A stretch of DNA of 64,000 nt, taken from assembly GCA_963665235.2 (NCBI GenBank), contig CAXXLX010000001.1, positions 128,001 to 192,000 of the forward strand. The letters run 5' to 3'. Shown piece after piece: positions 1-64,000 of the stretch (positions within the stretch are counted from its first letter, which is position 1; each line of letters starts with the position of its first letter). Position numbers and translations under genes: made by a program. This DNA comes from Candidatus Poribacteria bacterium (GTDB lineage Bacteria > Poribacteria > WGA-4E > WGA-3G). A model generated the notes under the pieces. That model ran no database searches. It had not been told where the DNA came from and was given only the letters and a program-made list of their open reading frames with translations.

Positions 1-2
1 GC

Positions 3-215
3 GGTAACGAATTTATCGAGTTCAGTTTACCGGAGGCGATACTGCGTTTCAAACAGGGGTTCGGGCGGCTTATCCGTACCCAGACCGACAAAGGCATCGT
101 GGTAATTCTCGATCCGAGAATTAAAACCGGGAGTTATGGCAATCAATTTTTAGCGTCTTTACCTACATGTGAAGTCATCTGGGGTGAGGGTGAGGGCGAT
201 TTCCTCAAGTCGTAG
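3..215 (+). CDS. DinG/YoaA-family ATP-dependent helicase, C-terminal fragment (5' partial)
   Basis: Frame 3 translated by hand: EFSLPEAILRFKQGFGRLIRTQTDKGIVVILDPRI...YG..FLASLP. This contains DinG helicase motif VI (QGFGRLIR). Stop TAG at 213-215. Confidence 0.88.
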   Translation, partial: GNEFIEFSLPEAILRFKQGFGRLIRTQTDKGIVVILDPRIKTGSYGNQFLASLPTCEVIWGEGEGDFLKS

Positions 216-221
216 GGGGTG

Positions 222-253
222 GCGGCTCGTTGGGGTGGTCCGCAGCGAGCCGC
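222..253. terminator. Hairpin between convergent genes, probable bidirectional terminator
   Basis: GCGGCTCGTTG...CAGCGAGCCGC inverted repeat between two stop codons. Confidence 0.55.
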
Positions 254-261
254 TCAGGTAA

Positions 262-1428
262 TTAATAGCGTTTTGGTCCGGGTTGTGCGGAGCGAATACC
301 TCTGTCATGTGTGTAAGGGAATTCAAATTCAAGCGTTTGATAACGTGTCGCGCCGCCGGGGGGTGGTGCTTTTTCGATGGGGAGAACTACGTTGAGTGTA
401 ACCGCGTTCAAATTGGTTTGTCTAAATGGGACAAAGCCTTCGATACTTTCCCCAGGTGCGACTCCGGTTTGCGGGTTTCCGACCCGCTTTTCAAGGATAG
501 GCATACGCTTTTCGAGTAGAATTTCGCGTGCTTTTTCAAGTCCATTTTTCCGATGAAGTCCTGTGACATGGAATGTATAGGCCAAGCGTTCCCTTAGGTC
601 CTCCAAATTGAGTCCGTAGTATATCCCCTCAGTTTGGTCAATCATTTGACACTGTTTGACATCAAACAGGATGTTTTCAGTTCGGTTGTTTGTGATTTTG
701 ACATAGAACACATCCGTTTTGTCCCCCTGTCGCATTGTTGCAGCTTCGTAAAAGGGTGAAGCCATATTCCCACGGTTGTATTTCCAGTCTAAATCAGCGC
801 GTCGCCAATATGAGATTGAGAGGGTTATGCCATCAGCGGTTTTGGTGAGCGTGGGTTGTCTGGAATAGAGCCCAAAGAGTTCGGGTTCGTCGGAAACAAG
901 GATGACATCAACGATTCTCCTTTTGTTAGCCCCGGACGCTAATTCGATCTGCGTTCTTGTTTCAGGCCACTCTTTGAGAAAGTTGTTCCATCTCTCAACG
1001 TCATGCGCGTATTCATCAAAAGCGAATAAATAGGTTAGCCTGTTAGTATTTGCCTCATCCGCCTTTCTAATACGAAACCCTACTGTTCGCATTCCGTGTT
1101 TTTCGAGTAGGCCTTTGAGGATATCCTCAGAGGGAATTGCTGGAATCACGACTTCTGCGGAGGGTTTCTCGCTTTTTTCCGCTAAAGCCTCAGCGATATT
1201 TTGTACCGGTTGGACCGGGGACAATTTCGCTATAGGCGTGCCACATCCGATGACAATTAATCCGAGCAGCAACAACCCCGCTAGATTCAGCAGTGTTAAG
1301 GAATGCAGCTTCCGCCAGGTTTGCTGCGATTCACAGGCATGCCACCCTACATGGCGCGAGGGTGTAATTCGAAATTTCTTTTCCTTATTGAACCATTTCA
1401 TTGATAAGATTTCCTCCTTGTCTACCAT
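262..1428 (-). CDS. Hypothetical lipoprotein (start uncertain)
   Basis: 388-aa ORF. Hydrophobic stretch ends in a lipobox-like IVIG-C. No catalytic motif recognised. Confidence 0.65.
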   Translation of the reverse strand: MVDKEEILSMKWFNKEKKFRITPSRHVGWHACESQQTWRKLHSLTLLNLAGLLLLGLIVIGCGTPIAKLSPVQPVQNIAEALAEKSEKPSAEVVIPAIPSEDILKGLLEKHGMRTVGFRIRKADEANTNRLTYLFAFDEYAHDVERWNNFLKEWPETRTQIELASGANKRRIVDVILVSDEPELFGLYSRQPTLTKTADGITLSISYWRRADLDWKYNRGNMASPFYEAATMRQGDKTDVFYVKITNNRTENILFDVKQCQMIDQTEGIYYGLNLEDLRERLAYTFHVTGLHRKNGLEKAREILLEKRMPILEKRVGNPQTGVAPGESIEGFVPFRQTNLNAVTLNVVLPIEKAPPPGGATRYQTLEFEFPYTHDRGIRSAQPGPKRY

Positions 1429-1524
1429 TTTGAGAATGGCATCTTACATTGCGCGTTTGTGTACTAATACTTTTTTCTGTTAAGATACCATATTTACAAT
1501 TTTTAGTCAACAATTTAATTTATT

Positions 1525-1876
1525 TTGGGTGGGTAAAGTTTTTGTACTATGATAGGGGAAGGGTGGAAGAATGGAAGAGGGGATGGAAGAATGGAAGAAT
1601 GGAAGAATGGAAGAATGGATTTGGCGGGGGTTGTCTGAATGCACGTCGCATTTGGGCGAGTACGCCGCAAATCGCGGAGGACACAGAGGACGCAGAAAAC
1701 GCGGAAAAAGAGGTTTCTTGCTAACATCTAACCATTTTGTGTCTGAATCGCGGAGGACACAGAGGACACGGAGAACGCGGAATGTTCGATGTGTGGGCAT
1801 CAAGGTTTTAGGATTAAGGGATGTTGCGTTTTTTTGTCTGAATCGCGGATTATCGCGGAAAACGCGGATTTTAAGG
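1525..1876 (+). repeat. Composite dispersed repeat (GGAAGAAT 8-mers plus GTCTGAATCGCGG plus 9-mer ACGCGGAGG/ACACAGAGG modules)
   Basis: Colinear with the reverse complement of 51697-51930. Partial copies at about 2085-2140, 12716-12852, 22428-22505 and 36340-36456. Confidence 0.85.
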
Positions 1877-2225
1877 CAAGAGGAAGAGGCGGTTGATACG
1901 CATCAAACCGCATTTTAGAATCACAACAGCTTGCTATAAGCCAACGGTTTCCAATATTCTATAAACATAGTGTCCATACTGAACTAATACCAAATTAACA
2001 CAATTCGTCTCTTTCCACTCTTCCGCTCCAGCGGAGCAAATGAATTTGGTATTAGCTCCATCCGGGCGAAATGTTTCATGCGCAAAAACCTCTTTTTTCC
2101 GCGTTCTCCGCGCCCTCCGCGCCTTCCGCGATTCTGACAATAAACATACCAAAAACCTTCCCGTTAGCATCCGACATCGCGGTCCGTGAACACGATGAAT
2201 CAGATGAATTTGGTATAAGAGGTAA

Positions 2226-2257
2226 TCGACAGGCAATGAATTACCCCTACTACAAAC
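2226..2257 (-). repeat. GTAG-family REP-like palindrome
   Basis: Reverse complement reads GTTTGTAGTAGGGGTAATTCATTGCCTGTCGA, a near copy of 6257-6290. Confidence 0.65.
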
Positions 2258-2278
2258 GCCAAACAGACCGTACTGACG

Positions 2279-4483
2279 TTATCTGAGTAGACTGATTTTG
2301 CCAATTTCGTGGACAACAGCATCGGCTTGCGTTGCAGCGATACGATAGATGTAGTTCCCGGGGGCGAGCGGTTTTCCGGTGAGCGTTGAACCGTCCCACC
2401 AGAATTTTCCGGGGGCAAGCACGTTCTGATGTGCCTCGCTATAAACTTTTTCCCCCGAAACGGTGAAGATTTCAAGGGTAACGGTTTCCCCGATTTGAGA
2501 GGCGGAGAGTTGATACGCAAATGTGACCTTCGATTCGGATGCACGGAACGGATTTGGATAGACTTTCACCCTCTCAAGCGCGAAAGGTGCCTTGTCTAGC
2601 TGTGCAACGGAGAGACGGTATGACATGATGTCGCTGAATTGGCCATCAGAGGTTACCATGAGGTAAAAGGTCTGTTGTGAAGTTGGTTGGTAAAGGATTT
2701 GGTATCCTACTAAATCGGGGGCATTTTCTCCTGTGGCCAACGTTTCGCCTGTGGCTGATAAGAGTGTTAGCCGGTAATCCTTTCCTGCTGGGATATCGGT
2801 GAGTGTCGCACGAATTGTGATACCGGGTACCGCTTCAATTTGATAAAAATCGTGTGTATCCGATAGGCTATATAGAAAGGAGTAATAGGGTTGCCCATAG
2901 TAAATCGGGAAAGCGGTGCCGAGGGTGTCGTTGGGTTCGTAGGTGTCCCCGAACGAGACGAGCATTTGCATAATCGGTCCCTCAGGCCCAATATTGGTGA
3001 TAGATATTCCGGAGGGTGTTCCATCATTAGCGTTGCTGTTTGGTAGGGTTCCGGGGGTAAAAGCGGTTTGGTCGTCATCTGCGGCGTAAGCTGCGCCTTC
3101 AGTGATGGTATCAATGTTTATAGTGTTAGGGTCATCCGGATGGATACCGTAATGTTCAGGGTCATTAGGGTCTTCAAGCCAAATTTGTTGGGCTGCATCA
3201 TAACTGCCAGGCGGACGGACCTGTGTTTCATCGATGTGCCAGATGAGTATGCCAGATTCGGGAAGATAGGCATCAAAGGTTGCTCCGGAGGCTTTATAGC
3301 GATTTTCAATAAGGAAAAATTCTCTATTTGCGGAATGGGTTTCCCGTGCCTGTGGAATATCAATTTTGAAGAGTTTATCTGTTTTAGGGGGCAATTCAAA
3401 GCTCGGCACGGAAACCGGTCCGTTTTGTGTGATAGTGACAGGTTGTATCCAACCGAGGCGGCCGTTTTCAGGGCGCGCATCAAAATCCCATTTGAGGTAT
3501 CCTATGATATGGCTCGGTCCCAGTCCGTTCTGTTCTCCGGCGGCTTCTGGGCCTTGGAACGGTCCGAATTGTCCCATTAATCCCCACTTATGGTCCCGTG
3601 CATCGGTGAAGTTTAACCCGTAGACATCCGGTGCGCCGAAATCGTGGAAGAATTCGTGAAAGTAGATGCCTAAGTGAGGTTTATCAAATCCCGGTTCTTC
3701 GGCAACAATAACGGCAGTATCGACGAGAACGTCATCAACGATAACGTTGACGTTTGGGGTTAAGACCGACCAAATATCATCAGGGGCAGGGACGAAAGGA
3801 TTTACGGGGGATGCTTCGTCATTGCCAGCGTGAATGATAAAAAGATGGTCTACGATGCCATCCTTATCACGGTCGTATTGTGAAAAATCGACTGTTGCGT
3901 CTATAGCACGACACGCCTCGGCGATGAGTTCGCGATAACGTGGTATATTTCTTGGGCCTTCTCCGTAATACCCCATCGGTTTCTGGGCGCGAATCCATTT
4001 GTTCCCTGCGGGCAAAACGCCGCCAGCAGGCCCTGGTTGCACATCCATCTGATTATAAGAGTTTTCGCGGAAGTATGTTTTTAATGACACCCCTGTTTCA
4101 GCAAATAGATATTCATTGAATTCTGCGCTTGTTCTTTTTCCCGGTTGGTCGCTGAAATCAATTTTGAGGGCAAGCACATATTCAACGCCATCCGGTTGCA
4201 GGACTCCCTGTTCTCTTGCTAAGCAACATTCATCCAACATTTGCAAATATGTAGAGACACTCAGTTGCGAATTAAGGCCTGCGGAGGATTTCGGAGTCAA
4301 TTCGCCAGTCCTCGGATTGACATCAAAATAGCGATAAGGATTTGGGGGTGCGGCGAGGCTAAATGTTGTAACTGTGAGGAGACATCCCCAGCAGACCATC
4401 AAAAGGATGGAGGATTTGCTAATCAAATTCACCCCCACATTTCCTGCATAAGATGTAAAATTGGATGTCATCAGAATGGGCAT
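2279..4483 (-). CDS. Secreted M6-family (immune inhibitor A-like) metalloprotease with PPC-like and C-terminal FlgD/Ig-like domains
   Basis: HEFFHDFGAPDVY zinc motif, DFSQYDRDKDGIVDHLFIIHAG, FLIENR, GILIWHIDE, DTYEPND repeat, C-terminal YPNPF...WDG...PGNYIYRI. Signal peptide suggests the true start is GTG 4432 or TTG 4426. Confidence 0.88.
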   Translation of the reverse strand: MPILMTSNFTSYAGNVGVNLISKSSILLMVCWGCLLTVTTFSLAAPPNPYRYFDVNPRTGELTPKSSAGLNSQLSVSTYLQMLDECCLAREQGVLQPDGVEYVLALKIDFSDQPGKRTSAEFNEYLFAETGVSLKTYFRENSYNQMDVQPGPAGGVLPAGNKWIRAQKPMGYYGEGPRNIPRYRELIAEACRAIDATVDFSQYDRDKDGIVDHLFIIHAGNDEASPVNPFVPAPDDIWSVLTPNVNVIVDDVLVDTAVIVAEEPGFDKPHLGIYFHEFFHDFGAPDVYGLNFTDARDHKWGLMGQFGPFQGPEAAGEQNGLGPSHIIGYLKWDFDARPENGRLGWIQPVTITQNGPVSVPSFELPPKTDKLFKIDIPQARETHSANREFFLIENRYKASGATFDAYLPESGILIWHIDETQVRPPGSYDAAQQIWLEDPNDPEHYGIHPDDPNTINIDTITEGAAYAADDDQTAFTPGTLPNSNANDGTPSGISITNIGPEGPIMQMLVSFGDTYEPNDTLGTAFPIYYGQPYYSFLYSLSDTHDFYQIEAVPGITIRATLTDIPAGKDYRLTLLSATGETLATGENAPDLVGYQILYQPTSQQTFYLMVTSDGQFSDIMSYRLSVAQLDKAPFALERVKVYPNPFRASESKVTFAYQLSASQIGETVTLEIFTVSGEKVYSEAHQNVLAPGKFWWDGSTLTGKPLAPGNYIYRIAATQADAVVHEIGKISLLR

Positions 4484-5753
4484 GTTGTTTCATAAGGTCA
4501 ACGGCTTGTTGCGGTAAATCTTGGCCACACTTGGGACATTTGTAGAGTGAGCCCTCTATTTCAGGAAACTTGCGGACATCTCCCCACATGTCGTCGAGCC
4601 AATATTTAAATTCCCAGGGAAATTCGGTTTCGGTTTCTTTCGAAATTTCAACTGCGTGGTTAATTAACCTTTGACCTTCTTCAAAGGTAATCGGTTCATA
4701 AGGGTGTGGGGTTGTGATAACAGGAATAGATCTCCCTTCGGAGGCGGTTTCGGGATTGAACCTGCGCGAACGCGTCAATAAAATCTGATCGAGATGGGAG
4801 CCCGGTTCTCTACCCTTAGACCAGAGGCGGTAGTAGCCTTTGCGCTTGATACGAAAATAACCAGGGATGGATTTGCCCCGGGGGTGTGTTGAGGTATCCC
4901 ACAACCATCGGTGCCATTTAGAGGAGTCGCCCGGCACTGCCCAGATTTTGATTGCGTTCGGGCCGCCCTGTTCATCCCATGGATAGGGTTCCACATCATC
5001 TATGCCGACCCAGTAGGAGTCTTGATTGCCTGCTTTAAAGTGTGCGCGAATCCAGACGTACCATTTACCGGTTTTGGGTATGTAGATTTCATGAATAGCC
5101 CGCGCGCCTCTTGCGCTGTCAATAGCTTTGCCCTCGGATGCTTCAGCGTCCTCAACGATTTTCACGCCATTATCCATGTATGCAGCGGCTTCAGCTTCCA
5201 CAATGAGGGTGTTTTTCGGGACGTGAACTAATTCCTTTTTTTCCTTGGTTTTGTTCTCCTCCTCGTTTTCTTTCCTATTTTCTTCCTCCTTTTCTTCATT
5301 TGGATAGGCTTGTTCAGGTGCGACATAATCTCTTCCGAATTGTAAACATACCTTTTCAAATTTTTTTTCGGTGATATTTGCGTCGAAGAAGCTGTCTCGG
5401 ACCCCTTTTTTCCAGAGGTCTAGGAGGAGAAACATCGCCTTGAGATTGCCATCGGGCCGTTTGCGGGTGCCGACAACGATAAGCATACCGGTGTCTTGCG
5501 AGCGGCTAACGAGGCATCTATGAATGGGAAATTCGGGCCGCGGCCCTCTGCGGCCCCGGACGATGAGGGGACTATAGTACCGACAGCGGTTGTCGCATCC
5601 GGGTATCTTGGCACGTTTTGCCTTGCAGCAATCTGGACAAATTAACAGATTGCTGAGGGCAGGACAGGCTCGCTTGCCGTTATTGGAGTTGCATGTACGG
5701 CACCGTTGCCGTCTGATGCGTTTGTTTCTCGTGGATGTTCTTGGATATCGCAT
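4419..5753 (-). CDS. Cys-rich (Zn-finger) hypothetical protein with an inserted CBM-like beta-sandwich
   Basis: Start moved to ATG 5753 (MRYPRT) because the upstream part of the ORF is tandem-repeat DNA. N-terminal CxxC...CPDCC...C cluster, LIVEAE...WYVWIR...DSYWVGID...LDQILLT module, C-terminal CPKC...CRKC ribbon. Confidence 0.7.
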   Translation of the reverse strand: MRYPRTSTRNKRIRRQRCRTCNSNNGKRACPALSNLLICPDCCKAKRAKIPGCDNRCRYYSPLIVRGRRGPRPEFPIHRCLVSRSQDTGMLIVVGTRKRPDGNLKAMFLLLDLWKKGVRDSFFDANITEKKFEKVCLQFGRDYVAPEQAYPNEEKEEENRKENEEENKTKEKKELVHVPKNTLIVEAEAAAYMDNGVKIVEDAEASEGKAIDSARGARAIHEIYIPKTGKWYVWIRAHFKAGNQDSYWVGIDDVEPYPWDEQGGPNAIKIWAVPGDSSKWHRWLWDTSTHPRGKSIPGYFRIKRKGYYRLWSKGREPGSHLDQILLTRSRRFNPETASEGRSIPVITTPHPYEPITFEEGQRLINHAVEISKETETEFPWEFKYWLDDMWGDVRKFPEIEGSLYKCPKCGQDLPQQAVDLMKQHAHSDDIQFYILCRKCGGEFD

Positions 5754-5797
5754 AGGTTTTTTTCCGTTGGTAATACCATTTCTAATTGAAAATGCCT

Positions 5798-6052
5798 CTT
5801 TCTTGTAGCATAAACTTCCAGTTTGTGCGCTTTCTTGTAGCATAAACTTCCAGTTTGTGCGCTTTCTTGTAGCATAAACTTCCAGTTTGTGCGCTTTCTT
5901 GTAGCATAAACTTCCAGTTTGTGCGCTTTCTTGTAGCATAAACTTCCAGTTTGTGCGCTTTCTTGTAGCATAAACTTCCAGTTTGTGCGCTTTCTTGTAG
6001 CATAAACTTCCAGTTTGTGTTGTGTGTTATTGTAGCATAAACTTCCAGTTTG
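5798..6052 (+). repeat. Tandem array of 8 GTAG-REP-like hairpins (32-bp period)
   Basis: GTAGCATAAACTTCCAGTTTG starts at 5805, 5837, 5869, 5901, 5933, 5965, 5997 and 6032. Stem GCATAAAC/GTTTGTGC. Linkers are identical except the last. Confidence 0.95.
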
Positions 6053-6163
6053 GGTCTTCCGTTCTCCGTTTCATTTCTAACAACCGGTAATGATAGAATA
6101 ATTAATAAAAATGGTATAAGTGATGGACGATGATGAAGATTAATTTTTAAATTCGGAATACTA

Positions 6164-6290
6164 GAACGGGTGATAAATCACCCTACTACAAACCCTTATA
6201 TTTAGGATCAGGAGCGGAACGGGTGATAAATTACCCTACTACAAACCCTTATGTTTGTTTGTAGTAGGGAAACCATTCATTGCCTGTCGA
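6164..6290. repeat. Cluster of three GTAG-family REP-like palindromes (two direct, one inverted)
   Basis: GAACGGGTGATAAAT(C/T)ACCCTACTACAAACCCTTAT at 6164 and 6217. GTAGTAGGGAAACCATTCATTGCCTG at 6261. Confidence 0.8.
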
Positions 6291-6316
6291 ATACCGACAT
6301 ATTTATCTAAAATTCA

Positions 6317-8407
6317 TTAGCGGTCATCGTCATCTGAGTGGTTATCGTATCGGGCATCGTAATTAGGCGAATTCGGACGGTTGACTAAATCGGCGAGGTA
6401 TTCAGCGATTTTGTCGGTTACCTGTTGTGCATCTACGTCAGCGAAGTTAAAGAGTTCCTTAAGCATAGGTGCAATTGCGCCTGTGTCAAGCAATGTATTA
6501 GCGAGGCGTCCCATACTGCTTCGGTTGATTCCGCCTTTTCCATCGGTATTGCCCATATCAAGAATTTTGATGCTGTCGATTTTCTCTACTGGACGCATGA
6601 GTTGTTCGACGATTCCTGTGGCTTCATCGATGAGTTCAAGGATTGCCTCTTGGACGAGGACGCGTTGTTCAGCGACGTTTCGTGCTTCGTATTCGGCCAT
6701 TTCGCCTTGTGCTTTGGCGCGTGCTTCAGCGAGGACAGCATCGGACAGCCGTTCAATGGGCTGTGCTTGTGCTTCCGCACCGATAATTGCGACATCTCGT
6801 TGCCACTCAGCTTCTCTGACCTGCTCGGTGGCGGTTACTTCGACTTCAGCGCCGACGCGTTCGGCTTCAGCGACGAGTTGTTCTTTCTCTGCTAGGGCAG
6901 TGAGGACCTGCTTGCCAGCGACCTCAATTTTCCTGTCTTCGTCGACGAGTGCGACCCGCAATTCCTGATCGATTCGGGACTGCTCGACGGCGAGCATTTT
7001 GGCAATTTCGGTGAGTTCCACTTGCCGGTTTTGGTCAATCTGTGCGGTTTCAACGACGAGATTTTTCTCAATTTCCCGTTGCTGGACCTGTTGTTCTTGG
7101 GAGTGTCTGGTAGTTTCCACAAGCAGGTCTCGTTCGATATCTCGCAGCATGACCCCTTCTTCTTGGGCGATACGTGCCTTTTCAACGAAGAGTTCTTTCT
7201 CGATTTCGCGAACAGCGATTGTCTGTTCCTGCTCAATTTTCTCCATTTGGACGACGAGATGCTGTTCAATTTCGGCAAGTTGTACAACTTTAGTTTGCTC
7301 AATCTGTCTGGTTTCGACGATGAGGTTTTTCTCGATTTCTCGTTCTTGAACAATCTGTTCAGCGGCAACGCGTTCAAATTCGACATCGCGATTCATTTCG
7401 ATTTCGCGTTCTTGTACGACCTGTTCCTGTGCGATCCGGGCACGCTCAACCTCTTGCTTCATCTCATATTCACGTTCTTGAATGCTCTGCTCCATCTCGA
7501 ACTGATATTTAATGGTTTCGGCTTCCCGTTCGACAGCATAGACAGCGATATTTTTCTGTTGGTCAGATTCTGCCCATGCCTGATTTTGTTCCGCTTCAAG
7601 GATACGAATTCGTGCGTCGACCTCAATTTGTTCGACAGCGACCTCTTTTTCTTGAATGGCAGCGATTTTATCACGCTCTTGCTCAACGGTAATTTCGGTG
7701 ATTTCTCGGATACCGATGGCATCAAATCGGTTGTCGGGATTGAGCATTTCGACGGGTGTCTGATCGACTCGGATGATGGAGACGGTATCAAGTGTCAACC
7801 CATTATGTTCTCTCAAATTTTCGCCGCAAGCGTCCTGAACTTTGAAAGCGAATTCGATCCGTTTTTGAAGCAGGTCCTGAATGTCACTTTCGGCAGCCAC
7901 ACTTCTCAAGGCACCATCTAACATCGGTTCAATAAGTTCGCGGACAGTCTCCGGTGTCATAGATTTGTCCCCGAGGGCTTGGGCTGCTTTTAAAATATCC
8001 TCTTCCGGCTCCGTATGTACTTTAAGATAAAAGACAACTTCAACATCGGCGCGGTTGAAGTCGTTTGTGATTAAGGAGTCAGATGTTTCTCGCAGTACCT
8101 CAATTCGCATAGTGTTGAGCGAGATTTCTTTGATTTCATGAATGATTGTGTTGACCCACATTCCGCCAGTGGTTTTAATTTTTTCCTTGGAACCACCTGT
8201 CCTGACGAGGGCTATATCGGCTTTCGGGATTCGGTACCGGATAGCAGAAGCAGCGAAAGCACCGAGAACGATAAGCAGGCCAATAGTGACAGCTAATATA
8301 ATGTTTCTTACATCTGTTAATCCGAGGCTATCTGAGTATCGGACCGCAACGGTTACCACAATAATAGCGACAACAAGTAAGAAAATGATTACAGCTATTA
8401 AACGCAT
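6317..8407 (-). CDS. Flotillin-family (SPFH/band 7) protein with expanded coiled-coil repeats
   Basis: Two N-terminal TM segments, ALVRTG...DVEVVFYLKV...AAQALG...GALRSVAA SPFH domain, Glu/Gln-rich repeats, C-terminal PVEKIDSIKILD flotillin motif. Confidence 0.9.
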   Translation of the reverse strand: MRLIAVIIFLLVVAIIVVTVAVRYSDSLGLTDVRNIILAVTIGLLIVLGAFAASAIRYRIPKADIALVRTGGSKEKIKTTGGMWVNTIIHEIKEISLNTMRIEVLRETSDSLITNDFNRADVEVVFYLKVHTEPEEDILKAAQALGDKSMTPETVRELIEPMLDGALRSVAAESDIQDLLQKRIEFAFKVQDACGENLREHNGLTLDTVSIIRVDQTPVEMLNPDNRFDAIGIREITEITVEQERDKIAAIQEKEVAVEQIEVDARIRILEAEQNQAWAESDQQKNIAVYAVEREAETIKYQFEMEQSIQEREYEMKQEVERARIAQEQVVQEREIEMNRDVEFERVAAEQIVQEREIEKNLIVETRQIEQTKVVQLAEIEQHLVVQMEKIEQEQTIAVREIEKELFVEKARIAQEEGVMLRDIERDLLVETTRHSQEQQVQQREIEKNLVVETAQIDQNRQVELTEIAKMLAVEQSRIDQELRVALVDEDRKIEVAGKQVLTALAEKEQLVAEAERVGAEVEVTATEQVREAEWQRDVAIIGAEAQAQPIERLSDAVLAEARAKAQGEMAEYEARNVAEQRVLVQEAILELIDEATGIVEQLMRPVEKIDSIKILDMGNTDGKGGINRSSMGRLANTLLDTGAIAPMLKELFNFADVDAQQVTDKIAEYLADLVNRPNSPNYDARYDNHSDDDDR

Positions 8408-8483
8408 TCGTTTCTCCTAGTAAAGGGGCAGTATTGAGACAATTAGTAGATGTCTCTAATATATGAAATTTGTTCCCCCGGAT

Positions 8484-9902
8484 TTAGTGGGCAGCGACAT
8501 CGCTTTCGCGATTTGTAGTGCGGTATCGCCCTTTGAGCGGTTGGCGCGGCGATGTCTGCCACGCGAGACTTGCCAGATAACAGAGGGTGTTTTCAAGGAG
8601 AGGTTTAGCAATGGCGGTTTTATGGGCATCCCGCGTATCCATCGCGAAACCAACATAGTAGCCATCACCCCACTGCAACTGGATACCAATCGGCCCTTTA
8701 TTATCTTCTCTGATTGCCAACTGTCGGTAAGTCGGATCATTGGTGACCCAGTGGTCATCTGTTACCAAGTTGTCGACGTTGACTTTATGGGGCCATGTAA
8801 ACATACCGGTTCTTTGTCCATCTTCGGTAATTGTCACGTTGGCATCTTCAGCCCCTACGACATCGATGGGGTGTCGCTCCACGGGGAGCCAGTCTCCCCG
8901 CCACTTCGGTTCAGGGACGTGTACACCATCAGGTGGCACAATATGGTTGTCCATTGCGGATGTCCAAACGACTCCGCCTTTTCTGACGAAATCTTTAATT
9001 TCATCATCCGCGTCTTCAACGAAATACTCCCCATCATGCCCCGTAGCAAACCATGTGAACCAGATGATGTCGTACTCGGAAAGGGTCACGCTCGAGAGTT
9101 TAACCGCGTTCTTTGGGTCGCCTCGGTTGTCTGGGTTGTCGTTAACATGGACTGTTGTATATTGAAATTCTAAACCTTCAAGCGTCGTGAGCGATTCCAA
9201 AGCGGCGGGTTCTCCTGTGAGATTATCGCCAACCACAATTAGTACGCGGAAAACACCTAACGGTACAATTTTTATGGAAGAGATGATATCCGCAAACGAT
9301 TGCGATTGTGGAAGTGACCGGAGGTTTCTAATTGCCAGCTGGAATTTGCGGGAATTCAAACTGAGATTGAGCCGTCGCCCCTCAAAATTGACATGCTCAT
9401 AACAGATGATATGACACCCGCTGAAAGGGAAACTGGGGCCTCGCTGAATTCGGATGGAGGAAATCGTATCGTTCATACCGACTTCAAACATAGAACTGAC
9501 ATCGCGCATGACGACGCTCCGCTGGCCGCTAAAATCTACATCGCGAAATATCTCTATGATGACCGGCACGGCCCCGTACTCCGGTGGAGTCGGATGCGCT
9601 GCTGGACTAAAACTGATTGCTGTTATCGCATCCCCAAAATTGTACGGTATATCGTGGATGTTTGGGTAGAACCCAGGTGCCAGAACTAACCGCCGTCCTT
9701 GATAATTCACATGCTCGTGAAAGATCGCCTTATAGTTGGGAGACGCACTGAAGCCGGGGCCCTTATAGATTTTAATAGACGAAATCACATCTTGGGCACC
9801 AATTTCGGTGGTATTCGGTATGGAATCAATGAGGGTCACTTTGCGTCCCCGAAAATTGACATGTTCGAAGACTTCAACGACTAACCTCGGCATGTTTGCC
9901 AT
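8484..9902 (-). CDS. Beta/gamma-crystallin domain protein with C-terminal alpha/beta (GATase-like) domain
   Basis: Four Greek-key motifs: FEHVNFRG..DVISSIKI, HEHVNYQG..DAITAISF, FRDVDFSG..NDTISSIRI, YEHVNFEG..DIISSIKI. Then LSEYDIIW...IKDFVRKGG. No signal peptide. Confidence 0.85.
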   Translation of the reverse strand: MANMPRLVVEVFEHVNFRGRKVTLIDSIPNTTEIGAQDVISSIKIYKGPGFSASPNYKAIFHEHVNYQGRRLVLAPGFYPNIHDIPYNFGDAITAISFSPAAHPTPPEYGAVPVIIEIFRDVDFSGQRSVVMRDVSSMFEVGMNDTISSIRIQRGPSFPFSGCHIICYEHVNFEGRRLNLSLNSRKFQLAIRNLRSLPQSQSFADIISSIKIVPLGVFRVLIVVGDNLTGEPAALESLTTLEGLEFQYTTVHVNDNPDNRGDPKNAVKLSSVTLSEYDIIWFTWFATGHDGEYFVEDADDEIKDFVRKGGVVWTSAMDNHIVPPDGVHVPEPKWRGDWLPVERHPIDVVGAEDANVTITEDGQRTGMFTWPHKVNVDNLVTDDHWVTNDPTYRQLAIREDNKGPIGIQLQWGDGYYVGFAMDTRDAHKTAIAKPLLENTLCYLASLAWQTSPRQPLKGRYRTTNRESDVAAH

Positions 9903-9947
9903 GTTCTTATCCGCCCTTCGACGCTAGTTATTTATATTATTTGTTAC

Positions 9948-10024
9948 ATTATACCATTGAAAAATTGGTTTGTCAAGGAAAAAATTAATTTTTAATTGAC
10001 ACAGGAGCGATTTTGTTGTAAAAT
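9948..10024. promoter_or_regulatory. Back-to-back sigma70-type promoters (crystallin/flotillin and sppA)
   Basis: Minus strand TTGACA(9976-9971)-17-TATAAT(9953-9948). Plus strand TTGACA(9996-10001)-17-TAAAAT(10019-10024). Confidence 0.8.
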
Positions 10025-10083
10025 AGTTAGAAAATAGCGTTTAAGGGCAATTTAATAGAGCACGCCCACAAGGAGGAGAAGAA

Positions 10084-11895
10084 ATGAAACATCTACAAAT
10101 TTTTGTGCAGAGAATCGCATCGGTGCTTATCCTGCTTATCTTTGCAGCACCGGTTTTTGCGGTGGAACCCCCCGAAGAGATGCCCCCACCTAAAAAATAT
10201 GTGGAGTTCACACTGAGCGGCACCTTCACCGATACCAAAACGATGGGCTTTTTTGGCCCCTCTTCAAAAACAGTGCGGGGGCTCCTTAAAAAATTGGACG
10301 CACTCAAAAACGATGATGAGGTGGCAGGCGTTATCTTCAAAATCGAGAGTATTGGCTTAGGCTGGGCGAAACTGCAAGAAATTCGAACTAAACTAGCCGA
10401 GCTACAGAATTCCAAAAAAAAGATGATTGCTTATATTGAAAGCGGTGGGAATGCCGAATATCTGCTCGCCACCGCAATGGACCACATCGTACTGATGCCT
10501 ACCGGAGGTCTTAACTTGACCGGATTGCGTGCGGAAATCCTCTTCTTCAAAGGACTTTTAGAAAAATTAGACGTTCAAGCCAATCTGCTTGCAATGGGAA
10601 AATATAAGTCTGGAATCGAACCTTACACCCGCGATAGCATGTCTAAGTCCTTCCGGGAATCTATGACCGGCTTGCTTGATGAACTCTACGCCCAAATGCG
10701 GACTAAAATTGCGGATGGCAGGGAGGGAATCACCCCGGAGACCGCTGCTGCCCTCATAGACCGAGGGCCGTTCACTGCCGAAGAAGCACTCCAAGCCAAA
10801 CTCGTAGACCGGTTGCAATACTACGATGAACTGATAGACGCACTCAAAAATGCCCCCGAGGGAAAAATACAGATTGCCAAACCGGGCGACAGAAAGAAGC
10901 GACGCGTACCGGATATGAACAGCTTCGCTGGGCTTTTGCAGCTGTTTAGTATGTTGAACCCACCGCAGCGTGCCCAAGCACGGGGGTCGGACACACAGCT
11001 CGCGCTTATCTATGCGAACGGGCCCATTGTACCTAGTGTCGACCCGTTCTTGGCATCTATGCCGGTAGTGACACCTACAGTACTTAAAAGTGCTTTTCAA
11101 AGAGCACGCGCCGACAATACCGTTAAGGCGGTCGTGCTACGGGTAGATAGTCCTGGGGGTTCTGCGCTCGCCTCCGACCTTATCTGGCGTGAGGTAATGC
11201 TGACACAACGTGAAAAACCGGTCGTCGTCTCAATGGGGGACGTTGCGGCCTCTGGCGGGTACTATATCTCTATGGCAGCCGGAACAATTGTCGCACAACC
11301 CGGCACCCTCACAGGCTCAATCGGCGTCCTCGGTGGTAAACTGAACCTCAAAGGGCTCTATAATAAGGTCGGTTTGACAAAGGAAATTATCAGATACGGA
11401 CAAAATTCCACGCTTTATTCAGATTACGGCAGCTTTACAGAGACAGAACGGGAACGCGTCGAAAAGATGATGAAAACCGTTTATCAAACTTTTGTCAGCA
11501 AAGCAGCAGAGGGACGTAGGAAGACCTTCGAGGACATAGATGAAATTGCACAGGGCCGTGTCTGGACAGGAAAAGAGGCAAAGGCACTCGGGCTCGTTGA
11601 TGAACTCGGTGGACTTGATACCGCCCTCGCTATTGCAAAGCAAAAGGCAGGCTTTACCGAGGAGGATAAACTTAACATCATCGTGCTGCCTAAACAGAAA
11701 ACCTTTTTTGAGCAACTGCTAGAAACCATGATTGAAGAGGAAGAAATCACCACGCCGTTCCCGTTACACCTGGCACAACAGCATCCCGCGCTGCTTGCGC
11801 TTGGAACACAGTGGCATCAGATTTTCACCTGGGCACGCTTGTTCGAAAAGGAACAGGTGCTCACAGTTTTGCCTTTTGACATTTTAATTCGGTGA
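10084..11895 (+). CDS. sppA: Signal peptide peptidase SppA (protease IV, 67K type)
   Basis: Tandem S49 domains: GKYKSG, RVDSPGGSALASD, SMGDVAASGGYYI, TGSIGV, AQGRVWTG...LGLVDELGG. Confidence 0.95.
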   Translation: MKHLQIFVQRIASVLILLIFAAPVFAVEPPEEMPPPKKYVEFTLSGTFTDTKTMGFFGPSSKTVRGLLKKLDALKNDDEVAGVIFKIESIGLGWAKLQEIRTKLAELQNSKKKMIAYIESGGNAEYLLATAMDHIVLMPTGGLNLTGLRAEILFFKGLLEKLDVQANLLAMGKYKSGIEPYTRDSMSKSFRESMTGLLDELYAQMRTKIADGREGITPETAAALIDRGPFTAEEALQAKLVDRLQYYDELIDALKNAPEGKIQIAKPGDRKKRRVPDMNSFAGLLQLFSMLNPPQRAQARGSDTQLALIYANGPIVPSVDPFLASMPVVTPTVLKSAFQRARADNTVKAVVLRVDSPGGSALASDLIWREVMLTQREKPVVVSMGDVAASGGYYISMAAGTIVAQPGTLTGSIGVLGGKLNLKGLYNKVGLTKEIIRYGQNSTLYSDYGSFTETERERVEKMMKTVYQTFVSKAAEGRRKTFEDIDEIAQGRVWTGKEAKALGLVDELGGLDTALAIAKQKAGFTEEDKLNIIVLPKQKTFFEQLLETMIEEEEITTPFPLHLAQQHPALLALGTQWHQIFTWARLFEKEQVLTVLPFDILIR

Positions 11896-11899
11896 ATTT

Positions 11900-12703
11900 A
11901 TGCAAGCTAACAATAACTTTCACGTTGACGTAAGTGACGAAGAGGTCGCTTTTTTCCAATCAAACGGATACCTGAGCATTCCATGCATCACAACAGCGGA
12001 TGAGGTAGAATGGCTTAAGGGCATTTACGATGAACTTTTCACGGAACGCACAGGAGAGGCACAGGGCCGCTACTTCGATTTGGCAGGCCCCCGCGCCCAC
12101 ACGGGACGTGAAACGTTACCACAAGTGCTGGGCCCGGAGGCACAATTTCCGGAACTGCGAGAGTCTATCTATTTTCAAAACGCGAGACGACTCGCTGCAA
12201 AATTGCTGGACGTAGACATTGAAAAGGTCAACGGGGGTGGGCACATGATTTTAAAGCCGGCACTTTACGGAAATGAAACGCCGTGGCACCAAGATGAAGC
12301 GTATTGGAATCCATCAGTGCTTCCACACAGCTTGAGCGTTTGGCTACCGCTTGACACGGCGACAATTGAAAGTGGATGTCTCCACTTTATTCCGAAATCT
12401 CATAAAGGTGAAGTGCGGTGGCATCGCCATATCAACAATGACCCGCTCGTTCACGGATTAGTGACCGACGATGTTGACCCTTCGGAGGCAGTCGCCTGCC
12501 CGATAGCGGCTGGCGGTGCAACGTTTCATCACTGTCGTACCCTACACTATTCTGCCCCGAATAGTACACCGAAAGCGCGTAGAGCCTATATCCTCGTCTT
12601 CAGCGGCCCCCACCAAAAGTTGGACGCACCGGAGCCTCGACCGTGGCAAACAGAGGAGCAGGAGGCACTTGCTAAACTTAAATCCCTCACTGCAGAGCGG
12701 TAA
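11900..12703 (+). CDS. Phytanoyl-CoA dioxygenase (PhyH) family protein
   Basis: TPWHQDEAYW (HxD), SVWLPLD, GCLHFIPKSH, FHHCRTLHYS, NSTPKARR. Confidence 0.92.
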   Translation: MQANNNFHVDVSDEEVAFFQSNGYLSIPCITTADEVEWLKGIYDELFTERTGEAQGRYFDLAGPRAHTGRETLPQVLGPEAQFPELRESIYFQNARRLAAKLLDVDIEKVNGGGHMILKPALYGNETPWHQDEAYWNPSVLPHSLSVWLPLDTATIESGCLHFIPKSHKGEVRWHRHINNDPLVHGLVTDDVDPSEAVACPIAAGGATFHHCRTLHYSAPNSTPKARRAYILVFSGPHQKLDAPEPRPWQTEEQEALAKLKSLTAER

Positions 12704-12715
12704 TGGTTTTTTAGG

Positions 12716-12852
12716 ATGGAAGCGTGGAAGCGTGGAAGCGTGGATTTCGCGTCTTTTTGTCTGAATCGCGGAAGGCGCGGAGAACACAGAGAACGCGGAA
12801 AAAGAGGGGTTTTGATAACATCTACACATTTTTTGTCTGAATCGCGGATTAT
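12716..12852 (+). repeat. Copy of the composite dispersed repeat
   Basis: GGAAGCGT x3, GTCTGAATCGCGG, 9-mers, GAAAAAGAGG...ACATCTACACATTTTTTGTCTGAATCGCGG, as at 1560-1752. Confidence 0.8.
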
Positions 12853-12892
12853 CCTGATTGCTGATAGTCATTCTGAGGGAGGGAGTGAAGCT

Positions 12893-13936
12893 ATGAATAT
12901 TATTTGTACGGGTATTAGCTGCTCCGGCCGGAAGGAGCTGATGGAAGATTTTGAAGTGCTTTGTGCTAAAAAAGGACTAAACATCGGCTTCTTCAACGTT
13001 GGCGATTTTATGCACCGCGCCGCCGCAGAATCCCATGTTCATTTTACAGAGAAGGTGCTGGATTCCGAGCCAGCCGTTTTATCGCTAGCACGGCGCGCTG
13101 CTTTTTATGAAATTGCCCAACGCGCGGAAGCTTATGAGCATGCTGTCATCGGCCTCCACGCCTGTTTCCGCTGGCGAGGAAGTCTCATCGAAGGGTGTTC
13201 CTTCAGAGATATAGCAATCCTTCCGCCGGACCTGTTTATCAACGTGGTTGACAATATCGCGGACATTTACGGACGGATGGAGGAAAGCACGCAATGGGCT
13301 GGAATGGGAAAAGCAGCACTTAACGTCTGGCTTGACGAGGAGGAGTTTATCACTAGACAACTTGCAAATCTCGTTGATAAGCCGTATTACACGGTGGCAC
13401 GGCAGCATAACCTTGAGAATTTTTATGAACTGCTTTTCTCCGATAAGCCGAAATTTTATCTCAGTTATCCGATTACGCTTCTACAAGAAACCCCGGCGGA
13501 AATTGAGAAAATCCGTAAACTCGGTGAGAAGCTGAACGAGAATTTTATTGTCTTCGACCCGCTGGCGATTAAGGATATGGAACTGGTTACCTTCTCCCAG
13601 GAAGGGCCTGAAGATGACACGGTGCATGTACCTGCAACGATGAGTGAATTGGACGATGATGTAATTGAACAGATTAAAACGCGAACTGTTTCGCGAGATT
13701 ACCAGTTTGTCCACCAAAGCGATTTTGTCGTTGTGCTTTACCCGACAGATAAATTGTCGCCCGGTGTTCTGAGTGAGATGAATTACGCCTCCCGCCATAA
13801 TAAACCAGTATACGCGGTTTACACCGGCGTTCGGAGCATCTTCTTTGAAAAATTGTGTGAACGGATTTTTGATACATTTGAAGAATTGGAAGACTTCTTG
13901 AAAATAACGTACAACGTACAACGTTTAAAAACATGA
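12893..13936 (+). CDS. Fusion of an archaeal adenylate-kinase-like P-loop domain and a nucleoside 2-deoxyribosyltransferase-like domain
   Basis: Start ATG 12893 after GGAG. N-terminal ICTGISCSGRK, VGDFM, LHACFRW. C-terminal FYLSYPIT, FIVFDP, SRDYQFVHQSDFVVV, SPGVLSEMNYA..NKPVYAV. Confidence 0.7.
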   Translation: MNIICTGISCSGRKELMEDFEVLCAKKGLNIGFFNVGDFMHRAAAESHVHFTEKVLDSEPAVLSLARRAAFYEIAQRAEAYEHAVIGLHACFRWRGSLIEGCSFRDIAILPPDLFINVVDNIADIYGRMEESTQWAGMGKAALNVWLDEEEFITRQLANLVDKPYYTVARQHNLENFYELLFSDKPKFYLSYPITLLQETPAEIEKIRKLGEKLNENFIVFDPLAIKDMELVTFSQEGPEDDTVHVPATMSELDDDVIEQIKTRTVSRDYQFVHQSDFVVVLYPTDKLSPGVLSEMNYASRHNKPVYAVYTGVRSIFFEKLCERIFDTFEELEDFLKITYNVQRLKT

Positions 13937-14871
13937 AAATTGCCATCCTCTCCCGTGGACCCCAAAACTATTCAACCCGCAGCCTCGTTGAAGCGACTAT
14001 AGAGGCAGGACACACCCCGGCAGTTCTAGACCCGTTCGGGTTCTACCTTCATATCGGCGGTACCGGGAGCCGTATCATGTATCATGGAAAGCCAGCAGAG
14101 GATTTTGATGTTGTGTTGCCGCGGCTGAGCGGTGCGACAGCGAGGTACGGCAGCGAGGTTATCTCACACTTTGAATGGCTGGGTATTCCTGTGGTTAATG
14201 GTGCGGAGGCGATAGCAGCGGCACGCCACAAATTCCGTTCTCTGCGGATTCTTGCTCAACACGGTTTACCTATTCCACCAAGCATCACTGTCGGTTCCGC
14301 CACGTTTTTAGAAGAAACGGTGGATAGTATAGGAGACTACCCGTTTATTTTAAAACCGTTTCACGGCACACACGGCAAAGGCGTTATGCTTTTAGATACA
14401 CCCACGTCCCTGACTTCAACCGTGGACGCGCTGTGCGAACTCCGTCAAGACTATATAATTCAACCCTTTGTTGCGGAGGCATCCGGTGTTGATATCCGTG
14501 TGTTTGTGGTTGGCGAAGACGCAGTTGCTTCAATGAAAAGAAATGCTCCCCCCGGCGAGTTTCGAGCGAATATCCACCGAGGCGGGAACGGTGAAACGGT
14601 AACGCTTCCGGACAGCTATATCCGCCTTGCTATTGAAGCGACGGCAGCGATGAAATTAGAGATAGCTGGGGTCGATTTACTACAAACATCGAAGGGGCCG
14701 GTTATCTTAGAGGTGAACCCCTCGCCTGGGTTCGAGGAATTGGAATTGGTGAGCGGGGTTCGGATTGCGGATGCGATTATTGAATTTGCTACGACATTTG
14801 CGCGAAACCGCTGTGCGCGGAACGGAAAAGGAAAAGATAACCTATGGATGAACCCCGAAGAAAAATCTTGA
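13933..14871 (+). CDS. rimK: RimK-family ATP-grasp alpha-L-glutamate ligase
   Basis: MKIAILSR...YSTRSL, DIRVFVVG, EFRANIHRGG, AGVDLL, LEVNPSPGFE. ATGA overlap with the upstream gene. Confidence 0.88.
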   Translation: MKIAILSRGPQNYSTRSLVEATIEAGHTPAVLDPFGFYLHIGGTGSRIMYHGKPAEDFDVVLPRLSGATARYGSEVISHFEWLGIPVVNGAEAIAAARHKFRSLRILAQHGLPIPPSITVGSATFLEETVDSIGDYPFILKPFHGTHGKGVMLLDTPTSLTSTVDALCELRQDYIIQPFVAEASGVDIRVFVVGEDAVASMKRNAPPGEFRANIHRGGNGETVTLPDSYIRLAIEATAAMKLEIAGVDLLQTSKGPVILEVNPSPGFEELELVSGVRIADAIIEFATTFARNRCARNGKGKDNLWMNPEEKS

Positions 14872-16010
14872 TGTTCAATCACGAATTTCCACCGATTGGA
14901 GGCGGCGGCGGTTGGGTGAGCTATTTTTTGGGAAAACACTTCGCAGCAGCCGGACACGATGTGCATCTGATTACCTCCCAATTTCAGGATTGCCCAGCAC
15001 GGGAAGAGGTGGCAGGTTTTCAGGTGCATCGGGTGCATGCCCTACGAAAAAATCCGAATGTCTGTGCTGTTCACGAAATGTTGACATATACGGTCAGTTC
15101 TAGCCTATATGGGTTGAAATTTGCGAAACAATTTAAACCGGATATTGTTCAGGTCTTTTTCGGTATTCCTGCGGGAGGCGGGGGTTATGTTTTACAGAAA
15201 TTCCGAAAGGTACCGTACGTAGTGTTTCTGGGGGGACGAGATGTACCACGCTCTAATCCTGACCCGCCCTATTATCGGTGGCTCTATCTACTACTGAAGC
15301 CGATGATTCGCGGAATCTGGGGCAACGCTGCAAGGAATGTCGCATGCAGCGACGACTTACGTGAGCTTGCGCGTGAAACGGATGCCGATGTGAAAATAGA
15401 TGTAATTCCTGATGGTGTAGACCTGGAAACGTTTGCACCGACACCTCGCGAGGCAACTCCGAAGACAGTCCGGGTGCTGACGATTGGGCGGCTCATTCCA
15501 CGCAAGGGGTTCCAATTTCTCATTCGCGCGCTTCCGCAAATTGTTGAAAGTGCTACCCACAACTTTGAAATTGAAATTGTCGGTGATGGCCCCTATCGCG
15601 GAGAATTGCTGAAAATAGCAGAAGACCTCGGTGTCGCTTCCTATATACATTTCGCAGGCGCAGTGCCGTATCTGGAACTGCCAGAAAAATATAGAAACGC
15701 GGATATTTTTATACTCCCTTCATTGGCGGAGGGGATGCCGCTTGTCGTCTTGGAAGCAATGGGCACAGGTTTACCGATTGTTGCTAGTCGCTTTCAAGGC
15801 ATTGATGAACTCGTTGCGGATGGCACTAACGGAGCACTGTTCGACACCGGCGATGTAGCGGGGCTCGCGCGATGCCTACTCAAGTTGATTAACGCGGGTG
15901 AGCAGCGCATCCAGATGGGAAAGGCTAGCATTGAACGGGTGAAACCTTACGATTGGAAACACATCGCGGAGGCTTATCTCACGCTCTATGGGGATATTCT
16001 AAAGGCGTAA
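14844..16010 (+). CDS. Glycosyltransferase family 4
   Basis: EFPPIGGGG, IGRLIPRKG, PSLAEGMPLVVLEAMGTGLPIV. Confidence 0.92.
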   Translation: MDEPRRKILMFNHEFPPIGGGGGWVSYFLGKHFAAAGHDVHLITSQFQDCPAREEVAGFQVHRVHALRKNPNVCAVHEMLTYTVSSSLYGLKFAKQFKPDIVQVFFGIPAGGGGYVLQKFRKVPYVVFLGGRDVPRSNPDPPYYRWLYLLLKPMIRGIWGNAARNVACSDDLRELARETDADVKIDVIPDGVDLETFAPTPREATPKTVRVLTIGRLIPRKGFQFLIRALPQIVESATHNFEIEIVGDGPYRGELLKIAEDLGVASYIHFAGAVPYLELPEKYRNADIFILPSLAEGMPLVVLEAMGTGLPIVASRFQGIDELVADGTNGALFDTGDVAGLARCLLKLINAGEQRIQMGKASIERVKPYDWKHIAEAYLTLYGDILKA

Positions 16011-16061
16011 TACAGATTCGTAGATAATGGAGAGAAACCTGACAAAGGAGAAATAGGAAAT

Positions 16062-17513
16062 ATGCTTCCAATTAAAATTCTTGCTATCGGTGCGGGCGGT
16101 TTGCAACGCGCCTTAACTCACGAATTTGTTCATATTCTCAATCAACGGAATCTTTATAACGGCGGCATCTTTGTCGGGCAACCACGAGGGACCGAAAAAG
16201 CTGATGCCTTCAATCAACAGAATGGCGTATACCACGTTGTCACGTTTGACCTGGGCGGCGTTCAGGACATTCAACAGGTAGCAAGCGTTGTCGGCGCAAC
16301 TACGCTCACCACGGAGGCGGGCCGTGAAAAATTTTATGCACAGACTCAAAATCCGCTGGATCTTGTCCTTATCGGTGTAACAGAAGCGGGAATTGCTAAA
16401 GGTGAAGTGGCGATGGATGTGCTAGATGAAACCCTTTATCGCTATTTCCGCCATCACGGTGCGGATGCAACGCTCTGTGTTATCAATACGGATAATCTCC
16501 GCAATAACGGGGATGTTATCCGTGAGATGCTCTGCAACGCCTATCCGAGACGCAGCGATGGATATGCGGCGTGGCTGGAAACGAAGGTTGGGTTTCTCAA
16601 CGAAATGGGGGACCGACTTGTGCCGCAAGTCTACGCTGTACCTGAGGAGATTAAGGCGGCAGCCCAAGCACAGATTGAAGGTTCAGATGAATTGATTACT
16701 TACGCGGAGAAGTTGCCCGCAACACCGCTTATCTTAGAGGACCTTGACGACATGCTGCGCGTGCCTTTCGGTGAACTTCAGGATTACGGCGTTATTGTCA
16801 AACAGGAGAGCATTGAATCGTATCACGATTGGAAATTGCTCCTCGTCAATTCTGTTCACGTGCCGGGGATTACGCACAAGGGGATGCTCTCTGGTATTGA
16901 ATACGTTAACGAAGCGGCGGCACACCCGACGTTCGCACCACATCTGGAACGCCTGATGACCGGATACGCTGAAATTGTGGAGGCAGATATCCCAATAGCG
17001 AGGAAAAGTGCGCGGGCATACACGTTGGAATTTATAGACAGAATCCGCCGTGTCAAAGATGACAACGCCCGGATTAATATCATTGAAACGGTCAAACTCC
17101 GGGAACGCGCTGCTGATATCGTCCGCTCCCCTAACTATGCAGCAAGCACAGAGCTTTTCAAATCTGATTTTGCCTATTCCTTCGCAACGGTACTCCGATT
17201 TTTGACACCGCACACAATGCCTACCCCTGACGACTATCGAGGTATTACCGATACTAACGTGGAATACGAAATCCGAGACCCTAACCGCACAATACAGAAC
17301 GTGTTGAACGGGGCATTTGGGGCAAATGTAACGGATGTGGAAAACCGACTCGCGACTATTTTCTCGGACGCAACGTTATGGGCACCCCACGGCACGACAT
17401 CGGATAAAACCTTGAGTCAGAATGGAGATTTCAGCAGACGTGTTGCACAATATTATCATCAGTTGGTGAACGGGAAGACGTGTCTTGATGTTTTGGAAAC
17501 AATTAACCAATAG
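16062..17513 (+). CDS. Mannitol/altronate dehydrogenase-like (UxaB-type) long-chain oxidoreductase, divergent
   Basis: ILAIGAGGLQRA, GVTEAGI, TDNLRNNGD, FLNEMGDRLVP, WKLLLVNSVH. Confidence 0.7.
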   Translation: MLPIKILAIGAGGLQRALTHEFVHILNQRNLYNGGIFVGQPRGTEKADAFNQQNGVYHVVTFDLGGVQDIQQVASVVGATTLTTEAGREKFYAQTQNPLDLVLIGVTEAGIAKGEVAMDVLDETLYRYFRHHGADATLCVINTDNLRNNGDVIREMLCNAYPRRSDGYAAWLETKVGFLNEMGDRLVPQVYAVPEEIKAAAQAQIEGSDELITYAEKLPATPLILEDLDDMLRVPFGELQDYGVIVKQESIESYHDWKLLLVNSVHVPGITHKGMLSGIEYVNEAAAHPTFAPHLERLMTGYAEIVEADIPIARKSARAYTLEFIDRIRRVKDDNARINIIETVKLRERAADIVRSPNYAASTELFKSDFAYSFATVLRFLTPHTMPTPDDYRGITDTNVEYEIRDPNRTIQNVLNGAFGANVTDVENRLATIFSDATLWAPHGTTSDKTLSQNGDFSRRVAQYYHQLVNGKTCLDVLETINQ

Positions 17514-17558
17514 GTGACATGATGTATACCCCCATTTAGCGTTTAGGCAGCTCCCACC

Positions 17559-17608
17559 GTTTGTAGGTGACGAAGGTTCTCCATACGCGCATTCGGTGCC
17601 TACAAACG
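17559..17608. repeat. Inverted GTAG pair / hairpin after the operon
   Basis: CGTTTGTAGGTGACGAA...TTCGGTGCCTACAAACG. Confidence 0.5.
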
Positions 17609-17876
17609 CCACACTCCCACACAGTGGCTGTAAATCTACCCCGATTCCGTAAAATAAACCTCACCCTTCAAAACACAATACCCTTAATCACAAAACCCTG
17701 AGTGTTACACACCTGATAATCCGCTTTCATCCGTAAAGTGGACAGTTTATCATCGCTTCAGATAATTTTCGCCTTCCATCCTTCCACGCCCCCTTTGGTT
17801 CTCTAAAATATTTATCCTCCTTTTCTTTTATATTGAAACATCCGAATTTAACTTTTCAACGCACATTGAAATTTTT

Positions 17877-17985
17877 TGTAACCTTTTTACCTGATTTCTT
17901 AACTTGCTATGTAGACACATAAAATGTGCAAAATTGGGAATGGTAAAAAGATGTAACCTTTTTACCCGATTTCTTAACTTGCTAT
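17877..17985 (+). promoter_or_regulatory. Duplicated 34-bp putative ECF-sigma promoter
   Basis: TGTAACCTTTTTACC(T/C)GATTTCTTAACTTGCTAT at 17877 and 17952 (33/34 identical), upstream of an ECF sigma gene. GTAAC resembles ECF -35 elements. Confidence 0.6.
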
Positions 17986-18116
17986 ATGATGAACGCATAG
18001 AACACATCTATCTATGCATTTCATGTGAGCATTAGTTCAATTGGGAGCAAAAGATATATCTTGTTTTCCAATTTTTACTCATAATTTGTTCTATATAGTC
18101 CAAGAATGATAAATCG

Positions 18117-18637
18117 GTGAACGCTAATATAAGTAAACGCGAAGCAGCACTTGTACTCTCCTATCGCGCGGGTGACACGACGGCATGGGATACCCTCTGT
18201 TTAGAATATGAAAAGCGACTTGCTCAATTTTTCTACAATGAGGGCATCCACAATCGCGAGGATGTAGAAGACCTCGTCCAGGATACGCTGCTTGAAGCGA
18301 TGGAGGCGAATTGCGATTACAGGAAACAGCTGGTGAACCTATACCTACGTATCAGCAACCTGCGCATATCGTGAGTACTGAAGAAAAGTTGGAGATTGTC
18401 GAACTTTTGATAGCGCAGCTTCCGGAAAAACAGCAGAAGGTCCTCTTGTTCAGTGCTAACGAAGTACCGCAAAAAAAGATTGCTGAGCAGTTAAACATCA
18501 CAAAAGGTAACGTTAAGGTTCTGTTGCATCGGGCTAGAGAAAGGCTGAAAAAGCAACTTGTAACCAGATACCCAGAGATGGCCGCCGAACTATTAAGCAG
18601 CGAAACAATTCAATCGCTACTACTTGAAAAAACGTGA
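18117..18637 (+). pseudogene. ECF sigma-70 factor, frameshifted and internally deleted
   Basis: Region 2 start (GDTTAWDTL..YEKRL..EDVEDLVQDTLLEA) is in one frame. Region 4 (LPEKQQKVLL..KKIAEQLNITKGNVKVLLHRARERLK) is in another. The WL..IA.N part of region 2 is absent. Confidence 0.8.
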
Positions 18638-18744
18638 TTTGTGTTGAATCGCAATGGTTCAACAAACCTAATACGTTTTCACCAAATCAATGCCGAATGT
18701 GCATAAGGGATTCGGCGAGGGTTTACTCCAAATAGAGGTTATAG

Positions 18745-18933
18745 ATGAACAGCGGTAAACTATCACAATTAAAGCAGGCCTCCGGTTACCGGAAGCTCTG
18801 CGCTGTAATCAGTGTGAGTCTCATTATTGCAATGATACTCATCGGAACCCTCAAAGTGGTCAATGGGAGCAGCAGCACGGATGGCTGTCCGCCCTGCTAT
18901 CCCACTATCCCACCTTGTACTTTAACACGTTGA
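18745..18933 (+). CDS. Small protein with a hydrophobic/signal segment and a Cys/Pro-rich tail
   Basis: 62 aa, AGAGG RBS, tail GCPPCYPTIPPC. Confidence 0.45.
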   Translation: MNSGKLSQLKQASGYRKLCAVISVSLIIAMILIGTLKVVNGSSSTDGCPPCYPTIPPCTLTR

Positions 18934-18969
18934 TATTTATCCTTAATACTTAATAGGAGGAAAAACCTC

Positions 18970-19560
18970 ATGAAACGAACACTGTATTGGGGACTAGCTA
19001 TCCTCATTTTACTACTCATAACCGCCGGTGTTTTCCTGCTGACACAGCGGAACACCGACACAAAACCGAACGTTGTTTTTGAACCGCCATCCGATAAAGT
19101 CATCCAACAGATTCGGGATGGCATTGCAGAGCGGAACGCACAGGACGTGGTCAAACCTCCACCTCCTGGCAAAACCTTCGAGGGGGGCGGACATTGGCAC
19201 GGCGACGTATGGCACGACGCGCCACATACGCCTTCTGATTTACAACCTATTCCATCGGTCGATGGGCCTGTAAAAGCAAACGCCGATTCGATGTCAGACC
19301 CTTCAACGAAATTAACACATTGGCTGCGTCAATATAAAAAATGGGCGCGTGAGTATGAGAAGGCGCATGATGAATGGGTGAAAGCAGTAGAGGCATCTAA
19401 TAACTATCTTAAAGGGAAATGGACTCCGGAGTATCTTACCAATCTGAGCGATACAGAAAAAGAGCAAGTCGCAGCGAAGATATTGGAATTACATGAAGCG
19501 TGTCTGACTGCCAACAACAAGTTAGATGTGCTATCCAAAGAGAGGCTATCGTTTAAATAA
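18970..19560 (+). CDS. Membrane-anchored hypothetical protein (GGHWHGDVWH motif, helical C-terminus)
   Basis: AGGAGG RBS, N-terminal TM segment, C-terminal half near-identical to 20820-21269. Confidence 0.8.
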   Translation: MKRTLYWGLAILILLLITAGVFLLTQRNTDTKPNVVFEPPSDKVIQQIRDGIAERNAQDVVKPPPPGKTFEGGGHWHGDVWHDAPHTPSDLQPIPSVDGPVKANADSMSDPSTKLTHWLRQYKKWAREYEKAHDEWVKAVEASNNYLKGKWTPEYLTNLSDTEKEQVAAKILELHEACLTANNKLDVLSKERLSFK

Positions 19561-19589
19561 TCTGCAACTATAAGAAAGGATGGTGGCTT

Positions 19590-20393
19590 ATGGAAAAAGC
19601 ACTTTTGATTTTCAGTATACTTTTCGGAATCATCGGTTTACAGGTATCGACCCAAGCCGTTGATTATGAAAACTTTGTATTTAAGGGAACGGAATGCTAT
19701 ACAGAAAGGCAGGATGAAGAACAAGCGGAGGCAGCGTATGAATCCGCTCGCCAGAAGGTTATGAAACTCATAGTAAAGCGAAAAACCTTACAGTTCAAGA
19801 TGGTATTCGGAGGGTTACGCGGCACCGGAAAAACGATGCAACAACTCCAACAAACAGAAGAGGATTTGGATGCTGCGGAACGGGACGCTCTTAATAAATA
19901 TTCTGATTGGCAGGATGCAGAGGAAAGATTGATAAACTGTATAGACAGTTTATTATGTGGGGGTGGCTGTGGCTCCAGGACAGATCATTTGTCACCCTCT
20001 TGTAGCACATGTGATGCTACAAATTTCTATTCTTGTCAGCACAGATGCCCTGGCATTCCAACCTGTGACAGATCTGGTTGTAATGCACAACTCGATTTTA
20101 ATGTGACTCGCGCATTACACACACAAGTTCGTTGCTCAGGTTGTAAGAATCTTTATTGGCGTTGTGATATGCATGCTGTGGAGATTCATCGCCCCCGTAC
20201 CTGCTTAAGGATAGTTAATGAGTATTCTTTGAGTTCTTCTGACAGATATATCTGCGGTGCGTCTTACCGAGACTGTATAAATTATCGATTATCCTGTGCA
20301 AGCTTCGCCGGCAGACACAACGATTTCGGTGCAGGAAATGGGGCTTGTCCTCTCTGCAATGGCCCTGGCTGCTCCGCGTGTGAGAACCCATAG
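19590..20393 (+). CDS. Secreted Cys-rich protein with N-terminal coiled coil
   Basis: Signal peptide ending TQA. 21 Cys counted, many in CxxC/CxxxC pairs with interspersed His. Confidence 0.8.
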   Translation: MEKALLIFSILFGIIGLQVSTQAVDYENFVFKGTECYTERQDEEQAEAAYESARQKVMKLIVKRKTLQFKMVFGGLRGTGKTMQQLQQTEEDLDAAERDALNKYSDWQDAEERLINCIDSLLCGGGCGSRTDHLSPSCSTCDATNFYSCQHRCPGIPTCDRSGCNAQLDFNVTRALHTQVRCSGCKNLYWRCDMHAVEIHRPRTCLRIVNEYSLSSSDRYICGASYRDCINYRLSCASFAGRHNDFGAGNGACPLCNGPGCSACENP

Positions 20394-20645
20394 TCATCCA
20401 CCATGGGCAGGTAACTCTCAAGTTACCTGCCTCTTCTTTTCATTTGTTCCCACTGCCGCCCTTGATAGCCCCTTCTGCTATATATCAAAAGAGATGCAGC
20501 GACGTGACAGAACACAGTCCCCGCAGGAGAAAGACCCTCCACTCTCTCAAGAGTGCCTGCTTACCTCTCTGATTCTGATAGGCGCAACCCTCTTCAATCC
20601 AATGTTTCCAAAACTCCGCAAAATTCGCGGAAGTTCCTTTTTTTT

Positions 20646-20674
20646 CTGACATTTTCTCGCGTTTTCTGCTATAA
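20646..20674 (+). promoter_or_regulatory. Sigma70-type promoter with extended -10
   Basis: CTGACA-17-TATAAT, with TG upstream of the -10. Confidence 0.55.
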
Positions 20675-20819
20675 TGAAAGCGTTACGATGAAACAATGCC
20701 CCTGTCACTATGGATACTCATAAACTTACATGACGACTGCGTTGTAAGGTATCCACTTTTTAAACATAAGGTGCTTTATCACTAAACCAACAGCCGGTCA
20801 AGTGGTAAGGAGAAGGAAA

Positions 20820-21269
20820 ATGAGAAAAAAGATGTTTAGAGGTTGGACTATTCTGATTTTTTTAGTAGGTATTGCTTGCGTTTTTCTGTTCACACGGCAG
20901 CACACCGAGACGGAACCAGAAGTTCTTACTCCCCCGGTGCCCCGCTCGGAGGTCATCCCACAGTCAAGCGATGGGCCTGTAAAAGCAAACGCCGATTCGA
21001 TGTCAGACCCTCCAGCGAAATTAGAGCATTGGCTGCGTCAATACAAAAAATGGGCGCGTGAATATGAGAAGGCGCATGATGAATGGGTGAAAGCAGTAGA
21101 GGCATCCAATAACTATCTTAAAGGGAAATGGACTCCGGAGTATCTTAACAGTCTGAGCGATACAGAAAAACAGCAAGTCGCAGCGAAGATATTGGAGTTG
21201 CATGAAACGTGTCTGACTACCAGCAAAAAGTTAGATGCGTTATCTGAAGAGAGGCCATCCTTCAAATAA
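20820..21269 (+). CDS. Membrane-anchored paralogue of 18970-19560
   Basis: Shares DGPVKANADSMSDP...LSxERxSFK but has a different N-terminus. ATG 20820 (GTG 20802 is an alternative). Confidence 0.8.
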   Translation: MRKKMFRGWTILIFLVGIACVFLFTRQHTETEPEVLTPPVPRSEVIPQSSDGPVKANADSMSDPPAKLEHWLRQYKKWAREYEKAHDEWVKAVEASNNYLKGKWTPEYLNSLSDTEKQQVAAKILELHETCLTTSKKLDALSEERPSFK

Positions 21270-21311
21270 TCCCTCTTACCGTTCCATTTTTTCAGGAGGG
21301 GTAAGAGGGAT
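21269..21311. terminator. Hairpin between convergent genes
   Basis: ATCCCTCTTACC...GGTAAGAGGGAT, a 12-bp stem. Confidence 0.65.
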
Positions 21312-21347
21312 TTGGACAGTTGTTTCTTCTAATTTGCACGGGACGGT

Positions 21348-22301
21348 CTAATCGACAAGAGAGATAACCCCTTTTTTCCGTTGCAGCACAGCATCATAAA
21401 ATCGCATCGTGCCGATGCAATCCTGAATACTGGCAATCGGTTCGCGTTCTTCACGAATTGCGTTCGCAAACTCGGTGAGGCTAATACCATCCCCTGTCAA
21501 TTCGCCGTTCCGCTCATCGGAAAAGTTAGAGGTGAACGTGTTGCCACCACCCGTATAGTGTTTAGCACCCCACAGCCCATCTAGGACGATATACTCATGC
21601 TGTCCAGTAATTTCAATATAGTCGTAGTTGCGCCGCCATAAACGTTGGCTGCTTAGCTGTAAAGTTCCCACTGCGCCGTTGGTATACTCAACAGCGACAG
21701 CAAATGAACCTTGATTATCGACCTCGTTGTGGAAGATGCTGAGTTCTTTCACATCCGCCCCGGCGATGTGTCGCGCCAGATCGAAGTGGTGGATAGCAAA
21801 ATCGAGCAGATAGTGTTGCACTGACCCATACGGCCCACTACAGAATGAACAGAAAAGTTGTGTGAGTTGTCCGAAGGAGTCGGTCTGCATGATTCGCCGT
21901 GCCTCACGCACCCCTAAGCTAAACCGTCGTTGGAAGTTGACCATCAATGTTTTGCCGTGCTTTTCAGCAGCTTCGGCCAAAGCGAGCGTTTCATCGAGGG
22001 AGGGAGCAGGCGGTTTCGGTACGAAGACGTGATACCCCGCCTCAAGCGTTTCGAGCACGAGCGGTTGCCTCGGAGCGGGCCCATACAGATAATAATCGGC
22101 TTCCAGGTCCTCGTTCTCAAACATGTCGTGTCGGTCGGTGTAGTACCGGCCTGTCCCAAATTTCCCCGCAGCATCTTTTGCCCGATTTTCGTCTGCATCG
22201 CAAACAGCCTGCAATGCTACGGGTGCCAGGTGTAAGGCGGGATAGATAGTGTGCCTAGCGAAGCCGCCGGCACCCAGAAATCCGATTCGAAGAGGTTCCA
22301 T
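21348..22301 (-). CDS. Gfo/Idh/MocA-family oxidoreductase
   Basis: LRIGFLGAGGFA, HVFVPKPPA, VNFQRRF, DFAIHHFDL. ATG 22301 after AGGAG. Confidence 0.9.
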   Translation of the reverse strand: MEPLRIGFLGAGGFARHTIYPALHLAPVALQAVCDADENRAKDAAGKFGTGRYYTDRHDMFENEDLEADYYLYGPAPRQPLVLETLEAGYHVFVPKPPAPSLDETLALAEAAEKHGKTLMVNFQRRFSLGVREARRIMQTDSFGQLTQLFCSFCSGPYGSVQHYLLDFAIHHFDLARHIAGADVKELSIFHNEVDNQGSFAVAVEYTNGAVGTLQLSSQRLWRRNYDYIEITGQHEYIVLDGLWGAKHYTGGGNTFTSNFSDERNGELTGDGISLTEFANAIREEREPIASIQDCIGTMRFYDAVLQRKKGVISLVD

Positions 22302-22427
22302 ATTTCTCCTTTGCACGCGTGTAAAGCGCGTCGTTGTATATTGGAAAACTAAAATGATATGGACAACAATTTATAGATTTTTAAAATTTAGCACAGCTGC
22401 GGTTTTCTGTAAAGAGAAATTGTGATG

Positions 22428-22505
22428 GGGAAGATTGGAAGATTGGAAGGGTGGAAGAATAGAAGGGTGGAAGGGTGGAAGAGGGGAAGAATGGAAGAGG
22501 GGAAT
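22428..22505 (+). repeat. GGAAGRRT octamer tract
   Basis: About 9 degenerate GGAAGATT/GGAAGGGT/GGAAGAAT units, same family as 1560-1620. Confidence 0.75.
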
Positions 22506-23315
22506 TTAGACTGAAATAGCGTTAATTTTCTCTTGCAAAAACGCTGTGCAATAGGGCACTTGTGCTTCCGAAAGTCCGTGCAGAATTACCGCGCCCTCGT
22601 AGCCGCTCCGGTTAAGTAAACCGATGTACTGCTCGTAATCCAACAAGCCTGTGCCTGCGGCGAGGTGTCCCGCTTGACCGTCCCTGTCCAAATCTTTCGC
22701 GTGTGCCAGCACGATGTCTTCAGCAAGCAGGTCAAATGCCTCGTTAAGGATTTCGCGCATTTTTGGCAGCTCTCCCTTATGAAAGATATTCGCTCCATCC
22801 ATGACAATCTTCAGATAGGGGGATTGCATTTCGTCAAGTAGTCGCCGCGCTTTCTGCGCGGAATCGATGACGTTTGAGACCTCCGGTTCAAGCGCGAGCG
22901 TGATACCGTACTTTTCAGCTATCTGTAGTGCTTGTGCCATAGACTCAACCAGATCACGCCATGCGGATGCTGAGTTGTTATCTGGATGGGCACGCCACAT
23001 ATTGTGCGGGTCGCGAGAGCCGGTGCAGAGTGTAATAATCGATGTGCCGAGGGGCTCGCATTGCGCAGCGACGAACTGCAACATCTCTAAACCCGCATGA
23101 CGTTTGGCAACATCGGGGTCAATCATGTTGTATGTGCCTGATATTGCTGATATCGTTATCTGTCGTGCATCCAGCTCCTTGCGAATTTCTGAAGATGGAG
23201 AGGTAGAAGTAGACACATGATATTGCAAATAGTGGACCCCGTGCTTTATAACGGCATCGAGGCTTTCGGTGAGTGTGGGGCGGCGTATTGTGCCCTCCAT
23301 GAGTCCGACGTGCAT
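22506..23315 (-). CDS. Sugar phosphate isomerase/epimerase (xylose isomerase-like TIM barrel)
   Basis: LALEPE, VMDGAN, HAKD, AAGTGLLDY. Confidence 0.88.
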   Translation of the reverse strand: MHVGLMEGTIRRPTLTESLDAVIKHGVHYLQYHVSTSTSPSSEIRKELDARQITISAISGTYNMIDPDVAKRHAGLEMLQFVAAQCEPLGTSIITLCTGSRDPHNMWRAHPDNNSASAWRDLVESMAQALQIAEKYGITLALEPEVSNVIDSAQKARRLLDEMQSPYLKIVMDGANIFHKGELPKMREILNEAFDLLAEDIVLAHAKDLDRDGQAGHLAAGTGLLDYEQYIGLLNRSGYEGAVILHGLSEAQVPYCTAFLQEKINAISV

Positions 23316-23337
23316 GGGTTGCTCCTGTTAATTGGAT

Positions 23338-24042
23338 TTATGAATCTTCTCGGTTAATTCGAGGTGCGTCAGTGGTGTTTTGCTCGGAATGGAAACGACA
23401 GATTGAATCTGCAAGGCGACTTCCCGCGCCAACTAACCGTGCTAAAACGCCAATCTGTTCCCGGCAAACTACGTTGTCAGTCGGTTCAGGATAATTGACT
23501 AGGTGATCAATTTCAGCCCAAACCTCCTCAAAAAGGGTTCTGACCTGAATTTCGCAAGAAACGGGCGAATCTTCTCTGGGCTTAATGACGTAGTGAACGC
23601 TGGTATACAAACTCTCCTTCACGTCAGGGTTCAAGCCTTGATTTTCAAAGAAACCGTGTGATTCCGGATCCCAAGTATAGGCTTTCGGTTCTTCATACAG
23701 CATCCAGTCTCGGCTATCCAATTTTTGGTTTATTGCCCGGTGGATATGTATGAATTGGGCCTGATATAGGTGAAGCACTCGAACCCCGGCGATGTCGGTT
23801 ATCCGGTCGAAAATATTTTCTGGCGTGATCGGGTCTTCAGTTGGCGATTTACGTTGTATTTTTTCGCGAAGGTGCTCCAAATCCTTCAGTCGACTTTTGA
23901 CCGAGTGAACGACTTGTGGCGATTGGGTTAGGTCCGGATGTGTCTCAAAAAAGCGAACTGTGTTTTCGCGGAAGAGATCTATATTGTGGTGTTCACTTTG
24001 CACTCGCGCTATAATAGCGTTCATACTTGCTTCATCAACCAT
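23338..24042 (-). CDS. RelA/SpoT-domain small alarmone synthetase-like protein
   Basis: SVKSRLKD..HLREK, ITDIAGVRV, YTSVHYVI, EIQVRTLFEEVWAEIDH. ATG 24042 follows GGAGG and overlaps the ParA stop. Confidence 0.9.
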   Translation of the reverse strand: MVDEASMNAIIARVQSEHHNIDLFRENTVRFFETHPDLTQSPQVVHSVKSRLKDLEHLREKIQRKSPTEDPITPENIFDRITDIAGVRVLHLYQAQFIHIHRAINQKLDSRDWMLYEEPKAYTWDPESHGFFENQGLNPDVKESLYTSVHYVIKPREDSPVSCEIQVRTLFEEVWAEIDHLVNYPEPTDNVVCREQIGVLARLVGAGSRLADSICRFHSEQNTTDAPRINREDS

Positions 24043-25147
24043 TATTGGCCTCCAATCGGTCAAGACGCGTTAAGAGCTCCTTGGCAAAGATGTGGAAACC
24101 TTTTTGAGTGTCTTCATATCTTTGGCTATTACCTGCAATAGTGCTCTTGTCACTTGCCTCTAGGTTTTTACAACTTGGGACTTTCCACATCGGTGTTCTG
24201 TATTTTTGAGACATATTCGGAAGGGTTGCGTAGGAGTGCATAATGGCCGTTCCACCAACGGGGTCTTCTAATTGTGTTTCAGTTAGGTGTTTCCTGTGGT
24301 CAGCATCAATATACTCCCGAATTGTAGCGGGAATCTGTTGAGCGTAGTTGTGATGTGCCCTGGATAAATTCCATTCCCCCGATCCGGAATATCTCCTAGC
24401 ATTGAAAATTGTGAACCCCAAAAAACTGACGAAATTCTTGGGGAAATGGGTTAACTTCGCATCGGAGAGTAGCGTAAAAATCGTATCAAAATCCCGTTTC
24501 CAACCTTTAAGGGATTTGCCGATATTCTCTATACCGTAAAGGGAAAACATATCTGGCATACACGGAATGAGAAACCCATCTACAGTGGATATGATGACTT
24601 TATTGAGTATTCCGAGACTTGGTGATGTATCGATCACAACATAGTCGTAGGCGTAATTTTCTGCGTAGGTTTTGAAAAAATTTCGGATTTGTGTGACAGT
24701 CCGGATTGCTAGCGGGTCTCCACCATAAACATCTGTCCATCGACTCGCGATTTTGTCTTCGTAAGTATGTATGGAGAGTCTGCCCGGAATCATTCCAAGG
24801 TTGTCGTGTAGAGATAGCGGTTTTGCAAAGGATTTCAGCGCGTCTGTTCCATCTTCGGTTGGTTTAAAAAGAAAGTGGATGGAACGGACATCACCGGCAA
24901 TAGCCTCAAATTCACCCTGAGATTTCTGTTCACGCGCTGCAGCAAAGTCATCTATAAATGCCTCTTCGGTCTGCCAAACGTTATGTAGTTCTTCCGGGGC
25001 TAAGCCAAATAGGGTTAGATTCGATTGCGGGTCTAAATCGAGAAGAAGGGTTTTATAGCCCAACTCGGCGAGGGCGTATCCAAGGTGGTAGGTCAAGGTT
25101 GTTTTGCCGACACCGCCTTTATTGTTGAATACAGCGATTGATTTCAT
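24035..25147 (-). CDS. ParA/Soj-family ATPase (long form, no parB)
   Basis: Deviant Walker A FNNKGGVGKTT, DLDPQSNLT, IDTSPSLG. AAGGAG RBS. Confidence 0.9.
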   Translation of the reverse strand: MKSIAVFNNKGGVGKTTLTYHLGYALAELGYKTLLLDLDPQSNLTLFGLAPEELHNVWQTEEAFIDDFAAAREQKSQGEFEAIAGDVRSIHFLFKPTEDGTDALKSFAKPLSLHDNLGMIPGRLSIHTYEDKIASRWTDVYGGDPLAIRTVTQIRNFFKTYAENYAYDYVVIDTSPSLGILNKVIISTVDGFLIPCMPDMFSLYGIENIGKSLKGWKRDFDTIFTLLSDAKLTHFPKNFVSFLGFTIFNARRYSGSGEWNLSRAHHNYAQQIPATIREYIDADHRKHLTETQLEDPVGGTAIMHSYATLPNMSQKYRTPMWKVPSCKNLEASDKSTIAGNSQRYEDTQKGFHIFAKELLTRLDRLEANNG

Positions 25148-25372
25148 GTTATATCTCCTTTATTTATGAACTTACCTTCGATTTTAGCACATTTGGTGGG
25201 TTTTGTCAAAGGGCAAAAAATCCGAAACACGGTTGCGTAAATCTATTGAATATGCCATAATATATACAGTCTATCATGAAATTCTAAATTTCACGCTAAT
25301 CGTCTTTTTATATGTTAACAACTTTTCGGCAGGGGTCGCCGGATTTCTGCTAAAAAACATGGAAGGAACACT

Positions 25373-26143
25373 ATGTCAAGAGTACCGATTGGGTTAGAGT
25401 TATATTCTGTTCGAAATGAGTTGGCAGCGGATGCCCGCGCTACGATAAAAGCGGTCGCGGAGATGGGATATGAAGGTGTTGAATTCGCCGGTCCCCCACA
25501 ACATTCGGCGCAAGAGTTAAAGGGTTATCTCGACGAGTTTGGTCTGGTCTGCTGCGGTTGGCACACGCCGTTCAATCTCGTCCAAGAAGACAGGCTTGCC
25601 GAAACGATTGAATTTAATAAGGTTTTGGAAAACCGTTATATCATCGTTCCGGGTATACCGGGGGAGCTGCGTCAGTCTCGTGCGGATTGGTTGAAGTTAG
25701 CGGATTTCTTCAATGGGGTTGCCGATGAACTCGCCGCACACGATATGGTGACCGGGTATCATAATCATCATATTGAATTTACCCCGCTGGATGGTGAACA
25801 GCCGTGGGATACCTTCTTCGGCAACACAAACGAAGGGGTTGTGATGCAGCTGGATATGGGCAATGCACTCAATGGGGGTGCCGAGCTTGTCGGTATTTTA
25901 GAGCGATACCCGGGCCGCGCGGGAACGGTCCATCTCAAACCTTATACCATATCGGACGCGGCTGGGCACAACGGGTTTCGTCCTATTATCGGTGAGGATA
26001 GCGTGCCATGGGCGGAGATTTTTCGAGTCTGTGAAACGACAGGTGGTACGAAATGGTATATTGTTGAATATGAGAGCGATGCCTTTCCGCCGCTTGAGGC
26101 CGTGGAACGTTGTTTAAAAGCACTAAAGGCGATGGGGAAGTAA
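25373..26143 (+). CDS. Sugar phosphate isomerase/epimerase
   Basis: GLELYSVR, MGYEGVEFAG, GYHNHHIEF, QLDMG, HLK, WYIVEYE. Confidence 0.9.
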   Translation: MSRVPIGLELYSVRNELAADARATIKAVAEMGYEGVEFAGPPQHSAQELKGYLDEFGLVCCGWHTPFNLVQEDRLAETIEFNKVLENRYIIVPGIPGELRQSRADWLKLADFFNGVADELAAHDMVTGYHNHHIEFTPLDGEQPWDTFFGNTNEGVVMQLDMGNALNGGAELVGILERYPGRAGTVHLKPYTISDAAGHNGFRPIIGEDSVPWAEIFRVCETTGGTKWYIVEYESDAFPPLEAVERCLKALKAMGK

Positions 26144-26147
26144 ACAC

Positions 26148-26927
26148 ATGTGGAGCTATTGTGCAAGCACGCTTCCATTTTCCAATTTTGGTTTGTCGGA
26201 GTTTGTGGGTGAGTTATCTGAAAGTGGTGTATCTGCTATCGAACTCGCCCAAACCCATTTTTCGGATGCGGAAGCCGAAACTATCGAAGCACTCCGAGAG
26301 GAGACCGGGCTCCATTTCAAATCTTTGCTGAGCACGGTACGGATTGACGCGCCAGATGGACTTGAAACGTTGATTTCTATTCTTGACACTGCTCAAAGGC
26401 TTTCCATTTCAACGGTTAGCATTGCAAGTGGTGGCAATGAAACCGCCACCGCTCGCGAGATTGAAACGATTATCGGTTATCTCAAAACGGTTACCGAAGA
26501 AGCAGCAGCGCGTAATCTGACGCTTGCTCTCTATGCACACGAAGGGAGTCTCGCCTACAATCTGGAACGCACACAACACATCTTGGAGGCAATCCCTGCT
26601 GAAAACTTTGGTTTTTACTACAGTGCCTATCATTTCCATCGGGCGGGAGATGACCCCGTTGTCGCCTTGCGAACCTTGTCAGAGCGGTTATTTAGTGTCT
26701 ATTTCAATTGTGGTGTGGATTTGCCAACAGGCAGTGAGCCGTTCTGGGCACCAGAGATGGATTTTCCTGCTATCTGTCAGGAGATAGACCGTGTCGGTTA
26801 CACGGAGGAAATTATGCTCATCTATCTGGGTTTGCAAGCGGAGACACCTGAACCGATTATTGAGGGTATCTCAAATGCGCGGGTGAAGTTGGAATCGCTT
26901 CGGCAATCAACGTCATCCATCTTGTGA
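26148..26927 (+). CDS. Sugar phosphate isomerase/epimerase-like TIM barrel, divergent
   Basis: SGVSAIEL, LALYAHEG, MDFPAICQEIDRVGY. The usual metal ligands appear to be substituted. Confidence 0.65.
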   Translation: MWSYCASTLPFSNFGLSEFVGELSESGVSAIELAQTHFSDAEAETIEALREETGLHFKSLLSTVRIDAPDGLETLISILDTAQRLSISTVSIASGGNETATAREIETIIGYLKTVTEEAAARNLTLALYAHEGSLAYNLERTQHILEAIPAENFGFYYSAYHFHRAGDDPVVALRTLSERLFSVYFNCGVDLPTGSEPFWAPEMDFPAICQEIDRVGYTEEIMLIYLGLQAETPEPIIEGISNARVKLESLRQSTSSIL

Positions 26928-26967
26928 ACACAGTTGTACATATCGTTTTTAACAAGGTAAAGAAACA

Positions 26968-27282
26968 ATGAATAACAAATTCATCTCAATCATGACAGCT
27001 CGCATCGTGCGCGATTTTAATCCTTTGCAGATTGTCCTCTTCGGTTCACAGGCACGAGGCGACGCACATCGGCATAGCGATATAGATCTGCTCGTCGTTT
27101 TTTCCGAACTCTCGGATAAAGGGAAAACTGCTGTTGATATTCGAGTTGCCCTGGCTGACTTACCCGTGGCTAAGGACATCGTTGTAACAACCCCCGAGGA
27201 ACTTGCACGCCACCGCACACGGATCGGCTCGGTGCTGCGTTATGCCCAACAGGAGGGAAAAATACTCTATGCAAACGACTAA
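26968..27282 (+). CDS. MNT-type minimal nucleotidyltransferase (antitoxin of an MNT-HEPN pair)
   Basis: IVLFGSQARGDAHRHSDIDLLVV, DIVVTTPEE, EGKILY. Confidence 0.9.
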   Translation: MNNKFISIMTARIVRDFNPLQIVLFGSQARGDAHRHSDIDLLVVFSELSDKGKTAVDIRVALADLPVAKDIVVTTPEELARHRTRIGSVLRYAQQEGKILYAND

Positions 27283-27375
27283 GGTATTTGCAGAAACTGC
27301 TCGCTGGCTGCGTTATGCGGAGGAAGATTTAATAACCGCTGAAACGCTTTTAGCGCAGGCACACATCCCACCTCC
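27269..27375 (+). pseudogene. HEPN-domain protein, truncated N-terminal remnant
   Basis: MQTTKVFAETARWLRYAEEDLITAETLL matches the HEPN first helix. The following FHAQQAAEK-type and Rx4-6H motifs are missing. Confidence 0.75.
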
Positions 27376-27409
27376 TTGTGTGGTGGTATGCGGTGCCGAT
27401 TTCCTGCTA

Positions 27410-28468
27410 CTATGTCAGATCGGTGAGTTGGGGCATGACTTCATTCTTGAGGAGTTCCATGGAATGTAGCCACTGTTCCTTCGGCTCCCATTCGTGTCCC
27501 ATGGCAAGCAACACCCCGAATCCGCCGACCTCCTCATAGAGTTGGCGTAAACGGTTCGCAACATGGTCCGGACTACCAACAATCCACAACGTGTCAAGTA
27601 AAACCTCTAGACAGGTTTCTACGTCCGGAATATCAGGGTTCATCTTAAATCTCTCCCATCCGAAGAGTTTGAACCAATACTCCCGGAAATCGCGGCCGAG
27701 TGTACCTTCTATGGCCTCTTTACGCGCCTGTTCGGTCGTGTCGGCGACGTACACTTCGCGTGCAATACGCCATGTAGAACGAGACGGTGAGAGGCCCGTC
27801 TTTTGTGCTCCCTCCGCTACCGCATCCCAATGCGTTTTAATGACCGAGACGGGGGCAAGGTTGATGCTCATCGGAATCCACCCGCGTTCGCCCGCGAGAA
27901 TAAGGGTACTTGATTTGGTAGAAGAGCCAGCGAGGGCAATCGGCGGGTGCGGTTTTTGATACGGCTTCATGTGAACACTGACGATATCTGGGTTTCCGCT
28001 CGGTATTTTAAATTCCCAAAAATCGCTTTTGTAATGACCGGGCACCGGATCGGTCCAAAGCTTGAGTACCGCGTCAATTCCTTCTTGCGTTGACTGTCGT
28101 CTATCGCCTTGTGCCATGAACATTTCGGCATCGCTGGGTGTAGAACTTGAGCCGACCCCCCAGTGAAAACGGCCATGGGCGAGATGGTCTAACTGTGCGA
28201 TGCGATGTGCGACGACAGCCGGATTGTGAATCGGCATACACGTAATACCTGTCCCGAAGATAATGTTCTGTGTCATGGCAATCGCTTTTGCAATAAAAAG
28301 GTCAGGACATGGAATATTTTCCCATGTAAACGTAAAATGTTCGCCAATATAAGCTTCGCTATAGCCCAGCTCGTCCAGTACTACCATCTGCTCAAGGTCG
28401 GCATCGAGCGTTTTGGTGGTGTCGCTACCGGGTGGGTGCAAAGGCATTGTGAAAAAACCGAGTTCCAT
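27410..28468 (-). CDS. LLM-class flavin-dependent oxidoreductase (luciferase-like monooxygenase)
   Basis: GFFTMPLHP, IGEHF, RIAQLDHLAHGRFHWGVG, PYQKPHPPIA, IVGSPDHV. Confidence 0.92.
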   Translation of the reverse strand: MELGFFTMPLHPPGSDTTKTLDADLEQMVVLDELGYSEAYIGEHFTFTWENIPCPDLFIAKAIAMTQNIIFGTGITCMPIHNPAVVAHRIAQLDHLAHGRFHWGVGSSSTPSDAEMFMAQGDRRQSTQEGIDAVLKLWTDPVPGHYKSDFWEFKIPSGNPDIVSVHMKPYQKPHPPIALAGSSTKSSTLILAGERGWIPMSINLAPVSVIKTHWDAVAEGAQKTGLSPSRSTWRIAREVYVADTTEQARKEAIEGTLGRDFREYWFKLFGWERFKMNPDIPDVETCLEVLLDTLWIVGSPDHVANRLRQLYEEVGGFGVLLAMGHEWEPKEQWLHSMELLKNEVMPQLTDLT

Positions 28469-28692
28469 GAAAAACTCCTATGTGTATCCCGAACGAATCG
28501 GGGTAGGATGCTGGTCCAATTTTCGCTAACGAACGTCAGGATAGTCACGTGTGTCCGCGTCACTTTAAAGAACGTGACAACATCTAGTAAATGTGTTATT
28601 ATTTTTAAGAAGACATTAAGATTTTGGGTTAAACGTTACCACAAACCCGAATATTTTTCAAACATTTTACGTAAAAAGGAAGACAGATATTT

Positions 28693-29883
28693 ATGAGAAT
28701 GAAAATTTTTACGCTAACTTCACTTGTTCTGCTCTGCGTTCTAGGGACATGTTTATCAGGGTGCGAACGAATGCAGCAAATGCCTCCGCCAGACACCGAG
28801 GTGCCGGCGAAGTTAAAAATCGGTGTCATCCAGTCATCACATAGCTACACAACTTTTAGTCAAGGTGCCGAAACCGCACGTGCTCAAATCAATGAAAATG
28901 GTGGGATACTCGGCATGGAGGTGGTGTTTATCACTCGAAATAATCAACCCGTAGCAGATGAACTGCCGATACCAGAAGCAAGCATCAACGCAGCAAAAGA
29001 GCTGATTGAGATGGAAAACGTATTTGCCCTTCTCGGTCCTGTTCGTTCAACCATGGCAATTGAGGTAGGTCCAATTGCACAGCAGGCACAGCGACTCATG
29101 CTTCCCGGCTCAAGCGGCTCAAATGTGCCAGAATCTGGAGATTATATATTTCTCATCACAGTCCCAAACCCATTTCAAGGAGAGGTGATGGCAAATTTCG
29201 CGATGAATCCGGACGAGCTCAATGCTAAAACTGCAGCAACTGTTTATGAAGCAGATGACAACTACTCCATTGACCTTGTCCAAGCGTTTGAGACAGCTTT
29301 TAAGGAAATCGGCGGTCAAATCGTTCACAGCGGCTTATATCCTGCAGGTGAGACTACCTTCACAGCACTGATTAAGGAAATTCAGGAGTTGGACGTTACC
29401 CCTGATGTTATCTTCTGTCCCGGGACTCAGCCAGAAGTACCACGTTTGATTGAGAAAGCACGACAAGCGGGTATCAAAGCAACTTTTCTCGGTGGTAGTG
29501 CATGGGATGACAGAGAACGGTTCCTTGGTATTTTAGACGATAGTACTGCGTTAGATGGCAGTTATTATCCGACCAATTTTTCTGTGGCGACCCCGGACCC
29601 GGATGTTCAGGAATTCGTGACAGATTATACGGCACTCTTCGGCAGTCCGCCCGATGGCATTGCTGCTTCGGGGTATGATGCGATGCGCCTCTTGGCACGC
29701 GCGATAGAGACCGCGGGTTCGCTTGACCCTGTTGCGGTCCGAGATGCGTTCGCTGCTGTTAGTGATTACAAAGGGGCTACAGCGATTTCGCGTTACGACG
29801 AAAATCGGCATCCTGTCAAAAGTCTTGCAATTCAGGTAATTCGTGGTGGACAGGTTGAACACTATAAAGTTGTGGAACCGTAG
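28693..29883 (+). CDS. LivJ-like ABC substrate-binding lipoprotein (orphan)
   Basis: Lipobox LSGC, INENGGILG, GYDAMRLLARAI, YKGAT. No adjacent permease. Confidence 0.88.
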   Translation: MRMKIFTLTSLVLLCVLGTCLSGCERMQQMPPPDTEVPAKLKIGVIQSSHSYTTFSQGAETARAQINENGGILGMEVVFITRNNQPVADELPIPEASINAAKELIEMENVFALLGPVRSTMAIEVGPIAQQAQRLMLPGSSGSNVPESGDYIFLITVPNPFQGEVMANFAMNPDELNAKTAATVYEADDNYSIDLVQAFETAFKEIGGQIVHSGLYPAGETTFTALIKEIQELDVTPDVIFCPGTQPEVPRLIEKARQAGIKATFLGGSAWDDRERFLGILDDSTALDGSYYPTNFSVATPDPDVQEFVTDYTALFGSPPDGIAASGYDAMRLLARAIETAGSLDPVAVRDAFAAVSDYKGATAISRYDENRHPVKSLAIQVIRGGQVEHYKVVEP

Positions 29884-29977
29884 GACAAAATTGTGCGGGC
29901 AGATGTTGTTTAATCTGCCCACTTCTTTGGAAACATTTTGTTTATATGGCATGTTCTCGACAAATGGGGGAAGCGAA

Positions 29978-30229
29978 TTGAGTTACAAGATTAAAATTTT
30001 CTATGACCGAGAGGCTGATGTCCTCTATGTAACACAGGGTAATCCTGAACACACGGACTACGTCGAATACGGTGAGGATGTCCTTCTACGTTTCCATCCA
30101 GAGACGAAGAGGTTAGTTGGATTCACCCTTATTGATTTTTCACACCACTTTGCTAACAAAGAATCGGGCATCTCGCTCCCCTTTAATGTTGATTTTCAGA
30201 TGTCTGACACGGTAGAGCTATTTTATTGA
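29978..30229 (+). CDS. DUF2283-like small protein
   Basis: IFYDREADVLYV...LRFHPETKRLVGFTLIDFS. TTG start inferred. Confidence 0.7.
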   Translation: MSYKIKIFYDREADVLYVTQGNPEHTDYVEYGEDVLLRFHPETKRLVGFTLIDFSHHFANKESGISLPFNVDFQMSDTVELFY

Positions 30230-30267
30230 GCTCGTCCCTACAGAGAAATTAGAGGAGACCACTTATT

Positions 30268-31323
30268 ATGGCAAATCAATTGATTCAACTCGGTGTCATT
30301 GGATGCGGATGGGCAGGCTGTCGCGCTATAGAATCTGCCAACGCCACCTCTCGACTGAACGTCATCGCAATTGCTGAACGTGACCCAGTACGCTTGGCAC
30401 AGGCAGGCGATGACAACGCGGTACCGCACCGCTACGCTGACTATCATGAACTTCTGGACAATCCCGACGTTGACGCTGTCTATCTCGCGACCTCTCCGGA
30501 TGGCAGGCTGCAACAGGTGTTGGATACACTCGGGGCGGGTAAGCATGTCTTGGTACAAAAACCGCACGCTATCCGCGCCCCCGAAATTTTAGAGATGGAG
30601 GCGGCAGCACAAAAAGCTGAGAAAACACTTCAATTCTGCTACTTTATGCGCCATTTTCCAAACAACCGCCAAATTCGGCACGTTGTTTTGAACGGGGCAA
30701 TTGGTGACCTGTATCACGCCCGCGTTTTTGGGAAATTTAATTCTATTCCACCTTTTAATGATAATAGTCGCTGGCTGCATGTCTATGGACAGAAAGGCGG
30801 TTCATTAGGGCAGCATTACTCACATGAACTCAATCTGACATGGTGGTGGATGGGATGTCCGAAACCTGAGTGGGCATTTGCGGCGAAGCACGTGCTTTAC
30901 CCCCAATATGACGGACCGGAAGGCGCAGCGGAGGACTATTTGACCGGTATCCTCGGATGTGAAGGCGGAAAAACTATCCAAATAGATTGTTCTCGGATGA
31001 GTCATTCGGATTCGGGAAGTGTTGTTGAACTCTACGGTACGACTGGTGCCATCACGAATGGCGGTATATCAAGATTCAAAGATGGTGGATTTGTCCGGGA
31101 AGCCGTTGATGCCCCAACGGAAATTGACCATGGGGCGTTGCCTGAAAATGTGCCGGTTTTTTTCTATGAGCTCAATCACTTCGCTATGGCGATTGCGGGG
31201 GAGGTTGCGCCGGATGTTGATGCGTCTGATGCGTATACTTTTATGCAGATTTTGGATGCGTTTTATGATAGCGCGAAGAGTGGGGAGAAGGTTTTTATTG
31301 GTTCTGGCTCATGTAAAGAATAA
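30268..31323 (+). CDS. Gfo/Idh/MocA-family oxidoreductase
   Basis: GVIGCGWAG, DVDAVYLAT, GKHVLVQKP, ELYGTTG. Confidence 0.9.
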   Translation: MANQLIQLGVIGCGWAGCRAIESANATSRLNVIAIAERDPVRLAQAGDDNAVPHRYADYHELLDNPDVDAVYLATSPDGRLQQVLDTLGAGKHVLVQKPHAIRAPEILEMEAAAQKAEKTLQFCYFMRHFPNNRQIRHVVLNGAIGDLYHARVFGKFNSIPPFNDNSRWLHVYGQKGGSLGQHYSHELNLTWWWMGCPKPEWAFAAKHVLYPQYDGPEGAAEDYLTGILGCEGGKTIQIDCSRMSHSDSGSVVELYGTTGAITNGGISRFKDGGFVREAVDAPTEIDHGALPENVPVFFYELNHFAMAIAGEVAPDVDASDAYTFMQILDAFYDSAKSGEKVFIGSGSCKE

Positions 31324-31454
31324 GTGCATAAGAAAATTTAACCCTTGTGGCCATTGCGTTTATTAGAACGATCGCACACATCTTTAACATGAGCCTTGGT
31401 TCTTAGCGAGGAAAATAAAAAACACTTTGGATGGAGCCTTTTAGATATCTTTTC

Positions 31455-34025
31455 CTATTTCTGCCCGCTTACTTTGTTTAGTAATTCGATGAGATAGTTT
31501 GAAGGGATAGCGAAATTCAGATTCTGTCCGGTTGTTATTATTGACACTGCAACACCTATCACTTCACCCTTGCTGTTTAACACAGGACCACCGCTGCTGC
31601 CTTTGGAAATAGGTGCTGTAATCTGGATACGTTCACTACCAACCTGGAACTCGCGTACACCACTTACAATGCCATTTGAAAATGTTCCTTCTAAAAACCC
31701 TATTGGATTACCTGCTACGTAAACAGATTCACCTATTTGCACTTTGTCGCTTTTGCCAAGAGAAAGGGCAGGTGCACCAACATCCGAAACCCTAATAATT
31801 GCTAAATCTTGTCGCGAGTCCATGGCAACGATGCCTTCTATGCGATGTGTTCTATCCATCCCAACCCGCTTGACATATCCTCTGAGAACCCCTTCAACAA
31901 CGTGTAGATTAGTGGCAATTGTATCGCGCGTAACGAAAAATCCACTCCCAATATTCAGGGGCTGTCCATTTCGATCTTCCATAACGATGAGGACAGTAGA
32001 TGCTAATGCGATTTTGGCGATTTGCTGAGGAGTTTGTTGAACAACATTCCGGACGAGCACAAGTGGCTGCTGTGGAATCTGTGAGGCAAGGACGCGCGTA
32101 TCCCATAAAAGAATGGTTCCACCATAAGCAGTAGCAAAAGTTTTTCCATCTGGTGAATATCCCGGTGTGATGTTTCTTAAATGCTGTTTTAGAATGATTT
32201 TGCGTTTTCTCATGTCTGCATCCCAGAAATGTCCTTCGCCAATAGCACTTGCTGTTGCGATTGTATTTCCATCGGGAGAATACACAAGAGAACTATACCT
32301 TTTTAGAACATTTTTTTCTTTTCCAGTGTCAGCGTTCCATAAACGTACCTCGCCTTCGCCTGTGCCACTTGCTGTTATGATAGTATTTCCATCGGGAGAG
32401 TAGGCAACGAATGTGATATTTTTCGTATGTCCCTTTAAAGTATTTTTATGTTTTTCTGTGTGTGCATCCCATAAATATACTGCGTTCTGACTTGCAGACG
32501 CAATAGTATTTCCATCGGGAGAGTAGGCAACGAATGTGATACTTTCCGCATGTTGCAGCTCTCCATCCCTCCAATCGCCATTGGTATTTTGAAGCTTTCC
32601 TGTGTCTGTATCCCAAAGAAATACCTCGCTCCCAATTGCGGTAGCGATAGTTTTTCCATCGGGAGAATACGCTACAGAAGATATCCAATTTGTATCTCCT
32701 TTTAGAGTAGTTTCGTGTTGTTTTCCTGTGCCTACATCCCAGAAATGTACCTCGCTCCCAATTGCGGTAGCGATAGTTTTTCCATCGGGAGAATATGTAA
32801 GCGACTTGACAAAACCAAAGGAATCATAATCTTTAAAAAAATCTTTTTTGCGTGCACCTGTAACTGCATCCCACAAAATTACAATACCATCATATGAATG
32901 TCTAGCAAGCGGATTTTCAATTGCGGTAGCGATAGTTTTTCCATCAGGAGAATACACAACTAAATCAGAAATAGGCATATGTTCTTTTAACGTACCAGTG
33001 TGTCTTCCTGTTTCTGCATCCCATAAACGCACCTCGCTCTGGCTTGCGGTAGCGATAGTTTTTCCATCGGGAGAATACGCAATGGAATCGACATAACCCC
33101 ACAATCCATATAAGTGTCCTTCTAACGTGTTTTTGTTTTTTCTTGTGCTGGCGTTATGCAAATGTGCTCTGCTTCCACTTGCAACTGCAAGTGTAGTACC
33201 GTCCGGAGAATACACAATAGAATGAATCCAGTGTGTATACCCTTTTAGAGTAGCTTTGTGTTTTCCGGTGACAGTATCCCATAAACGTCCCTTGCGATCG
33301 GCTCCTCCAGTAGCGAGAGTTTTTCCATCAGGCGAATACGCAACAGAATAGATATCGTCTGTATGCCCTTTTAGAGTAGCTTTGTGTTTTCCGGTGACAG
33401 CATCCCATAAATGCGCCTCTGTCCCACCTGCAGTAGTAATAGTTTTTCCATCTGGTGAATACGCAATGGAATTAATCACGCCGTGATCGTCTTTTAGAGT
33501 GGTTTTGTGTTTTCCGGTGACAGCATCCCATAAATGCGCCTCTGTCCCACCTGCAGTAGTAATAGTTTTTCCATCTGGTGAATACGCAATGGAATTAATC
33601 AGAAAGAAATCATCCTTTGTAGCCGCTATGAGTCTCGTTTTATATTCTCCTGTGTTTGTATTCCATAGATGTACATCTGTCCAATTTGCAGCTGCGAGTG
33701 TCATTCCATCAGGTGAGTACGCAATAGAAATTGCAGACCCCACATCCTCTATAAGCAGATCAAGTTCTTCGCCTGTGTGAGCGTCGTAGATCCAGATACC
33801 AATGGAACTACTTACAGCAAGTCGACTGCCATCTGGAGAGTACGCGATATTACTGGTTATGGTCCCTTTACCGATGCGTGCTGTAGCACCTGCGGGTAAA
33901 CCCAATTGCGTATAATCTGATAGAGATACATTTGGCAAGAACAACATGGAAGCACAAAATAGGGTGATTAGAAACAAACACTTCATTTTCATACAATAAA
34001 ACTCCATCATACAATAAAACTCCAT
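31455..34025 (-). CDS. Secreted WD40-repeat protein with C-terminal trypsin-like (HtrA-type) serine protease
   Basis: Signal peptide, about 14 YSPDG..IATA..LWD repeats, catalytic triad TNLHV / DLAII / ISKGSSGGPV. Confidence 0.92.
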   Translation of the reverse strand: MEFYCMMEFYCMKMKCLFLITLFCASMLFLPNVSLSDYTQLGLPAGATARIGKGTITSNIAYSPDGSRLAVSSSIGIWIYDAHTGEELDLLIEDVGSAISIAYSPDGMTLAAANWTDVHLWNTNTGEYKTRLIAATKDDFFLINSIAYSPDGKTITTAGGTEAHLWDAVTGKHKTTLKDDHGVINSIAYSPDGKTITTAGGTEAHLWDAVTGKHKATLKGHTDDIYSVAYSPDGKTLATGGADRKGRLWDTVTGKHKATLKGYTHWIHSIVYSPDGTTLAVASGSRAHLHNASTRKNKNTLEGHLYGLWGYVDSIAYSPDGKTIATASQSEVRLWDAETGRHTGTLKEHMPISDLVVYSPDGKTIATAIENPLARHSYDGIVILWDAVTGARKKDFFKDYDSFGFVKSLTYSPDGKTIATAIGSEVHFWDVGTGKQHETTLKGDTNWISSVAYSPDGKTIATAIGSEVFLWDTDTGKLQNTNGDWRDGELQHAESITFVAYSPDGNTIASASQNAVYLWDAHTEKHKNTLKGHTKNITFVAYSPDGNTIITASGTGEGEVRLWNADTGKEKNVLKRYSSLVYSPDGNTIATASAIGEGHFWDADMRKRKIILKQHLRNITPGYSPDGKTFATAYGGTILLWDTRVLASQIPQQPLVLVRNVVQQTPQQIAKIALASTVLIVMEDRNGQPLNIGSGFFVTRDTIATNLHVVEGVLRGYVKRVGMDRTHRIEGIVAMDSRQDLAIIRVSDVGAPALSLGKSDKVQIGESVYVAGNPIGFLEGTFSNGIVSGVREFQVGSERIQITAPISKGSSGGPVLNSKGEVIGVAVSIITTGQNLNFAIPSNYLIELLNKVSGQK

Positions 34026-34142
34026 TAGGTTAGTAAGTTCATTGACACGCTGACAACACTTCGTAGATACATGCTAACATATCTCAACACAAAAATCAAA
34101 CCGTTTTTTAGAATTTCTCTGTCTTCTGTCTGTGGAATTCGC

Positions 34143-34171
34143 TTGACACCCTCTGCAAAACATGTTATCAT
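34143..34171 (+). promoter_or_regulatory. Sigma70-type promoter for the trypsin-TPR gene
   Basis: TTGACA-17-TATCAT. Confidence 0.6.
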
Positions 34172-34241
34172 GTTGCTAACAAAATATTCAATTTGCGCGA
34201 CAAACTATCTTCGCAACGACAGAGATAAAAAGGAGCATTTT

Positions 34242-36266
34242 ATGAAACACAAAGGCACAATAAACACCACCCCTACCCAGGCCGCTATGCTTGGCGAAGA
34301 TATTGCCGAAAAAGCACTAGCAGCGACGGTGTACCTGGAGATGCAGGATGAAAATGGCGAAACCTTGGGCAGCGGCAGCGGCTTCTTTGTGAAACCCAAC
34401 CTTATTGCTACCAACTATCATGTGATTGAAGGGGCAGCGAAAGGCACCGCAAAGTTGGTAGGTAAGGATGGGACATACAGCATTGAAGGCGTTACAGCAA
34501 CTGACAAAGACAACGACCTTGCACTCCTAAAGGTAACGGCACCCGGTATCAAACCGCTTTCTCTCGGAGATAGCGATACTGTCCGGATTGGTGAGATGGT
34601 TTACGTTGCAGGTAACCCGAAAGGTTTAGAAGGCACGTTCTCAGATGGACTTATTAGTAACCGCAGAGATGAGAACACAAATGAGCGATTGCAGATGACT
34701 GCACCGATTTCTAAGGGCAGCAGTGGCGGCCCTGTGCTAAACCGTAAGGGGGAAGTTATTGGCGTGTCCGTTTCTGTTCACCGCGCTTTGGATGCCCAGA
34801 ATCTCAACTTTGCAATCCCAGCAAAATATCTCAAGGAACTGTTGAAACAGGAGAAGCCAGCAAAACCTTTCCCACAAACTATATCTGCCCAGACCTACTT
34901 TCAGCGGGGAAATCTGAAGTATTTATCAGGAGATTACGTAGGGGCCATTGCAGACTGGACTGAAGCTGTCCGGTTAAAACCTGATTTTGCCGAGGCATAC
35001 TACAATAGGGGATATGTGAAGGCTCAGTTAGGACAACATGTTTCTGCGATTGCGGATTATGACACCGCTATCAGACTAAAACCCGATCATGCTAAAGCAT
35101 ACAACAATAGAGGACTTGCGAAGTGGCGGTTAGGACAACCCTCTGCTGCGATTTCGGATTATGACACCGCCATCCGACTCAAACCAGATGATGCCATTGC
35201 ATACAACAATAGGGGAAATGCGAAGGCTGATGTAGGACAGCACGCTGCTGCGATTTCAGATTTTGACACCGCCATCCGACTCAAACCTGATTATGCCGAG
35301 GCATACAACAATAGGGGAGTTACGAAGTATCAGTTAGGACAACCCCCTGCTGCGATTTCGGATTATGACACCGCCATCCGACTCAAACCTGATTATGCCG
35401 AAGCATACAACAATAGGGGACTTGCGAAGGCTCAGTTAGGACAACCCTCTGCTGCGATTTCAGATTTTGACACCACTATCCGACTCAAACCCGATTTTGC
35501 CGATGCATACTACAACCGGGGAAATGCGAAGTATCAGTTAGGTCAACACTTTTCTGCGATTTCAGATTATGACACCGCTATCCGACTCAACCCGGATGAT
35601 GCCATTGCATACAACAATAGGGGAAATGCGAAGTGGCGGTTAGGTCAACACTTTTCTGCGATTTCAGATTATGACACCGCTATCCAGCTCAAACCTGATT
35701 ACGCCGAAGCATACTATAATCGGGGATTTGCGAAGGCTCAGTTAGGACAACTCCCTGCTGCGATTTCGGATTATGACACCGCCATCCGACTCAAACCTGA
35801 TTATGCCAAAGCATACATGAATAGGGGAATTGCAAAGGGACAGTTGGGACAGTCCTTTTCTGCGATTTCGGATTTTGATAGTGCCATCCAGCTCAAACCT
35901 GATTATGCCGAGGCATACTACAATCGGGGATTTGCAAAGGTTGGTTTAGAACAACCCTCTGCTGCGATTTCGGATTATGACACCGCCATCCGACTCAAAC
36001 CTGATTATGCCGAGGCATACATAAATAGCGGAGCAGCAAAGGTTTTATTAGGACAGCACCTTGCTGCGATTACGGATTATGACATCACTATCAGACTAAA
36101 ACCTGATAATGTTGAAGCATACTTCAATAGGGGAATTGCAAAGGTTTTATTAGGTCGTACGGAGGAAGCAAAGCAGGATATCCGCACGGCTCTGAGACTC
36201 GCTAAGCGAGCTGGGGATAAGAGTTTAGCAGATAAAATTGAAGAGTTCCTTCGTACTCTCAATTAA
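34242..36266 (+). CDS. Trypsin-like serine protease with 13 C-terminal TPR repeats
   Basis: ATG 34242 after AGGAG. Triad TNYHV / DLALL / ISKGSSGGPV. 34-aa repeats AEAYxNRG.AK..LGQ..AAISDYDTAIRLKPD. Confidence 0.93.
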   Translation: MKHKGTINTTPTQAAMLGEDIAEKALAATVYLEMQDENGETLGSGSGFFVKPNLIATNYHVIEGAAKGTAKLVGKDGTYSIEGVTATDKDNDLALLKVTAPGIKPLSLGDSDTVRIGEMVYVAGNPKGLEGTFSDGLISNRRDENTNERLQMTAPISKGSSGGPVLNRKGEVIGVSVSVHRALDAQNLNFAIPAKYLKELLKQEKPAKPFPQTISAQTYFQRGNLKYLSGDYVGAIADWTEAVRLKPDFAEAYYNRGYVKAQLGQHVSAIADYDTAIRLKPDHAKAYNNRGLAKWRLGQPSAAISDYDTAIRLKPDDAIAYNNRGNAKADVGQHAAAISDFDTAIRLKPDYAEAYNNRGVTKYQLGQPPAAISDYDTAIRLKPDYAEAYNNRGLAKAQLGQPSAAISDFDTTIRLKPDFADAYYNRGNAKYQLGQHFSAISDYDTAIRLNPDDAIAYNNRGNAKWRLGQHFSAISDYDTAIQLKPDYAEAYYNRGFAKAQLGQLPAAISDYDTAIRLKPDYAKAYMNRGIAKGQLGQSFSAISDFDSAIQLKPDYAEAYYNRGFAKVGLEQPSAAISDYDTAIRLKPDYAEAYINSGAAKVLLGQHLAAITDYDITIRLKPDNVEAYFNRGIAKVLLGRTEEAKQDIRTALRLAKRAGDKSLADKIEEFLRTLN

Positions 36267-36339
36267 CTGTCTGAATATTCGCGCTGTGTGTTATCTAAAC
36301 CAAACCAATAGCGAAAATACTGCCATCCGGATTCAGGCA

Positions 36340-36456
36340 AAAACGCTATGTCCTTAATCACAAAACCGTGATGAACATATATCTTAAAATCTGCGTCCTC
36401 CGTGATAATCCGCGATTTGCGGCGTACTCGTCCAAATGCGACGTGCATTCTGACAA
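36340..36456 (-). repeat. Copy of the composite dispersed repeat carrying the 32-bp insert
   Basis: Reverse complement: TTGTCAGAAT-GCACGTCGCATTTGGACGAGTACGCCGCAAAT-CGCGGATTATCACGGAGGACGCAGATTTTAAG, matching 1631-1676 and 1836-1875. Confidence 0.8.
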
Positions 36457-36589
36457 CTTCTGGCACTTCCCCTCTTCCCCCTATCCCTGTACACATCTTC
36501 CTAGAATTTAATAACGTTTGACAGAAACGTGTCTATCTGATACTCTAATAGTAAAACTGATACATTCCTAAATTTTGGGAGATATTTCT

Positions 36590-37627
36590 ATGTATAAAAG
36601 TGCGATGTTAGGGTGCGGCGGTCGTGCCCGTTCACATGCGAGCGCGTACCGGTTTGTCAAAGGCGGCAAAATCGGTGCTATATGCGACATGAACGAAGAC
36701 CTACTTAACCGTTTCGGTGATGACTTCGACATCTCTGCACGGTACACGGACCTAGACGAGATGCTTGAAAAGGAGAAACCAGATCTGCTTCATATTGTCA
36801 CAGCACCGGTGTTACGCGGAACGAACCAACGTATTCGGTATCCGCTGATGAAGCAAGCCTCCGACCACGGTGTGCCTGCAGCGATTGTGGAGAAACCGAT
36901 TGCCGTTGAAAGTGAAGATTGGAAACAGATAGCCGGGCTGGCTGAAGAGACCAATACCAAGTTCATTGTCAACACGCAACTCAACTTTCACCCGAAAAAC
37001 CTTGAACTCAAACGCGATGTAGCGGAGGGTAAAATTGGTGAACTTAAGTTTATCGACGCAAGCGCGCGAAGTACCCCCGTCGACCAGGGGCCACACGTCC
37101 TTCAATTAGTGTCGTCCTACATTGATAACTCACGTCCGACACGGGTATTAGGGCAAATTTCTGGGCGCGAGCATCTCGATTCAGCACAACCCTCTCCGAT
37201 GCATGCTGCTGGGCATGTGCTATATGAAAACGGACTTCACGTCTCTGTTGCATTTGGACAAGGCGTGGGTACGATGGCATCCGATAATCAAGGTATTTAT
37301 TGCCACAAACGTGTTTTTGTTGTCGGTACGAAAGGTTTTGTGCATTGGCGGTTCAGCAGCTGGGAACGCGCAACCCCCGAAGGCGGATACGAGGGCGGTC
37401 CTCTCAACTACGGGGAACAGGATACTGAAGCACAGGGAAATCTGACAGAGGCGGCTTTTGACTGGCTTGACGATGAAAACAACGTGCATCCAACGCATCT
37501 CAAACAATCCCTCGCTGAGTTTAACCTGCTCTTAGGTATGTACTATAGCGGGATAACTAACCAGATTATTGACCTACCCTTTGAACCTCCGGATGGGTTA
37601 ATGGATTCGCTCAGAGAGCAGCTGTAA
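36590..37627 (+). CDS. Gfo/Idh/MocA-family oxidoreductase, copy 1 of 3
   Basis: MYKSAMLGCGGRA, KEKPDLLHIVT, IVEKPIA. 345 aa from ATG 36590. Confidence 0.9.
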   Translation: MYKSAMLGCGGRARSHASAYRFVKGGKIGAICDMNEDLLNRFGDDFDISARYTDLDEMLEKEKPDLLHIVTAPVLRGTNQRIRYPLMKQASDHGVPAAIVEKPIAVESEDWKQIAGLAEETNTKFIVNTQLNFHPKNLELKRDVAEGKIGELKFIDASARSTPVDQGPHVLQLVSSYIDNSRPTRVLGQISGREHLDSAQPSPMHAAGHVLYENGLHVSVAFGQGVGTMASDNQGIYCHKRVFVVGTKGFVHWRFSSWERATPEGGYEGGPLNYGEQDTEAQGNLTEAAFDWLDDENNVHPTHLKQSLAEFNLLLGMYYSGITNQIIDLPFEPPDGLMDSLREQL

Positions 37628-37748
37628 CACAGCAAAACGGTGCGGTGGCGGCCCGATGGGTTGCCACCTGCGAATTGGACAGTTCTAAGTTTATGTGTTT
37701 TTGTCGGGTTCATTCAACTCGACCTACAAACTATAAGGAGACATTTCC

Positions 37749-38786
37749 ATGTATAAAAGTGCGATGTTAGGGTGCGGTGGTCGTGCCCGTGCACATGCAA
37801 GTGCATACCGATTTGTCAAAGGCGGCAAAATCGGTGCTATATGCGACATGAACGAAGACCTACTTAACCGCTTCGGTGATGACTTCGACATCTCTGCACG
37901 GTATACAAACCTGGACGAGATGCTCGAAAAAGAGAAACCAGATCTGCTTCATATTGTCACAGCACCAGTGCTGCGTGGGACAAACCAACGTATTCGGTAT
38001 CCGTTGATGAAGCAAGCCTCCGACCACGGCGTGCCTGCGGCGATTGTCGAGAAACCGATTGCGGTTGAAAGTGAAGACTGGAAACAAATTGCCGGGCTGG
38101 CAGAGGAGACAAAGACGAAGTTCATTGTCAACACGCAACTCAACTTTCACCCGCAAAACCTTGAACTCAAACGTGATGTAGCGGAGGGTAAAATCGGCGA
38201 ACTTAAGTTTATCGACGCAAGCGCGCGAAGCACACCGGTCGATCAGGCCCCCCATGTGCTCCAATTGGTGTCATCTTATATTGACAATTCCCGCCCGACG
38301 CGGGTATTAGGCCAAATTGCGGGGAGAGAACAGCTCGATTCGGCACAACCCTCTCCGATGCATGCTGCTGGACATGTGCTATATGAAAACGGGCTCCATG
38401 TCTCCGTTGCGTTTGGCACCGGCATGGGAACGTTGGCATCGGACAGCGGAAGCACGGTTGCACATAAACGTGTTTTTGTTGTTGGTACGAAAGGTTTCGT
38501 GCATTGGCGGTTCAGCAGCTGGGAACGCGCAACCCCTGAAGGCGGATATGAGGGCGGGCCTCTCAACTACGGTGAACAGGATATTGCCGCACAAGGAAAT
38601 CTGACAGAGGCGGCTTTTGACTGGCTTGACGATGAAAACAACGTGCATCCCACACATCTCAAGCAATCCCTCGCCGAATTCAACCTGCTCTTAGGCATTT
38701 ACTATAGCGGGATAACCAACCAGATTATTGACCTACCCTTTGAGCCGCCGGATGGGTTAATGAATTCGCTCAAGGAACATTTGTAA
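37749..38786 (+). CDS. Gfo/Idh/MocA-family oxidoreductase, copy 2 of 3
   Basis: Near-identical 345-aa paralogue. Confidence 0.9.
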   Translation: MYKSAMLGCGGRARAHASAYRFVKGGKIGAICDMNEDLLNRFGDDFDISARYTNLDEMLEKEKPDLLHIVTAPVLRGTNQRIRYPLMKQASDHGVPAAIVEKPIAVESEDWKQIAGLAEETKTKFIVNTQLNFHPQNLELKRDVAEGKIGELKFIDASARSTPVDQAPHVLQLVSSYIDNSRPTRVLGQIAGREQLDSAQPSPMHAAGHVLYENGLHVSVAFGTGMGTLASDSGSTVAHKRVFVVGTKGFVHWRFSSWERATPEGGYEGGPLNYGEQDIAAQGNLTEAAFDWLDDENNVHPTHLKQSLAEFNLLLGIYYSGITNQIIDLPFEPPDGLMNSLKEHL

Positions 38787-38860
38787 AACAGTAGAACAAG
38801 GTGGTGGCGGCCTGACAGGCTGCCACCGTCTGTAGCAGGACGATAAAGGAGACATTTTTT

Positions 38861-39898
38861 ATGTATAAAACAGCGATGTTAGGGTGTGGCGGTCGTGCCC
38901 GTGCGCATGCAGACGCATATCGCTTTGTCGAAGGCGGTAAAATCGCGGCAATCTGTGATATGAACGAGGAATTGCTGAATAGGTTCGGTGACGACTTCAA
39001 TATCTCTTCACGGTACACAGATTTAGATCAGATGCTTGAAAAGGAGAAACCGGATGTGCTCCATATTGTCACAGCACCGGTGTTACGCGGCAGCAATGAG
39101 CGTATTCGGTATCCGCTGATGAAGCAAGCCTCTGACCACGGCGTGCCTGCAGCGATTGTCGAGAAACCGATTGCCGTTGAAAGTGAAGATTGGAAACAGA
39201 TAGCCGGGCTGGCTGAAGAGACGAAAACGAAGTTTGTCGTCAACACACAACTCAACTTTCACCCGCAAAACCTTGAACTGAAACAGGATGTAGCGGAGGG
39301 TAAAATCGGCGAACTTAAGTTCATCGACGCAAGCGCGCGAAGCACACCGGTCGACCAGGGGCCGCACGTGTTACAACTTGTCTCTTCCTATATTGATAAT
39401 TCGCGGCCTGTGCGGGTGCTTGGGCAAATTTCTGGCGGGGGGCATTTAGATTCAGCGCAGCCTTCTCCACAATACGCCGCAGCGCGTGTTCAGTACGAAA
39501 ACGGGCTCCATGTCGCTGTTGCATTCGGCACAGCCATTGCTCCTTCCGCGTCGGATGACCCGACCGTCTTTTTTCACAAGCGCGTTTTTGTCATCGGCAC
39601 AGATGGGTTTGTCCATTGGCGATTTAGCAGCTGGGAACGTTCAACGCGAGACGGCGGCTATGAGGGCGGCCCGCTCAACTATGGGGAGCAAGATGTCATT
39701 GCACAAGGCAATCTCACCAACGCTGTTTTCGATTGGCTTGATGATGAAAACAACGTGCATCCCACACATCTCAAGCAATCCCTCGCGGAATTCAATCTGC
39801 TCTTAGGTATTTACTATAGCGGAATAACCAACGAGGTGATTGAATTGCCTTTTGAACCCCCAGATGGGCTGATGGATATGCTCAGAGAGCGGTTGTAA
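38861..39898 (+). CDS. Gfo/Idh/MocA-family oxidoreductase, copy 3 of 3
   Basis: 345-aa paralogue, slightly more divergent. Confidence 0.9.
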   Translation: MYKTAMLGCGGRARAHADAYRFVEGGKIAAICDMNEELLNRFGDDFNISSRYTDLDQMLEKEKPDVLHIVTAPVLRGSNERIRYPLMKQASDHGVPAAIVEKPIAVESEDWKQIAGLAEETKTKFVVNTQLNFHPQNLELKQDVAEGKIGELKFIDASARSTPVDQGPHVLQLVSSYIDNSRPVRVLGQISGGGHLDSAQPSPQYAAARVQYENGLHVAVAFGTAIAPSASDDPTVFFHKRVFVIGTDGFVHWRFSSWERSTRDGGYEGGPLNYGEQDVIAQGNLTNAVFDWLDDENNVHPTHLKQSLAEFNLLLGIYYSGITNEVIELPFEPPDGLMDMLRERL

Positions 39899-39907
39899 CG
39901 TGTGTGT

Positions 39908-39943
39908 ATCCGTAGTCTCATGTAGCAAATTGAGACTACGGAT
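39908..39943 (+). terminator. 13-bp perfect inverted repeat after the triplicated genes
   Basis: ATCCGTAGTCTCA...TGAGACTACGGAT. Confidence 0.6.
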
Positions 39944-40015
39944 ATTCCGTTGAAATCGGGGTGTATTGTATGTTATCATTACCTTAAGAAACCCATCTTG
40001 TAGAGGAGAAAAGTT

Positions 40016-42055
40016 ATGCCAGAACTGATCCAAGGTGTTGTGGATACCTATTACAATAGAGATTTTGCCGGCGTGAAAAGAGAAGACGATGCAACAAGAC
40101 ATAACACCCAAGGCATCGCTTACAGTAAAGACGGTGAGCACACACGCGCAATCGAAGCCTTCAATAGCGCGTTAAAACTGGATCCGCATTTTGCTGGGGC
40201 GTATTACAATCGAGGCAATGTTTACGCCAAAAAACGCGATTTTGATAACGCTATCAGCGACTATACAGAAGCAATAAAACGCAAACCCGAGCTTGTCGAG
40301 GCATATAATGAGCGGGGTCTTGCTTACTACAATAAAGGCGATTTTGATAACGCCATAAACGACTTTATCCAAGCGATAGAACTTCAACCTGATTGTGCTG
40401 AGGCGTATAACAATCTTGGTGCTGCTTATGCCAAGAAAAACAACCTTGATAACGCTATAGAAAATTATAACATATCAATAGGGCTAAATAGAAAGTTTGC
40501 CGAGGCATATTATAATCGTGGCACTGCTTACTACAACAAAAGCGATTTTGATAACGCCATAAACGACTATACAAACGCAATAAAACACAAATCTGATAAT
40601 GCCGAGGCGTATTACAATCGGGGGGTTGTTTACGCCAACAAACGCGAACTTGATAACGCCATAAACGACTATACGGAAGTAATAAAACGCAAACCCGATT
40701 TTGCCCTGGCGTATAACAATCGAGGCAGTGTTTATAGCGTAAAAGGTGAGGGTGAGCTTGCGATAGAAGACTATACCAAAGCGATAGAATTGAATTCAGA
40801 GCTTCCCGAGCCTTTTTACAATCGCGGTATAGCATGGATAAGATTAAAAGAATGGGAAAAAGCCAAAGCAGACCTCACGACTGCCAAGAAAATGGGCTTG
40901 GATATTGTTGCCCTATTCCATAACGCGTATAGAAGCGTTGAGAGATTTGAGAAACACTTCGGTTTTAAGTTGCCAGAAGATGTTGCACACCTCTTGATAG
41001 AACGTCGGCGAGATCGCTATCCGAAGACACAAAGTATTTTGGATGCGAACGGTAACCCCCTTGAATACCCAGCTGTGCTGAATTTGCTTTCGCGGCTTCG
41101 GAATGCTGGCATGCCGTTAGGTGAGTACGTCGAAGCAAAACCTGCTTTCGGTATCAACACAACGCCAACCGACATTTTCGTTGTAGATAAAGCGGTGCGA
41201 GATGAACTCGTTGCCTCACACCCTAGCTCCGCAGAAATTTTGAAACCGTTTTTGCATGGCGAGGATATAAGACGTTGGCATCTTGACACCCCGCATCGGT
41301 GGTTAATCTTTGTACACCGGGGCATAGCAATTAACGATTACCCTGCCATCTTGGCGTATTTGGAAAAACATAGAGAACGACTGAGCCAAAGAAAAGGCAA
41401 ACAGGCATGGTATGAGTTGGCAGCGTCTCCTGACGATGCGGAGCGTTTTGCACAACCGAAGCTGGTTTGTCCAAACACCTATAACCATCAGACCTTCGCG
41501 GTTGATACAGCGGGTTATTATTACGGTAAAACCGCCTATCTGATACCGACATCGGAAAAATGGTTATGCGGTCTCCTCAATTCCCGGACTGTGGAGTGGT
41601 TTTATTCGCAAGTGTCAAAGCAGCTAACCATTGATTGGCTTCGGGCGCGAAGTGGTTACATCCAACAAATCCCTGTTCCGGACATCACGTTAACACAGAA
41701 GGCACTGATTGGCAAAATCGTTGATTACCTAATCTATCTTCAGCAGCAACCAACGATAAACAGCAAGGATTTGAAGTACGCCCGTGACCGCGTGATGCTC
41801 GGGTATTTTGAGCGAGTCATTGATGGTTTGGTTTATGAGGCGTATCTGCCTGACGAGCTGCATAAAAGTGATAAGCATTTCCTGCAACCGTTGTTAGATG
41901 AAGAGTTACCACCAATTGAAGATATTGAGGGTGATAAGATGTCTCTGTTCCGAGACATCTTTGAGCTTCTCTATGAAAAAACACATCCCATTCGGCGAAA
42001 CCTTTTCTTTTTAGATAGTGTAAAACCGGTCCGTATCATTGAGGGTAAACTATGA
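40016..42055 (+). CDS. TPR-repeat protein fused to a TaqI_C-like restriction-modification target-recognition domain
   Basis: About 8 TPRs (AYYNRG..Y...DFDNAI.DYT.AI), then ILKPFLHGEDIRRW...YPAILAYLEKHRERLSQR...WYEL...PKLV...LCGLLNS...IQQIPVP...IDGLVYE. No methyltransferase motifs. Confidence 0.8.
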   Translation: MPELIQGVVDTYYNRDFAGVKREDDATRHNTQGIAYSKDGEHTRAIEAFNSALKLDPHFAGAYYNRGNVYAKKRDFDNAISDYTEAIKRKPELVEAYNERGLAYYNKGDFDNAINDFIQAIELQPDCAEAYNNLGAAYAKKNNLDNAIENYNISIGLNRKFAEAYYNRGTAYYNKSDFDNAINDYTNAIKHKSDNAEAYYNRGVVYANKRELDNAINDYTEVIKRKPDFALAYNNRGSVYSVKGEGELAIEDYTKAIELNSELPEPFYNRGIAWIRLKEWEKAKADLTTAKKMGLDIVALFHNAYRSVERFEKHFGFKLPEDVAHLLIERRRDRYPKTQSILDANGNPLEYPAVLNLLSRLRNAGMPLGEYVEAKPAFGINTTPTDIFVVDKAVRDELVASHPSSAEILKPFLHGEDIRRWHLDTPHRWLIFVHRGIAINDYPAILAYLEKHRERLSQRKGKQAWYELAASPDDAERFAQPKLVCPNTYNHQTFAVDTAGYYYGKTAYLIPTSEKWLCGLLNSRTVEWFYSQVSKQLTIDWLRARSGYIQQIPVPDITLTQKALIGKIVDYLIYLQQQPTINSKDLKYARDRVMLGYFERVIDGLVYEAYLPDELHKSDKHFLQPLLDEELPPIEDIEGDKMSLFRDIFELLYEKTHPIRRNLFFLDSVKPVRIIEGKL

Positions 42056-42108
42056 GAATTACCGACATTGAGATTAAAAACTTCAGAGCCTTTCCGAAGA
42101 CGTATAAA
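42052..42108 (+). pseudogene. AAA/SMC-OLD-type ATPase, N-terminal stub
   Basis: ATGA-coupled start reads MRITDIEIKNFRAFPKTYK, then the IS begins. No Walker A motif found beyond the IS. Confidence 0.7.
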
Positions 42109-42125
42109 TTGACATACTCCCCCAG

Positions 42126-43328
42126 CTAAAGCAAGGGGGATTCTTTTGAAAGTGAATCCCATGCTTTCTGGTGCGGATTGTGGGGTATAGACTTCGGGTG
42201 AAGTCTGCGAGGGCTGCTCGCAATAGCAAGGCTGACATCCTCTAATCCAAAGGTTGATGCCCCAACCTTTAAAATATTTATCGCAGCGTTAACGTCACGA
42301 TGATGTTTCTGATGGCAAGTAGAACAACACCATTGACGAACTGACAAATCCAGCTGCTGTTTTCCCTGTCCACAGTTGCTACAAGTCTTAGAAGTCGGTT
42401 CAAAACGGTCAATATAGTGAACCTCTTTACCGTGTTTGACCGCTTGATGGCGCAACTTTTCATGGAAGGCGTAGGGCGCAATATCAGAAACTGGACGCCC
42501 CCACAACCGTTTCATACCCTCAAAAGTCAACGTCTCAAAACAGAGGTGATCCTGTTCATGCACAAAACGCTTCGCGAGTTTCCAATGATGATCCTCACGT
42601 TGTCTTTTGATTTTACGGTGTTTGCGCGCCACATCTAAGCGGGAACGCTCACAGTTGTTGCTACCCTTTACTTTCTTAGCATGCACACGTTGGGCTACAG
42701 ACAGTTCCGCCATAGAGGTTTTATAGAACTCAGGAGACTCATATTCTGTGCCATCGGAACAAGTGAACATCGTTTTGATACCGAAATCATACCCTGCAGC
42801 ACTACCCGTCTTAGGTAGGATTTCAGATACCGTGTCATCTGTTACAACACACATATAGAAGTCACCAACACTATCTGCTTTGATAGTGACTGTCTTAATA
42901 TTACCTACTATCTCGCGGCTTAGATTAAACCGATATTGTTTTTCCATTATACGGACCCTATCACCATAGAAACTATAGCCAGAGGGGGACATTGTGAATG
43001 AATACGGTTTGCGCCATGAACGAAACTTAGGCGGACGCTTCGCAATACACTTAAAAAAACGCTGATACCCGGTGTCTAAACGCCGCAGTATATCACGCGC
43101 CGCCCAAGAGTCTAACTCACGCCAATGCGAAAACACTTCAGGATGTGAGTTCCTAAGGACGGTAAAGGCACGCGACATCTCAGGAAGCGACATATACGCA
43201 AGACCAAGAGAATAGCGCGTCCGCTGCCAACCTAAAAAATAGTTCCAAACATCATGGGCCACCCACGTTAAACGCTTGAGATTACGATTACGCGGGGCAC
43301 GAAAAAGTTTGTATTTTGTGGTATACAT
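42126..43328 (-). CDS. tnpB: TnpB RNA-guided endonuclease
   Basis: RuvC residues GYDFG / CFETL / RDVNAAINI, Zn finger CSNC..CSTC, N-terminal YKL...WNYFL, PKFRS. Confidence 0.95.
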   Translation of the reverse strand: MYTTKYKLFRAPRNRNLKRLTWVAHDVWNYFLGWQRTRYSLGLAYMSLPEMSRAFTVLRNSHPEVFSHWRELDSWAARDILRRLDTGYQRFFKCIAKRPPKFRSWRKPYSFTMSPSGYSFYGDRVRIMEKQYRFNLSREIVGNIKTVTIKADSVGDFYMCVVTDDTVSEILPKTGSAAGYDFGIKTMFTCSDGTEYESPEFYKTSMAELSVAQRVHAKKVKGSNNCERSRLDVARKHRKIKRQREDHHWKLAKRFVHEQDHLCFETLTFEGMKRLWGRPVSDIAPYAFHEKLRHQAVKHGKEVHYIDRFEPTSKTCSNCGQGKQQLDLSVRQWCCSTCHQKHHRDVNAAINILKVGASTFGLEDVSLAIASSPRRLHPKSIPHNPHQKAWDSLSKESPLL

Positions 43329-43415
43329 CTAAGGGTATCCTGCCTTGAAAAGTTGCTACCTGCCTCTAAAAAGGGGCGGAGAAGTCTATAGATTCTCCGC
43401 TAAGGCATTAAATAG

Positions 43416-43444
43416 AGTATACCCCATTTTTCAGGAAAAGTCAA
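43416..43444 (-). promoter_or_regulatory. Sigma70-type promoter of tnpB
   Basis: TTGACT-17-TATACT on the minus strand. Confidence 0.65.
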
Positions 43445-43634
43445 ATTAAAATTTCAACTCATGCACCGCTACTACATCCCCCAGCTAAAGCATGGGGGTT
43501 TTGTAGCGGAAGATTTGATAAATAAACTAAGAGCTTTCGCAGACCTCCACACAATTTTTGGACTTGATTTATTATAGGCAGCTGTGCTAAACTATTAACA
43601 ATGTTCCAAGCTAACAGGGAGGAGTTACAAAGAA

Positions 43635-45053
43635 ATGGCGTTCGCAAGCGATTCAGGGTTGAGACTCAACGTCTCGCCAGAGCTGCCTGAAGGCGGGCAT
43701 GCAGAAGCACGTTTAGCAGCACTTCAAACCATGTTTCAAGCGGAAGCGGATGCACCGTTGTCCGAATTAGAGCAACATTTGCGGGCTTGGACGCGCAGCC
43801 ACCTACAAACAGAACAGATTGAGGAGGTGCATACGCTAGCAGTAAAAGCCCGTCAGGACTTTGCTGCCCTTGTTACCATAGGTATAGGCGGCTCCGATTT
43901 GAGTGCGCGCGTCTTTCACGAAACCTTCAATCATCCCTATCATAACCTGCTGTCGGTTGCTGAACGAGGGGGGGCACCTGAGGTCTACTTTACAGGCGAT
44001 ACGTTTGACCCAATTGGGCTCAAAGCCTTATTGGATATGCTGAAATCACGCGGACTTTTACAGAAAACGCTTTTCAATGTGATTAGCAAATCGGGCAAAA
44101 CAGGGGAAACCCTCGCGACGCTCATGATTATTCGGGAGACGCTTCAGCAGGAATTAGGGGACTGGCGACAGCAAGTTGTCGCAACCACCGGATTAACGGA
44201 AAAAAGTCTACTTTTCCAACTGCATCGGGAAACCCCGTTTTACGGCATACTTCCTGTGCCTGAAGGGGTCGGGGGACGTTTCTCCGCTTTTTCACCGGTC
44301 GGTCTGTTTTTCTTAGCAATTACAGCAGGCATCGGGGAGACTCCAGCACAACGGATAGAGGCAGCACAAACTGGTATCCGACACGCTGCACAGTGCTTTA
44401 CACTGTCCTACACACATCCCGATAACAGTGCCTATCGGCTTGCACAATGGCTCGATTATGCCGAGAAACAGCACGGTACAACCAGCCTCGTCCTCTATAA
44501 TTACGCTGACAATAGATGCCTCGGCGAGTGGTTTGTTCAACTTTACACCGAATCCATTCAGGAACGGGGTATCGGTGCCAACGTTATCGCTGCAAAGGGG
44601 CCGACAAGCAATCACTCTATCCTCAACGGTATTATTGCCGGGCCGAGGGATAAGGTCGTTGTTTTTATCCATTGGGAGGCACTCGGGCCCGATTTGACAA
44701 TTCCGCGCAGTAAAGTTAGCGGGTTAGAGGCGTTTGAAGGCCTCGCTATGACCGACATTCAGACTGCCTCCTATCAGGGAACAGCCGAAGATTTTACCGA
44801 TAAGGGCATTCCAAATGCTACCTTAACGCTAGCGAAGCGGGATATCAGCAATATGTTCGCGCTGATGCGGACCTTAATGGATACCGTCGCCGTTAAAGGC
44901 CGACTACAAGACCTCCATCTCGTTGATGGCCGGGTAGCACTTGATAAAGAGCTAACCTATCACCAATCGGCAGTTGAAGGGTATAAGCGGCGTACCGAAG
45001 AAATCGCCCGTAAAATGGAGCGGCCCCACCACAAGGCAGAGACTGAAGACTAA
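43635..45053 (+). CDS. pgi: Glucose-6-phosphate isomerase
   Basis: IGIGGSDL, NVISKSGKTGET, VPEGVGGRFSAFSPVGL, QLYTES, YHQSAVEGYK. Confidence 0.85.
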   Translation: MAFASDSGLRLNVSPELPEGGHAEARLAALQTMFQAEADAPLSELEQHLRAWTRSHLQTEQIEEVHTLAVKARQDFAALVTIGIGGSDLSARVFHETFNHPYHNLLSVAERGGAPEVYFTGDTFDPIGLKALLDMLKSRGLLQKTLFNVISKSGKTGETLATLMIIRETLQQELGDWRQQVVATTGLTEKSLLFQLHRETPFYGILPVPEGVGGRFSAFSPVGLFFLAITAGIGETPAQRIEAAQTGIRHAAQCFTLSYTHPDNSAYRLAQWLDYAEKQHGTTSLVLYNYADNRCLGEWFVQLYTESIQERGIGANVIAAKGPTSNHSILNGIIAGPRDKVVVFIHWEALGPDLTIPRSKVSGLEAFEGLAMTDIQTASYQGTAEDFTDKGIPNATLTLAKRDISNMFALMRTLMDTVAVKGRLQDLHLVDGRVALDKELTYHQSAVEGYKRRTEEIARKMERPHHKAETED

Positions 45054-45057
45054 AAAA

Positions 45058-47133
45058 ATGCATAGTAAATTGTCCTCGCTTCGGCTTCGAAACAAAATAT
45101 TTTTCGCCTACGGTCTGATTTTTGCGGTCATGTCCATTGTCGTCTTTGCGATTGCTAGTTTTCTGATTAACCGGGCCTTTAAAGCACAGCAGCAGGAAGA
45201 TGTGCGGGGTCTAGAGCATAATATTTCCAATAGGTATGTTCTATTCGTTGAAAGCATTCGGAAAGAGGTTAAAGCGAAAGGAAATGATCGAGATGTGCGA
45301 AATGCTGTACGATGGGGCGACGAAAATAGACGCCGAGATGTGGGGCGTTCAGCAGTGAATTTTGATGTCTTCGAATGCAGGAACACCGATGGCGTGTTAG
45401 TGTTAAGTAAGTGGGAGAATGACCCACACATTGGACAAAAAGATGCGGAGCTAGCGAACGCTAAAACTGAGCCAGCATTCAAAGCGGGGAAAGGCACAAT
45501 CCGCGAGAGAATCATCGGAGATGACGATGAACCGCAGCTTGTCGTTGAAGTAACACAATGGTGGGATTGGGGGTTTGTCACCGGCGGCAGATCTCTTCAA
45601 AAATGGCTAGAGGGTGACCTGCTCAGCCAACCCCGCGAGCATCCAATCTTTCTTGTGAAAAAAAAATACGAGCAGGAGGAATGGATTCCCTTAAACAACA
45701 TAGCACGCAAAGCACGAGACTTACAGGCGGCGTGGACAAAGCAAGCACAAATAAAACAAGCGGCGGGCAAATCGGTCAAAGAATTGGTTATAGCGTTGGA
45801 GGATATCCCGCAGCAACTCGATCCGGACCCAGAAGATGTCGTGCTGCATGAATCGTTTACAGCGGTACGCGCGGATATCCTAAGCTCCCCCTTTTCGGAT
45901 ACGCAGCAATTGCCGGATGTAGAACTGATAATTGCCTATTCACATCAGCATCGGAGTCAGTGGCAACGTCGAACCCTTATAATACTCCTATCGAGCCTCG
46001 GGGCAGGAGGACTTATACTCTACGGCAGCAGTTATCTCATCAGCAGGCGAATCACTCGGCCTATCGCACAGCTTCGGCAAGGTGTAAACGAAATCGGGAC
46101 AGGTAACCTCAATTATCAAATTGCCATCGAATCCAAGGGAGAAGTCGGACAACTTGCTGCTAGCTTCAACAAAATGGCAAGCGAACTCAAGCAGAGTATA
46201 GAGATGCATAAGGCAGCCCAGCGGATAGCAACATGGCAGGGTATCGCACGTCAACTCGCCCATGAAATCAAAAACCCGCTTTTTCCCATCCGGCTCTCTG
46301 TTGAAAACTTGCAATCTGTCAAAGCGCAGCCCGAGGTTTTTGAAAGAATTTTTGACGAATGCACAGATACAATCATTGAGGAGGTCGACCGAATCCGTAA
46401 TTTAGTCGATGAGTTCCACCAATTCGCACGATTACCGGTCCCCGACCTGCGCCCGGTCGATTTGAATGACGTTGTAGCGACTGCTTTGAGATTGTACGCA
46501 GCTCCCCCGGTTGAAGGGATAACCGCGTCGGAAGTACAAAGCACGTCGGAAGTCGGGATTACAGAGAATGTGATAGAGCCAGCTGCGAAAGGGGTAACAG
46601 TTGAAAAACAGTTGAAACCGTTGCCGCCCCTTTCGTTGGACAAAGAACAGATGGAACGCGCTGTCGGAAATCTCGTTAAAAATGCAATTGAGGCGATGCC
46701 GGATGGCGGGACGCTCACTATCCGAACCTACTGTACCCCGCTCACAGAAAACGTTGCAGGGAATGATGCACTTGAAAACAGTGGACATGAAAACGGTAGA
46801 AATATTTCGCTTGAAGTTCAAGATACAGGGCACGGCATGTCCGAAGAAACCAAGCGAAACCTTTTTACGCCAGACTATACGACGAAAGAATATGGAAGTG
46901 GGCTCGGCATGGCAATCGTCCGCCGAATCGTTACCGTCCACGGCGGCGACATCGGCGTGGAGACTGAAGAAAACATCGGCACAACCATACGGATAAACTT
47001 TAACGAACTCTCACACGTGAGTGACCCTACGCCAACGCTAATATCACCTGAAACCGACCTCACTCCTCCTGAAATTGACGTACAAAATAGGGAGACAGAC
47101 AGCGGGGCCGCAGCCCCCACGACAGAGGTATAG
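45058..47133 (+). CDS. NtrY-like HAMP sensor histidine kinase
   Basis: Two TM segments, HAMP domain, WQGIARQLAHEIKNPL (H box), NLVKNAIEAM, DTGHG, GSGLGMAIV. Confidence 0.92.
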   Translation: MHSKLSSLRLRNKIFFAYGLIFAVMSIVVFAIASFLINRAFKAQQQEDVRGLEHNISNRYVLFVESIRKEVKAKGNDRDVRNAVRWGDENRRRDVGRSAVNFDVFECRNTDGVLVLSKWENDPHIGQKDAELANAKTEPAFKAGKGTIRERIIGDDDEPQLVVEVTQWWDWGFVTGGRSLQKWLEGDLLSQPREHPIFLVKKKYEQEEWIPLNNIARKARDLQAAWTKQAQIKQAAGKSVKELVIALEDIPQQLDPDPEDVVLHESFTAVRADILSSPFSDTQQLPDVELIIAYSHQHRSQWQRRTLIILLSSLGAGGLILYGSSYLISRRITRPIAQLRQGVNEIGTGNLNYQIAIESKGEVGQLAASFNKMASELKQSIEMHKAAQRIATWQGIARQLAHEIKNPLFPIRLSVENLQSVKAQPEVFERIFDECTDTIIEEVDRIRNLVDEFHQFARLPVPDLRPVDLNDVVATALRLYAAPPVEGITASEVQSTSEVGITENVIEPAAKGVTVEKQLKPLPPLSLDKEQMERAVGNLVKNAIEAMPDGGTLTIRTYCTPLTENVAGNDALENSGHENGRNISLEVQDTGHGMSEETKRNLFTPDYTTKEYGSGLGMAIVRRIVTVHGGDIGVETEENIGTTIRINFNELSHVSDPTPTLISPETDLTPPEIDVQNRETDSGAAAPTTEV

Positions 47134-47137
47134 CAAC

Positions 47138-48520
47138 ATGGACACTATTCTTATTGTAGATGACGAAAAAAACATTCTGAAAATGCTTTCACAGGGCCTC
47201 GGTATCCGAGGATATCAAACCTTGACTGCTGCAAGTGGGGAAGAGGCATTGCAAATTTGTGCATCCGAGAACGTCGACCTCGTGCTGTTGGACATTATGA
47301 TGGAAAACGGCATGGATGGTATCCAAACATTGGTAAAAATACTTGAACAGACCCCCGAGCTCAGCATTATTATGATGTCCGCACAGCGAGATATTGAAAC
47401 CGCTGCGAAAACGATGGAACTCGGCGCGAAACGTTACATCACAAAACCGATCAGCATGGATAAAATCCTATCGAATATCGAACCGTTTCTCGAACTTTCG
47501 CGTTTAACCCAAGAAAATAGAATTCTTAAAGCGCAAATTGCTGAAGACGAAATGGTAGGGGAAAGTGCGGCGATTTCCAAACTCCGAGCAGAGATTCATC
47601 AGGTCGCAGGCAGTGAACTCGGTGTACTCATCTCCGGTGAAAACGGGACTGGCAAACAACTTGTTGCTAACGCTATTCATAAACACAGTCAACGGGCTAA
47701 TAATCCCTTTATTCCTGTCAATTGTGCAGCACTGCCAGACGAGCTTGTTGAGAGCGAACTTTTCGGCCATGAACGCGGCGCGTTTACAGGCGCAGAAGGT
47801 CTCAGGCAGGGACGGTTTGAAGTTGCTGATGGGGGCACCCTCTTTCTCGATGAAATCGGTGATATGAGCCTAACTGCCCAAGCAAAAGTCCTCCGCGCCC
47901 TAGAATACGGTGAAGTGGAACGGCTCGGTAGCCAGAGAATTCGAAAGGTTGATGTCAGAATCATCGCAGCAACTAATAAAGACCTTCAGACAGCAATTGA
48001 ACGCGGGGAATTCCGAATCGACCTCTATTATCGGCTCAAGATTGTGCCTATTAAAGTGCCTTCGCTGCGCGAACGATTAGAGGATATCCCCCTATTGGTC
48101 AAATACTTCGCAGAGCGGCTACAACTGAATATGGCATCCGCTCCAAAGGTCATCGACCCCGAGGCATACCCTATTTTTCAATCCTACACCTGGCCCGGCA
48201 ACATCCGCGAACTGAAAAATATTGTCGAACGGCTCCTGATTATGGTGAACCGGAGAATCGTTATGCCAACCGATGTCACAGAAGTGTTACCCAATACAAA
48301 GCCGCACACACCGGTATCAAATAACATCTCGCCGTATCAACCCAATACATCCCTAAGGGAGATGGTTGACGCGGTAGAAGCACAGTGCATTCTGACCGCC
48401 CTAGAAAAAAACGATTGGAACATACGGCAAACCGCCGCAGGGTTAGAGGTCGAGAGAGCCAATCTATACAAAAAAATGGCCAAATACAAGATTGAACGCC
48501 CGGATGCTACCGAAATGTAG
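47138..48520 (+). CDS. NtrX/NtrC-like sigma54-dependent response regulator
   Basis: Receiver ILIVDDE..LLDI, GENGTGKQ, ESELFGHERGAFTGA, WPGNIREL, Fis-type HTH. Confidence 0.95.
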   Translation: MDTILIVDDEKNILKMLSQGLGIRGYQTLTAASGEEALQICASENVDLVLLDIMMENGMDGIQTLVKILEQTPELSIIMMSAQRDIETAAKTMELGAKRYITKPISMDKILSNIEPFLELSRLTQENRILKAQIAEDEMVGESAAISKLRAEIHQVAGSELGVLISGENGTGKQLVANAIHKHSQRANNPFIPVNCAALPDELVESELFGHERGAFTGAEGLRQGRFEVADGGTLFLDEIGDMSLTAQAKVLRALEYGEVERLGSQRIRKVDVRIIAATNKDLQTAIERGEFRIDLYYRLKIVPIKVPSLRERLEDIPLLVKYFAERLQLNMASAPKVIDPEAYPIFQSYTWPGNIRELKNIVERLLIMVNRRIVMPTDVTEVLPNTKPHTPVSNNISPYQPNTSLREMVDAVEAQCILTALEKNDWNIRQTAAGLEVERANLYKKMAKYKIERPDATEM

Positions 48521-48535
48521 TAGACACGTTCCGCC

Positions 48536-48970
48536 GTGCCGTTCACAATAATCAACCTAAAAAGACGCATGACTCGCATTCAACTCATTATACTGATTAC
48601 GTTAGTGGTTATCATCGGTGTCCTCTCCTACCCCCCCTGGGCGGAATATCGGAAAGTGGGCCAAGCAGACGTGGATGTTGAAACACTCGCGACCGCTATC
48701 AAGAAGTACTTCAAACATACGCAGACGTACCCGACCCGTTTAGACGAACTGATAACCGATTCGGGTGTGACAGGTTGGCGCGGTAGTTATCTTGAAACCG
48801 TTCCGCAAACCCCCTGGGGCGGTGACTACGTGCTGATACAGGAGACCTATAAAATCGGAATTGCGAAGAATCACCCACGGGTGCCTACAAAATATCGGTT
48901 AGGCGGCATCGCCGAAATCAGTAGGGTTTACCTTATAGATGCCACCCTTGGCGAAAAATATTGGTGGTAA
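48536..48970 (+). CDS. GspG-like (type II secretion) pseudopilin
   Basis: Hydrophobic N-terminal helix, YPTRLDEL...GWRGSYLETVPQTPWGGDY. Confidence 0.75.
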   Translation: MPFTIINLKRRMTRIQLIILITLVVIIGVLSYPPWAEYRKVGQADVDVETLATAIKKYFKHTQTYPTRLDELITDSGVTGWRGSYLETVPQTPWGGDYVLIQETYKIGIAKNHPRVPTKYRLGGIAEISRVYLIDATLGEKYWW

Positions 48971-48973
48971 GTT

Positions 48974-49777
48974 GTGGTTGACATCTACTTACAGGGCCTC
49001 ATTTTCCTTTTGGGACTGTCAGTCGGCAGTTTTCTCAATGTCTGCATCTACCGCATTCCCCAGCCGGACCTTTCGCCGTATTCACCGCGACGTTCCTTCT
49101 GTCCTACCTGTACTCATCCGATAAAAGCGTTGGACAACATCCCACTTTTGAGCTACCTGCTACTGCGCGGAAAGTGTCGGCACTGCAAGGCGCGCATTTC
49201 CGCAGTGTACCCAACGGTTGAACTCGGGACGGCCGTTCTATTCGTAGGCATGTTTTACCGCTTCGGCGTAACGCTCGATTTTCTGCACGCCCTTATCTTT
49301 GTAACACTCCTTATACCCATTGCTGTCATTGATGCACAACACTATATTATCCCGAACGTCATCACCTACCCTGGCCTAATACTCGGGCTGGGAATCGTGA
49401 GTGCGATTGCTTATCAGCAGGGAGATTTTGTTTACCTACAAACACGACTCATTGGGTTTGTAGCAGGCGGAATGGGACTGTGGCTCATCGCCATTATCGG
49501 CAGTAAACTCTTACGCAAAAAAGCGATGGGGGGCGGAGACATAAAATTGATGGCACTCAACGGCCTGTTTTTGGGAGCGTGGCCGGAGCTAGTCCTAGTA
49601 TTAGCACTTTCTGCCCTGAGTGGAGCAATTATCGGCACGCTACTCATTGTCATCGGAAAGAGAGGTCGGGAAAGTCCTATCCCTTACGGCCCCTTTCTTG
49701 CCATTGCCGCAGTGATAGTACTTTTATGGGGCAATCCGCTCTGGGATACATACTTACAATTAGTTGGTTGGAATTAA
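48974..49777 (+). CDS. pilD: Prepilin peptidase
   Basis: GSFLNVCIYRIP, SFCPTC, GKCRHC, MGGGDIKLM, IPYGPFLA. Confidence 0.95.
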   Translation: MVDIYLQGLIFLLGLSVGSFLNVCIYRIPQPDLSPYSPRRSFCPTCTHPIKALDNIPLLSYLLLRGKCRHCKARISAVYPTVELGTAVLFVGMFYRFGVTLDFLHALIFVTLLIPIAVIDAQHYIIPNVITYPGLILGLGIVSAIAYQQGDFVYLQTRLIGFVAGGMGLWLIAIIGSKLLRKKAMGGGDIKLMALNGLFLGAWPELVLVLALSALSGAIIGTLLIVIGKRGRESPIPYGPFLAIAAVIVLLWGNPLWDTYLQLVGWN

Positions 49778-49841
49778 CGTTAAATGTATCGCGTGCACAG
49801 CACGCTCCTACATAGAAAATTACAAATAGTATGTGATGCAA

Positions 49842-49869
49842 AGGCGGAGTCAGCGTCCTGACTCCGCTT
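49842..49869. terminator. Bidirectional terminator-like hairpin
   Basis: AGGCGGAGTCAG-CGTC-CTGACTCCGCTT between convergent genes. Confidence 0.7.
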
Positions 49870-49877
49870 ATGCTGCT

Positions 49878-50420
49878 TTATTTCTGCGAAAATGTAATAT
49901 TGGCCTTATCAGCTGCGACAACAAGTTCCCGAGCAATCTGCATAGTCAAATTAGCTATCTTTCGAGAGAATTCGGCATCACTGAGGCGCCGGTATCGCAT
50001 CGGGTGTAATGTCTCAAGCCGTTCACTGGCAATCGTCAACGCGCTGGTGACAAGCGGCAATGCAACCTCAAGATGCGGTTGCGGTGTCTGCGGGTCAGGC
50101 GTAACTTCTAATTCCGTGTCAGACTGTTCTTCATCTTCTTCATCCACCTCACCTACCAACAACTGTTCTCGGTTCTGCTCGATTGTTTCAAGGATTTGCT
50201 TCGCAGCAGATTGGTGCGCCCCTTTTTTTGTTCCGCGTACAGCATCCGCTGTTTCATAAACGTTGTCACCGTAATGCACCTTAACTTTCCAGCTGGGTGA
50301 GTCCGGGGCACCGTGCTGCGTTTCCGTAAAGCGCGGTTGGCCCAAACCATATTCATGGCAGTGCTGAATCAAACGCCCTTTATAGTCTACAGCAACCCCA
50401 TTAACCTCCTGGGTAGACAT
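49878..50420 (-). CDS. Stand-alone double-stranded RNA-binding domain (dsRBD) protein
   Basis: DYKGRLIQHC...QPRF...GAPDSPSWKVKV...GTKKGAHQSAAKQIL, then an acidic linker and a helical tail. No RNase III domain. Confidence 0.8.
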   Translation of the reverse strand: MSTQEVNGVAVDYKGRLIQHCHEYGLGQPRFTETQHGAPDSPSWKVKVHYGDNVYETADAVRGTKKGAHQSAAKQILETIEQNREQLLVGEVDEEDEEQSDTELEVTPDPQTPQPHLEVALPLVTSALTIASERLETLHPMRYRRLSDAEFSRKIANLTMQIARELVVAADKANITFSQK

Positions 50421-50441
50421 ATCTTACCTCCTAGCACCGCG

Positions 50442-50666
50442 CTATCTATTACTACTACTGTAGCGTGGGCGGTATTCTGTTGTTCGCGGTCTAACTTTCC
50501 GTTGACGTTTCAGTTCAATTCGGCGCCGTTTTTCGCTCGGCTTTTCGTAAAAACTCCGTTTTTTAATTTCGGTGACGACACCTGCCTTGCCACACAGTTT
50601 TTTAAAACGGGCAAGGGCTCTATCAAACGTTTCACCTGAATCAACAGTGACTTCAACTTGAACCAT
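50442..50666 (-). CDS. rpsU: 30S ribosomal protein S21
   Basis: ETFDRALARFKK..KAGVVTEIKKRSFYEKPSEKRR. Confidence 0.95.
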   Translation of the reverse strand: MVQVEVTVDSGETFDRALARFKKLCGKAGVVTEIKKRSFYEKPSEKRRRIELKRQRKVRPRTTEYRPRYSSSNR

Positions 50667-50835
50667 GTTTTTACACCTCCTATAATATTGATTAAGTACA
50701 GTTTACCACATCTTAGCACAGATGTCAACTTTTTTTTGCAGTACTCATTTCTATTTCGTTGACAAAACCTGAAGAATCAGGTATCATTAAGCCACAACAC
50801 TAGAATCTACGTTTGTATTATCGGGAGGCAACTTT

Positions 50836-51594
50836 ATCTACGAGGTTATCATCTTATGTCTTGGGGCATGGTTAACAGGTGTCAGTAAAGCGGGTTTCGG
50901 TGGGGGGTTAGGCATGATAGTTGTGCCGCTATTCACGGAATTCCGTGCTGCACGTAATGTTCTCGGTTTGATGTTGCCCCTGCTATTCTCAACAGATATT
51001 TTATCACTCGTTCCGTACTGGAAACAGTGGCATCGCGAAAACGTGTGGCGACTTGTACCGGGGGCAATTATCGGTATCATCCTCGGACGGTTTATCCTAG
51101 TAGACATTTCGGATATTCATCTCAAAAAAGTTATCGGCGGTATCGTCTGCGTATTCGCAATATTAGAATTTTTTCGACCGCGCCTCATTCAACTATTGGA
51201 CCCGAACCGTGCGGATGCAGCAGAACCGATTATCCGCTTTAAAGTGTGGCACGGTGTATTAGCAGGTATTTTAACAGGTATCATCTCAACACTTGCACAC
51301 ATGGGCGGCGTTGTTGTCCTCATGTATCTCATTCCGCAACGTTTAGGCACTCGAACCTTCGTTGCAACCACAACTGCGCTCTATTTCCTCATCAATTTGG
51401 TTAAAATCCCGTTCTATTTTCAACTTGGGCTCTTCTCTTACGAAATGTTTATTGAAACCTTAGCACTCCTCCCCTGGCTTGGGATAGGTGTGTTGATGGG
51501 GGTTTGGCTGAACAATCGTTTCCCGGAACGCCTCTTTTCAAGAATTATGCTATTTTTTCTGTTCGGGACAGGCTTACATCTGCTATTCGGTTAG
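50836..51594 (+). CDS. TauE/SafE-family sulfite exporter-like membrane protein
   Basis: GVSKAGFGGGLG, LMLPLLFSTD, STLAHMGG, INLVKIPFY. The conserved region begins upstream of ATG 50914, so ATC 50836 is proposed as the start. Confidence 0.85.
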   Translation: MYEVIILCLGAWLTGVSKAGFGGGLGMIVVPLFTEFRAARNVLGLMLPLLFSTDILSLVPYWKQWHRENVWRLVPGAIIGIILGRFILVDISDIHLKKVIGGIVCVFAILEFFRPRLIQLLDPNRADAAEPIIRFKVWHGVLAGILTGIISTLAHMGGVVVLMYLIPQRLGTRTFVATTTALYFLINLVKIPFYFQLGLFSYEMFIETLALLPWLGIGVLMGVWLNNRFPERLFSRIMLFFLFGTGLHLLFG

Positions 51595-51696
51595 CAGTGT
51601 CCGCAAACACCAAACCGCAAGGGTGGGAGGCGGTATGTTATAGAAGCACACAACCCCCCACCTCTTAACCCCATCGGGGTGATATGTTTATAGAAT

Positions 51697-51930
51697 GCGA
51701 TTCAGACAAAAAATGCACAGATATTAGCAACAAACCTCTTTTTCCGCGCCTTCTGTGTCCTCTGTGTCCTCCGCGATTCTGACAATACACACGCGAAATC
51801 CATCCTTCCATCTTTCCATTCTTCCATTCTTCCAGCCTTCCAGCCTTCCATCCATCCTTCCCTCTTTCCAGCCTTCCAGCCTTCCAACCTTCCATCTATC
51901 ATAGTACAAAAACTTTACACACCCAACCTC
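51697..51930 (-). repeat. Full copy of the composite dispersed repeat
   Basis: Reverse complement matches 1525-1752, including GTAAAGTTTTTGTACTATGATAG, the GGAAG octamers and GGAAAAAGAGGTTT. Confidence 0.85.
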
Positions 51931-52064
51931 AAAAAGGGACTTGCCTAATTTTCGCATATTTGATAAACTCTACAAAACAAACATGCTATAGCCATCTGAC
52001 CTTGATATAGAACTTGACCGACTTATAGGCATCGATTGATGAAGAAATTTAGAGAGTATAGAAG

Positions 52065-53045
52065 ATGACATTAAAATGGGGTGTACTCGGTGCGGGGAGC
52101 GTTGCGCAGCGGCGTGCCATGCCCGCTATCCACAAGGCAACTGGGGCAGAGCTCCACGCGCTTTTCTCCCGCGATGCAACGCGTGCGAAACAATTAGCAA
52201 CGGAGCATAACGTTACGACAGCATATAGCAATATTGACGCACTTCTCAACGATTCAGCACTGGATGCAATTTACGTCTCTACCCCGGTGAACCTTCATTG
52301 TGAGCAGGTCATCGCTGCCGCAGAACGGGGCCTGCATGTCCTCTGTGACAAACCGATGGCACTCACACCCGAAGAATGCGAGCAGATGATTGCCGCATGC
52401 AACGCAAACGGCGTGCATCTACAAGTCTGCTTCCTCTTTCGGTTTCACTCCTGCTTTCAACAGATTAAGACGTGGGTGAACACCGGGCGTTTCGGTAAGA
52501 TAGTACACGGTCGGATGCCGTTCCTTAAAAAGTATTTGTTAGATGCAGATGAGTGGCGTGCGGACCCAGAGAAAGGTGGGGGCGGATGCTTGATGGATTT
52601 GGGCGCGCACAGTGTCGACCTGCTCCGTTACCTTATCGGTGAAGTTAAGGAGGTCAGCGCGTTTTGTGACAGCCCAATTCACAAGTATCGGGTTGAAGAA
52701 ACGGGCGGAATCTTGATGCGGTTTGAGAACGGCGCGCAAGCCTTCACAGACCTCAGCTTCTCTGTCGCACAGTGTGACATTGTGCTTGAACTCTACGGAA
52801 CAGAGGGGACCGTGTGGGTTTACAACGATAATGGGTGGCAGATTCAGACGCATTTCGACGGTGAAAAGCAGATAATTCCCTCCCAGTATGAAGACCTCTA
52901 TCAACATCAATTTGAGCATTTCGCCGAATGTGTAGAGACAGGCGAAGCACCGCTTGCCAGCGGTACAGATGGCTTAAGGACAAATGCAATTTTAGCCGCA
53001 GCGTACCGGTCTGCCCGGACAAAACAGGTTGTCCCATGTGCATAA
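52065..53045 (+). CDS. Gfo/Idh/MocA-family oxidoreductase
   Basis: WGVLGAGSVA, HVLCDKPMA, GGGCLMDLGAHSVD. Confidence 0.92.
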   Translation: MTLKWGVLGAGSVAQRRAMPAIHKATGAELHALFSRDATRAKQLATEHNVTTAYSNIDALLNDSALDAIYVSTPVNLHCEQVIAAAERGLHVLCDKPMALTPEECEQMIAACNANGVHLQVCFLFRFHSCFQQIKTWVNTGRFGKIVHGRMPFLKKYLLDADEWRADPEKGGGGCLMDLGAHSVDLLRYLIGEVKEVSAFCDSPIHKYRVEETGGILMRFENGAQAFTDLSFSVAQCDIVLELYGTEGTVWVYNDNGWQIQTHFDGEKQIIPSQYEDLYQHQFEHFAECVETGEAPLASGTDGLRTNAILAAAYRSARTKQVVPCA

Positions 53046-53074
53046 TCGGAGGAAATCCGCGTAGTCGTTATGCA

Positions 53075-53200
53075 GTGTCAAAATGTCACGATTATAGCGA
53101 CTATTTTGCAAACCGTGTCAAAATGCCCCTGTTTTCACGCGGGCGAAATTCGCCTATTTGCGTTTGTATCGGTATTTCTGTGATTGGCACACATCTTGCT
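53075..53200 (+). promoter_or_regulatory. Sigma54 -24/-12 promoter with two upstream enhancer-like repeats (groES-groEL)
   Basis: TGGCAC-ACATC-TTGCT at 53185-53200. GTGTCAAAATG at 53075 and 53115. Confidence 0.75.
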
Positions 53201-53354
53201 ATAGGTTACAGTGTAATATATTCGTTTAGGTTTCGCGATGCAGCGAAACCTGTAATTTCATAAAAATTTGTAGGTGGCATGTCGTTTAGAAATAGTAAAA
53301 AACCGCCTATGAATTTTGCAATTTTGGTATAATCCATAGGAGGAAATGAGAGAT

Positions 53355-53645
53355 ATGGCACTTGTACCCCTTGGTGACCGAATCCTCGTTAAGCGTTCCG
53401 AAGAAGATGAACAGAAAACGAGTGGTGGGATTATCATTCCGGACACCGCCAAAGAAAAGCCCCAGGAGGGTGAGGTCGTTGCAGTTGGCAAAGGCCGCCT
53501 TTTGGAAAATGGTGACCGGCAGCCCGTTGATGTCGCAGTAGGCGATAAAGTGTTGTTTGCCAAATATGGTGGCACTGAAGTAACGTACGAGAGTATTGAA
53601 TATCTCATCTTGCGCGAAGATGACCTCTTAGCCAAGGTTAACTAA
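53355..53645 (+). CDS. groES: Co-chaperonin GroES
   Basis: [44 protein letters not shown] 53346 is an alternative start. Confidence 0.98.
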
Positions 53646-53653
53646 TTAAGTAA

Positions 53654-55291
<1,638 letters not shown>

Positions 55292-55300
55292 ACCTTGTGA

Positions 55301-55327
55301 TTCGGGCGGATGTTATGTCCGCTCGAA
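55301..55327 (+). terminator. Hairpin after groEL
   Basis: TTCGGGCGGA-TGTTATG-TCCGCTCGAA. Confidence 0.55.
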
Positions 55328-55334
55328 CTCATAA

Positions 55335-55460
55335 ATTGGCGATTGGCAATTAGCAAATAGCAATTGGCAATTAGCAAGAAGGTTGTGATGCTAACCAGAC
55401 ATCTGAAGTGCATTAGACCCCAAGCCAACAGCCATAAGCCAATGGTTTCCAACAGCCAAT
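55335..55460. repeat. Heptamer tracts (ATTGGCA/ATTAGCA and opposed AAGCCAA/CAGCCAA)
   Basis: About 6 degenerate 7-mers, then complementary-type 7-mers. TAAGCCAA(T/C)GGTTTCCAA also occurs near 1936. Confidence 0.55.
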
Positions 55461-56753
55461 TCAGACCGTAAGATATTCCCGTAGGTACCTCAAAGTCTGC
55501 GCCACCGCGCCGAGGTTTTCCACAACCACCTGTTTTCCAATATCTCCAGCCGCTGTCCTTGCGGTTTCGTCCGCCACCCATTCGGTCAGTGCCGCCGCCA
55601 TCTGTTCCGGGGTCTGTACAACTTTCGCCGCATTTCGTTCCTGTAACAGCAACGCTTCAGATGCGTTCCGGATAGTCGGTCCGAAAAGCACAGGTATTCC
55701 CATCGCAGCGGGTTCCATAACATTGTGAACGCTTCCGTGAAAACTGCCTCCAACGAAAGCGATATCCGCTAACCGATACAGCTTCGCAAGAATGCCCACC
55801 GTGTCAACGATAATCACATCTATCTCCGCCAAATCCACATCTGTTTTGAGCCCTGAAAAGCAGCGGTACTCCCAGTTCTGTTGTTCCAACTTAGTGCGAA
55901 TTTCCGTTATCCGTTCCGGTGTCGGTTCATGCGGCACAAGAATCAACTGAGGTGTCAGTTCACGAACCTCCTGGCGAAGGATTTGAAACGTTTTCAGCAG
56001 CACCCGTTCATCCGCTGTGTATGTGCTGCCAGCGATAAGGATAGGATGTTTGAGCGTCTTATGTCCCGGAAAAAATTCAGCGTTCGGGTCAACATCGATA
56101 GCGCGTCTATAAACCTGTTCATAGCGTGGGTCGCCAGTGACAACAACCTGATGAGCTGGCGCGCCGAGGGATTGGAACCGCGTCGCATCCGCGTCCGAAA
56201 CGGCACAGTGCAATGTAATATACGGATGCACGCTTCTAAAAAAGGAGCGCGCGATTCCGCCGAGCCGTTTTGAACCCGCCTGCACCGTGCCTGCAACAAC
56301 AATGACAGGAATATCGTCTTTGGCAGCACACCAAACGAGGTTCGGCCAAATATCGTATCTGGAGAAAATTAGGCAGGTAGGGGCAATCAGATTTATCAAA
56401 CGTTGGACATTTCGCCGCGTATCAAACGGAAGATAAACAGCCGCATCAACGTGTAGATAGGTGTGGACATTCGGTGCAACCGAGGGTGAAAAGAAGGTTA
56501 GAACAATTCGGGTATCCGCGTAGATTGATTCAATTAGCGGTTTGACCTGTTCAAATTCGCCGACTGAGGCGAAATGAAACCACGCTGTTTTCTCAAGTTT
56601 TCGGGCGGCATGGAGTTGGTGTGTCAATTTTTCAAATACCTGTCTCCGTCCGGTAAGTCCCTCCCGAACTTTCTGATTGCAGCACCCTGCAAGGTGAAAA
56701 CCGAGGCGCAGGGCAGGAAGTATGAGCGTGTTATAGATAAGTTGCCAAAACAT
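55461..56753 (-). CDS. waaA: 3-deoxy-D-manno-octulosonic acid (Kdo) transferase
   Basis: WFHFASVGEFEQ, YLPFD, DIWPNL, LVPHEP, IVDTVGIL, AFVGGSF, HNVMEPAA. Start ATG 56753 chosen; 56837 is an alternative. Confidence 0.92.
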   Translation of the reverse strand: MFWQLIYNTLILPALRLGFHLAGCCNQKVREGLTGRRQVFEKLTHQLHAARKLEKTAWFHFASVGEFEQVKPLIESIYADTRIVLTFFSPSVAPNVHTYLHVDAAVYLPFDTRRNVQRLINLIAPTCLIFSRYDIWPNLVWCAAKDDIPVIVVAGTVQAGSKRLGGIARSFFRSVHPYITLHCAVSDADATRFQSLGAPAHQVVVTGDPRYEQVYRRAIDVDPNAEFFPGHKTLKHPILIAGSTYTADERVLLKTFQILRQEVRELTPQLILVPHEPTPERITEIRTKLEQQNWEYRCFSGLKTDVDLAEIDVIIVDTVGILAKLYRLADIAFVGGSFHGSVHNVMEPAAMGIPVLFGPTIRNASEALLLQERNAAKVVQTPEQMAAALTEWVADETARTAAGDIGKQVVVENLGAVAQTLRYLREYLTV

Positions 56754-56852
56754 GGTGTTTTGTTGTGAAAGGGGATTATAGCGAATGACATGCAGAAGCG
56801 TGCCGAAGCGTAACCGCTCCGGCATTAATGCTTCCACGGCAAGGGATATAGG

Positions 56853-57179
56853 TTAAAGGGTGTCTAAAATTTTCTTTTTCAGTACGTCTTTGGACATCGC
56901 GCCGACAATTTGCCCCGCAACTTTACCATCTTTGAAGACGAGAAGCGTCGGGATACTCCGCACATTATACTGCATCGCAGTTTGACGGTTGTCATCCACG
57001 TTGAGCTTTCCGACCTTGAAAGTGTCTGAATTTTCAGCCGCGAGTTCCTCTAAGATAGGCGCAATCATTTTGCACGGACCGCACCATTCTGCCCAAAAGT
57101 CAACAACGACGGGGGTGTCTGACGTAAGCACCATCCCTTCAAACGTATCGTCGCTAATTTCAAATGTGTTTTCAGTCAT
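56853..57179 (-). CDS. trxA: Thioredoxin
   Basis: VDFWAEWCGPCKMIAP, SIPTLLVFKDG. Confidence 0.97.
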   Translation of the reverse strand: MTENTFEISDDTFEGMVLTSDTPVVVDFWAEWCGPCKMIAPILEELAAENSDTFKVGKLNVDDNRQTAMQYNVRSIPTLLVFKDGKVAGQIVGAMSKDVLKKKILDTL

Positions 57180-57196
57180 TTTAACTCCTTAATAGT

Positions 57197-57765
57197 GTGA
57201 TAGCACCCAACGCCTAAAGGCGTGGGCTTCGGTTTCGTAGCAACTGCGGTTGACTCAAATTTGAGTGTTGCTGTCTTACTGTCGCTCCACCCGCACGCGA
57301 TTCCCTGTAGGTGAAAAATCCTACAGGCATATCAGGTGTAACACAGTCCTGTCTATCCCCACGTGCCTCGTTCAAAAACAGAATTCGGGCAAGCAGCCCG
57401 CTCTTCCGATGTTTTAAGAAAGTGGCAGCAATACAACGTGCGGACTTTCACCTATTCTAGCTGTGATACAAGCTTTCGCTCAATTACGCGTTAACTGCCA
57501 TTATACTTTTTAAGTGGTCTAACACTAACACTACACACCTTCTCACAGGTGGGGGATAGCACCTGCACTGAGTTTCTATTCAAAAAGGTGAGAATGCTAT
57601 CCAAAAGTGTCATTATAATTATACCACAGTTTTTGGTCAAAGGAGGGATATTTATGACACAAGGTCATCAATATTCCTCAAATTAATTTTCAGGGATTAC
57701 GCCCTTAGCGGGAAACCTATATCCCAAACCTAAAGGATTGGGAAACCTTACACCCGAATGCCCGT
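57197..57765 (-). mobile_element. Non-autonomous, decayed IS200/IS605-type element (tnpB remnant, omegaRNA-like 3' end)
   Basis: Right end GAAGCCCACGCCTTTAGGCGTTGGGTGCTATCAC. Related left hairpin CCCAATCCTTTAGGTTTGGGA at about 57722-57743. TnpB-like remnant RKLVSQLE*. Left boundary approximate. Confidence 0.65.
57612..57640 (-). promoter_or_regulatory. Sigma70-type promoter inside the IS remnant, pointing at trxA
   Basis: TTGACC-17-TATAAT on the minus strand. Confidence 0.65.
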
Positions 57766-57970
57766 AAAATCTGCCGCTTGGACGAATCAATGCATTAACA
57801 TGATACCCTATTCTGAAATTAATGTCCATTATTTTTTTCGTTTGACAAAAAAAGTGAAACGTGATATATTATATTTTGACTATATATGTTTTCCGAGCAC
57901 TATAAGTCTACTGTAGACTCATCACAGCCAGTTAATGGAATATTATAGGAGCAAAGAAAGGAGGGAACAC

Positions 57971-58606
57971 ATGTCAGATAAAGAGAAAAAACAGGGTACG
58001 AATATTTCACGTCGACGTTTCTTAAAAGGCGTAGGCACCGGTACCGTCGCTGCAACTGTCGCCCCTGCTGTTTTAATCGGAACAGAGGAGACAGCTGAAG
58101 CCCAACAAGAAGGGGCTATTACCAGCGCGACAATTCAATTGAATATCAACGAAAAGGTATATCAAGTTGAAGTCGAAACGCGCACCACGTTGTTGACAGT
58201 TTTACGAGACGGTATAGATACAAGCGGAAACAACGTCGATTTGACAGGTGCCAAACTTATCTGTGACAAAGGTGAGTGTGGCGGATGCACCGTCCTAATA
58301 GATGGTAAACCTGTCTATGCATGCATGATGCTTGCAATGGATGCACAAGGGAAGCAGATTACTACGGTGGAAGGTATCGCAAACGGCGACGCGCTGCACC
58401 CGGTGCAAGAAGCGTTCATCCAGCACGACGCAATGATGTGCGGTTTCTGTACCCCCGGTTTCATCGTTTCATCAGTGGCACTCTTGAACGAAAACAGAAA
58501 ACCGACACCGACAGAAATTAAGGAAGGTTTATCGGGCAATACCTGTCGTTGTGGGACGTATCCGTTTATATTTGATGCAGTCGAAACCGCATCACGGAAA
58601 ATGTAA
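57971..58606 (+). CDS. Tat-exported 2Fe-2S subunit of a xanthine dehydrogenase-family aldehyde oxidoreductase (PaoA/YagT-like)
   Basis: SRRRFLK twin-arginine signal, CDKGECGGCTV, CGFCTPG, CRCGTY. Confidence 0.93.
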   Translation: MSDKEKKQGTNISRRRFLKGVGTGTVAATVAPAVLIGTEETAEAQQEGAITSATIQLNINEKVYQVEVETRTTLLTVLRDGIDTSGNNVDLTGAKLICDKGECGGCTVLIDGKPVYACMMLAMDAQGKQITTVEGIANGDALHPVQEAFIQHDAMMCGFCTPGFIVSSVALLNENRKPTPTEIKEGLSGNTCRCGTYPFIFDAVETASRKM

Positions 58607-58618
58607 GGAGGAAAAGCA

Positions 58619-60739
58619 ATGGCATCATGGGGAGAAGCAAGTCAAGCTCGCCTTATCGGCAAGCGGACCCCCCGTTTGTCGGGTAAGGATAAGGTCACAG
58701 GAAAAGCGAAGTATACCTTTGATATCAATCGACCGGGGATGCTTTATGGCCGCATTTTGCGGTCCGAAGTACCACATGCAACGGTTACAGCTATTGATGT
58801 GAGCCGTGCGGAGCAGCTACCCGGTGTCCAAGCGGTTATTACGCTAATCGCGGTTGGGAATAAGCTGCGCTATCAAGGGCAGGAAATTGCCGCCGTGGCA
58901 GCCGAAACCGATGACATCGCTAAAGATGCACTCCGCTTGATTTCTGTGGACCTGGAAGAATTACCTTTCGTCGCCACAGAGGCGGACGCAATGGCGGAAG
59001 GCGCGCCACAGATTCGGGACGACTGGACAGGAAACCGGAGCAATCCCGGTGTCAACGAACAAGGTGACGTGAAAGCCGGATTCGCTGAAGCCGCCGTTAC
59101 GGTAGAAGCGACCTATCATACCCCCGTTCAGACGCATGTCTGCTTGGAAACACATGGAAATGTCGTTGAATGGACAGACGAGCAGAATTTAACTGTTTGG
59201 GCATCTACGCAAGCCGTTTTTGGGGTGCGCAACGATTTCGCACGCCGCTTTGGACTGCCCGCAAATCAGGTCAGAGTTATAACGGAACATATGGGCGGCG
59301 GTTTTGGAAGTAAATTCGGGCCCGGAGTAGAAGGACATGCAGCAGCTGAATTGGCACGTATCACAGGAAAAGCCGTGAAGTTAATGCTGACCCGGAAGGC
59401 TGAACATCTTGTCGCTGGCAATAGACCTTCCATGACACAACATGTAAAGGCAGGGGCAACGCGAGATGGCCGGCTCATCGCCTATGAGATGCGCGGCTAC
59501 GGCACAGGGGGCATCTCCAGTGGTGCTGGATTCCAAGCACCCTATGTCTACCATGTGCCAAATAGACATACCGAACGTTTTAACGTCGCTGTCAATGCTG
59601 GCAACCAACGCGCAATGCGTGCACCGGGGCATCCGCAAGGGGCTTTCGCAATGGATTCATTGATGGATGAACTCGCGGAGAAATTGGGCATGAATCCGCT
59701 GGAGTTTCGGCGCATTAATGACCCGAGCGAGGTGCGTCAAGCGCAATATACGTTGGGCGCGCAGGAAATCGGGTGGCATCGCCGCAACACCGTTCCCGGT
59801 GCTGGCACAAACGTGAAAAAACGCGGTATGGGCGTTGGCAGTGGTCAATGGGGCGGCGGCGGTGGCGGCGGCACCCAGGCTCGTGTCACTATCAATGCGG
59901 ATGGCACCGTTGAAGCGGTCACAGGGACACAGGACATCGGCACAGGCATTCGCACCGCTATTGCAATTATCGTCGCAGAGGAGCTAGGGCTCGCGCCGCC
60001 CGATATTTCGGTAAAAATTGGAGATAGCGCGCCTGGCTTACCCTCCGGCGGGAGTGGTGGGAGCCAAACAACAGCATCCGTTGCACCGGTTATCAAAACA
60101 GCAACAGCAGCTGCAAAACAGAAATTGTTCGAACATGTCGCCCCCTTATTGCAGGCTCCTGTCGATGACCTGCGCGTCGGGACTGGCACTATCTATGTCG
60201 CCTCCGACCGCACTAAGACAATTACCTGGAAACAGGCAACCGGACAACTCGGTATGGAGAGCATTAGTGAAACCGGGACGTGGGATAGAGACCTCCGACA
60301 AGGCGGAGTCGCCGGCACACAATTCGCCGAAGTTGAGGTTGATACGGAAACCGGACATGTCAAAGTCCTTAAGATTGTCGCCGTTCAAGATTGTGGGCTG
60401 GCGATTAACCGCTTAACAACCGAAAGCCAGATTAATGGCGGGGTTATCATGGGATTAGGGCAAGCCCTCCTAGAGGAACGAATCATGGATGCCCAAACCG
60501 GACGCATGCTTAACGCTAACCTTGAGGATTATAAGGTGCCCGGGACCTTTGAGATGCCTGAAATCAAGTCAATCGTCTTCGATACACACCGCAAGGTTAC
60601 AGGAGTCGGTGAACCCCCATGTATCCCGACGCTCGGGGCTATCGCAAATGCGGTTTACAATGCAATTGGGGTCCGCATCCGAGAACTGCCGATAACGCCG
60701 GATAAAGTGCTCACCGCACTTGCCAAAAAGAAGGCGTAA
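58619..60739 (+). CDS. Molybdopterin-binding subunit (PaoC/YagR-like)
   Basis: DKVTGKAKY, MGGGFGSK, MRAPGHPQG, QDIGTG, SQINGGVIMGLG, GVGEPP. Confidence 0.95.
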   Translation: MASWGEASQARLIGKRTPRLSGKDKVTGKAKYTFDINRPGMLYGRILRSEVPHATVTAIDVSRAEQLPGVQAVITLIAVGNKLRYQGQEIAAVAAETDDIAKDALRLISVDLEELPFVATEADAMAEGAPQIRDDWTGNRSNPGVNEQGDVKAGFAEAAVTVEATYHTPVQTHVCLETHGNVVEWTDEQNLTVWASTQAVFGVRNDFARRFGLPANQVRVITEHMGGGFGSKFGPGVEGHAAAELARITGKAVKLMLTRKAEHLVAGNRPSMTQHVKAGATRDGRLIAYEMRGYGTGGISSGAGFQAPYVYHVPNRHTERFNVAVNAGNQRAMRAPGHPQGAFAMDSLMDELAEKLGMNPLEFRRINDPSEVRQAQYTLGAQEIGWHRRNTVPGAGTNVKKRGMGVGSGQWGGGGGGGTQARVTINADGTVEAVTGTQDIGTGIRTAIAIIVAEELGLAPPDISVKIGDSAPGLPSGGSGGSQTTASVAPVIKTATAAAKQKLFEHVAPLLQAPVDDLRVGTGTIYVASDRTKTITWKQATGQLGMESISETGTWDRDLRQGGVAGTQFAEVEVDTETGHVKVLKIVAVQDCGLAINRLTTESQINGGVIMGLGQALLEERIMDAQTGRMLNANLEDYKVPGTFEMPEIKSIVFDTHRKVTGVGEPPCIPTLGAIANAVYNAIGVRIRELPITPDKVLTALAKKKA

Positions 60740-60751
60740 GGAGGAAGACAA

Positions 60752-61735
60752 ATGGAAAAATTTAGTTACGTCAACGCAACCAGCGTGAAACAGGTCACCT
60801 CCCTATTGCAAGAAAGCGGATGGGGAGAGGTGATGGTGGTAGCAGGCGGTACGGACCTGCTCAGTGAACTCAAAGAGTACATTGAAACCCCCAAGACCTT
60901 GATTAATCTCAAGACACTGCCGGATATGGATAGCATCTCTGTGGCAGCATCCGGGTTAAAAATCGGGGCATTAACCACCGTTGCTGATATCGCCCTGCAC
61001 CCCACAATTCAGGAATATTACACCGTGCTTGCCCAGGCGGCCGCCTCTGTCGCTACACCGCAGATTCGGAACGTCGGCACACTCGGCGGAAATCTCTGCC
61101 AACGGCCCCGGTGCTGGTACTACCGAGATGAGACTATCAACTGTCTCAAGAAGGGTGGAGATATCTGTTATGCTGTTGACGGTTCGAACAAATACCACGC
61201 TATCCTCGGTGGTAATCCGGTTTATATTGTGCATCCTTCGGATATCGCTCCGGCTTTGATTGCGCTGGGCGCGTCGCTCACAATTGTCGGGCCGCAGGGC
61301 AAAAGAACAATTCCGGTTGAGGAATTTTTTACCCTACCGGCGACAAACCCGTTTCGGGAAAATGTGCTTGAACCGAACGAAATCGTGGTTGAAGTCCACG
61401 TGCCGCGCCCCAAACCGAATACGAAGAGCTTTTATCTAAAAGCACGCGAAAAAGGCGCGCCTGACTTCGCATTAGCAAGCGTCGCTGGTGTCTTTGAGAT
61501 GACAGGACAGACGTGTCAAAATGCCAATATCGTCCTCGGCGGCGTGGCACCAGCACCCTGGCGTTCCACAGAAGCGGAAGCCGCACTTACTGGCAAAAGG
61601 ATTGATGAATCGAACAGCAGACAAGCTGGGGCGGACGCTGTTAAAAACGCACAACCCTTGAACGATAACGCATATAAGGTGACCTTAACCCAGAATCTTA
61701 TCAGCCGTGCCGCAATGATGGCAGCAAGCAAATAG
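60752..61735 (+). CDS. FAD-binding subunit (PaoB/YagS-like)
   Basis: AGGTDLL, PQIRNVGTLGGNLCQRPRCWYYR, HPSD, LGGVAPAPWR, NAYKV. Confidence 0.95.
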   Translation: MEKFSYVNATSVKQVTSLLQESGWGEVMVVAGGTDLLSELKEYIETPKTLINLKTLPDMDSISVAASGLKIGALTTVADIALHPTIQEYYTVLAQAAASVATPQIRNVGTLGGNLCQRPRCWYYRDETINCLKKGGDICYAVDGSNKYHAILGGNPVYIVHPSDIAPALIALGASLTIVGPQGKRTIPVEEFFTLPATNPFRENVLEPNEIVVEVHVPRPKPNTKSFYLKAREKGAPDFALASVAGVFEMTGQTCQNANIVLGGVAPAPWRSTEAEAALTGKRIDESNSRQAGADAVKNAQPLNDNAYKVTLTQNLISRAAMMAASK

Positions 61736-61746
61736 GAGGCAGAATA

Positions 61747-61986
61747 ATGTTAGCGGAAAAAACACTTCCAATTTTTAACCGCCCAATATGCCAAGACCTC
61801 CGGACGAAGGCAATTTATATCCCCGGAGGCAACTTGCAGAACCTTGTCGAAAACAATCCAGGAACACATTACTGGTGCAATTGCACGATGCAAGTTGTCG
61901 GGCCGGACGACCAATTTGTGTCACCGGATGCTTGTAAGCAAGCACGTTCCTGTTTTAGTCCTATTGGCGGAAAGCCGGTGGTATAA
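61747..61986 (+). CDS. Small Cys-rich hypothetical protein
   Basis: AGGAGG RBS. CQDLRTK...HYWCNCT...GPDD...C....SCF. Confidence 0.7.
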   Translation: MLAEKTLPIFNRPICQDLRTKAIYIPGGNLQNLVENNPGTHYWCNCTMQVVGPDDQFVSPDACKQARSCFSPIGGKPVV

Positions 61987-62071
61987 AAAATCACGCGAAG
62001 GAAAACGATGGCAGGGCACAGTCCTATATAGTGCTGTCCCTGCCATGTTTCCCGCCTTTGGAATTGTGCCA

Positions 62072-62527
62072 ATGTTTCTCAAACCCTTGATGCAATGGCT
62101 GCATATCGGTTCCGTTGTCCTAATAATAGGCGGTTTTTTTTTCTTTCGCGTTGTGCTCATCCCGCTTGCGAACCGTTTTCCCGATGCCGATACCCTGATA
62201 TCGTCTGCGCTAAAACGTTTCAGCGGCGTTGTGTGGTGTACGTTATTAACCGTGCTGATATCGGGATTGTACAACGTTATCACCTTCTTTCGTGCAGCCC
62301 GTGCATCTGTGGCGGCACCTATCGTATCGGATTATTCGCTGTATATCCTGATTTTAGGCATTAAATTTTTTATCGTCTTTCTAATATTTACCCTAGCCAT
62401 TATCCTCACGCTTCCCTATCCCGTTTTCGACGTGTTTCAAAAAAAACCTTCCCGGTGGTTGAACATCATCGTAGTTTTAGGGTTAATAGTTATCTTTCTA
62501 TCCGCTTTTTTACGGCGGATGGGGTAA
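62072..62527 (+). CDS. CopD-like four-TM membrane protein
   Basis: QWLHIGSVVLIIGG, ISGLYN, LGIKF. Start uncertain (62045 is an alternative). Confidence 0.7.
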   Translation: MFLKPLMQWLHIGSVVLIIGGFFFFRVVLIPLANRFPDADTLISSALKRFSGVVWCTLLTVLISGLYNVITFFRAARASVAAPIVSDYSLYILILGIKFFIVFLIFTLAIILTLPYPVFDVFQKKPSRWLNIIVVLGLIVIFLSAFLRRMG

Positions 62528-62643
62528 ATTCTTGCTTGACAAAAAACACTTCTGCTGCTAAAATAATTTTAGATATTGAAGGCCGCGCTCACGTTTTAGC
62601 ACGCGTAAGCGATAGGGACACCTGATACGAAAGGGAGAAAATC

Positions 62644-63576
62644 ATGAATACTATTGACGATTTCACGCTCAAAAAAAGGAAGTATATGCCAACCTTTCCA
62701 AGAGCTATAGGAAAACCAACCGTCTATATAGATGGCTACCCTTATGAGGACGATGAACCCATGCCCGCTGGTGAACATCAAGGATTACAAGTCAACATAC
62801 TCTTCGATTCACTTAATAGATATTACGAAGATGAGCCTGATGTCCATCCCGGTGTGGACTGCTTCGTATACCATAGAGACGAGAATGGAGTGGAGCGGTG
62901 CTTATCTCCCGACATCTTCATTGCTTTCGGTGTTAAGAAAATGCCGCCCCGCTATAGTTTTTATACCTGGGCGGAGGGCGCGTCCCCTACCGTTGTGTTT
63001 GAGTTCCTCTCAGCCTCAACAGCAGACCGGGACCGTCAGGAGAAACGAGACATCTATTTGAAGACGATGGGCGTTCAAGAATACTTTATACATCAACCAG
63101 ATCCGACCAAACCTGCGGAGTTTCGCGGGTGGAGACGCACGGGTTCAGGCGGAATAGAGGAACTTCCGCCGGGCGCGAACGGTGGGTTGTTCAGTGAGGC
63201 TCTCAATCTGCTATTCCGGTGGGAGGAACGTTCTGATGGTCTCAGACTGTTACGCGCCTATTTGCCGGATGGAACTCCGCTAACGACTTCAGCGGAGGAG
63301 GCACGTCTCAGGAAGCAAGCGGAGGTGATAGCTACGGAGAATGCCGAAATGGCAGCCGAAGAGGCACAACGCAGACGAATTTCCGAAGCAATGGCAGCGG
63401 AGGCAACCGCAGCAGCAGCAACGGAAGCACAACGCAGACAGGAAGCCGAAGCAAACGCAGCAGCAGAAGCACAACGCAGACAGGAAGCCGAAGCAAACGC
63501 AGCAGCAGAAGCACAACGCAGACAGGAACTAGAGACTGAACTAGAAAGACTCCGCTCACAAATAGATGACGCGTAA
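62644..63576 (+). CDS. Uma2 (DUF820) family endonuclease with repetitive coiled-coil tail
   Basis: SPDIFIAFG, PTVVFEFLSAST..RD..EK..IY...GVQEYFI. AEAQRRQEAEANAA 42-bp repeats. Confidence 0.9.
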   Translation: MNTIDDFTLKKRKYMPTFPRAIGKPTVYIDGYPYEDDEPMPAGEHQGLQVNILFDSLNRYYEDEPDVHPGVDCFVYHRDENGVERCLSPDIFIAFGVKKMPPRYSFYTWAEGASPTVVFEFLSASTADRDRQEKRDIYLKTMGVQEYFIHQPDPTKPAEFRGWRRTGSGGIEELPPGANGGLFSEALNLLFRWEERSDGLRLLRAYLPDGTPLTTSAEEARLRKQAEVIATENAEMAAEEAQRRRISEAMAAEATAAAATEAQRRQEAEANAAAEAQRRQEAEANAAAEAQRRQELETELERLRSQIDDA

Positions 63577-63765
63577 AACCGCCGCATAGTTCCACACCCT
63601 TGGGTGTCACTTCGTTCAACCTATGCGCGCGGGATTTTCCCGCCCGCTTTGATAGATAACCCTGCACTGCTATCTATTAGCAAGCAGTGTTGCAAACTAT
63701 GCAGTTACAGACGAAAATGATAGTTTTGTCTACGAATGTATAGGTTAAATTTATTGAGAAAAAAG

Positions 63766-64000
63766 ATGAAAGTTTTGAGTAAGGAAGACCTCGCTTTTTG
63801 GAAAGAGCACGGTTACGTTGTAATTCGCGATGCTGCACCACCGCCGTTAATCGAGAACGCTGCCCAGGCGGTCTGGGATTTCCTGGAGATGGATGCGGAT
63901 GTATCAGAGAGCTGGTACCCTGACCCGCCACGCGGAAGCATTATGGTGGAAATCTATCAGCATCCGGCGTTATGGGCAACCCGTCAATCCCCGCGGGTCC
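63766..64000 (+). CDS. PhyH-family dioxygenase, N-terminal part (3' partial)
   Basis: Hand translation: MKVLSKEDLAFWKEHGYVVIRDA...MVEIYQHPALWATRQSPRV. Confidence 0.75.
   Translation, partial: MKVLSKEDLAFWKEHGYVVIRDAAPPPLIENAAQAVWDFLEMDADVSESWYPDPPRGSIMVEIYQHPALWATRQSPRV

What the first reader, a model, noticed from the sequence alone, without database searches (positions are those of the whole stretch)
23338..25147. Coupled ParA-ATPase plus RelA/SpoT small alarmone synthetase: candidate new toxin-antitoxin or defence module
Seen: a 370-aa ParA-family ATPase with no parB overlaps by 8 nt (GGAGG RBS inside its 3' end) a single-domain RelA/SpoT synthetase with intact-looking motifs (RLK, DIAGVR, YxSxH, EIQVRT) and no hydrolase domain. 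The pair interrupts a run of sugar-catabolism genes, like an inserted cassette. Known: stand-alone SAS enzymes include toxic ones (toxSAS, CapRel) that make (pp)pApp or pyrophosphorylate tRNA and are held in check by a neighbour. Inference: the ParA/MinD-type switch may gate the synthetase, for example by sensing foreign DNA or nucleotide state. I know of no described system with this pairing.
Basis: partly seen in the sequence, partly recalled or inferred. Interest (0 to 1): 0.8.

Follow-up and report, generated by a model that had tools for sequence, protein, structure and literature searches.

The report
Mobile ParA-like ATPase plus alarmone-synthetase cassette
A two-gene cassette, a ParA-like ATPase coupled to a small RelA/SpoT nucleotide synthetase, has been inserted here; the same pair travels as a unit across many bacterial and archaeal phyla and sits in prophage spots known to hold anti-phage genes, so it is probably an untested toxin-type defence module.

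Summary
A 370-aa ParA-like ATPase (24035-25147, minus strand) overlaps by 8 nt a 234-aa single-domain RelA/SpoT synthetase (23338-24042).

The pair is a 2-kb insertion between two genes that are adjacent in 7 of 29 related loci. It is not a local oddity. Starting from the ATPase, 67 of 80 loci from at least 14 phyla, including archaea, have the synthetase directly downstream. Starting from the synthetase, 94 of 112 loci have a full ATPase directly upstream, and no evaluable locus lacks it. Nothing else in the flanks recurs.

The pair is almost absent from plasmids (2 of 72,556 records). It does occur in P2-like prophages at the gpA-portal anti-phage hotspot, including 7 E. coli genomes. Rousset et al. 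2022 list it there in a supplementary table (system 110), with no test that I could find.

Close and distant relatives of the ATPase are coupled to other toxic effectors instead: HEPN-like proteins and SIR2.

My best reading (0.55) is a mobile conflict module, abortive-infection or toxin-antitoxin type, in which the ATPase controls a toxic synthetase. Binding has only weak computational support, and no function has been tested. I rate it a new variant of a known kind.

The parts
25181..25209 (-). Promoter-like site of the cassette: TTGACA, 17 nt, TAAAAT, with TG before the second hexamer
   Evidence: It matches 11 of 12 consensus positions and is the best of 6 sites in the scan. It lies about 34 nt upstream of the ParA-like ATG. 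This is a consensus match only.
24035..25147 (-). ParA-like ATPase, 370 aa: deviant Walker A KGGVGKT, Walker B, and a family-specific C-terminal extension (about residues 215-370)
   Evidence: Pfam AAA_31 and CbiA. In 53 homologues K10, G11-G14, K15, T17, D37, D39 and D173 are invariant, as are many C-terminal residues. The AF2 model has pLDDT 93. The best fold and profile match is the uncharacterised 3pg5 (DIP2308), followed by Soj/ParA. The C-terminal part alone finds only 80 representatives among 1.84 billion.
24035..24042 (-). 8-nt overlap ATGGTTGA between the ParA-like stop and the synthetase start, preceded by GGAGG
   Evidence: Read directly from the sequence. The same tight junction is seen in the homologous loci.
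23338..24042 (-). Single-domain RelA/SpoT small alarmone synthetase, 234 aa, probably of the 'PRel' subfamily
   Evidence: Pfam RelA_SpoT 3.7e-18. In 50 homologues R51, K53, D83, R88, Y146, E164, Q166 and R168 are invariant and H150 is nearly so. The AF2 model has pLDDT 94. The nearest folds are RelP and RelQ. The motifs look like the 'pRel' rows of the Jimmy et al. 2020 dataset, judged by eye.
23316..25372 (.). The whole inserted segment between two divergent TIM-barrel genes (22506-23315 and 25373-26143)
   Evidence: Sites without the insert, with the two flanking genes 178-588 nt apart, occur in 7 of 29 related loci. Both edges of the spacer align to the empty sites. GC is 0.43-0.45 against about 0.50 in the flanks. 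No terminal repeats stand out.

Best explanation
This is a mobile two-gene conflict module of the abortive-infection or toxin-antitoxin kind. The two genes are co-transcribed from their own promoter and translationally coupled.

Inferred mechanism: the ParA-like ATPase binds the synthetase and holds it in check. The ATPase's ATP-dependent dimer cycle, and possibly binding to nucleoid DNA, serves as the switch. A disturbance such as phage infection releases or activates the synthetase. The synthetase then uses ATP to pyrophosphorylate a nucleotide, giving (p)ppGpp or (pp)pApp and draining ATP/GTP, and growth stops.

Shown: the anatomy, the obligatory pairing, horizontal spread as a unit, insertion at this site, residence in prophage defence hotspots, and effector swapping in relatives of the ATPase. 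Inferred: toxicity, direct control, the trigger and the product.
For: 1. Pairing.
- ATPase-seeded search: 80 genome loci kept of 360 relatives found. The synthetase is intact directly downstream in 67. It is broken in 4, replaced by another gene in 2 and absent in 4; 3 loci are cut by a contig end.
- Synthetase-seeded search: 112 loci. A full ATPase lies directly upstream in 94, is cut by the contig end in 11 and is partial in 4. The 3 loci with no hit all have under 350 nt of upstream sequence.
- So the synthetase is not seen alone, whereas the ATPase is seen with a decayed, different or missing partner.

2. The pair is the whole unit. Outside Poribacteria no flanking gene recurs. Pairwise identities of the two proteins correlate (r = 0.85; 0.66 for pairs under 70% identity; shuffled maximum 0.12).

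3. Accessory and mobile.
- Found in 13 of 101 genomes of the phylum sample.
- Sites without the insert exist in relatives.
- The genome has a separate long RSH, a 728-aa ORF.

4. Context.
- In P2-like prophages the pair lies between gpA and the portal/terminase genes (L178, L181, L189, L204) or between baseplate and tail-completion or lysis genes (L194, L198).
- In E. coli it lies between the replication endonuclease and the portal gene. Rousset et al. 2022 describe that locus as an anti-phage hotspot (passages).
- In L057 it is embedded in a type I restriction-modification operon. In L052 it is next to KwaB, and in L061 next to an Mrr-type nuclease.

5. Effector swapping.
- Close relatives of the ATPase (about 50% identity) are coupled to a 260-aa protein. 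Its nearest Atlas clusters are RiboL-PSP-HEPN, score 0.96.
- Full-length relatives at 26-33% identity (hhalign 99.9%) are coupled to SIR2_2 in 9 of 9 partners tested and to HEPN_RiboL-PSP in L282.

6. Both active sites are invariant across the family.

7. Complex prediction: weak support. Score 0.50, best control 0.00, partner pLDDT 84, runs agree in 100% of contacts. By the tool's calibration 116 of 157 solved pairs and 2 of 215 mismatched pairs reached the mark, but at 0.60 or below only 18 of those solved pairs did, and both passing mismatches lie there.
Against: - No experiment exists. Toxicity, binding and any phage phenotype are untested.
- By sequence and fold the synthetase is nearest the non-toxic RelP/RelQ (phmmer 1e-6, Foldseek 1e-10). 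CapRel matches more weakly by fold (3e-7) and not at all by sequence.
- Both proteins are unusually conserved for conflict genes, about 50-55% identity between bacteria and archaea.
- Only 21 of 57 non-Poribacteria loci have a defence, TA or mobile-element type gene within two genes. I ran no background control, and many flanks are housekeeping genes.
- In this window the neighbours are sugar-metabolism-type genes, not a defence island.
- IMG/VR 'viral' contigs are predictions. GenBank phage records held no member of this family.
- PADLOC hits are weak only.
Confidence: 0.55

Rival explanations
1. A plain addiction-type toxin-antitoxin pair. The ParA-like ATPase is the antitoxin that neutralises a constitutively toxic synthetase. 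The module stabilises the prophage or genomic island that carries it and has no role against phages.
For: The order is antitoxin-like gene first, with overlapping genes. The synthetase is never seen without the ATPase, while the ATPase persists next to broken synthetases in L029, L047, L074 and L089. Anantharaman et al. 2013 postulated exactly this role, ATPase as antitoxin, for a ParA/Soj-like plus HEPN gene dyad (passage). The complex prediction gives weak support.
Against: A 370-aa ATPase with an invariant Walker A and B is an elaborate antitoxin. Placement at P2 hotspots and pairing of relatives with SIR2 fit sensor-effector defence systems at least as well. TA and defence roles are not mutually exclusive.
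Confidence: 0.2
2. An accessory physiological signalling pair. The synthetase is a non-toxic (p)ppGpp synthetase like RelP/RelQ. The ATPase tunes its output according to ATP/ADP level, DNA state or the cell cycle.
For: The nearest solved relatives by sequence and fold are RelP and RelQ. Both proteins are under strong purifying selection. Many flanks are housekeeping genes; in L034 and L036 the pair sits between obg-proB and proA.
Against: The distribution within the phylum is patchy, 13 of 101 genomes, with decayed copies. The genome already has a long RSH. The pair occurs at prophage cargo sites. Relatives of the ATPase are coupled to SIR2 and HEPN effectors, which are not signalling enzymes.
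Confidence: 0.15
3. A DNA partition or cargo-positioning system in which the synthetase takes the place of ParB or an adaptor.
For: The ATPase has the ParA/Soj fold and the deviant Walker A.
Against: There is no parB and no centromere-like repeat array. Only 2 of 72,556 plasmid records hold a relative; one of them stands alone with no synthetase gene annotated beside it, and the other has no annotation. The partner is an enzyme with an intact active site.
Confidence: 0.03

Closest known systems
toxSAS toxin-antitoxin modules (FaRel, FaRel2, PhRel, PhRel2, CapRel; Jimmy et al. 2020, PMC7229694, main-text passages and supplement passages seen)
   Same: A single-domain RelA/SpoT synthetase sits in a conserved, overlapping two-gene operon that spreads horizontally and occurs on prophages.
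   Different: The partner is a 370-aa ParA-like ATPase, which is none of the six described antitoxins. The synthetase looks like the untested 'pRel' subfamily, not one of the five validated ones (by eye). It is mildly acidic (median pI 6.1). It is nearer RelP/RelQ than CapRel.
PANGU type I (YejK-like nucleoid protein Pag1A plus GRel synthetase Pag1B; bioRxiv 10.64898/2026.04.06.716658, passages seen)
   Same: It is a two-gene system that joins a chromosome-associated type of protein to an alarmone synthetase effector. There the partner activates the effector rather than neutralising it, a precedent for a DNA-state sensor.
   Different: The partner here is a ParA-like P-loop ATPase, not a YejK-like protein. 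The synthetase has no separate acidic C-terminal domain (234 aa, one Pfam domain). DNA binding by this ATPase is assumed from the ParA family and was not tested.
ParA/Soj-like ATPase plus HEPN (MAE_18760 family) gene dyad predicted as a TA system (Anantharaman et al. 2013, PMC3710099, passages seen)
   Same: A ParA/Soj-like ATPase gene is coupled to a toxin-type gene. In 2 of 80 loci of this very ATPase family the partner is a HEPN-like protein. In a more distant relative the partner is HEPN_RiboL-PSP.
   Different: That paper does not mention a RelA/SpoT partner in the passages I saw. I could not check whether its ATPase belongs to the same family. It is a prediction without experiments.
[quoted passage not shown] 2022, PMC9122126, Tables S5A/S5B, passages seen)
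   Same: It is the same family. The E. coli locus with the accessions listed there lies between the replication endonuclease and the portal gene. Its proteins are 52% and 53% identical to the window's pair.
   Different: It is only a catalogue row with 29 occurrences. A term search of the tested-systems table (S2) found no AAA_31, CbiA, ParA or RelA_SpoT entry.
PDB 3pg5, DIP2308 of Corynebacterium diphtheriae (structural genomics, 'Uncharacterized protein')
   Same: It is the best fold match (E 2e-14) and the best profile match (E 2.5e-37 over positions 1-339), and the match includes the C-terminal extension.
   Different: Identity is 22-24%. Its function and its gene neighbours are unknown to me.

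Membership tests
RelA/SpoT homologue, small alarmone synthetase (SAS) | RelA_SpoT synthetase domain above the Pfam cut-off, with no HD hydrolase domain and no regulatory domains | tested here: met
   PF04607 at 66.3 bits against a cut-off of 27, and it is the only family found in the 241-aa ORF.
RelA/SpoT homologue, small alarmone synthetase (SAS) | Catalytic motifs kept: RxK, DxxGxR, YxxxH, EIQxRT. The assignment of roles to these motifs is recalled from the RSH literature. | tested here: met
   R51, K53, D83, R88, Y146, E164, Q166 and R168 are invariant and H150 is nearly invariant in 50 sequences.
PRel subfamily of SAS (Atkinson/Jimmy classification) | Placement by the authors' subfamily HMMs or tree | tested here: inconclusive
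   The HMMs are not available here. Rows labelled 'pRel' in the paper's trimmed alignment share the family's motifs, such as HS.KSRLKD..HL, TDLAGVR.LHL, YTSVHY and CEIQVRTLFEEIWGE. The comparison was by eye only.
Validated toxSAS TA systems | Synthetase toxic when expressed and neutralised by the neighbouring gene product | not testable with these tools
   Only indirect evidence exists: the synthetase is never found without the ATPase, and the complex prediction gives weak support.
Validated toxSAS TA systems | Membership of FaRel, FaRel2, PhRel, PhRel2 or CapRel | tested here: not met
   phmmer against PDB sequences at E up to 1 found only RelP-, RelQ- and YwaC-type chains. The CapRel fold match is weaker than those to RelP/RelQ.
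ParABS partition system | ParA-type deviant Walker A ATPase | tested here: met
   KGGVGKT is invariant, and the fold matches Soj/ParA.
ParABS partition system | Adjacent parB or adaptor gene plus centromere repeats, typically on plasmids or near the origin | tested here: not met
   The downstream gene is the synthetase. No repeat array is present. Only 2 of 72,556 plasmid records hold a relative.
PANGU (nucleoid-protein plus effector defence) | YejK-like nucleoid-associated protein as the core component | tested here: not met
   The partner is a P-loop ParA-like ATPase, and no other family is found by Pfam.
Catalogued defence systems (PADLOC-DB 2.0.0) | Both proteins match the models of one system | tested here: not met
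   Only weak partial hits were found: PDC-M28B at 6.9e-6 over the P-loop, and PDC-S33 at 4.4e-6. The same holds for the E. coli pair.
Prophage-hotspot anti-phage cargo (Rousset et al. 2022) | Located in the variable locus between gpA and gpQ of P2-like prophages | tested here: met
   This holds for homologues, not for the window copy: E. coli locus L209 and viral loci L178, L181, L189 and L204.
Prophage-hotspot anti-phage cargo (Rousset et al. 2022) | Demonstrated protection against phages | not testable with these tools
   I found no test in the paper's Table S2 by term search. Tables stored cut, and PDFs I could not read, may hold more.

The most novel reading that the evidence does not exclude
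The ParA-like ATPase with this C-terminal extension is the shared sensor of a large, unnamed superfamily of two-gene abortive-infection systems in Bacteria and Archaea. It couples an ATP-dependent, perhaps nucleoid-bound, switch to interchangeable suicide effectors: a PRel alarmone synthetase, a SIR2 NADase or a HEPN RNase. That would parallel PANGU's nucleoid-protein sensing, but with a partition-type ATPase repurposed for immunity.
Probability: 0.3. Interest if true: 0.85.

Novelty: new variant of a known kind. Interest (0 to 1): 0.68.

Why it matters
Alarmone synthetases used as weapons are a recent theme (toxSAS, CapRel, Tas1, PANGU). Here an untested SAS subfamily is tied without a seen exception to a partition-type ATPase. 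The pair spans at least 14 phyla and archaea, and includes a Gracilibacteria copy that is open only if its TGA codons are read as glycine. The same ATPase scaffold is coupled to SIR2 and HEPN effectors.

If the pair is a defence system, it adds a new sensor class and explains a recurrent cargo of P2 prophage hotspots. It can be tested directly in E. coli with the native E. coli copy. For this genome it shows that the two genes are a mobile insert and not part of the sugar-catabolism cluster around them.

Tried and rejected
- RNA evidence: no RNA holder was listed among 6 runs, so I laid no reads. Nothing can be said about expression.
- Terminal repeats or att-like sites around the insert: only short matches of chance type.
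- Terminator after the synthetase: none found. The next gene starts 22 nt downstream, so read-through into it is possible.
- Subfamily placement through organism names in the Jimmy et al. supplements: no matches. The ParA family proteins listed there sit beside replication-initiation proteins and belong to other loci.
- Literature searches for the pairing: 'alarmone synthetase' + 'ParA-like' gave 0 papers. RelA_SpoT + AAA_31 gave 0. 'RelA SpoT' + ParA + anti-phage gave 0, though the slash in 'RelA/SpoT' may defeat this phrase. alarmone + ParA + 'defense system' gave 3, none relevant by title or abstract. SIR2 + ParA + anti-phage gave 8, none describing such a dyad by title or abstract. PRel + alarmone gave 1, irrelevant. 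toxSAS + ParA gave 34 papers, of which I looked into two.
- GenBank phage records: no member of this family. The one hit is an ordinary ParA, 34.5% identity over residues 2-221.
- Distant DNA search for diverged copies of the ATPase gene in E. coli: only the same 7 genomes.
[quoted passage not shown] I could not fetch it.
- The 771-aa neighbour in L243 is a full BREX PglZ, so that ATPase may simply sit in a BREX locus. I did not count it as an effector.
- L263 and L264 have a terminase small subunit downstream, not an effector.
- The 332-aa relatives followed by a 95-aa ORF (L247-L257) may be true partition systems. I left them out of the effector count.
Full report
**1. Observation**

The window holds two minus-strand ORFs at the stated coordinates. 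One is a 370-aa ORF at 24035-25147. The other runs to 23338 and is listed from a TTG at 24063. The ATG at 24042 is the likely start of the second gene. It gives 234 aa, equal to the 234-aa entry of the protein collection (P0003, 100% identity). It overlaps the upstream stop in ATGGTTGA, with GGAGG 6 nt before it.

Pfam calls the first protein AAA_31/CbiA (ParA/MinD class). It calls the second RelA_SpoT and nothing else. A near-consensus promoter-like site (TTGACA, 17 nt, TAAAAT, with TG) lies just upstream of the first gene. No terminator-like site follows the second gene, and the next gene starts 22 nt downstream.

**2. It is an insert**

The flanking gene 22506-23315 has orthologues in 57 of 61 genomes of the family. 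I examined 29 loci from relatives. In 7 of them the orthologue of the gene on the other side (25373-26143) lies divergently 178-588 nt away with nothing between. In the window the gap is 2057 nt and holds the pair. Both edges of the window's spacer align with those empty sites.

Three of the seven genomes (G061, G066, G026) have the pair somewhere else in their chromosome. In a sample of the phylum the synthetase was found in 13 of 101 genomes. The ATPase lies beside it in 12 of those 13; the thirteenth has only a truncated synthetase remnant. The organism is a member of Candidatus Poribacteria, by the names that sources give to near-identical proteins and loci. The genome also encodes a long RSH, a 728-aa ORF, so this synthetase is an extra one.

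**3. The pair is a widespread unit**

A scan of one genome per species with an alignment of the ATPase found 360 relatives, and the best 80 loci were kept. They come from Poribacteria, Methanothrix, Methanobacterium, Altiarchaeales, Desulfobacterota, Acidobacteriota, Alpha-, Beta- and Gammaproteobacteria, Chloroflexota, Bacillota, Bacteroidota, Elusimicrobia, Nitrospirota, Campylobacterales, Gracilibacteria and Cyanobacteria.

The outcome for the 80 loci was as follows.

| State of the downstream gene | Loci |
|---|---|
| Synthetase intact, single clean match | 63 |
| Synthetase intact, match only ran past the natural stop | 3 |
| Synthetase intact under table 25 (Gracilibacteria, open only with TGA read as glycine) | 1 |
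| Synthetase broken | 4 |
| Unrelated 260-aa partner instead | 2 |
| No partner detected | 4 |
| Locus ends at a contig edge | 3 |

In the reverse direction I examined 112 synthetase-seeded loci: 80 kept of 513 metagenome relatives, plus 32 IMG/VR contigs. A full ATPase lies directly upstream in 94. It is cut by the contig end in 11 and partial in 4 (three at contig ends, L139 unclear). The 3 loci without a hit have under 350 nt of upstream sequence.

A clustering of all ORFs in the 80 loci found no other recurring neighbour outside Poribacteria. The pairwise identities of the two proteins go together (r = 0.85, shuffled maximum 0.12). Related sequences are not independent, so this shows co-inheritance and nothing more.

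**4. Not a partition system**

Only 2 of 72,556 plasmid records hold a relative. One is a lone ATPase on a Nostoc plasmid, and the other is on an unannotated megaplasmid. There is no parB and no repeat array.

**5. Context**

PHROG annotation of 12 of the 32 viral loci (90 proteins) places the pair inside P2-like prophages. It lies between the gpA-type replication nickase and the portal/terminase genes in L178, L181, L189 and L204. It lies between baseplate and tail-completion or lysis genes in L194 and L198. Elsewhere it lies next to CI-like repressors (L191, L201) or in an inovirus-like element (L197).

In E. coli the pair is present in 7 of 5,426 complete genomes. It sits between the replication endonuclease and the portal gene of a P2-like prophage. 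Its proteins are 52% and 53% identical to the window's. Rousset et al. 2022 describe exactly this gpA-gpQ locus as a hotspot of anti-phage systems (passages). Their Table S5B lists 'ParA/AAA_31| RelA_SpoT' as system 110 with 29 occurrences. A term search of their table of tested systems found no such entry. That file 5 was cut when stored, and PDFs could not be read, so a test reported there would have escaped me.

In the 57 non-Poribacteria genome loci I scanned the two nearest ORFs on each side. In 21 loci at least one is a restriction-modification, TA, defence-associated or mobile-element type gene. Examples are the type I RM operon around the pair in L057, KwaB in L052, Mrr_cat in L061, AAA_21 plus DUF4276 in L041, ParE in L045, and transposases, resolvases and TraC. 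The other 36 loci show housekeeping or unknown genes. I ran no background control, so this is suggestive only.

**6. Swappable partners**

In Parabeggiatoa and Marithrix the same ATPase (about 50% identity) is coupled to a 260-aa protein. That protein has no Pfam hit and no likeness to the synthetase. It carries an R-x4-H motif, and its nearest Atlas clusters are named RiboL-PSP-HEPN (score 0.96; a lead, not a test).

A scan of viral contigs with the ATPase alignment also brought in a second tier of 26-33% identical proteins that match over the full length. One of them gives hhalign 99.9% over positions 5-355 of 357. Their overlapping downstream genes are SIR2_2 in 9 of 9 partners of 282-300 aa that I scanned. 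The partner is HEPN_RiboL-PSP in L282. The SIR2 partners resemble the SIR2 parts of ThsA, LmuA and Dsr1 in PADLOC. The ATPases match no PADLOC model beyond the P-loop.

Anantharaman et al. 2013 had noted a ParA/Soj-like plus HEPN dyad and postulated the ATPase as antitoxin.

**7. The proteins**

- **ATPase.** Walker A (both lysines), the DxD motif and Walker B are invariant in 53 sequences, and so are many residues of the C-terminal extension. The AF2 model is confident (pLDDT 93). The best structural and profile match is the uncharacterised 3pg5, followed by Soj/ParA, McdA, BcsQ and MinD. The C-terminal 156 residues alone find only 80 representatives among 1.84 billion. The match always lies at the C-terminal end of the roughly 356-397-aa proteins among them; many others are fragments. 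No convincing fusion was seen.
- **Synthetase.** The catalytic motifs are invariant or nearly so, and there is a family-specific TWDPES motif. The model has pLDDT 94. The nearest folds are RelP and RelQ; CapRel and an exported SAS are more distant. The protein is mildly acidic (median pI 6.1). From my recollection that tRNA-modifying toxSAS are basic, this leans towards a nucleotide rather than a tRNA substrate; it is a weak inference. By eye it matches the 'pRel' rows of the Jimmy et al. dataset. I found no paper on that subfamily.
- **Complex.** The prediction gave weak support: score 0.50, best control 0.00, partner pLDDT 84, runs agreeing in 100% of contacts. By the tool's calibration 116 of 157 solved pairs and 2 of 215 mismatched pairs reached the mark. 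At 0.60 or below only 18 of those solved pairs did, and both passing mismatches lie there.

**8. Reading**

The best-supported explanation is a mobile conflict module in which the ATPase controls a toxic synthetase (0.55). A plain addiction TA pair (0.20) and an accessory signalling pair (0.15) remain open. Partition is very unlikely (0.03).

What argues against the main reading:
- The synthetase is closer to non-toxic SAS enzymes.
- Both proteins are unusually conserved for conflict genes.
- Many neighbourhoods are housekeeping.
- There is no experiment.

The window's own copy looks intact and has its own promoter-like site. No RNA data were available.

**9. Novelty**

The principle is known: an alarmone synthetase acting as a toxin or effector next to a controlling partner. 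The partner class, the strict pairing, the breadth across domains and the shared scaffold with SIR2 and HEPN effectors are not described in anything I could search. The pair does appear as an unnamed row in one supplementary table. I rate it a new variant of a known kind.

Noticed in passing
L268, L272, L273, L275, L276, L279, L281, L284, L286 (viral contigs): Full-length relatives of the ATPase (26-33% identity) are translationally coupled to SIR2_2 proteins of 282-300 aa in predicted prophages. PADLOC 2.0.0 has no model for these ATPases. This looks like an uncatalogued ParA-like plus SIR2 two-gene system.
   Followed up: partly
L077:7103-7888 and L092:5010-5792: In two Beggiatoaceae genomes the same ATPase family is coupled to a 260-aa protein with an R-x4-H motif. 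It has no Pfam hit, and its nearest Atlas clusters are named RiboL-PSP-HEPN.
   Followed up: partly
L081:6001-7821: The Gracilibacteria copy of the pair is open only under table 25. It has 11 and 6 TGA codons read as glycine, so the cassette has been resident long enough to be recoded.
   Followed up: yes
L034 and L036: In two Desulfobacterota genomes the pair sits between obg-proB and proA, splitting a housekeeping gene run.
   Followed up: no
L040, L042, L095 (Nostoc plasmid pNFSY02): Cyanobacterial members of the ATPase family stand alone, with no synthetase hit or annotated synthetase gene beside them. They lie next to a type I RM system, a PIN gene, or an integrase and ParDE.
   Followed up: partly
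L060:1709-5848 and L067:1330-5454: A homologous protein of about 1375 aa (at most an HTH_3 hit in Pfam) flanks the pair in a Paenibacillus and a Cytophagales genome. It is the only large neighbour shared across phyla.
   Followed up: no
L243:4001-7290: A distant relative of the ATPase lies directly upstream of a full-length BREX PglZ (PADLOC 1.9e-281).
   Followed up: no
L209:5902-7043: In the E. coli P2 hotspot the pair is accompanied on the opposite strand by a 'ComF family protein' and a hypothetical protein. Neither has a Pfam hit at E up to 0.001. Rousset Table S5A lists the same arrangement.
   Followed up: partly
window 31455-34025 (-): An 856-aa protein with many WD40 repeats and a C-terminal trypsin-like peptidase domain.
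   Followed up: no
window 18970-21269 (+): Three consecutive ORFs (196, 267 and 155 aa) with no hit in Pfam, NCBIfam or PADLOC.
   Followed up: no
window 22506-23315 (-): The TIM-barrel gene downstream of the insert starts 22 nt after the synthetase stop, with no terminator-like site between. It may now be transcribed from the cassette's promoter.
   Followed up: no
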